Source of the DNA: Ferroglobus placidus DSM 10642
Lineage (GTDB): Archaea > Halobacteriota > Archaeoglobi > Archaeoglobales > Archaeoglobaceae
NCBI RefSeq assembly: GCF_000025505.1
Contig: NC_013849.1
Location: forward strand, 1,170,001 to 1,202,000
Direction of reading: 5' to 3'
Length of the DNA stretch: 32,000 bases
Shown: positions 1 through 32,000 of the stretch, piece by piece
How positions within the stretch are numbered: the first letter of the stretch is position 1
Layout: every line of letters starts with the position of its first letter
Notes under the pieces: generated by a model
Databases searched by the model: none
Seen by the model: only the letters and a program-made list of their open reading frames with translations
What the model was told of the DNA's origin: nothing
Translations under genes and position numbers: made by a program

Positions 1-1689
1 TTCTGGGCGGGCTCTGACGGTTCTCTTTTGCTCTGGGCGGCAATTCTTGCCGGATATTCAGTTGCTTTCTTAAGACTCGAGAAGAAAGACGCTCTAACAG
101 CATTATCCATGGCTGGGATAATGGGTGTGCAAACCTTTTTCCTCCTACTTCTTTCTACAGTCGCAAATCCGTTCAAAGAGCTGAATTTCTTCCTGCAAGA
201 CGGAATCGGTTTGAATCCTCTCCTTCAAACTCCAGAAATGGCAGCACATCCACCTACTTTATTCATGGGATACGCTGGAGCGGCTGTGGTTTTTTCCTTA
301 GCCATAGCAGGGGTATATCTTGCAGAGGACAGATGGGTGATAAGAGGGAGGAAGTGGATAGTCTTTACGTGGATTTGGTTAACGCAGGGGATATTCTGGG
401 GGGCGATATGGGCGTACAAGGTTCTTGGCTGGGGTGGATACTGGGCTTGGGATCCAGTTGAAAACTCTTCACTACTTCCTTGGCTTACGCTTTCAGCTCT
501 AATGCACAGCATTATGATTCAGGAAGCGAGGAGAGCTATGAAGCTTTGGAACATCCTGTTAGCTTTTGCAACCTTTGAATTCGTCATTCTCGGAACGTTC
601 ATAACGAGGAGCGGCGTTATAAGTAGTGTTCACGCTTTCGGGCAGAGTGGACTCACAGCTCCATTCGTTTCCTTTATGCTGGCAGTTCTCATCTTAACAC
701 TTTGGCTAATCTACGAGAGAGGGGAATACATAAGGAGTGAAGACGTCGTTGAAAGTTCTGTATCGAAAGAGGCAACTTTCCTCTTCAACAACCTGATTCT
801 CGTAGCCTCTGCTATGACTGTTTTCTGGGGAACAATATTTCCGCTGGTAAGTGAGGGGTTAACTGGTTATAAGGTAACGATAGGTCCTCCCTTCTACAAT
901 CAGGTTATAACCCCCCTCGCTATAGCTTTAATGATACTCCTCGGCTTGTGCATAGCCTTTCCTTGGAGAAAGAGCGCCGGAAAGGACCTCGCGAAAAAGC
1001 TTAGAGTGCCATTTGTAGCTTTTTTAATCGCCTTCTCAGCATCACTCGCCCTCAAGCTTAAAATTGAGATGGCTTTAGCGTTGGCGATTTTCTTCTTCTC
1101 TTTAACAACTCACATTCAACAGTACATCCAAGACACAGTCGCTTTCAGCAACGAGTACAAGAGTAAAAGTTATCTGAGAGTTATTTTGAGGAGAAGGAGA
1201 AGGTATGGAGGATATACTGTCCACTTAGGTTTGCTGCTGGTTTTTGTTGGAGTAGCCGGAAGCGTTTACGATCAGACGTTTGAGAACGTTAAGCTCGAGT
1301 TAAATCAGCCGAAGAACATCGGAGAGTACACGTTCGTGTACAGGGGACTGAAGTTCGAGGACACACCCCTCAAGACGGCTTGGATCGCTCAGGTGGAAGT
1401 TTGGAAGGGAGATAAGCTCTTAACCGTACTAACTCCGGGTATAGAGGAGTACAAAACGAGGGGGGAAGAGATAAGAAGAGTTGACGTATACTCTGAGCCT
1501 CTTAAAGACATCTACTTGATATTTAACGGTGGGGGAAAGGATTACATCTTCCTTGAAATTAAAATTAATCCCCTCGTCAACTTCATCTGGCTTGGTTGCT
1601 GGATAATGACCTTCGGCGGAATATTTGCGTTAATACCAAGGAGTTTAGTTAGCAAATACGTATTTAGCGAGAGAGGTGTCACAGCATGA
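1..1689 (+). CDS. ccmF: Cytochrome c-type biogenesis heme lyase CcmF (System I), 5'-truncated by the window edge
   Basis: The frame is open from nt 1; FWAGSDGSLLLW precedes the listed TTG at 28 and looks like a conserved CcmF block. Polytopic membrane protein. It carries the WWD heme-handling signature WGGYWAWDPVENSSLLPWL followed by a conserved His (LMHS). It overlaps the next gene by 4 nt. Confidence 0.9.
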   Translation, partial: FWAGSDGSLLLWAAILAGYSVAFLRLEKKDALTALSMAGIMGVQTFFLLLLSTVANPFKELNFFLQDGIGLNPLLQTPEMAAHPPTLFMGYAGAAVVFSLAIAGVYLAEDRWVIRGRKWIVFTWIWLTQGIFWGAIWAYKVLGWGGYWAWDPVENSSLLPWLTLSALMHSIMIQEARRAMKLWNILLAFATFEFVILGTFITRSGVISSVHAFGQSGLTAPFVSFMLAVLILTLWLIYERGEYIRSEDVVESSVSKEATFLFNNLILVASAMTVFWGTIFPLVSEGLTGYKVTIGPPFYNQVITPLAIALMILLGLCIAFPWRKSAGKDLAKKLRVPFVAFLIAFSASLALKLKIEMALALAIFFFSLTTHIQQYIQDTVAFSNEYKSKSYLRVILRRRRRYGGYTVHLGLLLVFVGVAGSVYDQTFENVKLELNQPKNIGEYTFVYRGLKFEDTPLKTAWIAQVEVWKGDKLLTVLTPGIEEYKTRGEEIRRVDVYSEPLKDIYLIFNGGGKDYIFLEIKINPLVNFIWLGCWIMTFGGIFALIPRSLVSKYVFSERGVTA

Positions 1690-2093
1690 AAATTAGATAT
1701 TTTATTATTTTCATTTTTCTTCTAATCTCAATTTCCTCAGCTTTAACAGTAGAAGACGTTGAAAAAGACGTTATGTGTGTTTGTGGCTGCGGAAAAGTCC
1801 TTGAGAACTGTGAATGCGGTACGGCGGAGAAAATGAGGAAAGAAATAGAAGGGATGATCGCAAGAGGAATGAGCAAGGAGGAGATAATATCAGAGCTTCA
1901 GGCAACTTATGGTAAGGAAGTTCTCGTAAATCCTCCGAAAGAAGGTGTTTTTCTTGGCTTGTGGTACTATCCAGTGGCGATTACAATAGCCGGAGTTTCG
2001 ATAGTTTACGCTCTTCTCAAAAGAAGGGGAGGTAAATGGTATGGTGATCCAGATGAGACGATTAACGTTGACGAAGATTATTTGGAGAGGTAG
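1686..2093 (+). CDS. ccmH: CcmH/NrfF/CycL-family cytochrome c maturation protein with a variant Cys motif
   Basis: Signal-peptide-like N-terminus and one C-terminal TM helix followed by KRR. A gap-free match, recalled from memory, to the E. coli CcmH core: ...A..MR...........G.SK.EI.....A.YG..V...PP then LW..P. The canonical LRCxxC is replaced by MCVCGCGKVLENCEC. ATGA-type overlap with ccmF. Confidence 0.75.
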   Translation: MKIRYFIIFIFLLISISSALTVEDVEKDVMCVCGCGKVLENCECGTAEKMRKEIEGMIARGMSKEEIISELQATYGKEVLVNPPKEGVFLGLWYYPVAITIAGVSIVYALLKRRGGKWYGDPDETINVDEDYLER

Positions 2094-2127
2094 CTAATTT
2101 TTTATTTCCTATTTTCAAGCTAAAAGC

Positions 2128-2538
2128 ATGCGTGCAAGGGGTTACAAATTTTTAAACGCTCTGTACGAGATCCTCGTTTTCGCAATGGCAGTAATCGTTC
2201 TGTTACTTCTCATCGGCTACATATACTGGATTCTCACTCAAATTTACGCTTTAATTCAAACTGGAAGCAAGGAAATATTCGACAAGATAGTGATCGAAAT
2301 CCTGACTTTTCTCGTTTTAATAGAGCTTGTTAGAATATTCACCGAATACCTTGAGTTTAGAAGGGTCAGACTTTATTTGATGGCTGAACTTGCAGCCATT
2401 TTCATTCTGAGAGAGATGTTTATAATTCTCTACGCAAAGGAGTTCGACTGGCTTTCACTGATAGCATTCTCCGTCCTCATACTATCAGTTACAGCCGCGA
2501 GGACTCTCGCGATACTGTATTCTCCCCAGAAGAGGTAG
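2128..2538 (+). CDS. Small 4-TM membrane protein, tentatively PsiE-like
   Basis: 136 aa with four hydrophobic helices. The central segment LVLIELVRIFTEYLEFRRVRLYLMAELAAIFILREM resembles the PsiE-family core as I remember it. Not verified. Confidence 0.45.
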   Translation: MRARGYKFLNALYEILVFAMAVIVLLLLIGYIYWILTQIYALIQTGSKEIFDKIVIEILTFLVLIELVRIFTEYLEFRRVRLYLMAELAAIFILREMFIILYAKEFDWLSLIAFSVLILSVTAARTLAILYSPQKR

Positions 2539-3165
2539 CTACTCGAAGCCATTAAAATACTTCTCCACAATTTTCTGAATACCTTCGTGGAGGTGTTTGT
2601 GAACAGTGCTTTTTGAAAGGTTTATCGCGTTGGCAATATCAACGAGCGTTGCCCTCCTTTTCCTATCAAAGTATCCCATCTCGTAGGCAGTCTTTAAAAC
2701 GTAATGCTGCTTTTCAGTGAGCTTAACCTTTTCTTCCAAGCTTTTCACTTCCAAGATCTCCCACCTCGCAAAGTTTTTGAGCTTTTCATAAGCCTTTTTC
2801 AGCTGTCTCACATCTGGTGCGTAGACGGTGTAAATTTTACATCCGTTCTCGACTATTATCGGCGGTTTAACGAAACAGTAAGAGTCTTCGAAGGCTTTTA
2901 TTCCAGTTGTGTCTTTTATAACCGCCAGAAAATCGAGATTTGTTTTAGTCTTTTCAAGAATTTGAAAGAACTTAGTGCTCTCATGGGCTTCTATAACTTT
3001 AAAGCACTCAGAAAGGTCATCAACCTTCGAAATTCTTCCGAGAAATAAAGCCTCGTCATCGCTTAAAAGGATGTACTCAAGAAGTTCCATTGTAACTTTA
3101 CCGTTTTCGGTAGCCTTTGCCAACGAACATGTAGGCTGAGCAACTTTCACTTTTGCAACATACAT
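2539..3165 (-). CDS. HTH_10 (bacterio-opsin activator/Bat-type) DNA-binding transcriptional regulator
   Basis: The C-terminal LTEKQHYVLKTAYEMGYFDRKRRATLVDIANAINLSKSTVHKHLHEGIQKIV is the typical archaeal HTH_10 module. Divergent from the 3287 operon. Its own promoter is flanked by a direct repeat. Confidence 0.8.
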   Translation of the reverse strand: MYVAKVKVAQPTCSLAKATENGKVTMELLEYILLSDDEALFLGRISKVDDLSECFKVIEAHESTKFFQILEKTKTNLDFLAVIKDTTGIKAFEDSYCFVKPPIIVENGCKIYTVYAPDVRQLKKAYEKLKNFARWEILEVKSLEEKVKLTEKQHYVLKTAYEMGYFDRKRRATLVDIANAINLSKSTVHKHLHEGIQKIVEKYFNGFE

Positions 3166-3168
3166 ATA

Positions 3169-3180
3169 GGAAATGTCCGC
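3169..3180. promoter_or_regulatory. Candidate operator half (GGAAATGTCCGC), copy 1
   Basis: 12-mer that recurs with one mismatch at 3205-3216. It lies between the palindromic TATA box and the ATG (3165) of the HTH_10 regulator. Confidence 0.35.
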
Positions 3181-3189
3181 TCCAACATA

Positions 3190-3201
3190 TTTAATATTAA
3201 A
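3190..3201 (-). promoter_or_regulatory. Palindromic TATA box TTTAATATTAAA, likely promoter of the HTH_10 regulator
   Basis: Perfectly self-complementary A/T 12-mer located 25-36 nt upstream of the minus-strand ATG at 3165. This is leaderless-type spacing. Confidence 0.5.
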
Positions 3202-3204
3202 GGT

Positions 3205-3216
3205 GGAAATGTTCGC
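3205..3216. promoter_or_regulatory. Candidate operator half (GGAAATGTTCGC), copy 2
   Basis: Direct repeat of 3169-3180 (11/12 identical). It abuts the distal, BRE-side edge of the TATA box. Confidence 0.35.
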
Positions 3217-3286
3217 AGTATTTGTTATACTTTTTCGCCAAATAGTATATCTTTAACCAAAAATAATACAATTTCGTGAATGCCGT

Positions 3287-4786
3287 ATGAAGGAAGTTAT
3301 AGAGAAAATGGTTGATGAAGCAATAGAAGCCCAGTGGGCTGACGTAAAAACCGTGGAGAAGAACAGAGGAGGAGAATTTGTAATAGATGATGTGAAGGCG
3401 TACGTAGATGTTGTAAATAAAATGAAAGCTGTTGGAGAGCAGAGTGAGGCAGTGATAAGGTTGCACGTGGATTCTGTGAACGCACATTACGAAGTACTTA
3501 GAAGTTTGACGAAAACCGTAAGACCGGAAGACGATCCATTTGTTGAACACTACCAAACCCCTGCAATTTTGGAAATACTTTACGAGGAAGATGGAAAATT
3601 CAGGGAGAGCGTGGAGAAGTTTATAGAGGAGATAGGCAGAGCCGAAGCTTTGATAGGGAAAGAAGTCGTGAGGAGGTACGGTGGTTTTTACGGACCGACG
3701 TGCGTTGTGGATTTCGCTCTCGTGCCGGGAAGCACGAGTAATGTGGTGAATCAGATTTTGAAGGGAATGGATTTACCAAAGGAGCATAAAGAAACGATAT
3801 TAGCAGCTAAATCCTGGGCTATGAACACTTCCTACGGAATTGGAGACGTTTTCGCTAAGGAAATTGAAAGAGGAGCTACTCTGAACGAAGCTCTGGAAAA
3901 AGAGATCGAAATGCTGAAGTTCATCTACGACAAACCGACCGAAGCTCAGGCAGCTCTTATGGATAGCCTGAACCACGAAAGCTTCGACGTGAGAACGTAC
4001 ATGAGCGAGTACAAAAAGAGAATGGAGGGAGCCGTTAAAAATGCTCTTGACGATGAAGTGCATTATGCAAACATCATAACAGTTCCGGCTTACTGTGTGG
4101 GAGACATAGCTCACCACATATCTCAGTCTACCTACAACATGTGCAAGGACGATGTGGTGATGGCAGTTATAACAGCTGTCAGCGAGGTCATGGAGGCGAG
4201 TTTAAGAGATAATTTAAACAAATTTGAAAACGAGTTCCACCCGTTGTGGCTCGCCACTGGCTCGACAGCAGTCGCTACAGAGTACATCCTCGAACTGGAC
4301 GGATTCACGGCTCCTATGATCGTAGATCTTCTCACAAAGAGATTCCACAATTTCGTGCAGCTTTATCCTTCCCGAGACGCTGCCGCTGAGCTGCACAACC
4401 ACGACTTCATGGACATGATATACAGGGGATGGAAGCTTCTCGACAAAGCGATGAGAGCGAAAAATGGCAGTAAAGACGAGTTAAAAGTTAAAGTAGGTGA
4501 TTTCGAGGTTAACCTCGATCCGATCCACAAGAACGAAGTTTTGATGAATCCTCAGCGCTACACGTATCCGGGCTGTGCGATAAGCGTGAGGTTTTCCGCT
4601 TTAATGAGATTGGCTGATTACCCTTGCCTTCTCACAAGCGAGCCTGTAACTGCTACGATGATGACGAATGTTATAGCCCTACATAAGAATACGCCAAACG
4701 CTCCAGCAAGAAGGTGCAAAGACTGTGCAACAGCAGCTATGATAGATGTTAGACATCAATACTGCCAGTGGAAAGAGGCTGTCTAA
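3287..4786 (+). CDS. Conserved archaeal protein of unknown function, about 500 aa (I suspect the Pfam DUF2193 family)
   Basis: Clean 499-aa ORF with an ATG start and no in-frame stops. No catalytic motif I can name. Distinctive blocks are YGGFYGPTCVVDFALVPGS, AELHNHDF and a C-terminal Cys cluster RRCKDCATAAMIDVRHQYCQW. The family call comes from memory of length and taxonomy only. Confidence 0.6.
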   Translation: MKEVIEKMVDEAIEAQWADVKTVEKNRGGEFVIDDVKAYVDVVNKMKAVGEQSEAVIRLHVDSVNAHYEVLRSLTKTVRPEDDPFVEHYQTPAILEILYEEDGKFRESVEKFIEEIGRAEALIGKEVVRRYGGFYGPTCVVDFALVPGSTSNVVNQILKGMDLPKEHKETILAAKSWAMNTSYGIGDVFAKEIERGATLNEALEKEIEMLKFIYDKPTEAQAALMDSLNHESFDVRTYMSEYKKRMEGAVKNALDDEVHYANIITVPAYCVGDIAHHISQSTYNMCKDDVVMAVITAVSEVMEASLRDNLNKFENEFHPLWLATGSTAVATEYILELDGFTAPMIVDLLTKRFHNFVQLYPSRDAAAELHNHDFMDMIYRGWKLLDKAMRAKNGSKDELKVKVGDFEVNLDPIHKNEVLMNPQRYTYPGCAISVRFSALMRLADYPCLLTSEPVTATMMTNVIALHKNTPNAPARRCKDCATAAMIDVRHQYCQWKEAV

Positions 4787-4812
4787 TTTTTTAATTTTTG
4801 AGGTGAAAGGTT

Positions 4813-5022
4813 TTGAAGTGTTACATCTGCGCGGAACAGGGGAAAGATAGTGATGCTGTGGCAATTTGCATAGTTTGCGGGATGGGTGTTTGCATGGAAC
4901 ATTTAGTTAGAGAGGAAGTTGAGCTGTGGAGAGGAGATTATCCATTCCCGGCTAAAAAGCTGAAAAAACCAGTCCCAAGAATTCTCTGCGTAATCTGTCA
5001 CGAGGCTTACGAGGAGGGTTGA
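4813..5022 (+). CDS. Small Cys/His-rich putative zinc-binding protein (I suspect the Pfam DUF2180 family)
   Basis: TTG start 6 nt after GAGGTGA. Contains CYIC...CIVCGMGVCMEH...CVICH, i.e. eight Cys plus two His in 69 aa. The stop lies 1 nt before the aquaporin ATG. Confidence 0.6.
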   Translation: MKCYICAEQGKDSDAVAICIVCGMGVCMEHLVREEVELWRGDYPFPAKKLKKPVPRILCVICHEAYEEG

Positions 5023-5023
5023 A

Positions 5024-5758
5024 ATGAGCTTAGCCAAGAGATTTGTAGCTGAGGTTATTGGAACAGCTCTTTTAGTATTCTTTGGAGCCGGATCGGCAGC
5101 AATTACACTTATGCTTGCGAAAAATGCTCAAAAGCCCAACGAATTCAACATTGGCATAGGTGCTTTAGGAGGGCTTGGTGATTGGCTCGCAATTGGCATG
5201 GCTTTCGCTATAGTCATAATGGCAGTCATATATTCCCTCGGAAGAGTGAGCGGGGCGCATATTAATCCCGCGGTTACGATCGCTTTATGGGCTACCAAGA
5301 GGTTTCCAACTTCGGAAGTAATCCCTTACATTGCCGCCCAGCTCATTGGAGCAGCTTTAGGTAGCACGCTATTTTTGGCTTGCGTTGGAAGTGATGCTGC
5401 TTTAGTTGGTGGAATGGGAGCCACTGCTCCTTTTCCGGGAATAAGTTATTCTCAAGCTCTTCTGGCTGAAATGGTGGGAACTTTCGTTTTAATGCTTGTA
5501 ATAATGGGTGTTGCCGTTGACGAACGAGCTCCTCCCGGATTTGCCGGACTCGTGATAGGTCTGACAGTCGGGGGAATTATCACCACGATCGGAAACATAT
5601 CCGGCTCATCCTTAAATCCGGCAAGAACGTTTGGACCTTATCTCGTGGATTCAGCCTTTGGGATAGACCTCTGGAAATTCTTTCCGATCTACGTTATCGG
5701 TCCAATAGTTGGGGCTGTTGTAGCAGCTCTTCTCTACGATTTTCTTAGCTCGGAATAA
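5024..5758 (+). CDS. aqpM: MIP-family channel, archaeal aquaporin AqpM type
   Basis: Six TM helices and two NPA boxes (SGAHINPAVT and GSSLNPARTFGP). Length is 244 aa. Confidence 0.95.
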   Translation: MSLAKRFVAEVIGTALLVFFGAGSAAITLMLAKNAQKPNEFNIGIGALGGLGDWLAIGMAFAIVIMAVIYSLGRVSGAHINPAVTIALWATKRFPTSEVIPYIAAQLIGAALGSTLFLACVGSDAALVGGMGATAPFPGISYSQALLAEMVGTFVLMLVIMGVAVDERAPPGFAGLVIGLTVGGIITTIGNISGSSLNPARTFGPYLVDSAFGIDLWKFFPIYVIGPIVGAVVAALLYDFLSSE

Positions 5759-5766
5759 TTTCCATA

Positions 5767-5785
5767 TTTTTTAAGCTCAATTTTT
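5767..5785 (+). terminator. Oligo-T tracts (T6 and T5) downstream of aqpM, archaeal-type terminator candidate
   Basis: TTTTTT at 5767-5772 and TTTTT at 5781-5785, within 30 nt after the aqpM stop codon. Confidence 0.4.
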
Positions 5786-5795
5786 GAGGACAAAG

Positions 5796-5803
5796 TTTAA
5801 ATT
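5796..5803 (+). promoter_or_regulatory. TATA box (TTTAAATT) of the tRNA-Asn promoter
   Basis: Centred about 28 nt upstream of the mature tRNA 5' end at 5828. Confidence 0.55.
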
Positions 5804-5805
5804 CA

Positions 5806-5814
5806 AATTTCGTC
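5806..5814 (+). promoter_or_regulatory. AATTTCGTC element, copy 1 (between the TATA box and the tRNA-Asn 5' end)
   Basis: Exact 9-mer. One of four exact copies, all intergenic and all on the plus strand. Confidence 0.3.
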
Positions 5815-5827
5815 AGCATTTTAGTGA

Positions 5828-5900
5828 GCCGCCGTAGCTTAGCTGGTAGAGCGTCGGCCTGTTAAGCCGATGGTCGCAGGTTCGAATCCTGCCGGCGGCG
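5828..5900 (+). tRNA. tRNA-Asn (anticodon GUU)
   Basis: Manual cloverleaf fold. Acceptor stem GCCGCCG/CGGCGGC, D arm GCTT-AGCTGGTA-GAGC, anticodon arm TCGGC-CTGTTAA-GCCGA (GTT at positions 34-36), variable loop TGGTC, T arm GCAGG-TTCGAAT-CCTGC, discriminator G. CCA is not encoded. It stands out as a GC-rich island in AT-rich spacer. Confidence 0.95.
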
Positions 5901-5981
5901 CTATTAATTTTGTTCTTCCAAGCTAAAAGATTATAAATAACTCCACTCATCTCCTCAGCCATTCAGATCCTTTTACATCTC

Positions 5982-5990
5982 AATTTCGTC
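5982..5990 (+). promoter_or_regulatory. AATTTCGTC element, copy 2 (6 nt upstream of TTTAATTTTA, upstream of the MFS gene)
   Basis: Exact 9-mer preceded by C. Followed by an A/T box at 5997-6006 and the GTG at 6036. Confidence 0.3.
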
Positions 5991-6035
5991 AACTTGTTTA
6001 ATTTTAACTAAGGTTGAAAATTCGTTCGCAGTAAA

Positions 6036-7238
6036 GTGGCTAAAGACCGTATGTCACTAATTTTTATACTCAAGAGAAAATCGACTCTCATGAACGGAGT
6101 TCACAAAGACTTTCTCATCCTCGGCATGCTATTTGCTGTCACATCGTTCGACACGCTTCTTCTCGGATTTGCTATCCCAAAAATTATAGTTCTGTATTCC
6201 CTTTCGAAAGCTCAAGCTGGTTTGCTCGGCACGATTTTGATGATTGGCGTTGGAATCGGCGCAATAATTCTCGGAGCACTTTCGGACGTGCTTGGAAGAA
6301 AGAACATTATAATTTTCTCTGTTTCCCTCTTCTCAACATCAACAGGTTTGCTCGGATTTGCGGAAAATTTTCTTAGCTTAGCAATTCTTTTATTCTTCTC
6401 CGGTTTTGGTCTCGGAGGAGGATTGACTTTAAGCATAGCTTATTTACCAGAGATCATCCGAGATAAACCCCTCGAAAAGTACATGTGCTACTTCGAATCT
6501 TTCTGGGGGATTGGTGCACTTTTCGTGGTCTCTACTTCTCGCATTTTGCTTGAAAGACCACTAAAAGAGCTCTTTTTCGTTGGTGCATTCCCTTTCCTTC
6601 TTCTCCCCATCTTTTTCAAGCTTTCGGAAATCAGAGCGGAGAAAAGCACAATATCAGGAAACATTAGAGAGCTTTTATCGAAGTACTGGAAGATAACTAT
6701 TCTTCTATGGGTCATCTGGTTCTGTGGCGTTTATACGTATTACGGAATTTTCCTCTGGCTTCCAGAAGTTATGTCGTCGATAGCTGGATTTAAAGCCGGA
6801 TACTCATTGTTAATCCCCGTTTACGGCATTCAAATTATTTCTCCGCTTTTTCTTTCCCTGATCATAAGGGACGACAATACGGAAAAATTGCTATTTCTGT
6901 ATTCCCTTGCAGCAGCCATCTTCACCCTTCTTTCCATATCAGCGAGTGATTTCCTCGTTTTGGGAATGATCTCAACGTCCTTTTTCAGCATAGGCGGATG
7001 GGTTCTTTTTATCTTAAGCACTCAAAAGAGCTACCCGCAGAAGATGCGAGGAATTGGAGTTGGTTCCGCTGCGAGTGTTGGGAGAATTGGAGGTATCGTC
7101 GCTCCTTACTTCACCGGACTGCTGTTAGATATTTACGGAATCTTCGTGGCATTTACGGCAATTTCTCTGATGTTCGTGGTTATAGCTATACTTTCATTCC
7201 CCCTCCTAAAAATTCGCAAAGAAGTTAGAGCTCATTAA
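6036..7238 (+). CDS. Major facilitator superfamily (MFS) transporter, substrate unknown
   Basis: About 12 TM helices. The loop 2-3 signature [11 protein letters not shown] is present. The GTG at 6036 sits 30 nt after a TATA-like box. The alternative ATG at 6090 (MNGVHKD...) is equally plausible. Confidence 0.85.
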
Positions 7239-7239
7239 C

Positions 7240-7248
7240 AATTTCGTC
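7240..7248 (+). promoter_or_regulatory. AATTTCGTC element, copy 3 (5 nt upstream of TTTTATATA, upstream of the SHOCT-copB pair)
   Basis: Exact 9-mer preceded by C. TATA box at 7254-7262, ATG at 7286. Confidence 0.3.
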
Positions 7249-7285
7249 CGAAGTTTTATATAGTCACAGAAAAACATCTACATCT

Positions 7286-7603
7286 ATGGATGGGTTTCAC
7301 ATGTTTCCCTTCGGTTTTGGATTTTTCGGCTTCGGGATGATCTTCTGGTGGGTTCTCTGGATTATCGTAGCTTACCTCGTTTATCAAGACGCTGAAAAGA
7401 GAGGTATGAACGGTCTGTTGTGGTTTATTCTTGTCCTCATCCCAATGCTCGGAATAGTTTTCCTCCTCGTTTATCTTGCTGTAAGGGAAAGTAAGGCAGA
7501 GGAAGGAAAGAGCAGCGCACTCGAAATTCTAAAAGAAAGGTATGCGAAAGGAGAGATCACGAAAGAAGAGTTCGAAAGGATGAGGAGGGAAATTGAGGGG
7601 TAA
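7286..7603 (+). CDS. Small membrane protein with a C-terminal SHOCT domain
   Basis: Two TM helices, then [22 protein letters not shown], the classic SHOCT motif. It ends 5 nt before copB. Confidence 0.8.
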
Positions 7604-7608
7604 GCTGC

Positions 7609-9585
7609 ATGGAAGAACACATGCATCATGTCGAGGAGAGAAAAGCTAAGCACGAGCATAAAAAGCTGCATCACGAACACATGATGGAAGACTTCAAGAG
7701 GAGATTTCTCGCCTCAACAGCCCTTACAATCCCAATTATAATCCTTTCACCCTTCATTCAAAAAGTTTTCAACTACACTCTCGAATTTCTGGGGAGAGCG
7801 TACGTTCTTTTCCTACTTTCCTCCATCGTTTACTTCTACGGCGGATACCCCTTCTTCAAGGGATTTTTCGACGAGTTTAAAAAGAGAACCCCCGGAATGA
7901 TGACGCTAATAGCTGTTGCCATCACCTCAGCCTACGTTTACAGCTCAGCCGTAGTTTTCGGATTAAAAGGAAAGTACTTCTTCTGGGAGCTGGCGACGTT
8001 AATTGATGTTATGCTTCTCGGACATTACATAGAGATGAAATCAGTTCTCGGAGCTTCGAGAGCTTTAGAAGAACTCGTTAAAATTATGCCGTCAACAGCC
8101 CATTTAATTAAAAACGGTGAAATAAAGGAAGTTCCGGTTGAAGAGCTGAAACCCGGAGACATCGTTCTTGTCAAACCCGGAGAAAAGATTCCGGCTGATG
8201 GAATTGTGATAGAAGGAGAGAGTTACGTGGATGAATCTATGCTAACTGGAGAGAGCAAGCCTGTTTTGAAAAAGCGAGGAAAGAAGGTGATAGGAGGAGC
8301 GATAAACCTTGAAGGTTCTTTGAAGGTGAAAGTAGAAAAAACTGGAAAAGACACGTACCTCAGCCAGATAATAGAGCTCGTTAAAGCTGCTCAGGAGAGT
8401 AAGTCGAAAACTCAGGATTTGGCAAACAGAGCTGCTTTTCTACTCACGATCATCGCTCTAACAGCTGGATTCATAACCTTCACAACCTGGATGTTCTTTG
8501 GAAAGGATTTGGCTTTCGCTGTTGAAAGAGCAGTTACGGTGATGGTCATCTCCTGCCCTCACGCGTTGGGGTTAGCAATTCCTCTCGTCGTGGCAGTTTC
8601 AACCTCTTTAGCTGCTAAGAACGGCTTACTCATAAGGAACAGGCAGGCTTTCGAGAGAGTCAAGGAGGTTGAAGCCGTAGTTTTCGATAAAACCGGAACT
8701 CTAACTGAGGGTAAGTTCGGCGTCGCTGATGTTTTCACTTTCAGCAAAAACGAAGATGTTCTGAGAATTGCCGCAAGCATAGAGGTGAATTCCGAACATC
8801 CGATTGCAAGAAGCATAGTTGAAGAGGCAAAAAAGAGAGGAATTGAGCTTTTGAAAGTTGAAGAGTTCAAAGCAATTCCCGGAAAGGGTGTTGAAGCTAA
8901 GGTTAACGGGGAGTTCTACAGAATTGTAAGCCCCGGATACTTAAAAGAGGCTGGTATTGACGTCGATATCCCAGAAGAGGCTATAAAGGGGAAAACCGTC
9001 GTTTACCTCGTCAAGGATAGTAAGGTGATCGGAGCGATCGCTTTAGCAGACAAAGTTAAGCCGGAGTCTAAAGAGGCTATACAGAAGCTGAAGGACATGG
9101 GGATAAAGTGCATGATGCTTACCGGAGATAGCAGAGTTGTGGCTGAAAAAGTTGCCGAAGAGCTTGGACTGGATGAGTTCTTCGCCGAAGTTTTGCCCCA
9201 CGAAAAAGCGGAGATAATAAAGAGACTTCAGGAGAAATTCGTCGTTGCGATGGTTGGAGACGGAATTAACGACGCTCCAGCTTTAGCTCAGGCTGATGTC
9301 GGAATCGCTATCGGAGCCGGAACGGATGTTGCGATAGAGACAGCAGACATTATTCTCGTTAGAAGCGATCCAAGAGATGTGGTGAGGATTATAGAGCTTT
9401 CGAAGAAAACCTACAGAAAGATGTTGCAGAACTTGCTTTGGGCTACTGGCTACAACAGCGTTGCTATACCTTTGGCGGCGGGAGTTGCTTACAGCATCGG
9501 CGTACTACTTACTCCAGCCGTAGGAGCGGCTTTAATGTCTTTAAGCACGGTGATAGTAGCTGCAAACGCCAAACTTCTGAAATAA
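7609..9585 (+). CDS. copB: Heavy-metal (copper) P1B-type ATPase, CopB type with a His-rich N-terminus and CPH motif
   Basis: N-terminal MEEHMHHVEERKAKHEHKKLHHEH. Also TGES, the transmembrane CPH (VISCPHALG), DKTGTLT, and the GDGINDAPAL hinge. Confidence 0.95.
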   Translation: MEEHMHHVEERKAKHEHKKLHHEHMMEDFKRRFLASTALTIPIIILSPFIQKVFNYTLEFLGRAYVLFLLSSIVYFYGGYPFFKGFFDEFKKRTPGMMTLIAVAITSAYVYSSAVVFGLKGKYFFWELATLIDVMLLGHYIEMKSVLGASRALEELVKIMPSTAHLIKNGEIKEVPVEELKPGDIVLVKPGEKIPADGIVIEGESYVDESMLTGESKPVLKKRGKKVIGGAINLEGSLKVKVEKTGKDTYLSQIIELVKAAQESKSKTQDLANRAAFLLTIIALTAGFITFTTWMFFGKDLAFAVERAVTVMVISCPHALGLAIPLVVAVSTSLAAKNGLLIRNRQAFERVKEVEAVVFDKTGTLTEGKFGVADVFTFSKNEDVLRIAASIEVNSEHPIARSIVEEAKKRGIELLKVEEFKAIPGKGVEAKVNGEFYRIVSPGYLKEAGIDVDIPEEAIKGKTVVYLVKDSKVIGAIALADKVKPESKEAIQKLKDMGIKCMMLTGDSRVVAEKVAEELGLDEFFAEVLPHEKAEIIKRLQEKFVVAMVGDGINDAPALAQADVGIAIGAGTDVAIETADIILVRSDPRDVVRIIELSKKTYRKMLQNLLWATGYNSVAIPLAAGVAYSIGVLLTPAVGAALMSLSTVIVAANAKLLK

Positions 9586-9650
9586 AATTTAAAGAACGCT
9601 CGGAAAAGTCCAAAGCTGATAAGTTGTGTAGAGGATGGCTGGTTTTCGCC

Positions 9651-10328
9651 CTACAAAAACAGAAATTGGTAAATGAGAATCGAGAAGAACTGGTAAGTCA
9701 GCAAGCTTTTTCCAACACCCTTCAAGCTTATCCTCTTTACCGCCAGAAACAGCAGTGCCGTTGCTATCAAAAACAGCCCGTAAGCTATCGTTGGGGAAAA
9801 TGAATAAATAAGAAGCAGAGTAAGAAAAGTTAGGGCGAGAGTTTTCTTGTTCTTATTCCTGTAAAGAACTAATGAGTAAGAGAATAAAACTACTAAGACT
9901 AAGAAGATCAAAGCTCTCAGAGTCGTGAAAAAGTCGATGGAAAAGTAGGCTGTTATAAGAGGAAAAGGAAAAGTCATAACGATTGATCCAATTCCGGTAA
10001 AAGCTCCTAAATTATCTTTAAATTTGATTTGAAGAGCCAATATAAGAGAATAAACGAGAATAAATGGGATAACGCTTTTATTGGTGACGGCAATAATCAT
10101 AAGGGAGAGGGTAAAGACGGCTGGAATCAACAAGCTCCTGTCAACTTTCCTTTCGGAAATTAATCCGTAAGCTGGCTCCACGGAGAAGAGGAATAAGGCT
10201 ACCACGAGAAAAATCAGAGGGTCGAAGCTCCTCGCTATTAGGAAGGCAAAACTCGTTGAAATCAGCCATATACTCCAGCTTCCGTGCATTCTCGGCAGCT
10301 TCAACACGTTAATATGTGCTCCCCTCAA
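9651..10328 (-). CDS. Polytopic integral membrane protein, possibly YwiC-like
   Basis: 225 aa with 7-8 hydrophobic helices. The N-terminal [16 protein letters not shown] resembles the QHGAW start of YwiC-like proteins (recalled). The start codon is uncertain: TTG at 10328, or internal GTG/ATG. Confidence 0.5.
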
Positions 10329-10349
10329 CTCTTAATTGATTTCCCTAAT

Positions 10350-10358
10350 AATTTCGTC
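10350..10358 (+). promoter_or_regulatory. AATTTCGTC element, copy 4 (7 nt upstream of TTTTATTTTT, upstream of dCMP deaminase)
   Basis: Exact 9-mer. TATA box at 10366-10375, ATG at 10395. Confidence 0.3.
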
Positions 10359-10394
10359 GATAGCGTTTTATTTTTCCACGTCAATTCCAGACCG

Positions 10395-10844
10395 ATGAGA
10401 CCGAGTCTTGACGAGTATTTTATGGAAATAGCGAAAGTCGTTGCAAAACGATCCACGTGTTTAAGACAAAACGTCGGTGCTGTTATAGTGAAAGATAAAA
10501 GAATTCTCTCCACCGGCTACAACGGTGCTCCGATGGGTCTGCCTCATTGCTTGGACATAGGCTGTTTAAGAGAAGAGTTGAACGTTCCAAGCGGAGAGAG
10601 GCATGAGTTGTGTAGAGCCGTTCACGCTGAACAGAACGCTATAATACAGGCTGCCGTTCACGGGGTAAGTATAAAAGGTGCTACGCTCTACACGACTCAC
10701 CAACCCTGCATAATGTGTGCGAAAATGATAATCAACGCCGGAATAGTTAGAGTCGTTTATGGAAAGAGGTACGCTGACGAGAGGGGGTTGGAGTTTTTAA
10801 AAGAAGCCGGGATAAAAATAGATTACCTGCCGGTGGAGGAATAA
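10395..10844 (+). CDS. Deoxycytidylate (dCMP) deaminase, ComEB-like
   Basis: Zinc-binding motifs HAEQNA and PCIMCAKMI, plus [19 protein letters not shown] chose the ATG at 10395 over the track start at 10284. The longer form would overlap the divergent gene and swallow its own TATA box. Confidence 0.9.
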
Positions 10845-10900
10845 AATTTTAGATGTTTAAATTTCGGAAAATTTATATCATCGAATAAAGGAGTCTTGAT

Positions 10901-11365
10901 ATGGAAGAAAAACCGTCCGAAAAAGAAATCGTAAAAATTCTTCACGCTATTCTTTACGCTTTTGAAGCAGCAGTAGGAACTCCGGGAAGTAAAGTTCTAA
11001 TCCACGTTTCAAGAAAAATTCCCGAAATATTCGGAAAGTTCGGTTTTGATTTGAGAAAAGGGGAAAATCCGGAAGAAAGCGTTAAAAGACTTTTGAAGAT
11101 ACTCGAAGAAACCGGAATGCTGAAGGACACGGAATTTAAACGTATAGATGAGCAAACCTTCGAATTCAGGCTTGGTGAGTGCAGTTTGGCTGAATCAAAA
11201 GTTCACGATATCTTAAAGGAAGAGAAGGTGTTTTGTCCGTATTCAATAGCTGTAGCTGCAGTTTTAAGGGAAGCAACTGGAAGGGATGTTGTTTTGAGCG
11301 AATCGGAGCTGACAGAAAAGGGGAGCGTAACGAAGATGAGGCTTTATAAATACGTGGTGTTGTGA
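10901..11365 (+). CDS. Hypothetical cytoplasmic protein, possibly a V4R-type ligand-binding domain
   Basis: 154 aa. The Cys pair in GECSLAESKVH...VFCPYSIAVAAVLREATG resembles the V4R pattern (weak, from memory). A TATA-like TTTATATC lies 22-29 nt upstream. Confidence 0.4.
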   Translation: MEEKPSEKEIVKILHAILYAFEAAVGTPGSKVLIHVSRKIPEIFGKFGFDLRKGENPEESVKRLLKILEETGMLKDTEFKRIDEQTFEFRLGECSLAESKVHDILKEEKVFCPYSIAVAAVLREATGRDVVLSESELTEKGSVTKMRLYKYVVL

Positions 11366-11400
11366 GAAAAATTTTTCCCGACATTTAGAAATACTATAAT

Positions 11401-11700
11401 GTGAAGTGCCGCCACTGCGGAAGGTGCTGCCTGGAGATGGGGGCAAAGATATACGCAACCCCTTCGGACATAAACAGGTGGGTAAGGGAAGGGAGGAGCG
11501 ACATACTCAAGCACGTACTCGTTTATTCCTACTACGACATATTCTTAGGGGAAGTCGTTGAAGGAGGTGAGCTCTGGTTCGACGAATACGGAAACAAACT
11601 CGATAGGTGTCCGTTCATAGAAGAAAAAGAGGGGAAAATATTCTGCAAAATCCACGAAACCAAGCCAGAGCAGTGTAGAGAATACAAGTGCTGGGAGTAA
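11401..11700 (+). CDS. YkgJ/UPF0153-family Cys-cluster protein (CxxCxxCC)
   Basis: GTG start. N-terminal CRHCGRCC, plus C-terminal CPF...CKIHETKPEQCREYKC. Confidence 0.75.
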   Translation: MKCRHCGRCCLEMGAKIYATPSDINRWVREGRSDILKHVLVYSYYDIFLGEVVEGGELWFDEYGNKLDRCPFIEEKEGKIFCKIHETKPEQCREYKCWE

Positions 11701-11794
11701 ACTTTATAGCAGGAGGGGAGGGATGAAAAATTATGCAGATGAGGGAAAAGTGCAAGGACTGCATGATATGCTTTAAGAACAGGAGAGACAAGAA

Positions 11795-12679
11795 ATGATC
11801 GACTTCCTCGACAACTTCGGAGTTCTCGTTTTCAGGAGAAAGAGAGGTAACTTTCTTCCCCACGTTACGATTAGAGTAGGAGACACGGATTTTCACGTCG
11901 ACAGCTATCCCGGAAAAGGGTTCAACATCATAACTCACGCTCATTCCGACCACTACGGTTTGAGAAACGTCCTAAATTTTAAAGCTGTAGCAAGCGAGGA
12001 GACTGCTAAGATTCTCTCCATAATAAGCGGGAGAAAATTCAGGGGAATAACTTTCAATGTGGGAGATAGGCTGAATTTGAACGGTGTTAAGATAAAAACC
12101 TACGACACCTCTCACATAATCGGCTCAGCCGCATTTTACTTCAAGGATTTTGACGTCCTCGTGACAGGAGATGTGAAGAATTACGAAGAGCTTCCAAAAT
12201 GCTCCTTGCTGATAACAGAAGCTACTTACGCCAACACGAACTACTGCTTCGAAGATGAGATAGACGTTTTCCTCGATAAAGCTGAGGAGGGAGAGGTTTT
12301 CGGAGCTTATCCGGTCGGAAAAGCTCAAAGAGCTGCAAAAATACTCGAAGAGAACGGAATCGGATTCGAGGCAGATGGGTTGATTGCGAAAATTGCCGAA
12401 GCTTTCGGGTTAAAAGGAAAAGGAGGAGCAAAAATAGTCTCCACGAAGGAAGTGAGGAAATACGACGGTTACTACCTGAGTGCCCAGAAATTTTACAGAA
12501 AGAGGATTACGCTAAGCGACCATCTCGATTGCAGGGGTTTGATTGAAATGATAGAGCACTGCGACCCGGAGCACGTAATTTTCTACCACGGGAAACCGGC
12601 GAAAAATTTTGAAAAAGAATTGAGAAGTAGGGGTTACAAATTTTCAACCCTCGATGACCTTGAGTACCTTTATCTGTAA
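11795..12679 (+). CDS. Metallo-beta-lactamase fold nuclease, short beta-CASP-like form (COG1236-like)
   Basis: HxHxDH motif (ITHAHSDHYG). Also SHIIGSA, VTGD, LLITEATYA (an ESTYG-like beta-CASP motif A) and LSDHLD....VIFYHGKP (motifs B and C). Confidence 0.7.
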   Translation: MIDFLDNFGVLVFRRKRGNFLPHVTIRVGDTDFHVDSYPGKGFNIITHAHSDHYGLRNVLNFKAVASEETAKILSIISGRKFRGITFNVGDRLNLNGVKIKTYDTSHIIGSAAFYFKDFDVLVTGDVKNYEELPKCSLLITEATYANTNYCFEDEIDVFLDKAEEGEVFGAYPVGKAQRAAKILEENGIGFEADGLIAKIAEAFGLKGKGGAKIVSTKEVRKYDGYYLSAQKFYRKRITLSDHLDCRGLIEMIEHCDPEHVIFYHGKPAKNFEKELRSRGYKFSTLDDLEYLYL

Positions 12680-12795
12680 ATTCTCACCCCCTTCGGAACG
12701 TAATTCGTGAATCCGCAATTGCTGCAAGCTAAATACGTAAACTCGCTGTCCTCCCCCACAACGACGAACCTTCCGTTACCGCAACTTGGACACAT
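12670..12795 (-). CDS. Unlisted 41-aa four-Cys zinc-ribbon mini-protein (CPxCG type)
   Basis: Hand translation gives MCPSCGNGRFVVVGEDSEFTYLACSNCGFTNYVPKGVRIYR*. The ATG is preceded by AAAGGTGGTGGGG. A TTTAAAA box lies about 40 nt upstream. It sits 59 nt downstream of the rSAM/SPASM gene. It is below the ORF-track size cutoff. Confidence 0.55.
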   Translation of the reverse strand: MCPSCGNGRFVVVGEDSEFTYLACSNCGFTNYVPKGVRIYR

Positions 12796-12854
12796 CCCCA
12801 CCACCTTTGCAATGATAAATTATTATGGTTTTAAAAGGCTTTCGCTCGAAAACT

Positions 12855-13889
12855 TCAGGGGATTATTTCCGTGGTGTTTAAATATGGGGGATAAAGGGGG
12901 ATGCCGTAACCCTTTTCCTTCACTTCTACTCTAACTTTTTCGAGCTCTTCAACAAGTGTTCTCGTTAACTCGCAAAGCTTTTCGAACCCCCAGTCACCCC
13001 AGAGCCGTTCTCTGTTGGAGAACAAACATCTTGAGCCGCAAACGTTGAAAAGATCGCAAGATGGACAAGGTTCTAAAGGCTCGACTTTTCTCAAGCTCTT
13101 CGGATCGTCGTAGATCGTTCCGACGTTATTCCACTCAAGCTCCGAGCAAACGGGACAAGCGACGACCCTTCCGTCGGTCGTTACGGCAAAGCTTTCGCTT
13201 CCCGAACCGCAGGGAGGTTTTAACAAGTTTCCGTGCTCTAAACCGCTCAAAACTCCGGCGAAAGGTACAACTTTGAAAAAGATCTCTGGCTTCTCCTTCA
13301 GCTCGTTTACAAGCTTTCTCAAACCGAGTTTGTACTTTTCGCTCCACCTTTCAAAACTCTCTTTTCTTAACTCCCCCCAAATAGCATCTATTTGCCAGTG
13401 GATACGAGTGAACAAATTCAGCCTCAATAGATGCATGACATCCAAGTATATGTCGGTTTTATCGCTTGCCACCATTCGAGCTATCAATTCTCCCTCGTAA
13501 AATTTCTTCAGCCAGCTAACGTTCTCAAGAATTTTATCGTAAACCCTTCCTTTGTAAAATTCCGTAACGTTTTTTCTCCCGTCAATTGAAACGAGAATTG
13601 TTGAAAATCTCTTCAAGTAGTCTTTCCCGAGTTTTTTCAGCAAAAGTCCGTTCGTTTGAAGAACGTAGTGCTCAGCGTTTATCTTATCCATAACTTTTTT
13701 GACGAACTCAACGTTCAGTAACGGTTCCCCTCCGTAGAAGGCAATCGACGGATTTTTATCGCTCTCGATAAAGTTTACGAGATCTTCCAAGCGGTAAGTA
13801 ACGTCCATCGGCATGACGCTCTCATCCAATCCTCCGCAGTAAGCGCATTTCAGGTTGCATCTTGCGGTTGTGAACACTATAAACATCAT
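12855..13889 (-). CDS. Radical SAM enzyme with a C-terminal SPASM domain (possibly the archaeal AF0577-type putative peptide-modifying family)
   Basis: CNLKCAYC lies within the first 20 residues. Also GGEPLL, and a SPASM-like PPCGSG..FAVTTDGRVVACPVC ... CPSCDLFNVCGSRC. ATGA overlap with the upstream phosphoesterase. Confidence 0.85.
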   Translation of the reverse strand: MMFIVFTTARCNLKCAYCGGLDESVMPMDVTYRLEDLVNFIESDKNPSIAFYGGEPLLNVEFVKKVMDKINAEHYVLQTNGLLLKKLGKDYLKRFSTILVSIDGRKNVTEFYKGRVYDKILENVSWLKKFYEGELIARMVASDKTDIYLDVMHLLRLNLFTRIHWQIDAIWGELRKESFERWSEKYKLGLRKLVNELKEKPEIFFKVVPFAGVLSGLEHGNLLKPPCGSGSESFAVTTDGRVVACPVCSELEWNNVGTIYDDPKSLRKVEPLEPCPSCDLFNVCGSRCLFSNRERLWGDWGFEKLCELTRTLVEELEKVRVEVKEKGYGIPLYPPYLNTTEIIP

Positions 13890-14581
13890 ACTACCGTCTT
13901 AAGTCTGCCGAGTTCTCCCAGATAATAAACCTCATCCTCAACGGCGTAAACGTCTATCTTCATATCGAAGCTCAGCATCGGGCTTAGAAACTTGTCCGCA
14001 GTCAGAACATCGGTTCCAGAAGAAAGAGAAGATTGAGCCGGCAAGACCAAAATCTCTCTGTCGTTTCTTGCGTGAAGGAAGCACGGGTAAGAATAAACTG
14101 CTCCACCGTACCTAATCTTAACAGCCGGATGCTCGTGCCCCATAATTATTCTATCCCCCTCCACCTCTTTATGTCCGTGAACGACCTTCCACCCTTTGAT
14201 TCTAACTTCTTCCTTCAACTCCAAGCCGTATTTTGCAAGAATTGCCGGAAGGAAGTTGTCGTGATTTCCTCTAACAACCTCCAAGTCGACTTTGTCGCTG
14301 AGCTCCTCCAAAAATTCGCTCACGTCCTTCCATTCCAACGGCAAATTCCTTCCGAACTCGTGTTTGAGGTCTCCGGCAATAACAAGCTTCTTCACACCGT
14401 ACCTCTCAATTATTGTAAGAGTTCTTCCCATAACCTCTTCGAACTGAAGCTCCGGAATCGAGACACCTTTCTCAACCATGGCATTCTCTATGCCGAGGTG
14501 CAAGTCCGCAATAATAGCTACATTGCCAGCAATTGCCGCTCTTTCGGGAGTGAGCTTGAAGTCTTTCAACTTCATTCCCAA
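13886..14581 (-). CDS. Calcineurin-like metallophosphoesterase, MJ0037/PdeM-like
   Basis: Motifs IADLHLG, GDLKHEF, RGNHD and GHEHP. TTG at 14581, or more likely ATG at 14575. Confidence 0.8.
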   Translation of the reverse strand: MGMKLKDFKLTPERAAIAGNVAIIADLHLGIENAMVEKGVSIPELQFEEVMGRTLTIIERYGVKKLVIAGDLKHEFGRNLPLEWKDVSEFLEELSDKVDLEVVRGNHDNFLPAILAKYGLELKEEVRIKGWKVVHGHKEVEGDRIIMGHEHPAVKIRYGGAVYSYPCFLHARNDREILVLPAQSSLSSGTDVLTADKFLSPMLSFDMKIDVYAVEDEVYYLGELGRLKTVV

Positions 14582-14596
14582 ATTATCTCGTGAAAT

Positions 14597-14608
14597 CTTT
14601 ATATTAAC
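14597..14608. promoter_or_regulatory. Single A/T box CTTTATATTAAC in a 45-bp divergent spacer, candidate bidirectional TATA element
   Basis: Lies 22-33 nt from the minus-strand ATG at 14575 and 19-30 nt from the plus-strand ATG at 14627. It is the only TATA-like sequence in the spacer. Confidence 0.45.
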
Positions 14609-14626
14609 ATTGCCTCAGCAAGAACT

Positions 14627-15514
14627 ATGATTTCCTCAGCACCCGGAAAGGTCATAATCTTCGGAGAGCACGCTGTGGTTTACAAAAGAAGGGCTTTAGC
14701 TTCAGCCATAAATTTAAGATGTTACGTTAAAGCCGAAAAAAAAGACGATATTGAGATAATTTCCGAATACGGGAAAACGGGATTGGATTTTAGAGTTCAT
14801 CCATTCATTTCCCAGTCGATCGTGAACTTCAAAGAGGTTACGGACTTCAAAGGGGTAAGAGTGGAGGTGAGGAGCAAAATCCCTCCCGCTTCCGGACTCG
14901 GTAGCTCAGCTGCAGTCACCGTCGCTACTTTAACAGCTTTAAACGAGCTTTTTTCAACTTCTCTGACAAAAGATGAGATTTTCGAGCTTGCGAGAAAGGT
15001 TGAGCTTGACGTACAAGGAAAAGGGAGCGGAACCGATCCGTTCATCTCAACTTTCGGAGGAGCTTGGATATTTCCGGAAAGAAAAAAGGTTAACCCAAAG
15101 TTTACCAGGCTTTTCGTTTACGACACGAAAAAAAGATCAATAACAGCTGAGATGGTTGCTGGTGTTGCGGAGAGAAGAGAAATTTTTCCGGAAGTTTTCG
15201 AAAGAATTTTTGATGCAATTGATGCGATAACGCTCGAAGGAGCAGATCTCTTCGAAAAAGGAGAGGTTGAAAAGCTCGAAAAACTCTTTTTTATAAACCA
15301 AAAGTTGCTTTCAGCCATAGGCGTAAGCACGCCGGAAATAGATTCTCTCGTTGCAGAGCTTGAAAGAAGAGGTGTCTTCGCAAAAATTACCGGTGCCGGA
15401 GGAGGAGGGTGCTTAATTTCTCTAAAACCTTTTGAAGGTGCATTTGAAGTGAAAATAAACGAGGAGGGGGCGAGAGTTGAAGATTTTGAAGATTGGAGGT
15501 TCTTTGATAACTGA
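14627..15514 (+). CDS. mvk: Mevalonate kinase
   Basis: SAPGKVIIFGEHAVVY, the GHMP motif PPASGLGSSAAVTVA, and TGAGGGGC. Confidence 0.95.
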   Translation: MISSAPGKVIIFGEHAVVYKRRALASAINLRCYVKAEKKDDIEIISEYGKTGLDFRVHPFISQSIVNFKEVTDFKGVRVEVRSKIPPASGLGSSAAVTVATLTALNELFSTSLTKDEIFELARKVELDVQGKGSGTDPFISTFGGAWIFPERKKVNPKFTRLFVYDTKKRSITAEMVAGVAERREIFPEVFERIFDAIDAITLEGADLFEKGEVEKLEKLFFINQKLLSAIGVSTPEIDSLVAELERRGVFAKITGAGGGGCLISLKPFEGAFEVKINEEGARVEDFEDWRFFDN

Positions 15515-16193
15515 AAAGAGAGAAGGGGTATTCGAAGTTGCGAAGGAAAAGGAGATGGAGAGAATCGCAAGGATACTAAAAGGAGTTAGAGACGTCATAA
15601 TCGTTCACGGCGTCGGATCCTTCGGACACCCACACGTTAAAAAGTACGGCATAAGCGATGCGATGTCGATAACAAAAGTCCACAACGCATGCCTAAGGTT
15701 GAACGTAATGTTCTGCAGCTATTTAGAGAAGAACAACGTTAGCGTGTTCCCAATTCATCCGATAGAGTTTTTTCCGAGCCCAGACTTAAAAATGGTTGAA
15801 AAGCTTTTGAAGTTCGGCTTCGTCCCGGTTTTTCACGGAGACGTGATAATGGAAGGAGAGAAGTTCAGAGTTATTTCTGGTGATGAGATCGTTAGAATGC
15901 TTTCTGAGCATTTCAAGCCGGAGAAAGTTGGATTCGCTTCCGACAGCGAAATTATTTACAAAGGAGAAGTTGTGGAGGTCGTAAACGAGAAAAACTACCG
16001 AGAAATTCTGAAAGACTTGAGGGGAGCGGTGGGGAAGGATGACGTTACCGGAGGGATGCTCAACAAGTATCAGGAAGCTTTAAAAATTGCCAGGAACTGC
16101 GAAGTGTACATATTCAGCTTAGAGAATCTCGAAAAATTTATGAAAGACGAGATCGTTCCGACAAAAATTGAAAAAGGAAATTACAAGCTCTAA
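15477..16193 (+). CDS. ipk: Isopentenyl phosphate kinase
   Basis: MKILKIGGSLIT and VHGVGSFGHP (amino-acid kinase fold). TTG start after GAGGAGGGGG. It overlaps mvk by 38 nt. A tandem TTGAAGATT duplication (15477-15494) offers two in-frame TTG starts. Confidence 0.9.
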   Translation: MKILKIGGSLITEKREGVFEVAKEKEMERIARILKGVRDVIIVHGVGSFGHPHVKKYGISDAMSITKVHNACLRLNVMFCSYLEKNNVSVFPIHPIEFFPSPDLKMVEKLLKFGFVPVFHGDVIMEGEKFRVISGDEIVRMLSEHFKPEKVGFASDSEIIYKGEVVEVVNEKNYREILKDLRGAVGKDDVTGGMLNKYQEALKIARNCEVYIFSLENLEKFMKDEIVPTKIEKGNYKL

Positions 16194-16283
16194 ATATTTT
16201 TCAAATTTTATTTACAATTTGGTAATTTCAAAACCGATAAGCTTAAATATTATGATAACAATGATTAGCATAAGGAGTGTGAG

Positions 16284-16556
16284 GTGGTAGGGATGCTCGC
16301 CCTCGAAAAATGCGAGCCGTTAAAGATAGTTTCGAGGAAGGGTGTTTACGAGATCTTGCAAGCGATGAAGTACGAAGGGAAGAAGTTCTCCGAGCTGATG
16401 TTCATAACTAAGCTGAACCCGGGAATTCTCGACAGACACCTCAAGGCTCTGATGAAGTCCAAGTTGGTAGAGAAGGACGGCGGAATTTACAGGCTAACAG
16501 AAAAAGGAAAGAAAGCGGTTGAACTTCTCGAACAGCTCGTCAAAGCACTAAACTAA
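16284..16556 (+). CDS. Small winged-helix (ArsR/MarR-like) transcriptional regulator
   Basis: 90 aa with a helix-turn-helix plus wing pattern (FSELMFITKLNPGILDRHLKALMKSKLVEKDGGIYRLTEKG). AAGGAG lies upstream. The ATG at 16293 is an alternative start. Confidence 0.65.
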   Translation: MVGMLALEKCEPLKIVSRKGVYEILQAMKYEGKKFSELMFITKLNPGILDRHLKALMKSKLVEKDGGIYRLTEKGKKAVELLEQLVKALN

Positions 16557-17950
16557 AACTCCAAGGAGAATTTAATAGCTCTCGGAATCATTTCAATCAC
16601 GTCTTTAGCTGTAAAGTTAAAAGACTTTTCCTTCATCGCAAGATCTCCGGCTAAGCCAACGACGAAGGCTGAGGAGCAAGCGGCTTTAAAAGCCGGATTT
16701 TTCGCGAAGAAAGCCCCGCAAACTCCAGCCAGCACGTCCCCCGTTCCTCCCACGGTCATACCTTCGTTTCCCGTAACGTTAAACTTGATTTTCTCTCCGT
16801 CTGTAATCACGTCCTTCCTCCCCTTCAACAGCAAAACAGCTTTACTCGATTTTGCTTCCTCTTTCACATTCTCAACCGTCGCCTCTTTCCCGAAAACTCT
16901 TTTGAATTCTCCGGCGTGAGGAGTTAAAATCGCCTCGCAAAACACCTTAGATGTCAACCCTCCGGCGTCGAGAACAATTTTTTTAACCTTCTTAGAAATC
17001 TCCGTAGCTATTTCTCCTTTATCTACCGTCCCCATTCCGAAAACTACAACATCGTGTTTCTCAGCAAATCTCAAAATTTCTGCAATATTTTCTTCGGTGA
17101 TTTCCTCTCCCCTTAGTTTTCTCGTAATGATCTCCGGGGAAAAGCTTGCGGCAATTTCGTAAATGCTTTCCGGAACTAGAAGCGTAACAATATCCGCTCC
17201 GGCAGCGTAAGCTGCGAGAGCCGTTAAAACCGGAGCGCCGATGTAAGGTGAGCCACCGACGACGAGAACCCTTCCGTGCTGACCTTTATGGGCGTTGGGG
17301 TCCCTTCTGTAAGAGATTTTTACATCTCCCGGACCGGTAAGCTTCTCGAAATACTCTGGAATTCCGATATCCGCAACAATTACATCTCCGCAGATTTCCT
17401 TTGCTTTGTACAACCCCGGTTTCGGTTTGTGGAACGTGACGGTTAGGTCCGCTTTAAAAGCCAAGTCAAACTCCCCGGTGTCCGGATTTAAGCCCGAAGG
17501 AATATCTATCGCTACTTTAAAAGCTTTTATCTCGTTCATTTTTTCTATAGCCTCTCTGTAATCTTTTCTCAGCTTTCCTCTAACTCCCGTTCCGAGCAAA
17601 CCGTCCAAAACCACATCGCACTCGATTTCTTCATCAATCCACTCGTGAAAAGTTTTCACTTCGTATCCGGCTCTTTTCAGAATTTCGAAATTCTTTTTCG
17701 TTTCTTCCGTTCTGAAATCCTCCCTCATTAGGAAAATTTTCACGTCAAATTCCTTAAGATGTCTCGCTGCGACGAAAGCGTCTCCTGCATTATTTCCGGT
17801 CCCGGCAAAAACAGCAACGCTTCCCCCCTTTATCCTCTTCTTAACCTCTTCAGCCACAGCCCTTCCAGCGTTTTCCATAAGCTGGAGAGTCGTTAAGCCG
17901 TAATATCTGCAGTTGGTGTCCAAAGCAAACATCTCTTCACTCGTTATCAT
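16553..17950 (-). CDS. nnr: Bifunctional NAD(P)H-hydrate repair enzyme Nnr (YjeF-N epimerase plus ADP-dependent dehydratase)
   Basis: GTGNNAGDAFVAARHL (YjeF-N). The C-terminal carbohydrate-kinase domain has GGSPYIGAPVLTALAAYAAGADIV and GGTGDVLAG. Confidence 0.9.
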   Translation of the reverse strand: MITSEEMFALDTNCRYYGLTTLQLMENAGRAVAEEVKKRIKGGSVAVFAGTGNNAGDAFVAARHLKEFDVKIFLMREDFRTEETKKNFEILKRAGYEVKTFHEWIDEEIECDVVLDGLLGTGVRGKLRKDYREAIEKMNEIKAFKVAIDIPSGLNPDTGEFDLAFKADLTVTFHKPKPGLYKAKEICGDVIVADIGIPEYFEKLTGPGDVKISYRRDPNAHKGQHGRVLVVGGSPYIGAPVLTALAAYAAGADIVTLLVPESIYEIAASFSPEIITRKLRGEEITEENIAEILRFAEKHDVVVFGMGTVDKGEIATEISKKVKKIVLDAGGLTSKVFCEAILTPHAGEFKRVFGKEATVENVKEEAKSSKAVLLLKGRKDVITDGEKIKFNVTGNEGMTVGGTGDVLAGVCGAFFAKNPAFKAACSSAFVVGLAGDLAMKEKSFNFTAKDVIEMIPRAIKFSLEF

Positions 17951-18077
17951 AGAAGAGAGTTTCTTCGAAATTTAATAAGTATGTTGGAATAACGAATTGT
18001 TAATTTCCAAAAGATAAATACTTTTTTGTCGCATTTCAATCGAATATTTTTTATTTATTGAACGCATTATTCGAAAC

Positions 18078-18728
18078 ATGCACTACAGCGAACTCGTCAA
18101 GATCCTTTCGTCAGACGACGTGAGGAATCTCTTTATGTACTCCTCTTTTAAATACTCATTTTCGATTTTTACCGACATGCTCAAAGAAGTTAAAAGTAGA
18201 GTGAACCTGATAGTTTTCGGAGAAAGCCTTCAAAGAAAGCTCAAAAAATCCTACGAAAACTACGTTAAAGCCCATCCAGAAGATAGAAAACTTTTCGACG
18301 ACGTTAAGATTTTCAAAGTTGGGAAAAACAACGAAATACCTTTTGGAGAGCTCTATTCGAGCGTTATAATGACCTCTCCTTCAGAAATAGGCGTTTCTCT
18401 TCTAAATTTCCTTGAAGGAATGGATAACGAGCACGTATTCGTTTTCGGGGCGACGACTCTAATGGAACTTTTTGAGGACGACGGCTACGACATGATCGTA
18501 CAAATGTTCGATTACGTTAGGAACAGCTCCTTTCACGTCTTCGTTCCCGTCGAAATCGAAAACTACGATAAAAGCGTCTTCCTCAAGAAGTACTTCGACC
18601 ACATAATAAAGCTCAGAAACAGCGGGGGAAAAGTTCTGTTAGAGGTCAAAAACAACGTCTTTTCAACTTTCCCGGACTACGTTTCCTTCGAACTAAGCCT
18701 AATAGACGGCAAGTTTAAGGAGGTTTAG
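18078..18728 (+). CDS. Hypothetical protein
   Basis: Clean 216-aa ORF with an ATG start. I recognise no catalytic motif. See the finding on possible degenerate KaiC/RecA-like features. Confidence 0.5.
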   Translation: MHYSELVKILSSDDVRNLFMYSSFKYSFSIFTDMLKEVKSRVNLIVFGESLQRKLKKSYENYVKAHPEDRKLFDDVKIFKVGKNNEIPFGELYSSVIMTSPSEIGVSLLNFLEGMDNEHVFVFGATTLMELFEDDGYDMIVQMFDYVRNSSFHVFVPVEIENYDKSVFLKKYFDHIIKLRNSGGKVLLEVKNNVFSTFPDYVSFELSLIDGKFKEV

Positions 18729-19890
18729 TCTCAAATATTTCCTCCTCTTTTAGATAGCAGCTCGGATCGTCCCCCCACAAATCCCCTTTTCTTAACGCTC
18801 TCAGCCTAAAACCACCGCAGTACAGCTTGTAATTGCACCTTCCACACCTCTTACCGCTTATGTACTTGTGCTTTTCCCTGAGCTTTTTTAGCAGTTCGTC
18901 TTTTGGATTCAACCAAATTTCGCTGAACTTCTCCTCCCTAACGTTTCCAACTGCGTAATCCCACCAGAACTGATTGGGATGGACGTTTCCGTACATGTCT
19001 ACGTCAGCAATTCTAAAACCGCTGTTGTCTCCCCCTCTGATCTTCAAAAACTCGAAGGCATCTTCAGCGAGATTTTCGTCCATCTCCTTTAGCTTCAAGT
19101 AAAAGAATACGCCGTCGGCTGGATTGTCTACCGTTAAAATCTCTACTTTTTCTCTCTCATCCCTAAGCTCGATAGCCTTTTCGAAGAGCCAATCCATTAG
19201 CTCTCTTCTCGCGTTGTTGTCTATGTCTATTTTGAAATCCGCCCTGCCCGAAGGAACGAGGTGGTAGAGGCAGAATCTCGGAATTTCGTGTTCAACAGCA
19301 AGATCCAAAAGCTTCGGCACCTCTTCGTAGTTGAGCTTCGTAACGGTAAACCTTATTCCGGTCAATATTCCCTCCTCCTTCGCATTGAGCAATCCAGATA
19401 ACGCCCTCTTAAAAGCTCCCTTCAATCCTCTGAATTCATCGTTAACAGCTTCGCTTCCGTCCAAGCTTACTCCAACGTAGTCAACTCCAGCCTCCTTCAG
19501 CTTTGCAGCGACGTCTTCATCGATAAGCGTTCCGTTTGTTGAGAGGGAGGAATGAATTCCCTTACTTTTCGCATAAGAGATTAGCTCGTAGATGTCTTTC
19601 CTCATTAAAGGCTCTCCACCGCTGAACAAAATAACCGGCACTTTAATAGCGGCTAAGTCATCAATCATCATCTTGGCTTCTTCCGTTGTAAGCTCTTCCC
19701 CGTTCAAGGTTTCTGCAGCGTAGCAGTGAACGCAGTTTAGGTTGCATCTTGCTGTGGAGTTCCACACGACAACCGGAATAGGTTTTTTGCTCGCCTCTAC
19801 GAGAGCCTTCGGTATCCTTTCTTTGCTCTTATAGGTAAGCTTTTCCGATACGGTCGCTTCTCCAGCCACCATCTTGCTAAGCGCTATCAT
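18715..19890 (-). CDS. Radical SAM/SPASM protein of the NirJ/AhbC/AhbD type (alternative heme biosynthesis family)
   Basis: The N-terminal MIALSKMVAGEATVSEKLTY...PVVVWNSTARCNLNCVHCY resembles NirJ/Ahb enzymes as I recall them. SGGEPL is present. C-terminal CGRCNYKLYCGG. ATGA overlap with the upstream Fe-S gene. Confidence 0.65.
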   Translation of the reverse strand: MIALSKMVAGEATVSEKLTYKSKERIPKALVEASKKPIPVVVWNSTARCNLNCVHCYAAETLNGEELTTEEAKMMIDDLAAIKVPVILFSGGEPLMRKDIYELISYAKSKGIHSSLSTNGTLIDEDVAAKLKEAGVDYVGVSLDGSEAVNDEFRGLKGAFKRALSGLLNAKEEGILTGIRFTVTKLNYEEVPKLLDLAVEHEIPRFCLYHLVPSGRADFKIDIDNNARRELMDWLFEKAIELRDEREKVEILTVDNPADGVFFYLKLKEMDENLAEDAFEFLKIRGGDNSGFRIADVDMYGNVHPNQFWWDYAVGNVREEKFSEIWLNPKDELLKKLREKHKYISGKRCGRCNYKLYCGGFRLRALRKGDLWGDDPSCYLKEEEIFETKPP

Positions 19891-20948
19891 CTTACCAGCT
19901 CCGAAAGCAGCATGATTATATCCTTAACAGCTACGTCTCCCCTTTTAAGGTTTCTGTAGCAGAAGGGACAAGCCGAAAGAAGCAGATCGGGGTCGACTCT
20001 CTTAACCTCCCTGATCCTCTCCCCCATAACCATCATGGAGAAATCCTTGTAGCCCGCTCTAACTCCCCCTCCACCTCCGCAACAAAAGCTTTCGTTTTTT
20101 ATCCTCTCAAGCTCTTTAAGCTTAGCCACCTCTTCTATTAAAGCTCTCGGCTCTTCGTAAACTTTCATGTGCCTTCCGAGGTGGCAAGGGTCGTGGTAGG
20201 AGACTGTCAAATCCGTTTTTTTAAAATCTAATTTGTGAACGTTTTCGAACAAAAACTCGGTGATGTGCATAACATCAGCGCCGACGCTCCCGAACATCTT
20301 CTTGTAATCTTTTTTAATCGTCCTGTAACATCCGGGACAGCTCGTCACGATCAGTGATGCTCCGGTTTTTTCAACCGCCTCCCTTATGCTTTCGAAGCCC
20401 TTTCTTGCAATATCTTCCCCAAGCCCAACCCTTAAAGCCGTCGATCCGCAGCAGTGTTTTGCTTCAACAAGGTAATCGACTTTAAGATAGTCGAGAAGCT
20501 TTTTCGTAGCTTCGAAAATCTCTCTTTCCTTGTATAAAGCTGTGCATCCCGGATAGTATAAAGTTTCTACCTCTCTATACTCTTCTATTAACGGCACACC
20601 TCTGTAGGGGTTTCCGTACCCTTTTATTACCTCGTAAAGCTCCATGTGCTTTTTTACAAAGTATCCGGAGGAAATAAACTGCTTTCTAACCCTCTCTATC
20701 TCCTCAGTAAACTTTACTCCAGAACTGCAAATGTTCTCGCAATACCCGCAAGTCAAGCAGGTGAAAACGCTCTTCTTCACCTCCTCATCGAGTTCGAAAA
20801 GCTGAGAAAGAACGATTCTACCCCTCGGGGAGTAATGCTCCCAGTAAGTAACGTTATAAGTTGGACAGACAGTCAAGCAAATTCCGCACTTCGTGCAGTT
20901 CACGAAAAAATCTTTTCTGGGTTCATAATATTCCGCTCGTCCAAGCAT
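19887..20948 (-). CDS. Fe-S oxidoreductase, GlcF/HdrD-like (2x[4Fe-4S] ferredoxin motifs plus two CCG domains)
   Basis: CTKCGICLTVCP, CLTCGYCENIC, HCCGS, PCHLGRH, FCCGGGGG and CPFC. An alternative GTG start at 20903 gives a GTGA overlap with the upstream stop, instead of a 49-nt overlap. Confidence 0.85.
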   Translation of the reverse strand: MLGRAEYYEPRKDFFVNCTKCGICLTVCPTYNVTYWEHYSPRGRIVLSQLFELDEEVKKSVFTCLTCGYCENICSSGVKFTEEIERVRKQFISSGYFVKKHMELYEVIKGYGNPYRGVPLIEEYREVETLYYPGCTALYKEREIFEATKKLLDYLKVDYLVEAKHCCGSTALRVGLGEDIARKGFESIREAVEKTGASLIVTSCPGCYRTIKKDYKKMFGSVGADVMHITEFLFENVHKLDFKKTDLTVSYHDPCHLGRHMKVYEEPRALIEEVAKLKELERIKNESFCCGGGGGVRAGYKDFSMMVMGERIREVKRVDPDLLLSACPFCYRNLKRGDVAVKDIIMLLSELVR

Positions 20949-22129
20949 TCTTTCAGCCTCCTAAAATTAATTTTCTCCTTCAATCCTCTTCCGTGCTCCC
21001 CGTAAACAACTTTAGAGAGCTTACTTTCCAGAATTTTTTCAAAGTTGAGAGCCTGTTCAAGAGACTCGGCTATCACCGCCGGATGAAAGTTGCAGGTGTC
21101 GAGGTGGGAGTAGAGAAAAACCTCCACTCCCGTCTCTCTTTCAACCTCTCTGACGACCTTTTCAAATTCGACAGCCTGAGAGAAAGGAACGACGTAATCG
21201 TCGGCTAAGTAAAACCGCTTTTTTCCCCCTACGCTCAACGATCCGACTGAACTTCTAATCTTCCAGAAGTTTTCCTCGTCTTTTCCCCTCAACTCGTCAA
21301 ATTTCCTCAAAACCTCTTCAAGCTTTTTGTTTTCCGAAAAATCCTCCACCGCTATTACGTGTCCACCATATCCAAGCCTTTCGGCAACTTTTTCATCCGC
21401 ATACTCCACGCATTCTGGAAGAAATTTGATAAGCTTTCTTGCAACTTCAAAAGCCTCTTTAAAGCTCTCAAACTCGGAAATCAGAGTTCTTTTACTTTCC
21501 GGTAGAGGGAGCAGCCTTAAAGCAACTTTCGTTATTATACCAAGAGTTCCTTCGCTTCCGACGAAGATGTTGTTCGGGAAGGGAGGGGATTTGTGAGTGT
21601 AGTAAAAGTTTCTGAAAATTTTTCCATTCGGTAAAGCTACTTCGATTCCAGCAAGGTAATTAGATATAGATCCGTATTTTAAAGCTCTTTTTCCGCTTCC
21701 ACCTACAGCAATAAAACCTCCTATTGTAGCCACCTCAGCGCTTCCCGGCTCGGGTGGAAGAAAGAGTCCTCTTTTCGCAGCTTCTTTTTTTATTTTTCCT
21801 ATTACTGCTCCGCTTTCAGCAACGCAAATCAAGTCCTCCTCTTTAATTTCGATATCGTTCATCTTTTTTGTATCAACGACGATCCCGTTGAAAGGTAAAG
21901 CTCCTCCTTTCGTGCCTGTTCCAGCTCCGCGAGGGTAAATCTTAACTTTGTACTCGTTGGCAACTTTAATAACCTCAGAAACCTCTTCTGCCGTCTCGGG
22001 TCGAACAACAGCCAAAGCGTTGCCGAGAAAGGGTGATGCGTCAACGGAATAGATGGAAAGAGCTGAAGAGCCGTAAAGAACGTCGTTTTCTCCGACAATA
22101 TTGATAAGTTCGTCGATTAACTTATCCAC
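20900..22129 (-). CDS. FAD-binding (PCMH-type) oxidase, GlcD/D-lactate dehydrogenase family
   Basis: GTG start. The FAD-binding domain contains VVRPETAEEVSEVIKVANEY and PRGAGTGTKGGALP. The C-terminal FAD-oxidase_C-like part contains HLDTCNFHP. Confidence 0.85.
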   Translation of the reverse strand: MDKLIDELINIVGENDVLYGSSALSIYSVDASPFLGNALAVVRPETAEEVSEVIKVANEYKVKIYPRGAGTGTKGGALPFNGIVVDTKKMNDIEIKEEDLICVAESGAVIGKIKKEAAKRGLFLPPEPGSAEVATIGGFIAVGGSGKRALKYGSISNYLAGIEVALPNGKIFRNFYYTHKSPPFPNNIFVGSEGTLGIITKVALRLLPLPESKRTLISEFESFKEAFEVARKLIKFLPECVEYADEKVAERLGYGGHVIAVEDFSENKKLEEVLRKFDELRGKDEENFWKIRSSVGSLSVGGKKRFYLADDYVVPFSQAVEFEKVVREVERETGVEVFLYSHLDTCNFHPAVIAESLEQALNFEKILESKLSKVVYGEHGRGLKEKINFRRLKECLDERNIMNPEKIFS

Positions 22130-22208
22130 AAATAGTCATGAAATTAGAAAATTATAAGTTTTTCGCCGATTTTATAATAATTAATTATGTTTTATTTCCC
22201 AAAGTTTT

Positions 22209-23195
22209 TTAGAGAATAATCTCGATTCCAAGCTTTTCTGCAAGCTCCTTGTATCTGTTTCTTATGGTCACCTCTGTAACTCCAGCTACTTCAGCAACCT
22301 CTCTCTGGGTTCTTCTTTCCCCGGTAAGAATTGAAGCTATGTAGATTGCCGCTGCTGCCACACCAGTGGGACCTCTTCCAGAGGTGAGCTCTTTTTCTTC
22401 AGCCTTCTTAATTATCTCTATAGCCTTCTTCTGAACCTCTCCGCTCAAGCCGAGAGCTGCGCAAAATCTCGGCACGTAGTCTGCTGGAGAAGTCGGGAGC
22501 AATTTCAATCCGAGTTCTCTCGCGATGAATCTGTAAGTTCTTCCGATTTCTTTCCTATCAACTCTTGAATAAGTTGCTATCTCGTCCAGAGTTCTCGGAA
22601 CTCCCGCTTGTCTGCAAGCAGCATATAAAGCGGCAGCCACGACCCCTTCAATGCTTCTCCCTCTTATCAAGTTCTTCTCCACAGCCTTTCTATATATTAC
22701 CGCTGCAGTCTCTCTGACAGACTTCGGCAATCCCAAAGCCGAAGCCATTCTGTCAAGCTCGCTTAAAGCGAAAGCCAGGTTTCTTTCTGTAGCGTTGCTT
22801 ATCCTGATTCTTCTCTGCCACTTCCTCAGCCTGAAAAGTTGAGCTCTGTTCCTTACCGATATTGCTTTGCCGTAATAATCTTTGTTGCTCCAGTCGATTA
22901 TCGTCGAAAGTCCTTTGTCGTGAATCGTGTAAGTTATCGGAGCTCCAACTCTGCTCCTCTTCTCCCTCTGCTCGCTGTCGAAGGCTCTCCACTCAGGACC
23001 AGAATCTATGTAGGTGTCCTCAATAACCAAACCGCAATCCTGACAGATGAATTCTCCCCTCTTAAAATCCCTAATGAGCCTCGGGCTTCCACATTCCGGA
23101 CAAACTTCAACGGTTTCTTCCCTTTCTACTTCCTTCTCCCTTTCTACCTCCTTTCTTTCTACCTCCTTTTCCCTTACCTTTTCCACCTCTACCAT
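22209..23195 (-). CDS. tfb: Transcription initiation factor IIB (TFB) with a repetitive Glu/Val/Lys/Arg N-terminal extension
   Basis: Zn ribbon [27 protein letters not shown]-reader/linker, and two cyclin-fold repeats ([37 protein letters not shown]). The only in-frame starts are ATG at 23195 and GTG at 23186. Confidence 0.95.
23107..23195 (-). repeat. Imperfect purine-rich tandem repeat (coding-strand unit about GAGGTAGAAAGRRAG), read in two frames
   Basis: The plus strand shows CCCTTTCTACTTCCTTCT / CCCTTTCTACCTCCTTTC / TTTCTACCTCCTTTT. One frame gives [11 protein letters not shown] (TFB) and the other gives [12 protein letters not shown] (Gar1). Confidence 0.7.
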
Positions 23196-23421
23196 CTTCG
23201 ATCACCACAAAAAGTTCTGATCCAGACAAATCCGGATTTTTATCCTTAGGTCTAACAACAACATAGGGCTGACTAACCGGACCAATAACGTCGTAAACAT
23301 AACCGATTTTTCTTAAACGCTTATCAACAACATCCGCACCAATTTTCGGAACGTATTCAGCCTTGACAATTATATTACCAGTTTTAGATATTTTAGCGAC
23401 TATACCAATCCTTTTCAACAC
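23107..23421 (-). CDS. gar1: H/ACA ribonucleoprotein component Gar1 with a Gly/Lys/Arg-rich tail
   Basis: The core [28 protein letters not shown] matches archaeal Gar1 (recalled Pyrococcus sequence). GTG start 22-30 nt after a TATA box. The tail is [28 protein letters not shown]. Confidence 0.85.
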
Positions 23422-23442
23422 AACTAACTTAAGTTTCGAAAG

Positions 23443-23451
23443 TATTTAAAT
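23443..23451 (-). promoter_or_regulatory. TATA box (minus-strand ATTTAAATA) of the gar1-tfb promoter
   Basis: Lies 22-30 nt upstream of the gar1 GTG at 23421. A purine-rich GCGAAAG sits immediately upstream, at the BRE position. Confidence 0.55.
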
Positions 23452-23746
23452 CTTTCGCAACATATTTATTTGAGTTTTTATTTTAGTATTTAAAGGTTTT
23501 TGTGGTGCCAGTAATTCACAATGTAACACACGTTCATTCTAGGATAACACGCCTTTTGACAGTGCACTACACACGGATTCATCCAATTGCTTGTTAATTT
23601 TCCGAATTCCTTAACTTCTTCGTCGTGTTTGCAAATCTCTTAATCGAAATTTAGGCTTTTTTGCACTCTTTTTGGGTGACAGAATGGTTTAGCGATTGAG
23701 ATCAAGGTTTGGAAAAGTATTTGAAAGCTGGGAGATAGTTGTAAGT

Positions 23747-23803
23747 ATGGCAAAAATTATCGAGGCGATATACGAAAATGGTGAGCTCGTTACCTCTTCT
23801 TAA
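23747..23803 (+). pseudogene. Orphan, truncated DUF104/AF2212-type antitoxin fragment
   Basis: MAKIIEAIYENGELVTSS* matches the hallmark N-terminus M.K(I/V)IEA(I/V)YENGV.KPL of the small archaeal antitoxins that pair with PIN toxins. A +1 frame continues PLLKRIRKNLQRE*. There is no PIN gene downstream. Confidence 0.4.
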
Positions 23804-23873
23804 AAGAATTCGAAAAAACTTGCAAAGAGAATAAATAATCCATTGAGAGTGTCTTGAGTTAGCACTCGAAACA

Positions 23874-24386
23874 CTAAGCATTCTCACCACTCAAATCAAA
23901 CTTAAACGAATGGAACCTCAACACCATGCCTATCAAGTAAAGGGATGATGAGAGGTAAAATAAAATCAGGTGCGTTGTTCCTTCAAACGTTGCAAAGTCG
24001 AGAACGAAGAGAGCTATGCCGGCGTGAATCAACGTGCTGGGAAGGTTCTTTCTGATGTAAGCCGTGAGGAGAGCGATGGATAGAGTGGACGAGAATGCCA
24101 GAGCAAAACGGTAATCGAAGCTTGCAAGCAAAAAAGCAACTCCAGCAATAACCAAGCTGCTTGCTGCAACATTTCTTCTGATTTTTCTCAAAGTGCAAAT
24201 CGGAATGAGAACAATCGCCAAAAAGACTATCGGCGAAGAAATTCTGTTCATCATGTCGACGTAGCTCTGATACTCAATCCTCCTCCACTCTTCGGAGTAA
24301 TTCAGCGAGTAATAGACTATTCCGAAAAAGGCTACAGCCGAGAATATCAAAAATATTGCTATCGTAAGCTTCATAAGATCATCCAT
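23874..24386 (-). CDS. 5-TM membrane protein of unknown function, last gene of the hdrCB-WWD operon
   Basis: 170 aa with five hydrophobic helices. Intramembrane His residues occur in LIHAGIALF and TTHLILFY. It overlaps the upstream gene by 8 nt. Confidence 0.6.
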   Translation of the reverse strand: MDDLMKLTIAIFLIFSAVAFFGIVYYSLNYSEEWRRIEYQSYVDMMNRISSPIVFLAIVLIPICTLRKIRRNVAASSLVIAGVAFLLASFDYRFALAFSSTLSIALLTAYIRKNLPSTLIHAGIALFVLDFATFEGTTHLILFYLSSSLYLIGMVLRFHSFKFDLSGENA

Positions 24387-25173
24387 AGCCGTGCACCCCC
24401 GGAAGTAGATAGGTCATTAGGTAAGTTGCCACGAGAGATCCAAAGCCTGCCAAGTTTATTTCCCGGTAGAATTTTCCGCCGATCCTCGCGTGGAGGTATG
24501 CGGTGTAAATTACCCATAGCATTATCGACATCGCTATCTTGGGATCCCACCACCAGTTCTCTCCCCAAGCAATTATCGCCCACGGATAACCGAAAATTAA
24601 GCCGAGGGTTAAGAAGAGGTAGCCGTTTTTAGCGAAATCGTACTCGTTCTTCTTAGCTAAGGAAAGAGCGAAGGAGTGCAGAAGGTAAGCGTAGGCTAAG
24701 AAGAGCAGGGGCGGATGAATCCACATGTAAGGGGAGTTGTAAAAGTAAGCGGCTCTTGCAGCGTAGTAATCAATGTAAGCAGGATTGAAAAGTTCAAGCT
24801 CTCTCCTCAGGTTTGGCAGAGGATTAGAAGGGTTCTGGACGAATATAACGAAGAGAAGCATAATAAGTAAAGCTATTTTCGAAAATTCCTTTCCTTCCCT
24901 AACTTTCAGAAGAAGTACTGCGGAGAGAAAAAACCAGAAGAAGAGCTTTTCGTTTTCTATCCAGAACGGAGGGTAAAACCTGATCACGTAATTTCCGAAG
25001 GCTACGAAGGTTTCCCGCCAGTAGAGGACCTGAACGAAAACGAGATACAAGAAGGAGAAAACCACAGTTCCAACAAAAAACTTCTCGTACTTTTCACGAA
25101 AAATCGAAAGGATCAAGAGGAGAAGGGAGAGAAAGAGAAAAGCGTTCAGCAGTGAAAAAAGCTCGTACGTCAT
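24379..25173 (-). CDS. Heme-handling protein of the CcsA/CcmC/CcmF family (cytochrome c assembly protein, WWD domain)
   Basis: AWGENWWWDPKIAMSIMLWVIYTAYLHAR carries the WWD signature and the distal His. The upstream MWIHPPLLFLAYAYLLH carries the proximal His. About 8 TM helices. ATGA overlap with hdrB. Confidence 0.8.
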   Translation of the reverse strand: MTYELFSLLNAFLFLSLLLLILSIFREKYEKFFVGTVVFSFLYLVFVQVLYWRETFVAFGNYVIRFYPPFWIENEKLFFWFFLSAVLLLKVREGKEFSKIALLIMLLFVIFVQNPSNPLPNLRRELELFNPAYIDYYAARAAYFYNSPYMWIHPPLLFLAYAYLLHSFALSLAKKNEYDFAKNGYLFLTLGLIFGYPWAIIAWGENWWWDPKIAMSIMLWVIYTAYLHARIGGKFYREINLAGFGSLVATYLMTYLLPGVHGYG

Positions 25174-25973
25174 GATTCACCCATCAGCAGCTTTTCGTAC
25201 AGCTCCTGAGTAATTATTTCGTGAGCTTCCAATCCCGCTTCATCAACATCCATTCCCATCGCTATAGCCAAAAGCTGCGCGTAGTGAATTGCTGGAATTC
25301 CAAAGAATTTTCCTTCTTTTTCGAGTTCTTTTTGCCCAGTGTCGAACTGAAAGAGGCAGAGGGGACATATGACAACTATCGCATCGACCTCAGCTTCTTT
25401 AACTCCTTCAAGCTTCATCTCCAGAAGCTCTCTCGCAACTTCCGTTGCGGCAGCTCTAACTCCCCCTCCTCCACCGCAGCACATGTATTTCGTTCTGTAA
25501 TCTACGCTTTCAGCACCTACAGCTTTGATCAGCTCGTCGAGAATCTTCGGTCTTTCTGCAGAATCAATTCCCTTCTTTTCAGCCGGTCTGAAGAAGTGAC
25601 AGCCGTAGTGGGCTGCCAGCCTTAAGTTAAGCTTCTTAGAAATTTTCTTCCTTATTTCTTCAACTCCCACGTCTCTGTAAAGAAATTCGGCGAAATGTCT
25701 AACATCCTTCCCGATCTCGTTTCCAACTTCGAGAAGAGTCGTGAAGCATCCGTTGCAAGCGGTCATTATCGTTTCGTCGCTTAAGTTCAAGTTTCTCTCC
25801 GCCACTTCCCTCCACATTTCTTCGCTCACGGATTTCGTAATCGCCGGAGCTGGGCAGCAAGAAGACCCTTCGAGAGGAGATATTTCAATGCCGAGAACGC
25901 TGAAAACGTAGTATACGCTTTTCTCGATCCCCGGATACCTGTTGTGGATCATGCAGCCGGGGAAGAACTTCAT
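25170..25973 (-). CDS. hdrB: Heterodisulfide reductase subunit B-like protein (two CCG domains)
   Basis: MKFFPGC...SSCCPAPA...CNGC and HYGCHF...MCCGGGGG...CPLC. ATGA overlaps on both sides. Confidence 0.85.
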   Translation of the reverse strand: MKFFPGCMIHNRYPGIEKSVYYVFSVLGIEISPLEGSSCCPAPAITKSVSEEMWREVAERNLNLSDETIMTACNGCFTTLLEVGNEIGKDVRHFAEFLYRDVGVEEIRKKISKKLNLRLAAHYGCHFFRPAEKKGIDSAERPKILDELIKAVGAESVDYRTKYMCCGGGGGVRAAATEVARELLEMKLEGVKEAEVDAIVVICPLCLFQFDTGQKELEKEGKFFGIPAIHYAQLLAIAMGMDVDEAGLEAHEIITQELYEKLLMGES

Positions 25974-26401
25974 CTCACAACACTCCCCAAGTGCTTTTCA
26001 ACAATTCTCCTAACTTCTTCTCTCGCTTTCTCATCGAACTGGGCATGGTATATCGGCAATCCGAGCTTTCTTCTCAGCTCCACATGTTCTTCTCTTGCCG
26101 GAACCAAAGCAGCTTTGTTCATCAAAAACGTGAAAGCGTTACTCAACCTTCCGGGCAAACCTTTATTTTTCACGAGAGTTCTCCTCGCTTCTATTAATGT
26201 GTCGGTAATTTCTATTCCCCGAGGACACCTTTCCTGACAAGCGTAGCACGTTACGCAGAACCAGATCTCGTCTCTCTCCTCAACCTTTTTTCCCGAAGAG
26301 ATAAAATCTGCTATTATCCTTCTCGTGTTTAAAGCGGTTATTCTTCCAGACGGACAGCTTGCTATGCAGGTTCCGCACTGAATGCACGAATTCAAGTTCA
26401 T
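25970..26401 (-). CDS. hdrC: Heterodisulfide reductase subunit C-like protein (2x[4Fe-4S])
   Basis: CIQCGTCIASCP and CVTCYACQERCP. I prefer the ATG at 26401, preceded by AGGAAGG. The track start, TTG at 26461, would remove the promoter space. Confidence 0.8.
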   Translation of the reverse strand: MNLNSCIQCGTCIASCPSGRITALNTRRIIADFISSGKKVEERDEIWFCVTCYACQERCPRGIEITDTLIEARRTLVKNKGLPGRLSNAFTFLMNKAALVPAREEHVELRRKLGLPIYHAQFDEKAREEVRRIVEKHLGSVVR

Positions 26402-26447
26402 CCTTCCTAATTTCCTCAGCCCACTATTAAACTGTATCGAGAAAGTG

Positions 26448-26456
26448 TTAAATAAA
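26448..26456. promoter_or_regulatory. A/T box TTAAATAAA in the hdrC/nmd3 divergent spacer
   Basis: Lies 26-34 nt upstream of the nmd3 ATG at 26482 (leaderless spacing). It lies 47-55 nt upstream of the hdrC ATG at 26401, which has an SD-like AGGAAGG. Confidence 0.4.
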
Positions 26457-26481
26457 CTCAAACATCAACGTTATAATTCGG

Positions 26482-27456
26482 ATGAAGTGCGCGGTTTGCG
26501 GAAGAGATAGCAAGTATTCAATATGCGGAAGGTGTTTGGCGAGGAGGGAGAAGATAATAAGCTATCCGGAGGTAGTTGAGATTATCCTATGCCCGAGGTG
26601 CGGTAGGTACAAGTTCTCCGGAAGCTGGAATGAGATCAGTTTTGAGGAAGCACTGGATAAAGCTATAGAAAGTTCGTTTTTCGTACACCCGGAATTGAAC
26701 GTTAAAGATTTCGAGTTAAGCGGTGACGGTCACTTTTACAGATTCAAGATTAAAGGAGTTCTCAGAGAAGATTACGTTGAGGAGGAAGGGTTCTTTAAGG
26801 TTAGAGTTAAAAGGGAAGGCTGCCAGAAGTGCAGCAGAGAGGCTGGAGGTTATTACGAAGCCATAATTCAGCTCAGAGCGAAAAACAGAAAGATTCTCGA
26901 CGAGGAAGTCGACAGGGTTGTGAAGATCGTTGAAGAGGAAATAAATGCATCGGGCAGCGAGAAAAGCTTTCTGACGAAGATAGTGGAGAGGAGGGAAGGA
27001 GTGGACTTCTACATAGGAGATTCGAAACTCGCCAAAAAGATTGCGAAAAGGGTCGTCAGAGAGTTCGGAGCCGAGTTTAAGGAGAGCGCTAAAATCGCTG
27101 GAAGAAAAGACGGCGTCGACTTTTACAGAATGACCTACCTCGTGAGACTGCCCGAACACTTCCCGGGAGACGTCGTCATTGCTAAGGGAAGAATAGCAGT
27201 CGCTAAGATTAACAAAGCCTACGATCTGATGACAGGCAACACCGTTCCCCTCGAAGGTGCTAAAGTCGTTGTTAGAAAGGAAGATCTGAAAAGTGGCTAC
27301 GTTATCAACAAGGACGATTCCGCTTTGGAGATATTCTCTGAGGACAGAGTTTACGTTGCCGAGAAGCCGGAATACGAAGTGAATGTCGGTGAAGAAGTTT
27401 TTCTTGCCGTAATCGATGAAAAAGCATACGCTATCCCGAAGTGGATGGTAGAATGA
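26482..27456 (+). CDS. nmd3: NMD3-family protein (archaeal homologue of the 60S subunit export/biogenesis factor)
   Basis: N-terminal Cys pairs CAVCG...CGRC...CPRCG. GCQKCSREAGGYYEAIIQLRA is typical of the NMD3 N-domain. Confidence 0.8.
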   Translation: MKCAVCGRDSKYSICGRCLARREKIISYPEVVEIILCPRCGRYKFSGSWNEISFEEALDKAIESSFFVHPELNVKDFELSGDGHFYRFKIKGVLREDYVEEEGFFKVRVKREGCQKCSREAGGYYEAIIQLRAKNRKILDEEVDRVVKIVEEEINASGSEKSFLTKIVERREGVDFYIGDSKLAKKIAKRVVREFGAEFKESAKIAGRKDGVDFYRMTYLVRLPEHFPGDVVIAKGRIAVAKINKAYDLMTGNTVPLEGAKVVVRKEDLKSGYVINKDDSALEIFSEDRVYVAEKPEYEVNVGEEVFLAVIDEKAYAIPKWMVE

Positions 27457-28448
27457 AGGTGGTAAAGGTTCCGAAGGTTAAAGCCGAAGAGGTTAGAAAG
27501 TTCGCCGAAAAAATAGGTGCGAAGGATAAGCGAAGGCTCATAACCTTCGACGGCAGCTTCGTTTACATACCCATTTACGACGGTTTCGAAGAACATTTTT
27601 CCGGGTTTGAAGTAATCGAAGACGAAAATCCGGTTTTCGCCAAGAAATACGACGTAAAGAAGTTAGCCAGAGAAAAATTCTCGGAAGAAATTTCGAAAGG
27701 CATAGTTTCCTTTAAAATTCTCGGAGACCTGGCAATAGTAAAGCTGGAGGGGAAAGCAAGAGAATTCGGAGAAAAAATCGGCGAACTAATTCTCGAAACT
27801 TTTCCGAGGCTGAAAGCTGTTTGGTGCGACGAGGGAAAAGAGGGGATGGAACGTAAGCCCAAAATGAGGCTCTTAGCCGGAAAGGGTAGCGTCACGGTAC
27901 ACAAAGAGCACGATTGTCTCTTCAAAGTCGACGTGACAAAAGTTATGTACAGCCTCGGGAACCAATACGAAAAGCTGAGGGTTGCAAATCTCGTAAAAGA
28001 GGGAGAAATCGTTCTCGACATGTTTGCCGGGATCGGCTACTTCACGATTCCAATAGCAAATCATTCGAGGGCTGAAAAAATCTACGCCTTCGAAATAAAC
28101 TTCGACGCCTACAAGCTTCTCCTCGAAAATCTGAGACTGAACAAGATTAGGAACGTTGTCGCCGCAAACATAGACTCCCGCTTCACTCCAGAGAGCTTCG
28201 CAGACAGAGTAGTCATGGGGCACATATTTGCCGAAGATTTTATTGAAGTGGCTGTAAAAGCTTTGAATCGCGAGGGATACATTCACTACCACGAAAGCGT
28301 TCCGGAAAAAATAATAGAGAGACCGATAAAGAGAATCGAGGCTGTTTGCAAAAAATTCAACAAAGAGGTTAGAATTTTGGGAATGAGGAAGGTCAAGAAT
28401 TACTCGCCCGGAGTCGTCCACGTCGTGGTCGATGCTTATGTGCGCTGA
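27453..28448 (+). CDS. trm5: tRNA (guanine37-N1)-methyltransferase, Trm5/Taw2 (Met-10+) family
   Basis: SAM motif VLDMFAGIGYFTIPIA, NIDSR, ADRVVMGH, IHYHESVPEK and YSPGVVHVVVD, closely resembling archaeal Trm5 as recalled. The ATG at 27453 forms an ATGA overlap with the nmd3 stop. Confidence 0.8.
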   Translation: MKVVKVPKVKAEEVRKFAEKIGAKDKRRLITFDGSFVYIPIYDGFEEHFSGFEVIEDENPVFAKKYDVKKLAREKFSEEISKGIVSFKILGDLAIVKLEGKAREFGEKIGELILETFPRLKAVWCDEGKEGMERKPKMRLLAGKGSVTVHKEHDCLFKVDVTKVMYSLGNQYEKLRVANLVKEGEIVLDMFAGIGYFTIPIANHSRAEKIYAFEINFDAYKLLLENLRLNKIRNVVAANIDSRFTPESFADRVVMGHIFAEDFIEVAVKALNREGYIHYHESVPEKIIERPIKRIEAVCKKFNKEVRILGMRKVKNYSPGVVHVVVDAYVR

Positions 28449-29343
28449 CCTCGCGATAAGCTTGAAGGATAAAAGATTGAAAATCTATGAACTTCTAAGA
28501 AAAGGTTACAGCGGAGAAAGAATAGCCAAGACTCTCGGAATAAGCAGAAGTGCCGTCTGGAAGTTCGTAGAGAAGTTGAGAAGCCTCGGTTACGAGATAG
28601 ATAGGAACTACAACATTCTCTCCATTCCAGACCCATCTCCTTTGGATGCAGCCCTATGCTCGAAGAAGCTCGGGGTCGAGAAGTTTCTGTACTTCGAAGA
28701 GGTGGATTCGACGAACAACGTTGCCAAGAAAGAAGAAAGAAGCTGCGTTCTTGCTAAGAGGCAAACCGCTGGGAGGGGAAGGCTTGGGAGGAAGTGGGAA
28801 AGCGAAGAAGGTGGACTCTACTTTTCTTTCGAATTTCCGAGAAAAGTCCCGGCTGTTAAAGCTCATAGAGTCACGATTCTCACCGGACTTGTCGTTGCTA
28901 AAACTTTAGAGAAATTCAACGCGAAAATAAAGTGGCCCAACGACATTTTGATAGATGGAAAAAAAGTATCTGGAATTTTATGCGAACTCGTCGGAGAGGA
29001 GCTTTCCTCGAGGGTGATCGTAGGCGTCGGGATAAACGTTAAGAACGAGCTCCCCGAAGAGTTGAAAGATAGAGCGACGACGCTGAAAAATTACAACGTG
29101 AGCATAACGGAAATTTTCTGTTCTTTCGCAAACAACTTCGCCGAGGTCTTAAACCTCGAGTGGAGTAAAATTCTCGAAAAGTGGAGGCAATTGCTCGATA
29201 CGATAGGGAAAGAGGTCGAAGTTAGAGCTGGTAGCGAGGTTTACAGAGGAATCGCTCTGGACGTGGACGATGAAGGAGCTTTAATCGTTAAATGCGGAGA
29301 CGAACTCGAGAGGGTCTTCAGCGGGGAGTGCTTTTACATGTGA
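28432..29343 (+). CDS. birA: Biotin--[acetyl-CoA-carboxylase] ligase / biotin operon repressor BirA
   Basis: N-terminal HTH (ERIAKTLGISRSAVWKFVEKLRSLGY), the GRGRLGRKWES biotin-binding loop, and KWPNDILIDGKKVSGILCE. Confidence 0.9.
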   Translation: MLMCADLAISLKDKRLKIYELLRKGYSGERIAKTLGISRSAVWKFVEKLRSLGYEIDRNYNILSIPDPSPLDAALCSKKLGVEKFLYFEEVDSTNNVAKKEERSCVLAKRQTAGRGRLGRKWESEEGGLYFSFEFPRKVPAVKAHRVTILTGLVVAKTLEKFNAKIKWPNDILIDGKKVSGILCELVGEELSSRVIVGVGINVKNELPEELKDRATTLKNYNVSITEIFCSFANNFAEVLNLEWSKILEKWRQLLDTIGKEVEVRAGSEVYRGIALDVDDEGALIVKCGDELERVFSGECFYM

Positions 29344-29379
29344 TAACTTTAAATAGTATTTCGTGAAGAGAGTTATTCG

Positions 29380-29757
29380 GTGAGTGTCATGGGACTCATC
29401 GACAAAATATTCGGCGGGAAACAGGAAGCCGTAAGCGTAGAAGAATACGAGGAGCTCGATCTGAGTGAATACGAAGCTGAGCTTACAGAAGGGGAAACGT
29501 ACATAAGAGTGGTGGAAGTTACCGGTTTAAACGAGGTTCCGGAGATAAGGAGGCAAGTTTACGATGGAAACATAGTTATAGCGGAGATTACCTTCATAAA
29601 GCACGACAAACTAACTCTGGACAGGATAATAAAAGATCTGAGACAGCTTGCGGAAGATGTGGGAGGAGACATAGTCGGGCTCGGAGAGGATTACATCATC
29701 GTAACGCCTCTCGGAATTAAAATTGACAGAAACAAGATTAGGGGAATTAGATCATGA
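29380..29757 (+). CDS. sepF: Cell division protein SepF homologue (DUF552)
   Basis: About 120 aa. The core is YIRVVEVTGLNEVPEIRRQVYDGNIVIAEITFIKHD...IKDLRQLAEDVGGDIVGLGEDYIIVTP. TATA box CTTTAAATAG at 29347-29356. Start is GTG at 29380 or ATG at 29389. Confidence 0.75.
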   Translation: MSVMGLIDKIFGGKQEAVSVEEYEELDLSEYEAELTEGETYIRVVEVTGLNEVPEIRRQVYDGNIVIAEITFIKHDKLTLDRIIKDLRQLAEDVGGDIVGLGEDYIIVTPLGIKIDRNKIRGIRS

Positions 29758-30341
29758 ACTGTCCGAAGTGCGGAGAAGAATTAAATTTACTGACGGCTTT
29801 TTACGACGCTCCATACGCTGGAAGAATTCTGATTACCACGATCTCTTGCAGCTGCGGTTTTAAGCATTCGGACGTTTTCATAGGAGAGTTCAAAGACCCC
29901 GTGAGATTTACTTTGAAAGTCGACAAGAGCAACCTCTTCGCCAAAGTCGTTAGATCAGCTTCCGGCACTATCAGAATTCCGGAACTCGGCTTGGCTATGG
30001 AACCTGGTCCAGCGAGTCAGGGATTTATAACGAACGTTGAAGGAGTTCTGATGAGGTTCGAAGATGTTGTAGAAATGGCTAAGAGGTGGAACAGCGATGA
30101 CGAAGAGAAGGTAAGGATCTGCGAAGAAATCTTAGAAAAACTCAAAGCGGTTAGAGAAGGGGAAGAATCCGTTACGCTGATAGTAGAAGATCCATTCGGC
30201 AACAGTACGATAATAAGCGACGAAGTTTTTATGGAAAAGCTCAGTCAGGAGGAGGCTTCAAAGCTCAAAACCGGATTGACAATAGTCGATATCGTTGGAG
30301 AAGAAGAGTTGATGAGCTTGAAGGAGAATTTGGAAGAGTAA
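29754..30341 (+). CDS. zpr1: ZPR1-type zinc-finger protein (archaeal single-domain form)
   Basis: CPKCGEE...ISCSCGF zinc ribbon, followed by the ZPR1 beta-rich domain (VVRSASGTIRIPELGL). ATGA overlap with sepF. Confidence 0.75.
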   Translation: MNCPKCGEELNLLTAFYDAPYAGRILITTISCSCGFKHSDVFIGEFKDPVRFTLKVDKSNLFAKVVRSASGTIRIPELGLAMEPGPASQGFITNVEGVLMRFEDVVEMAKRWNSDDEEKVRICEEILEKLKAVREGEESVTLIVEDPFGNSTIISDEVFMEKLSQEEASKLKTGLTIVDIVGEEELMSLKENLEE

Positions 30342-30935
30342 AAGCTCGGATTTGTGTTGCTTTGAAGCTTCGACATTCCCCTATTTTAACGACTATACTA
30401 TTTCGTAAAGGCTATGTAATTAGTCTGGCGTTGGCGTTGTTCCGAAGAGAGCAAATCCAATGGTTTTCTCAAACATATCTAATGCTGCTCCCTCTCTTTG
30501 GAAGCCATGATGATGTTTCTGGATTTGAACCAGAAGAAGGAGTACCAGACTGAAAAAGTTATAGAGAAAGGTATGTGCGCCGGTTCGATGATTCTGGTAC
30601 AGGTAGAGTTTATAGAAGCTGGGATTGAAGTACAGGCATGAGACTTTTATAAATACGGAGGTGTTATCTTGACGATCCCACTCTCAACGACGCAACTTGA
30701 TATAGTTTCGAAAGTTTGGGTAGAGATTCCAAACAGCTGGAAAGAATTTATTGAGAAAGCAATGAAATTACGTGACTAAGAAAAAAGATTGGCTTTTTCG
30801 TTTGACAGGGGGTAGGAGCCATGTTGCTATTTTTTGGAGATTGTGCTCCATATTCCTGCGACTGCATTAGAGATCTAATCAGAGAAGATTTGAAAAAGAG
30901 GGGTTGCGAGGTTGTTAAAGATGCGTTCTAAGTTG

Positions 30936-31298
30936 CTATACCTCTTCAAGCTTAATCCTCTCTATTCCCACTTTGTCATAGGAAGAGTCGGAGCTAATTA
31001 TCTTTCCCCCACAGTAGGCAGCATGAAAGGCGTCGAAGACTCCGAGACCGTAGTCTCTGATAAATATTGCCGCCTTAAGCAGTCTTTCATCGTCTATTCC
31101 GCACAGTGTCATGACGCTCGTGAATATTCTCACGACGTCGAGACCGTATCTTTTGGCGATGAGGGCAAGCTCAATAAAAGTGATAGCGGATGTCGTTATC
31201 TGCCCCTCATACTCTTTCAAAAGTCTTTTCGCTCTCTCCTTCAGCCAGTCTTTCTCCTTGAGAAGGGCGAGAAAGAAATCCGTATCGGCGTAGATCAT
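30936..31298 (-). CDS. vapC: PIN-domain ribonuclease toxin VapC
   Basis: MIYADTDFFLAL is the N-terminal acidic PIN motif. Later acidic residues occur in ITFIELA, VFDAFH and SSD. 120 aa. ATGA overlap with the upstream antitoxin. Confidence 0.85.
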   Translation of the reverse strand: MIYADTDFFLALLKEKDWLKERAKRLLKEYEGQITTSAITFIELALIAKRYGLDVVRIFTSVMTLCGIDDERLLKAAIFIRDYGLGVFDAFHAAYCGGKIISSDSSYDKVGIERIKLEEV

Positions 31299-31522
31299 TC
31301 AATCTCCTCCATCGCTTCCTCTACTATCTCCCTTCTAAGATCCTCAATCGACTTTGATGGTAACTTTTTACCCTCCTTTTCAAGTTCTTTAATTGGATCC
31401 GCAGGCTTCGGTATCAGCAGAATGCCGTCCTTGACCTCAACAACGAAGACCTCTTTGCCTATCCTACTTCTGACACTCTTCGGCAAATACACCCTCCCTC
31501 TTTCATCAACTTTAGCCCACAT
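31295..31522 (-). CDS. vapB: AbrB/SpoVT-family antitoxin VapB
   Basis: MWAKVDERGRVYLPKSVRSRIG is the swapped-hairpin AbrB motif. I prefer the ATG at 31522. The upstream 13 codons of the track ORF are A/T-rich and contain a TATA-like CTTATATTTT (31543-31552) 21-30 nt from that ATG. Confidence 0.8.
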   Translation of the reverse strand: MWAKVDERGRVYLPKSVRSRIGKEVFVVEVKDGILLIPKPADPIKELEKEGKKLPSKSIEDLRREIVEEAMEEIE

Positions 31523-32000
31523 AATAATAAATAAATGGGAAGAAAATATAAGTTTTCCCATTCACCTGCGGAGTGTTTCTCAATCTCCTCAAGCATTCCC
31601 AAAACGAACACGATGAGGAGGTTTTTAGGAAAATATCCTGCGAGTCATGAAAATGTTCCTCTTTCCGGAAAGTTCAAGAGGACAGTTATTAACGTCCACA
31701 TTAGAAATTTAGAAAAGAGCGCCGAGAGAAAGCTTCTTCACGAGCTCTAATCCTTTCCATTATGACTTAAACTGAAAAGTCTGCCTTCATGTTTTGCGGG
31801 AATAGTTGTCGAAAACTTTTGCGTAAAGCCGCCCGGCTGGTGGTTCTTTTTGTATAAGTTCGTTGAGGGGGAGTCCCCGAGCATCACGGCAAGTTCATCA
31901 AGTTTTTTTCAGTGATGGTTATTCTCTCCGCCTCGTCGATGTCGAGGTAAACTTCAATAACCTCTTTTTCGCTTTAAAAGACTCATCCCACGTACTTCGT

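Follow-up and report, generated by a model that had tools for sequence, protein, structure and literature searches.

A lineage-restricted operon of hdrCB and putative split ccmF genes in Ferroglobus placidus

Four overlapping minus-strand open reading frames, identified in the ORF listing of a 32,000-nt window of the Ferroglobus placidus genome, correspond to Ferp_1394 to Ferp_1391 and lie at the coordinates originally assigned to them. They comprise an hdrC-like gene (gene 1, Ferp_1394; 25970..26401, minus strand; 143 aa with two [4Fe-4S] ferredoxin motifs), an hdrB-like gene (gene 2, Ferp_1393; 25170..25973, minus strand; 267 aa with two CCG domains), and two genes for membrane proteins, the WWD half of a putative split CcmF (gene 3, Ferp_1392; 24379..25173, minus strand; 264 aa, 8 helices) and its putative C-terminal half (gene 4, Ferp_1391; 23874..24386, minus strand; 170 aa, approximately 6 transmembrane helices). 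The start of gene 2 overlaps the stop of gene 1 in an ATGA at 25970-25973, genes 2 and 3 are joined by a second ATGA at 25170-25173, and genes 3 and 4 share an 8-nt overlap, ATGGATGA, at 24379-24386. All three junctions of the overlap chain described in the initial annotation are thus found at the claimed positions, and its assignment of the four genes to one operon holds, with the overlaps recurring in related loci (L008 and L001/L002). Upstream of hdrC, the divergent promoter region between this gene and NMD3 (26402..26481, no strand assigned) carries an element of approximately 35 nt, TATTTAACACTTTCTCGATACAGTTTAATAGTGG, with two TATA-like boxes and with an SD-like AGGAAGG ahead of the ATG at 26401; the element is conserved as DNA, whatever the reading frame, in the window, L008, L096 and L001. 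At the opposite end, the T-runs GTTTTTTCG and TTCTTTT lie just past the gene 4 stop and open a 450-nt gene-free gap before Gar1. Judged by their sequence, they are probably a terminator that marks the probable end of the operon (23795..23873, minus strand); an Rfam scan of the 450-nt gap gave no match. A duplicate CcmF and CcmH are also encoded within the window, and F. placidus has canonical Ccm genes at other sites of its genome (PMC4600277, PMC4429474). The ORF list of the window contains no ccmAB beside gene 3, and no hdrA was found in the operon or its flanks, or adjoining hdrCB orthologues.

The identification of the first two genes as HdrC-like and HdrB-like was corroborated by profile searches. 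Gene 1 matches Fer4_8 (9.5e-12) and the HdrC model TIGR03290 (118.6 bits, below the cut-off of 160), and both CxxCxxCxxxCP motifs are present. Its start is most likely the ATG at 26401, yielding 143 aa, and not the TTG at 26461 that opens the maximal ORF of 163 aa, because in the relative L001 an in-frame stop interrupts the corresponding "extension", the DNA of which stays conserved and promoter-like; an HdrC N-terminal extension initiating at the TTG was ruled out by this stop. The gene as called in L001 encodes 144 aa, and a TTG start in F. placidus would leave just 20 nt before the divergent NMD3 gene. Gene 2 matches CCG twice (9.1e-33) and the HdrB model TIGR03288 (303.7 bits, below the equivalog cut-off of 345.15), and contains all 10 cysteines for two noncubane [4Fe-4S] clusters, nine of which (C39, C40, C73, C76, C125, C165, C166, C203 and C206) are invariant and one (C7) nearly so. 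It lacks the insertion of approximately 30 aa found in methanogen HdrB. By these sequence features, genes 1 and 2 encode complete proteins of HdrC/HdrB type. An HdrB insertion for docking was considered and ruled out, none being seen; the Ferroglobus HdrB has no clade-specific insertion, and no docking-specific features were found in HdrB or HdrC. In the HdrABC complex, hdrA (or mvhD) lies beside hdrBC as electron input, which the F. placidus pair is without.

Gene 3 carries the WWD signature attributed to it in the initial annotation, with a PF01578 match above threshold (55.9 bits versus a cut-off of 29.9) and the motifs WWWDPK, IHPP and YLH. The candidate ligands are H153 (P-His1), the WWWD at 207-210, H228 (TM-His1) and H261 (P-His2); the three histidines align with P-His1, TM-His and P-His2 of CcmF (6zmq) and CcsBA (7s9y), and H153, WWWD and H261 are invariant across 70 sequences. 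Alignment and profile comparison, however, place the protein as CcmF-type instead of the CcsA/CcmC type first proposed. The hhalign comparison of the gene 3 family aligns it to CcmF columns 9-334 with a probability of 99.65, and that of the gene 4 family to columns 363-542 (probability 93, E 3.5e-7). Full-length CcmFs have exactly four invariant histidines, and H121 of gene 4, a candidate TM-His2, aligns with the fourth of these; within the gene 4 family, H121 is conserved in 76 of 77 sequences, C64 in 75 of 77, and H139 is conserved as well. Since the two alignments are collinear on CcmF and all four canonical histidines are kept at the sequence level (H153, H228 and H261 in gene 3, H121 in gene 4), genes 3 and 4 together are, as judged from these profiles, a miniature split CcmF. 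Their homology to CcmF is seen solely by profile-profile comparison. Gene 3 scores 27.5 bits against the CcmF/NrfE model TIGR00353 (cut-off 569), and gene 4 has no family match in Pfam, including CcmF_C. Counting against the split CcmF assignment are these failed curated CcmF and CcmF_C cut-offs and a Foldseek search with the AF2 model of gene 3 (pLDDT 93), in which CcsBA is the top match (E 5.9e-4), ahead of CcmF. The closest curated model for gene 3 is likewise CcsA TIGR03144, at 57.6 bits versus a cut-off of 187.6, where genuine CcsA proteins score 194-288 bits. A canonical CcsA with a mini-CcsB, suggested by these best NCBIfam and Foldseek matches, was dropped once gene 4 proved collinear with the C-terminal half of CcmF and its TM-His2; gene 4 shows no ResB domain, and a profile search of PDB sequences with it was without match. 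Similarly, a CcmC orthologue was ruled out by the TM-His, by the CcmC model TIGR01191 (19 bits, cut-off 186) and by the differing WWD motif, which in Archaeoglobales CcmC reads WG[ST][FY]WNWDPRET (PMC4600277) and in gene 3 is WGENWWWDPKIA. Gene 4, described in the initial annotation as a 5-TM protein, probably has six helices, at low confidence, and its predicted structure (pLDDT 58) is too poor for a fold search.

The gene 3 family is discrete, comprising 40 representative clusters at E<=1e-30 followed by a sharp drop, and none of these clusters contains a fusion ("Rosetta stone") protein in which gene 3 is linked with gene 4 or Hdr. In 80 of 87 loci the gene 3 homologue is immediately followed by a partner ORF, and a species-representative genome collection contains the gene 3/4 pair at 297 loci (Methanoperedens, ANME-2 and some bacteria). 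The initial annotation presented the locus as a candidate undescribed module. A literature search returned no paper on an HdrBC-WWD pairing and none naming Ferp_1391 to Ferp_1394, but the WWD pair had already been labelled: in Chadwick et al. 2022 (PLoS Biol, PMC9012536), "CcmF3" denotes the larger of two genes of an apparently split CcmF in ANME and Ferroglobus. Entry 17442812 in Fig12A.faa of that study (PMC9012536) is identical in sequence to gene 3 and branches with ANME-2a/2b sequences in the CcmF tree. The main text of the same paper gives CcmF3 no more than a figure-legend remark, and the passages covered contain no His-ligand analysis, no description of the small subunit and no mention of an upstream hdrCB in Ferroglobus.

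Compared with CcmF/CcmFH of System I (T. thermophilus 6ZMQ, E. coli), the pair has in common the WWD motif, P-His1, P-His2 and the TM-His pair, with gene 3 followed by gene 4 in collinear profile alignment and with gene 3 aromatics at positions that would map to the proposed electron-conduit residues; it differs in being encoded by two genes that total 434 aa versus approximately 650 aa, and in having no CcmH or CcmE adjoining. The split CcmF of M. acetivorans (CcmF2 the N-terminal half, CcmF1 the C-terminal half; PMC9084895) is likewise encoded by two adjacent archaeal genes, with the catalytic residues in the WWD half. That enzyme, however, is the main synthase by genetics (eLife 2022, PMC9084895) and, in the Chadwick nomenclature, belongs to another clade, the CcmF1 cluster, whereas genes 3 and 4 would be an extra paralogue. 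CcsBA of System II (H. hepaticus 7S9Y) follows the same four-histidine logic, with one TM-His coming from a separate subunit, but gene 4 lacks ResB or any large external domain and gene 3 has W/Y where CcsBA has I/L.

The reach of the hdrCB-WWD adjacency was assessed by a neighbourhood survey. It extends beyond one genome, to three sequence-distinct lineages of the Ferroglobus clade, but the survey finds the link in that clade only and does not bear out the gene order as a conserved system. The hdrCB genes adjoin the gene 3/4 pair in L001, L002, L008 and L009 alone, plus a fragment (L096), with the same overlaps in L008 (82% identity in gene 3) and in L001/L002 (one gene 3 sequence of 64% identity in two records). 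All three overlaps are kept across the linked clade, in which identity falls to 64% for gene 3 and 48% for gene 4. A post-fusion acceleration of evolution in the Ferroglobus clade was ruled out, its 37% identity to other lineages being the level found among those. All linked cases have the NMD3/Trm5 flanking synteny and therefore trace to one ancestral event. Orthologues of hdrCB (55-71% identity; records L088-L094 and L097) form an Archaeoglobales-wide stand-alone pair, including Geoglobus, and no WWD gene was found within 5 kb of hdrCB in Geoglobus and five other distinct loci, the latter represented by seven records with two near-identical pairs. In nearly all other organisms the hdrCB and gene 3/4 pairs are apart. 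Little weight can be put on the start/stop overlaps, because homologues of gene 3 elsewhere overlap unrelated upstream genes, encoding SfsA, a CBS/ACT protein or a PF01877 protein. Within genes 3 and 4, the linked clade shows a Gln replacing an otherwise nearly invariant His at position 48 and deletion of the gene 4 "FEKEG" loop, which would be cytoplasmic. Hdr-type genes also occur within 2-4 kb of the gene 3/4 pair in two other lineages, and four Methanosarcinaceae MAGs have hdrED codirectional with the pair and approximately 2 kb upstream. A dedicated lyase of a neighbouring cytochrome was rejected, as CxxCH-rich genes lie within 6 kb in just 2 of 87 loci.

On balance, the locus is probably an operon fusion, specific to one lineage, of two modules that elsewhere occur independently. 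Genes 3 and 4 would constitute a miniature split CcmF-type cytochrome c synthase of the CcmF3 clade, in which gene 3 would provide the external WWD haem site with H153 and H261, together with the inner-leaflet H228, and gene 4 the second inner-leaflet histidine, H121. The two proteins would jointly bind a stable b-haem within the membrane, and this b-haem would reduce the haem at the WWD site before thioether formation, as proposed for CcmF. Such a module would bring the CcmF paralogues of this cytochrome-rich archaeon to three and would probably serve a subset of the roughly 30 c-type cytochromes of F. placidus. Genes 1 and 2 would be the orphan Archaeoglobales HdrC/HdrB, a soluble cytoplasmic iron-sulfur oxidoreductase of thiol/disulfide type that in Geoglobus and other relatives would work with neither an adjoining HdrA nor a membrane partner. 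Within the lineage of Ferroglobus, hdrCB and the gene 3/4 pair would have been joined head to tail under one promoter, divergently shared with NMD3, and their co-expression would need no physical complex. We infer haem binding and synthase activity for genes 3 and 4, and no obligatory HdrCB-CcmF3 complex; a physical or functional HdrCB-WWD module is a possible hypothesis. Several observations count against a plain fusion: the overlaps are kept across diverged lineages, which is compatible with selection for co-translation; HdrB/C/D-type proteins typically dock onto haem-b subunits in the membrane, and the orphan HdrCB has no other visible partner; and there are the clade-specific Gln at position 48, the loss of "FEKEG" in gene 4 and the Hdr genes nearby in two other lineages.

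On a less probable account, which we regard as doubtful, HdrCB is a dedicated cytoplasmic reductant docked on the split CcmF and feeding the b-haem at H228/H121. HdrB would oxidise a cytoplasmic thiol or take electrons from another donor, the two [4Fe-4S] clusters of HdrC would relay them to the inner-leaflet b-haem, and an aromatic relay through Y185/W220 would keep the WWD-site haem ferrous for apocytochrome attachment. The known pairing of HdrD/DsrK/HmeD-type proteins with membrane b-cytochromes lends this account precedent. The operon, with three overlaps conserved in three sequence-distinct lineages, is consistent with it, as are the predicted positive-inside topology, which sets both TM-His near the cytoplasmic face, the alignment of W220 and Y185 with the proposed conduit Trp positions of CcmF (under a putative mapping of the numbering), which CcsBA is without, and the clade-specific H48Q and loss of the putatively cytoplasmic "FEKEG" loop. 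The reductant of the CcmF TM-haem has, moreover, been described as unknown (PMC10663686). Against it stand the stand-alone occurrence of both modules in nearly all other lineages, the origin of the adjacency in a single event within a syntenic block, the lack of docking-specific features in HdrB and HdrC, and the non-specificity of the overlaps. If this is true, HdrCB would be the first dedicated reductant to be identified for a CcmF-type cytochrome c synthase, and Hdr-like proteins would gain the split CcmF as a membrane partner of a new type. The operon, which would combine a complete cytoplasmic iron-sulfur relay with a minimal two-subunit CcmF, provides a concrete candidate that can be tested, and a small, thermostable system for doing so. 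Should the adjacency be incidental, the result is just an annotation refinement of a family already in the literature.

Two further readings take the proteins out of cytochrome maturation or out of synthesis altogether. It is quite improbable that the four proteins form an energy-metabolism complex like HdrDE or DsrMK, with a WWD-type di-haem subunit in place of the NarI-type cytochrome b, linking the quinone pool or extracellular cytochromes to a cytoplasmic disulfide with no part in maturation. HdrDE, DsrMK and HmeCD do likewise place ferredoxin-like and CCG modules beside a membrane protein able to hold haem b near the cytoplasmic face, HdrCB is complete with every cluster ligand there, genes 3 and 4 would offer two haem sites across the membrane, and hdrED is near the pair in the Methanosarcinaceae MAGs. 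In those complexes, however, the membrane subunit is NarI/HdrE-type whereas that of F. placidus is WWD/CcmF-type, HdrD is fused whereas HdrC and HdrB are separate proteins here, and the F. placidus association is known from gene order alone in one lineage. The WWD/P-His site is moreover fully retained, like that of synthases, in most genomes the gene 3/4 family is found without any Hdr, and neither evidence of a quinone site nor a candidate disulfide substrate at the locus was found. F. placidus is not known as a methanogen or a sulfate reducer. Very improbable in turn is that genes 3 and 4, with HdrCB unrelated, serve in haem sensing or homeostasis and not as a synthase, in the manner of the Firmicutes HemX, a member of PF01578 by which glutamyl-tRNA reductase levels are controlled in a host without c-type cytochromes (PMC5801465). 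Besides this precedent, the gene 3/4 pair abuts hemA in two Methanoperedens MAGs, and multihaem cytochrome genes are nearby in only 2 of 87 loci. A HemX-like regulator was nevertheless rejected, as the hemA adjacency is confined to those two closely related MAGs (2 of 87 loci) and absent from Ferroglobus; the four CcmF histidines and the WWD motif, a hallmark of synthases, are kept. As far as loci and proteins are named, the family occurs mostly in cytochrome-c-rich lineages, and it would represent a compact CcmF variant of approximately 430 aa found mostly in archaea whose giant multihaem cytochromes serve extracellular electron transfer (Methanoperedens, ANME-2 and Ferroglobus).

The four minus-strand ORFs that the initial annotation had described as a chain were recovered in the ORF listing with their coordinates unchanged, and the junctions claimed for them were found as well: GAGATGAAG and TCATGACG, in which stop and start share an ATGA, and CTATGGATGATC, an 8-nt overlap. 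The protein encoded by gene 3 and the 'cytochrome c assembly protein' of F. placidus DSM 10642 share 100% identity, and gene 4 is Ferp_1391, which identifies the four genes as Ferp_1394 to Ferp_1391. The families proposed for the first three genes agree with Pfam and NCBIfam searches. The HdrC-like gene 1 matches Fer4_8 and the HdrC model TIGR03290 (118.6 bits, under the cut-off of 160), the HdrB-like gene 2 carries two CCG domains and matches the HdrB model TIGR03288 (303.7 bits, under the cut-off of 345), and gene 3 matches PF01578 (Cytochrom_C_asm) above the Pfam cut-off (55.9 versus 29.9 bits). Gene 4 had no family match in Pfam or NCBIfam. The proposed gene 1 start, a TTG at 26461, was abandoned, as it leaves only 20 nt to the divergent NMD3 gene. 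In the related locus L001 an in-frame stop lies within the 20 codons matching this 'extension', where the DNA is nonetheless conserved, suggesting that the TTG-ATG stretch is a promoter element and that gene 1 most likely starts at the ATG at 26401 and encodes 143 aa, in agreement with the 144-aa gene called in L001. The ~35-nt element TATTTAACACTTTCTCGATACAGTTTAATAGTGG (window 26425-26459, between hdrC and the divergent NMD3) is conserved upstream of hdrC, whatever the reading frame, in the window and in L008, L096 and L001, and with its two TATA-like boxes it probably serves as a promoter in both directions. At the other end, a 450-nt gene-free gap (window 23422-23873), long for so compact a genome, separates gene 4 from Gar1; it has no Rfam match and contains only a dubious 62-aa ORF (23702-23890).

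When the gene 3 family profile was compared with solved proteins, only two matches were obtained, CcmF (6zmq, 2.8e-8) and CcsBA (7s9y, 5.8e-8), with near-equal E-values. In both alignments, H153 aligns with the external haem-site histidine P-His1, the WWWD with the WWD motif, H228 with the transmembrane His following WWD, and H261 with P-His2. CcmC has no transmembrane His ligands (PMC10663686) and the CcmC model gives gene 3 only 19 bits; hence the earlier 'CcmC-type' reading falls away, and the scenario in which gene 3 would be the only CcmC orthologue becomes moot. The AlphaFold model of gene 3 is confident (pLDDT 93), and a PDB fold search with it returned CcsBA as the sole significant match (E 5.9e-4), CcmC being far weaker. 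W220 and Y185 align with two CcmF positions whose mapping, by residue number, to the proposed electron-conduit Trp we infer; CcsBA, in contrast, has Ile and Leu in these columns.

What decided the identity of genes 3 and 4 was a comparison of their family profiles with a profile from a small CcmF alignment. The gene 3 family mapped to CcmF columns 9-334 (probability 99.65%) and the gene 4 family to the next region, columns 363-542 (probability 93%, E 3.5e-7), with 'GSSLLHLG' of gene 4 aligned to CcmF 'GGYTVHLGLLL'. Full-length CcmFs have exactly four invariant His, and since the His of this gene 4 motif falls on the fourth, it corresponds to TM-His2. The collinear alignments and this fourth His argue that genes 3 and 4 form a predicted split CcmF, 434 aa in total, in which none of the four canonical haem ligands is missing. 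The pair scores below the curated cut-offs for CcmF, CcmF_C and CcsA, and its family is discrete, with 40 representative clusters at E<=1e-30 followed by an abrupt fall to ordinary CcsA and CcmF/NrfE. In 80 of the 87 fetched loci, the gene immediately after the gene 3 homologue is a homologue of gene 4, the two usually overlapping by 4 or 8 nt. Within gene 4, H121 is near-invariant (76/77), H139 is a second conserved His, and the single invariant Cys, residue 64 in 'LCIPKR' (window ~24195-24197; alignment A2), would lie where the second helix of this small subunit meets the cytoplasm. C64 aligns with the Cys of 'GLCIA' in the window's CcmF, within its C-terminal domain. Residue 48 of gene 3 (window ~25030-25032), in the second helix, is a near-invariant His ('FHxxIY') across this family, termed CcmF3 (alignments A1 and A3), Gln in all four HdrCB-linked sequences of the Ferroglobus clade and Asn in one other. 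The position would lie near the outer leaflet, and its His may pair with H139 of gene 4.

In the legend to their Fig 12, Chadwick et al. (PMC9012536) remark on CcmF3 as a split CcmF, the exact gene 3 sequence is entry 17442812 of the Fig12A alignment, and in their tree it branches with ANME-2a/2b; as far as this figure and tree go, the module had thus been noticed in the literature, without analysis. Ferp_1362 and Ferp_1364 have been described as CcmH genes on either side of a duplicate CcmF, this CcmH-flanked duplicate (Ferp_1363, Ferp_1364) being unusual for archaea, and a canonical CcmC motif, different from gene 3, is reported in Archaeoglobales (PMC4600277); F. placidus therefore possesses, besides a complete System I, two additional paralogues of CcmF. 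On the plus strand of the window, the CcmF paralogue Ferp_1363 (28-1689; 553 aa, Cytochrom_C_asm and CcmF_C) overlaps the CcmH-family gene Ferp_1364 (1686-2093), and a PsiE-family gene (2128-2538) comes next. In L001, a PsiE gene (L001 7311-7724) directly follows the hdrCB-CcmF3 cluster. A full-length match (910 bits) to DUF2193, an archaeal family of unknown function, lies 1.2 kb from the CcmF-CcmH-PsiE group (window 3287-4786, plus strand).

Gene 3 relatives were identified at 297 loci in a collection in which each bacterial and archaeal species is represented by one genome, the best 80 of 297 belonging to Methanoperedens, ANME-2/Methanocomedens, Methanosarcinaceae, Hydrothermarchaeota, an Archaeoglobaceae MAG, Actinomycetota and Desulfocapsaceae. 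Among the fetched loci, HdrC-HdrB lies immediately upstream of gene 3 in the Ferroglobus clade only. The adjacency extends beyond this one genome to a Ferroglobus sp. MAG (L008; gene 3 identity 82%) and to L001/L009 (a single contig) and L002, which have a common gene 3 protein (P0004, 64% identity), and NMD3-Trm5 flanks all HdrCB-linked loci. In the Archaeoglobaceae MAG (39% identity) the gene 3/4 pair occurs without Hdr, and the nearest HdrB relatives outside the clade (55-71% identity, including Geoglobus acetivorans) belong to stand-alone hdrC-hdrB pairs, with no WWD gene, gene 4 homologue or HdrA within 5 kb at the sufficiently long loci, three from genomes and four from metagenomes. With each module self-sufficient outside the Ferroglobus clade and no clade-specific insertion in Ferroglobus HdrB, the operon appears to be a fusion of the two.

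Elsewhere, four Methanosarcinaceae MAGs (L066 3818-9394; also L055, L058 and L076) carry hdrED, with two DUF116 genes after it, ~2 kb upstream of the pair, on one strand in the order hdrE-like, hdrD, DUF116, DUF116, CcmF3 large subunit, small subunit, kept at HdrD identities down to 64%, a second and looser association of the module with Hdr genes. In two Methanoperedens MAGs (L015 7713-11664; also L038) the CcmF3 pair is convergent with hemA (glutamyl-tRNA reductase) and two further genes, recalling the hemA-hemX linkage of Firmicutes, and hdrCBA follows ~3.5 kb downstream of the pair. Two Actinomycetota MAGs (L005 5341-5919; L053) have a thioredoxin-like PF13098 gene divergent from the pair, a placement comparable to that of ResA/CcmG-type genes in cytochrome c maturation loci.

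The observation underlying the HdrBC-WWD proposal of the initial annotation thus stands, its interpretation being supported in part only. On balance, the most likely reading is a lineage-specific operon fusion that joined an orphan HdrCB pair to the split cytochrome c synthase CcmF3, with no obligatory complex. Overlap of start and stop codons argues only weakly for partnership because gene 3 homologues also overlap unrelated genes, namely SfsA (by 4 nt), a CBS/ACT protein (1 nt) and a PF01877 RNA-binding protein (1 nt). The most interesting reading, rather unlikely but worth weighing, is that HdrCB reduces the transmembrane haem of the split synthase, whose reductant in CcmF is explicitly called unknown (PMC10663686), and, if true, it would bear on an outstanding problem of cytochrome c biogenesis. 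It is favoured by overlaps kept in lineages whose identity is down to 64% for gene 3 and 48% for gene 4, by a predicted position of H228 and H121 (hydropathy and positive-inside rule) close to the cytoplasmic side of the membrane, where an HdrC cluster could reach them, by the lack of another visible partner for the orphan HdrCB, by the Gln at gene 3 position 48 and the loss of the conserved, presumably cytoplasmic gene 4 'FEKEG' loop in the linked clade, and by the presence of Hdr-type genes close to the module in two other lineages. None of these points is decisive, however, and the Ferroglobus clade shows no accelerated divergence. Two minor rivals, both improbable, are a respiratory complex resembling HdrDE but anchored by a WWD-type protein, and a HemX-like role in haem homeostasis.

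The window also contains a second Hdr-related minus-strand cluster (18715-22129), comprising a GlcD-like FAD oxidase (20900-22129), an overlapping HdrD/GlcF-like Fer4 and CCG protein (19887-20948) and a radical SAM/SPASM protein (18715-19890). The probable product of this cluster is a 2-hydroxyacid dehydrogenase, with no relation to the hdrCB-CcmF3 operon.
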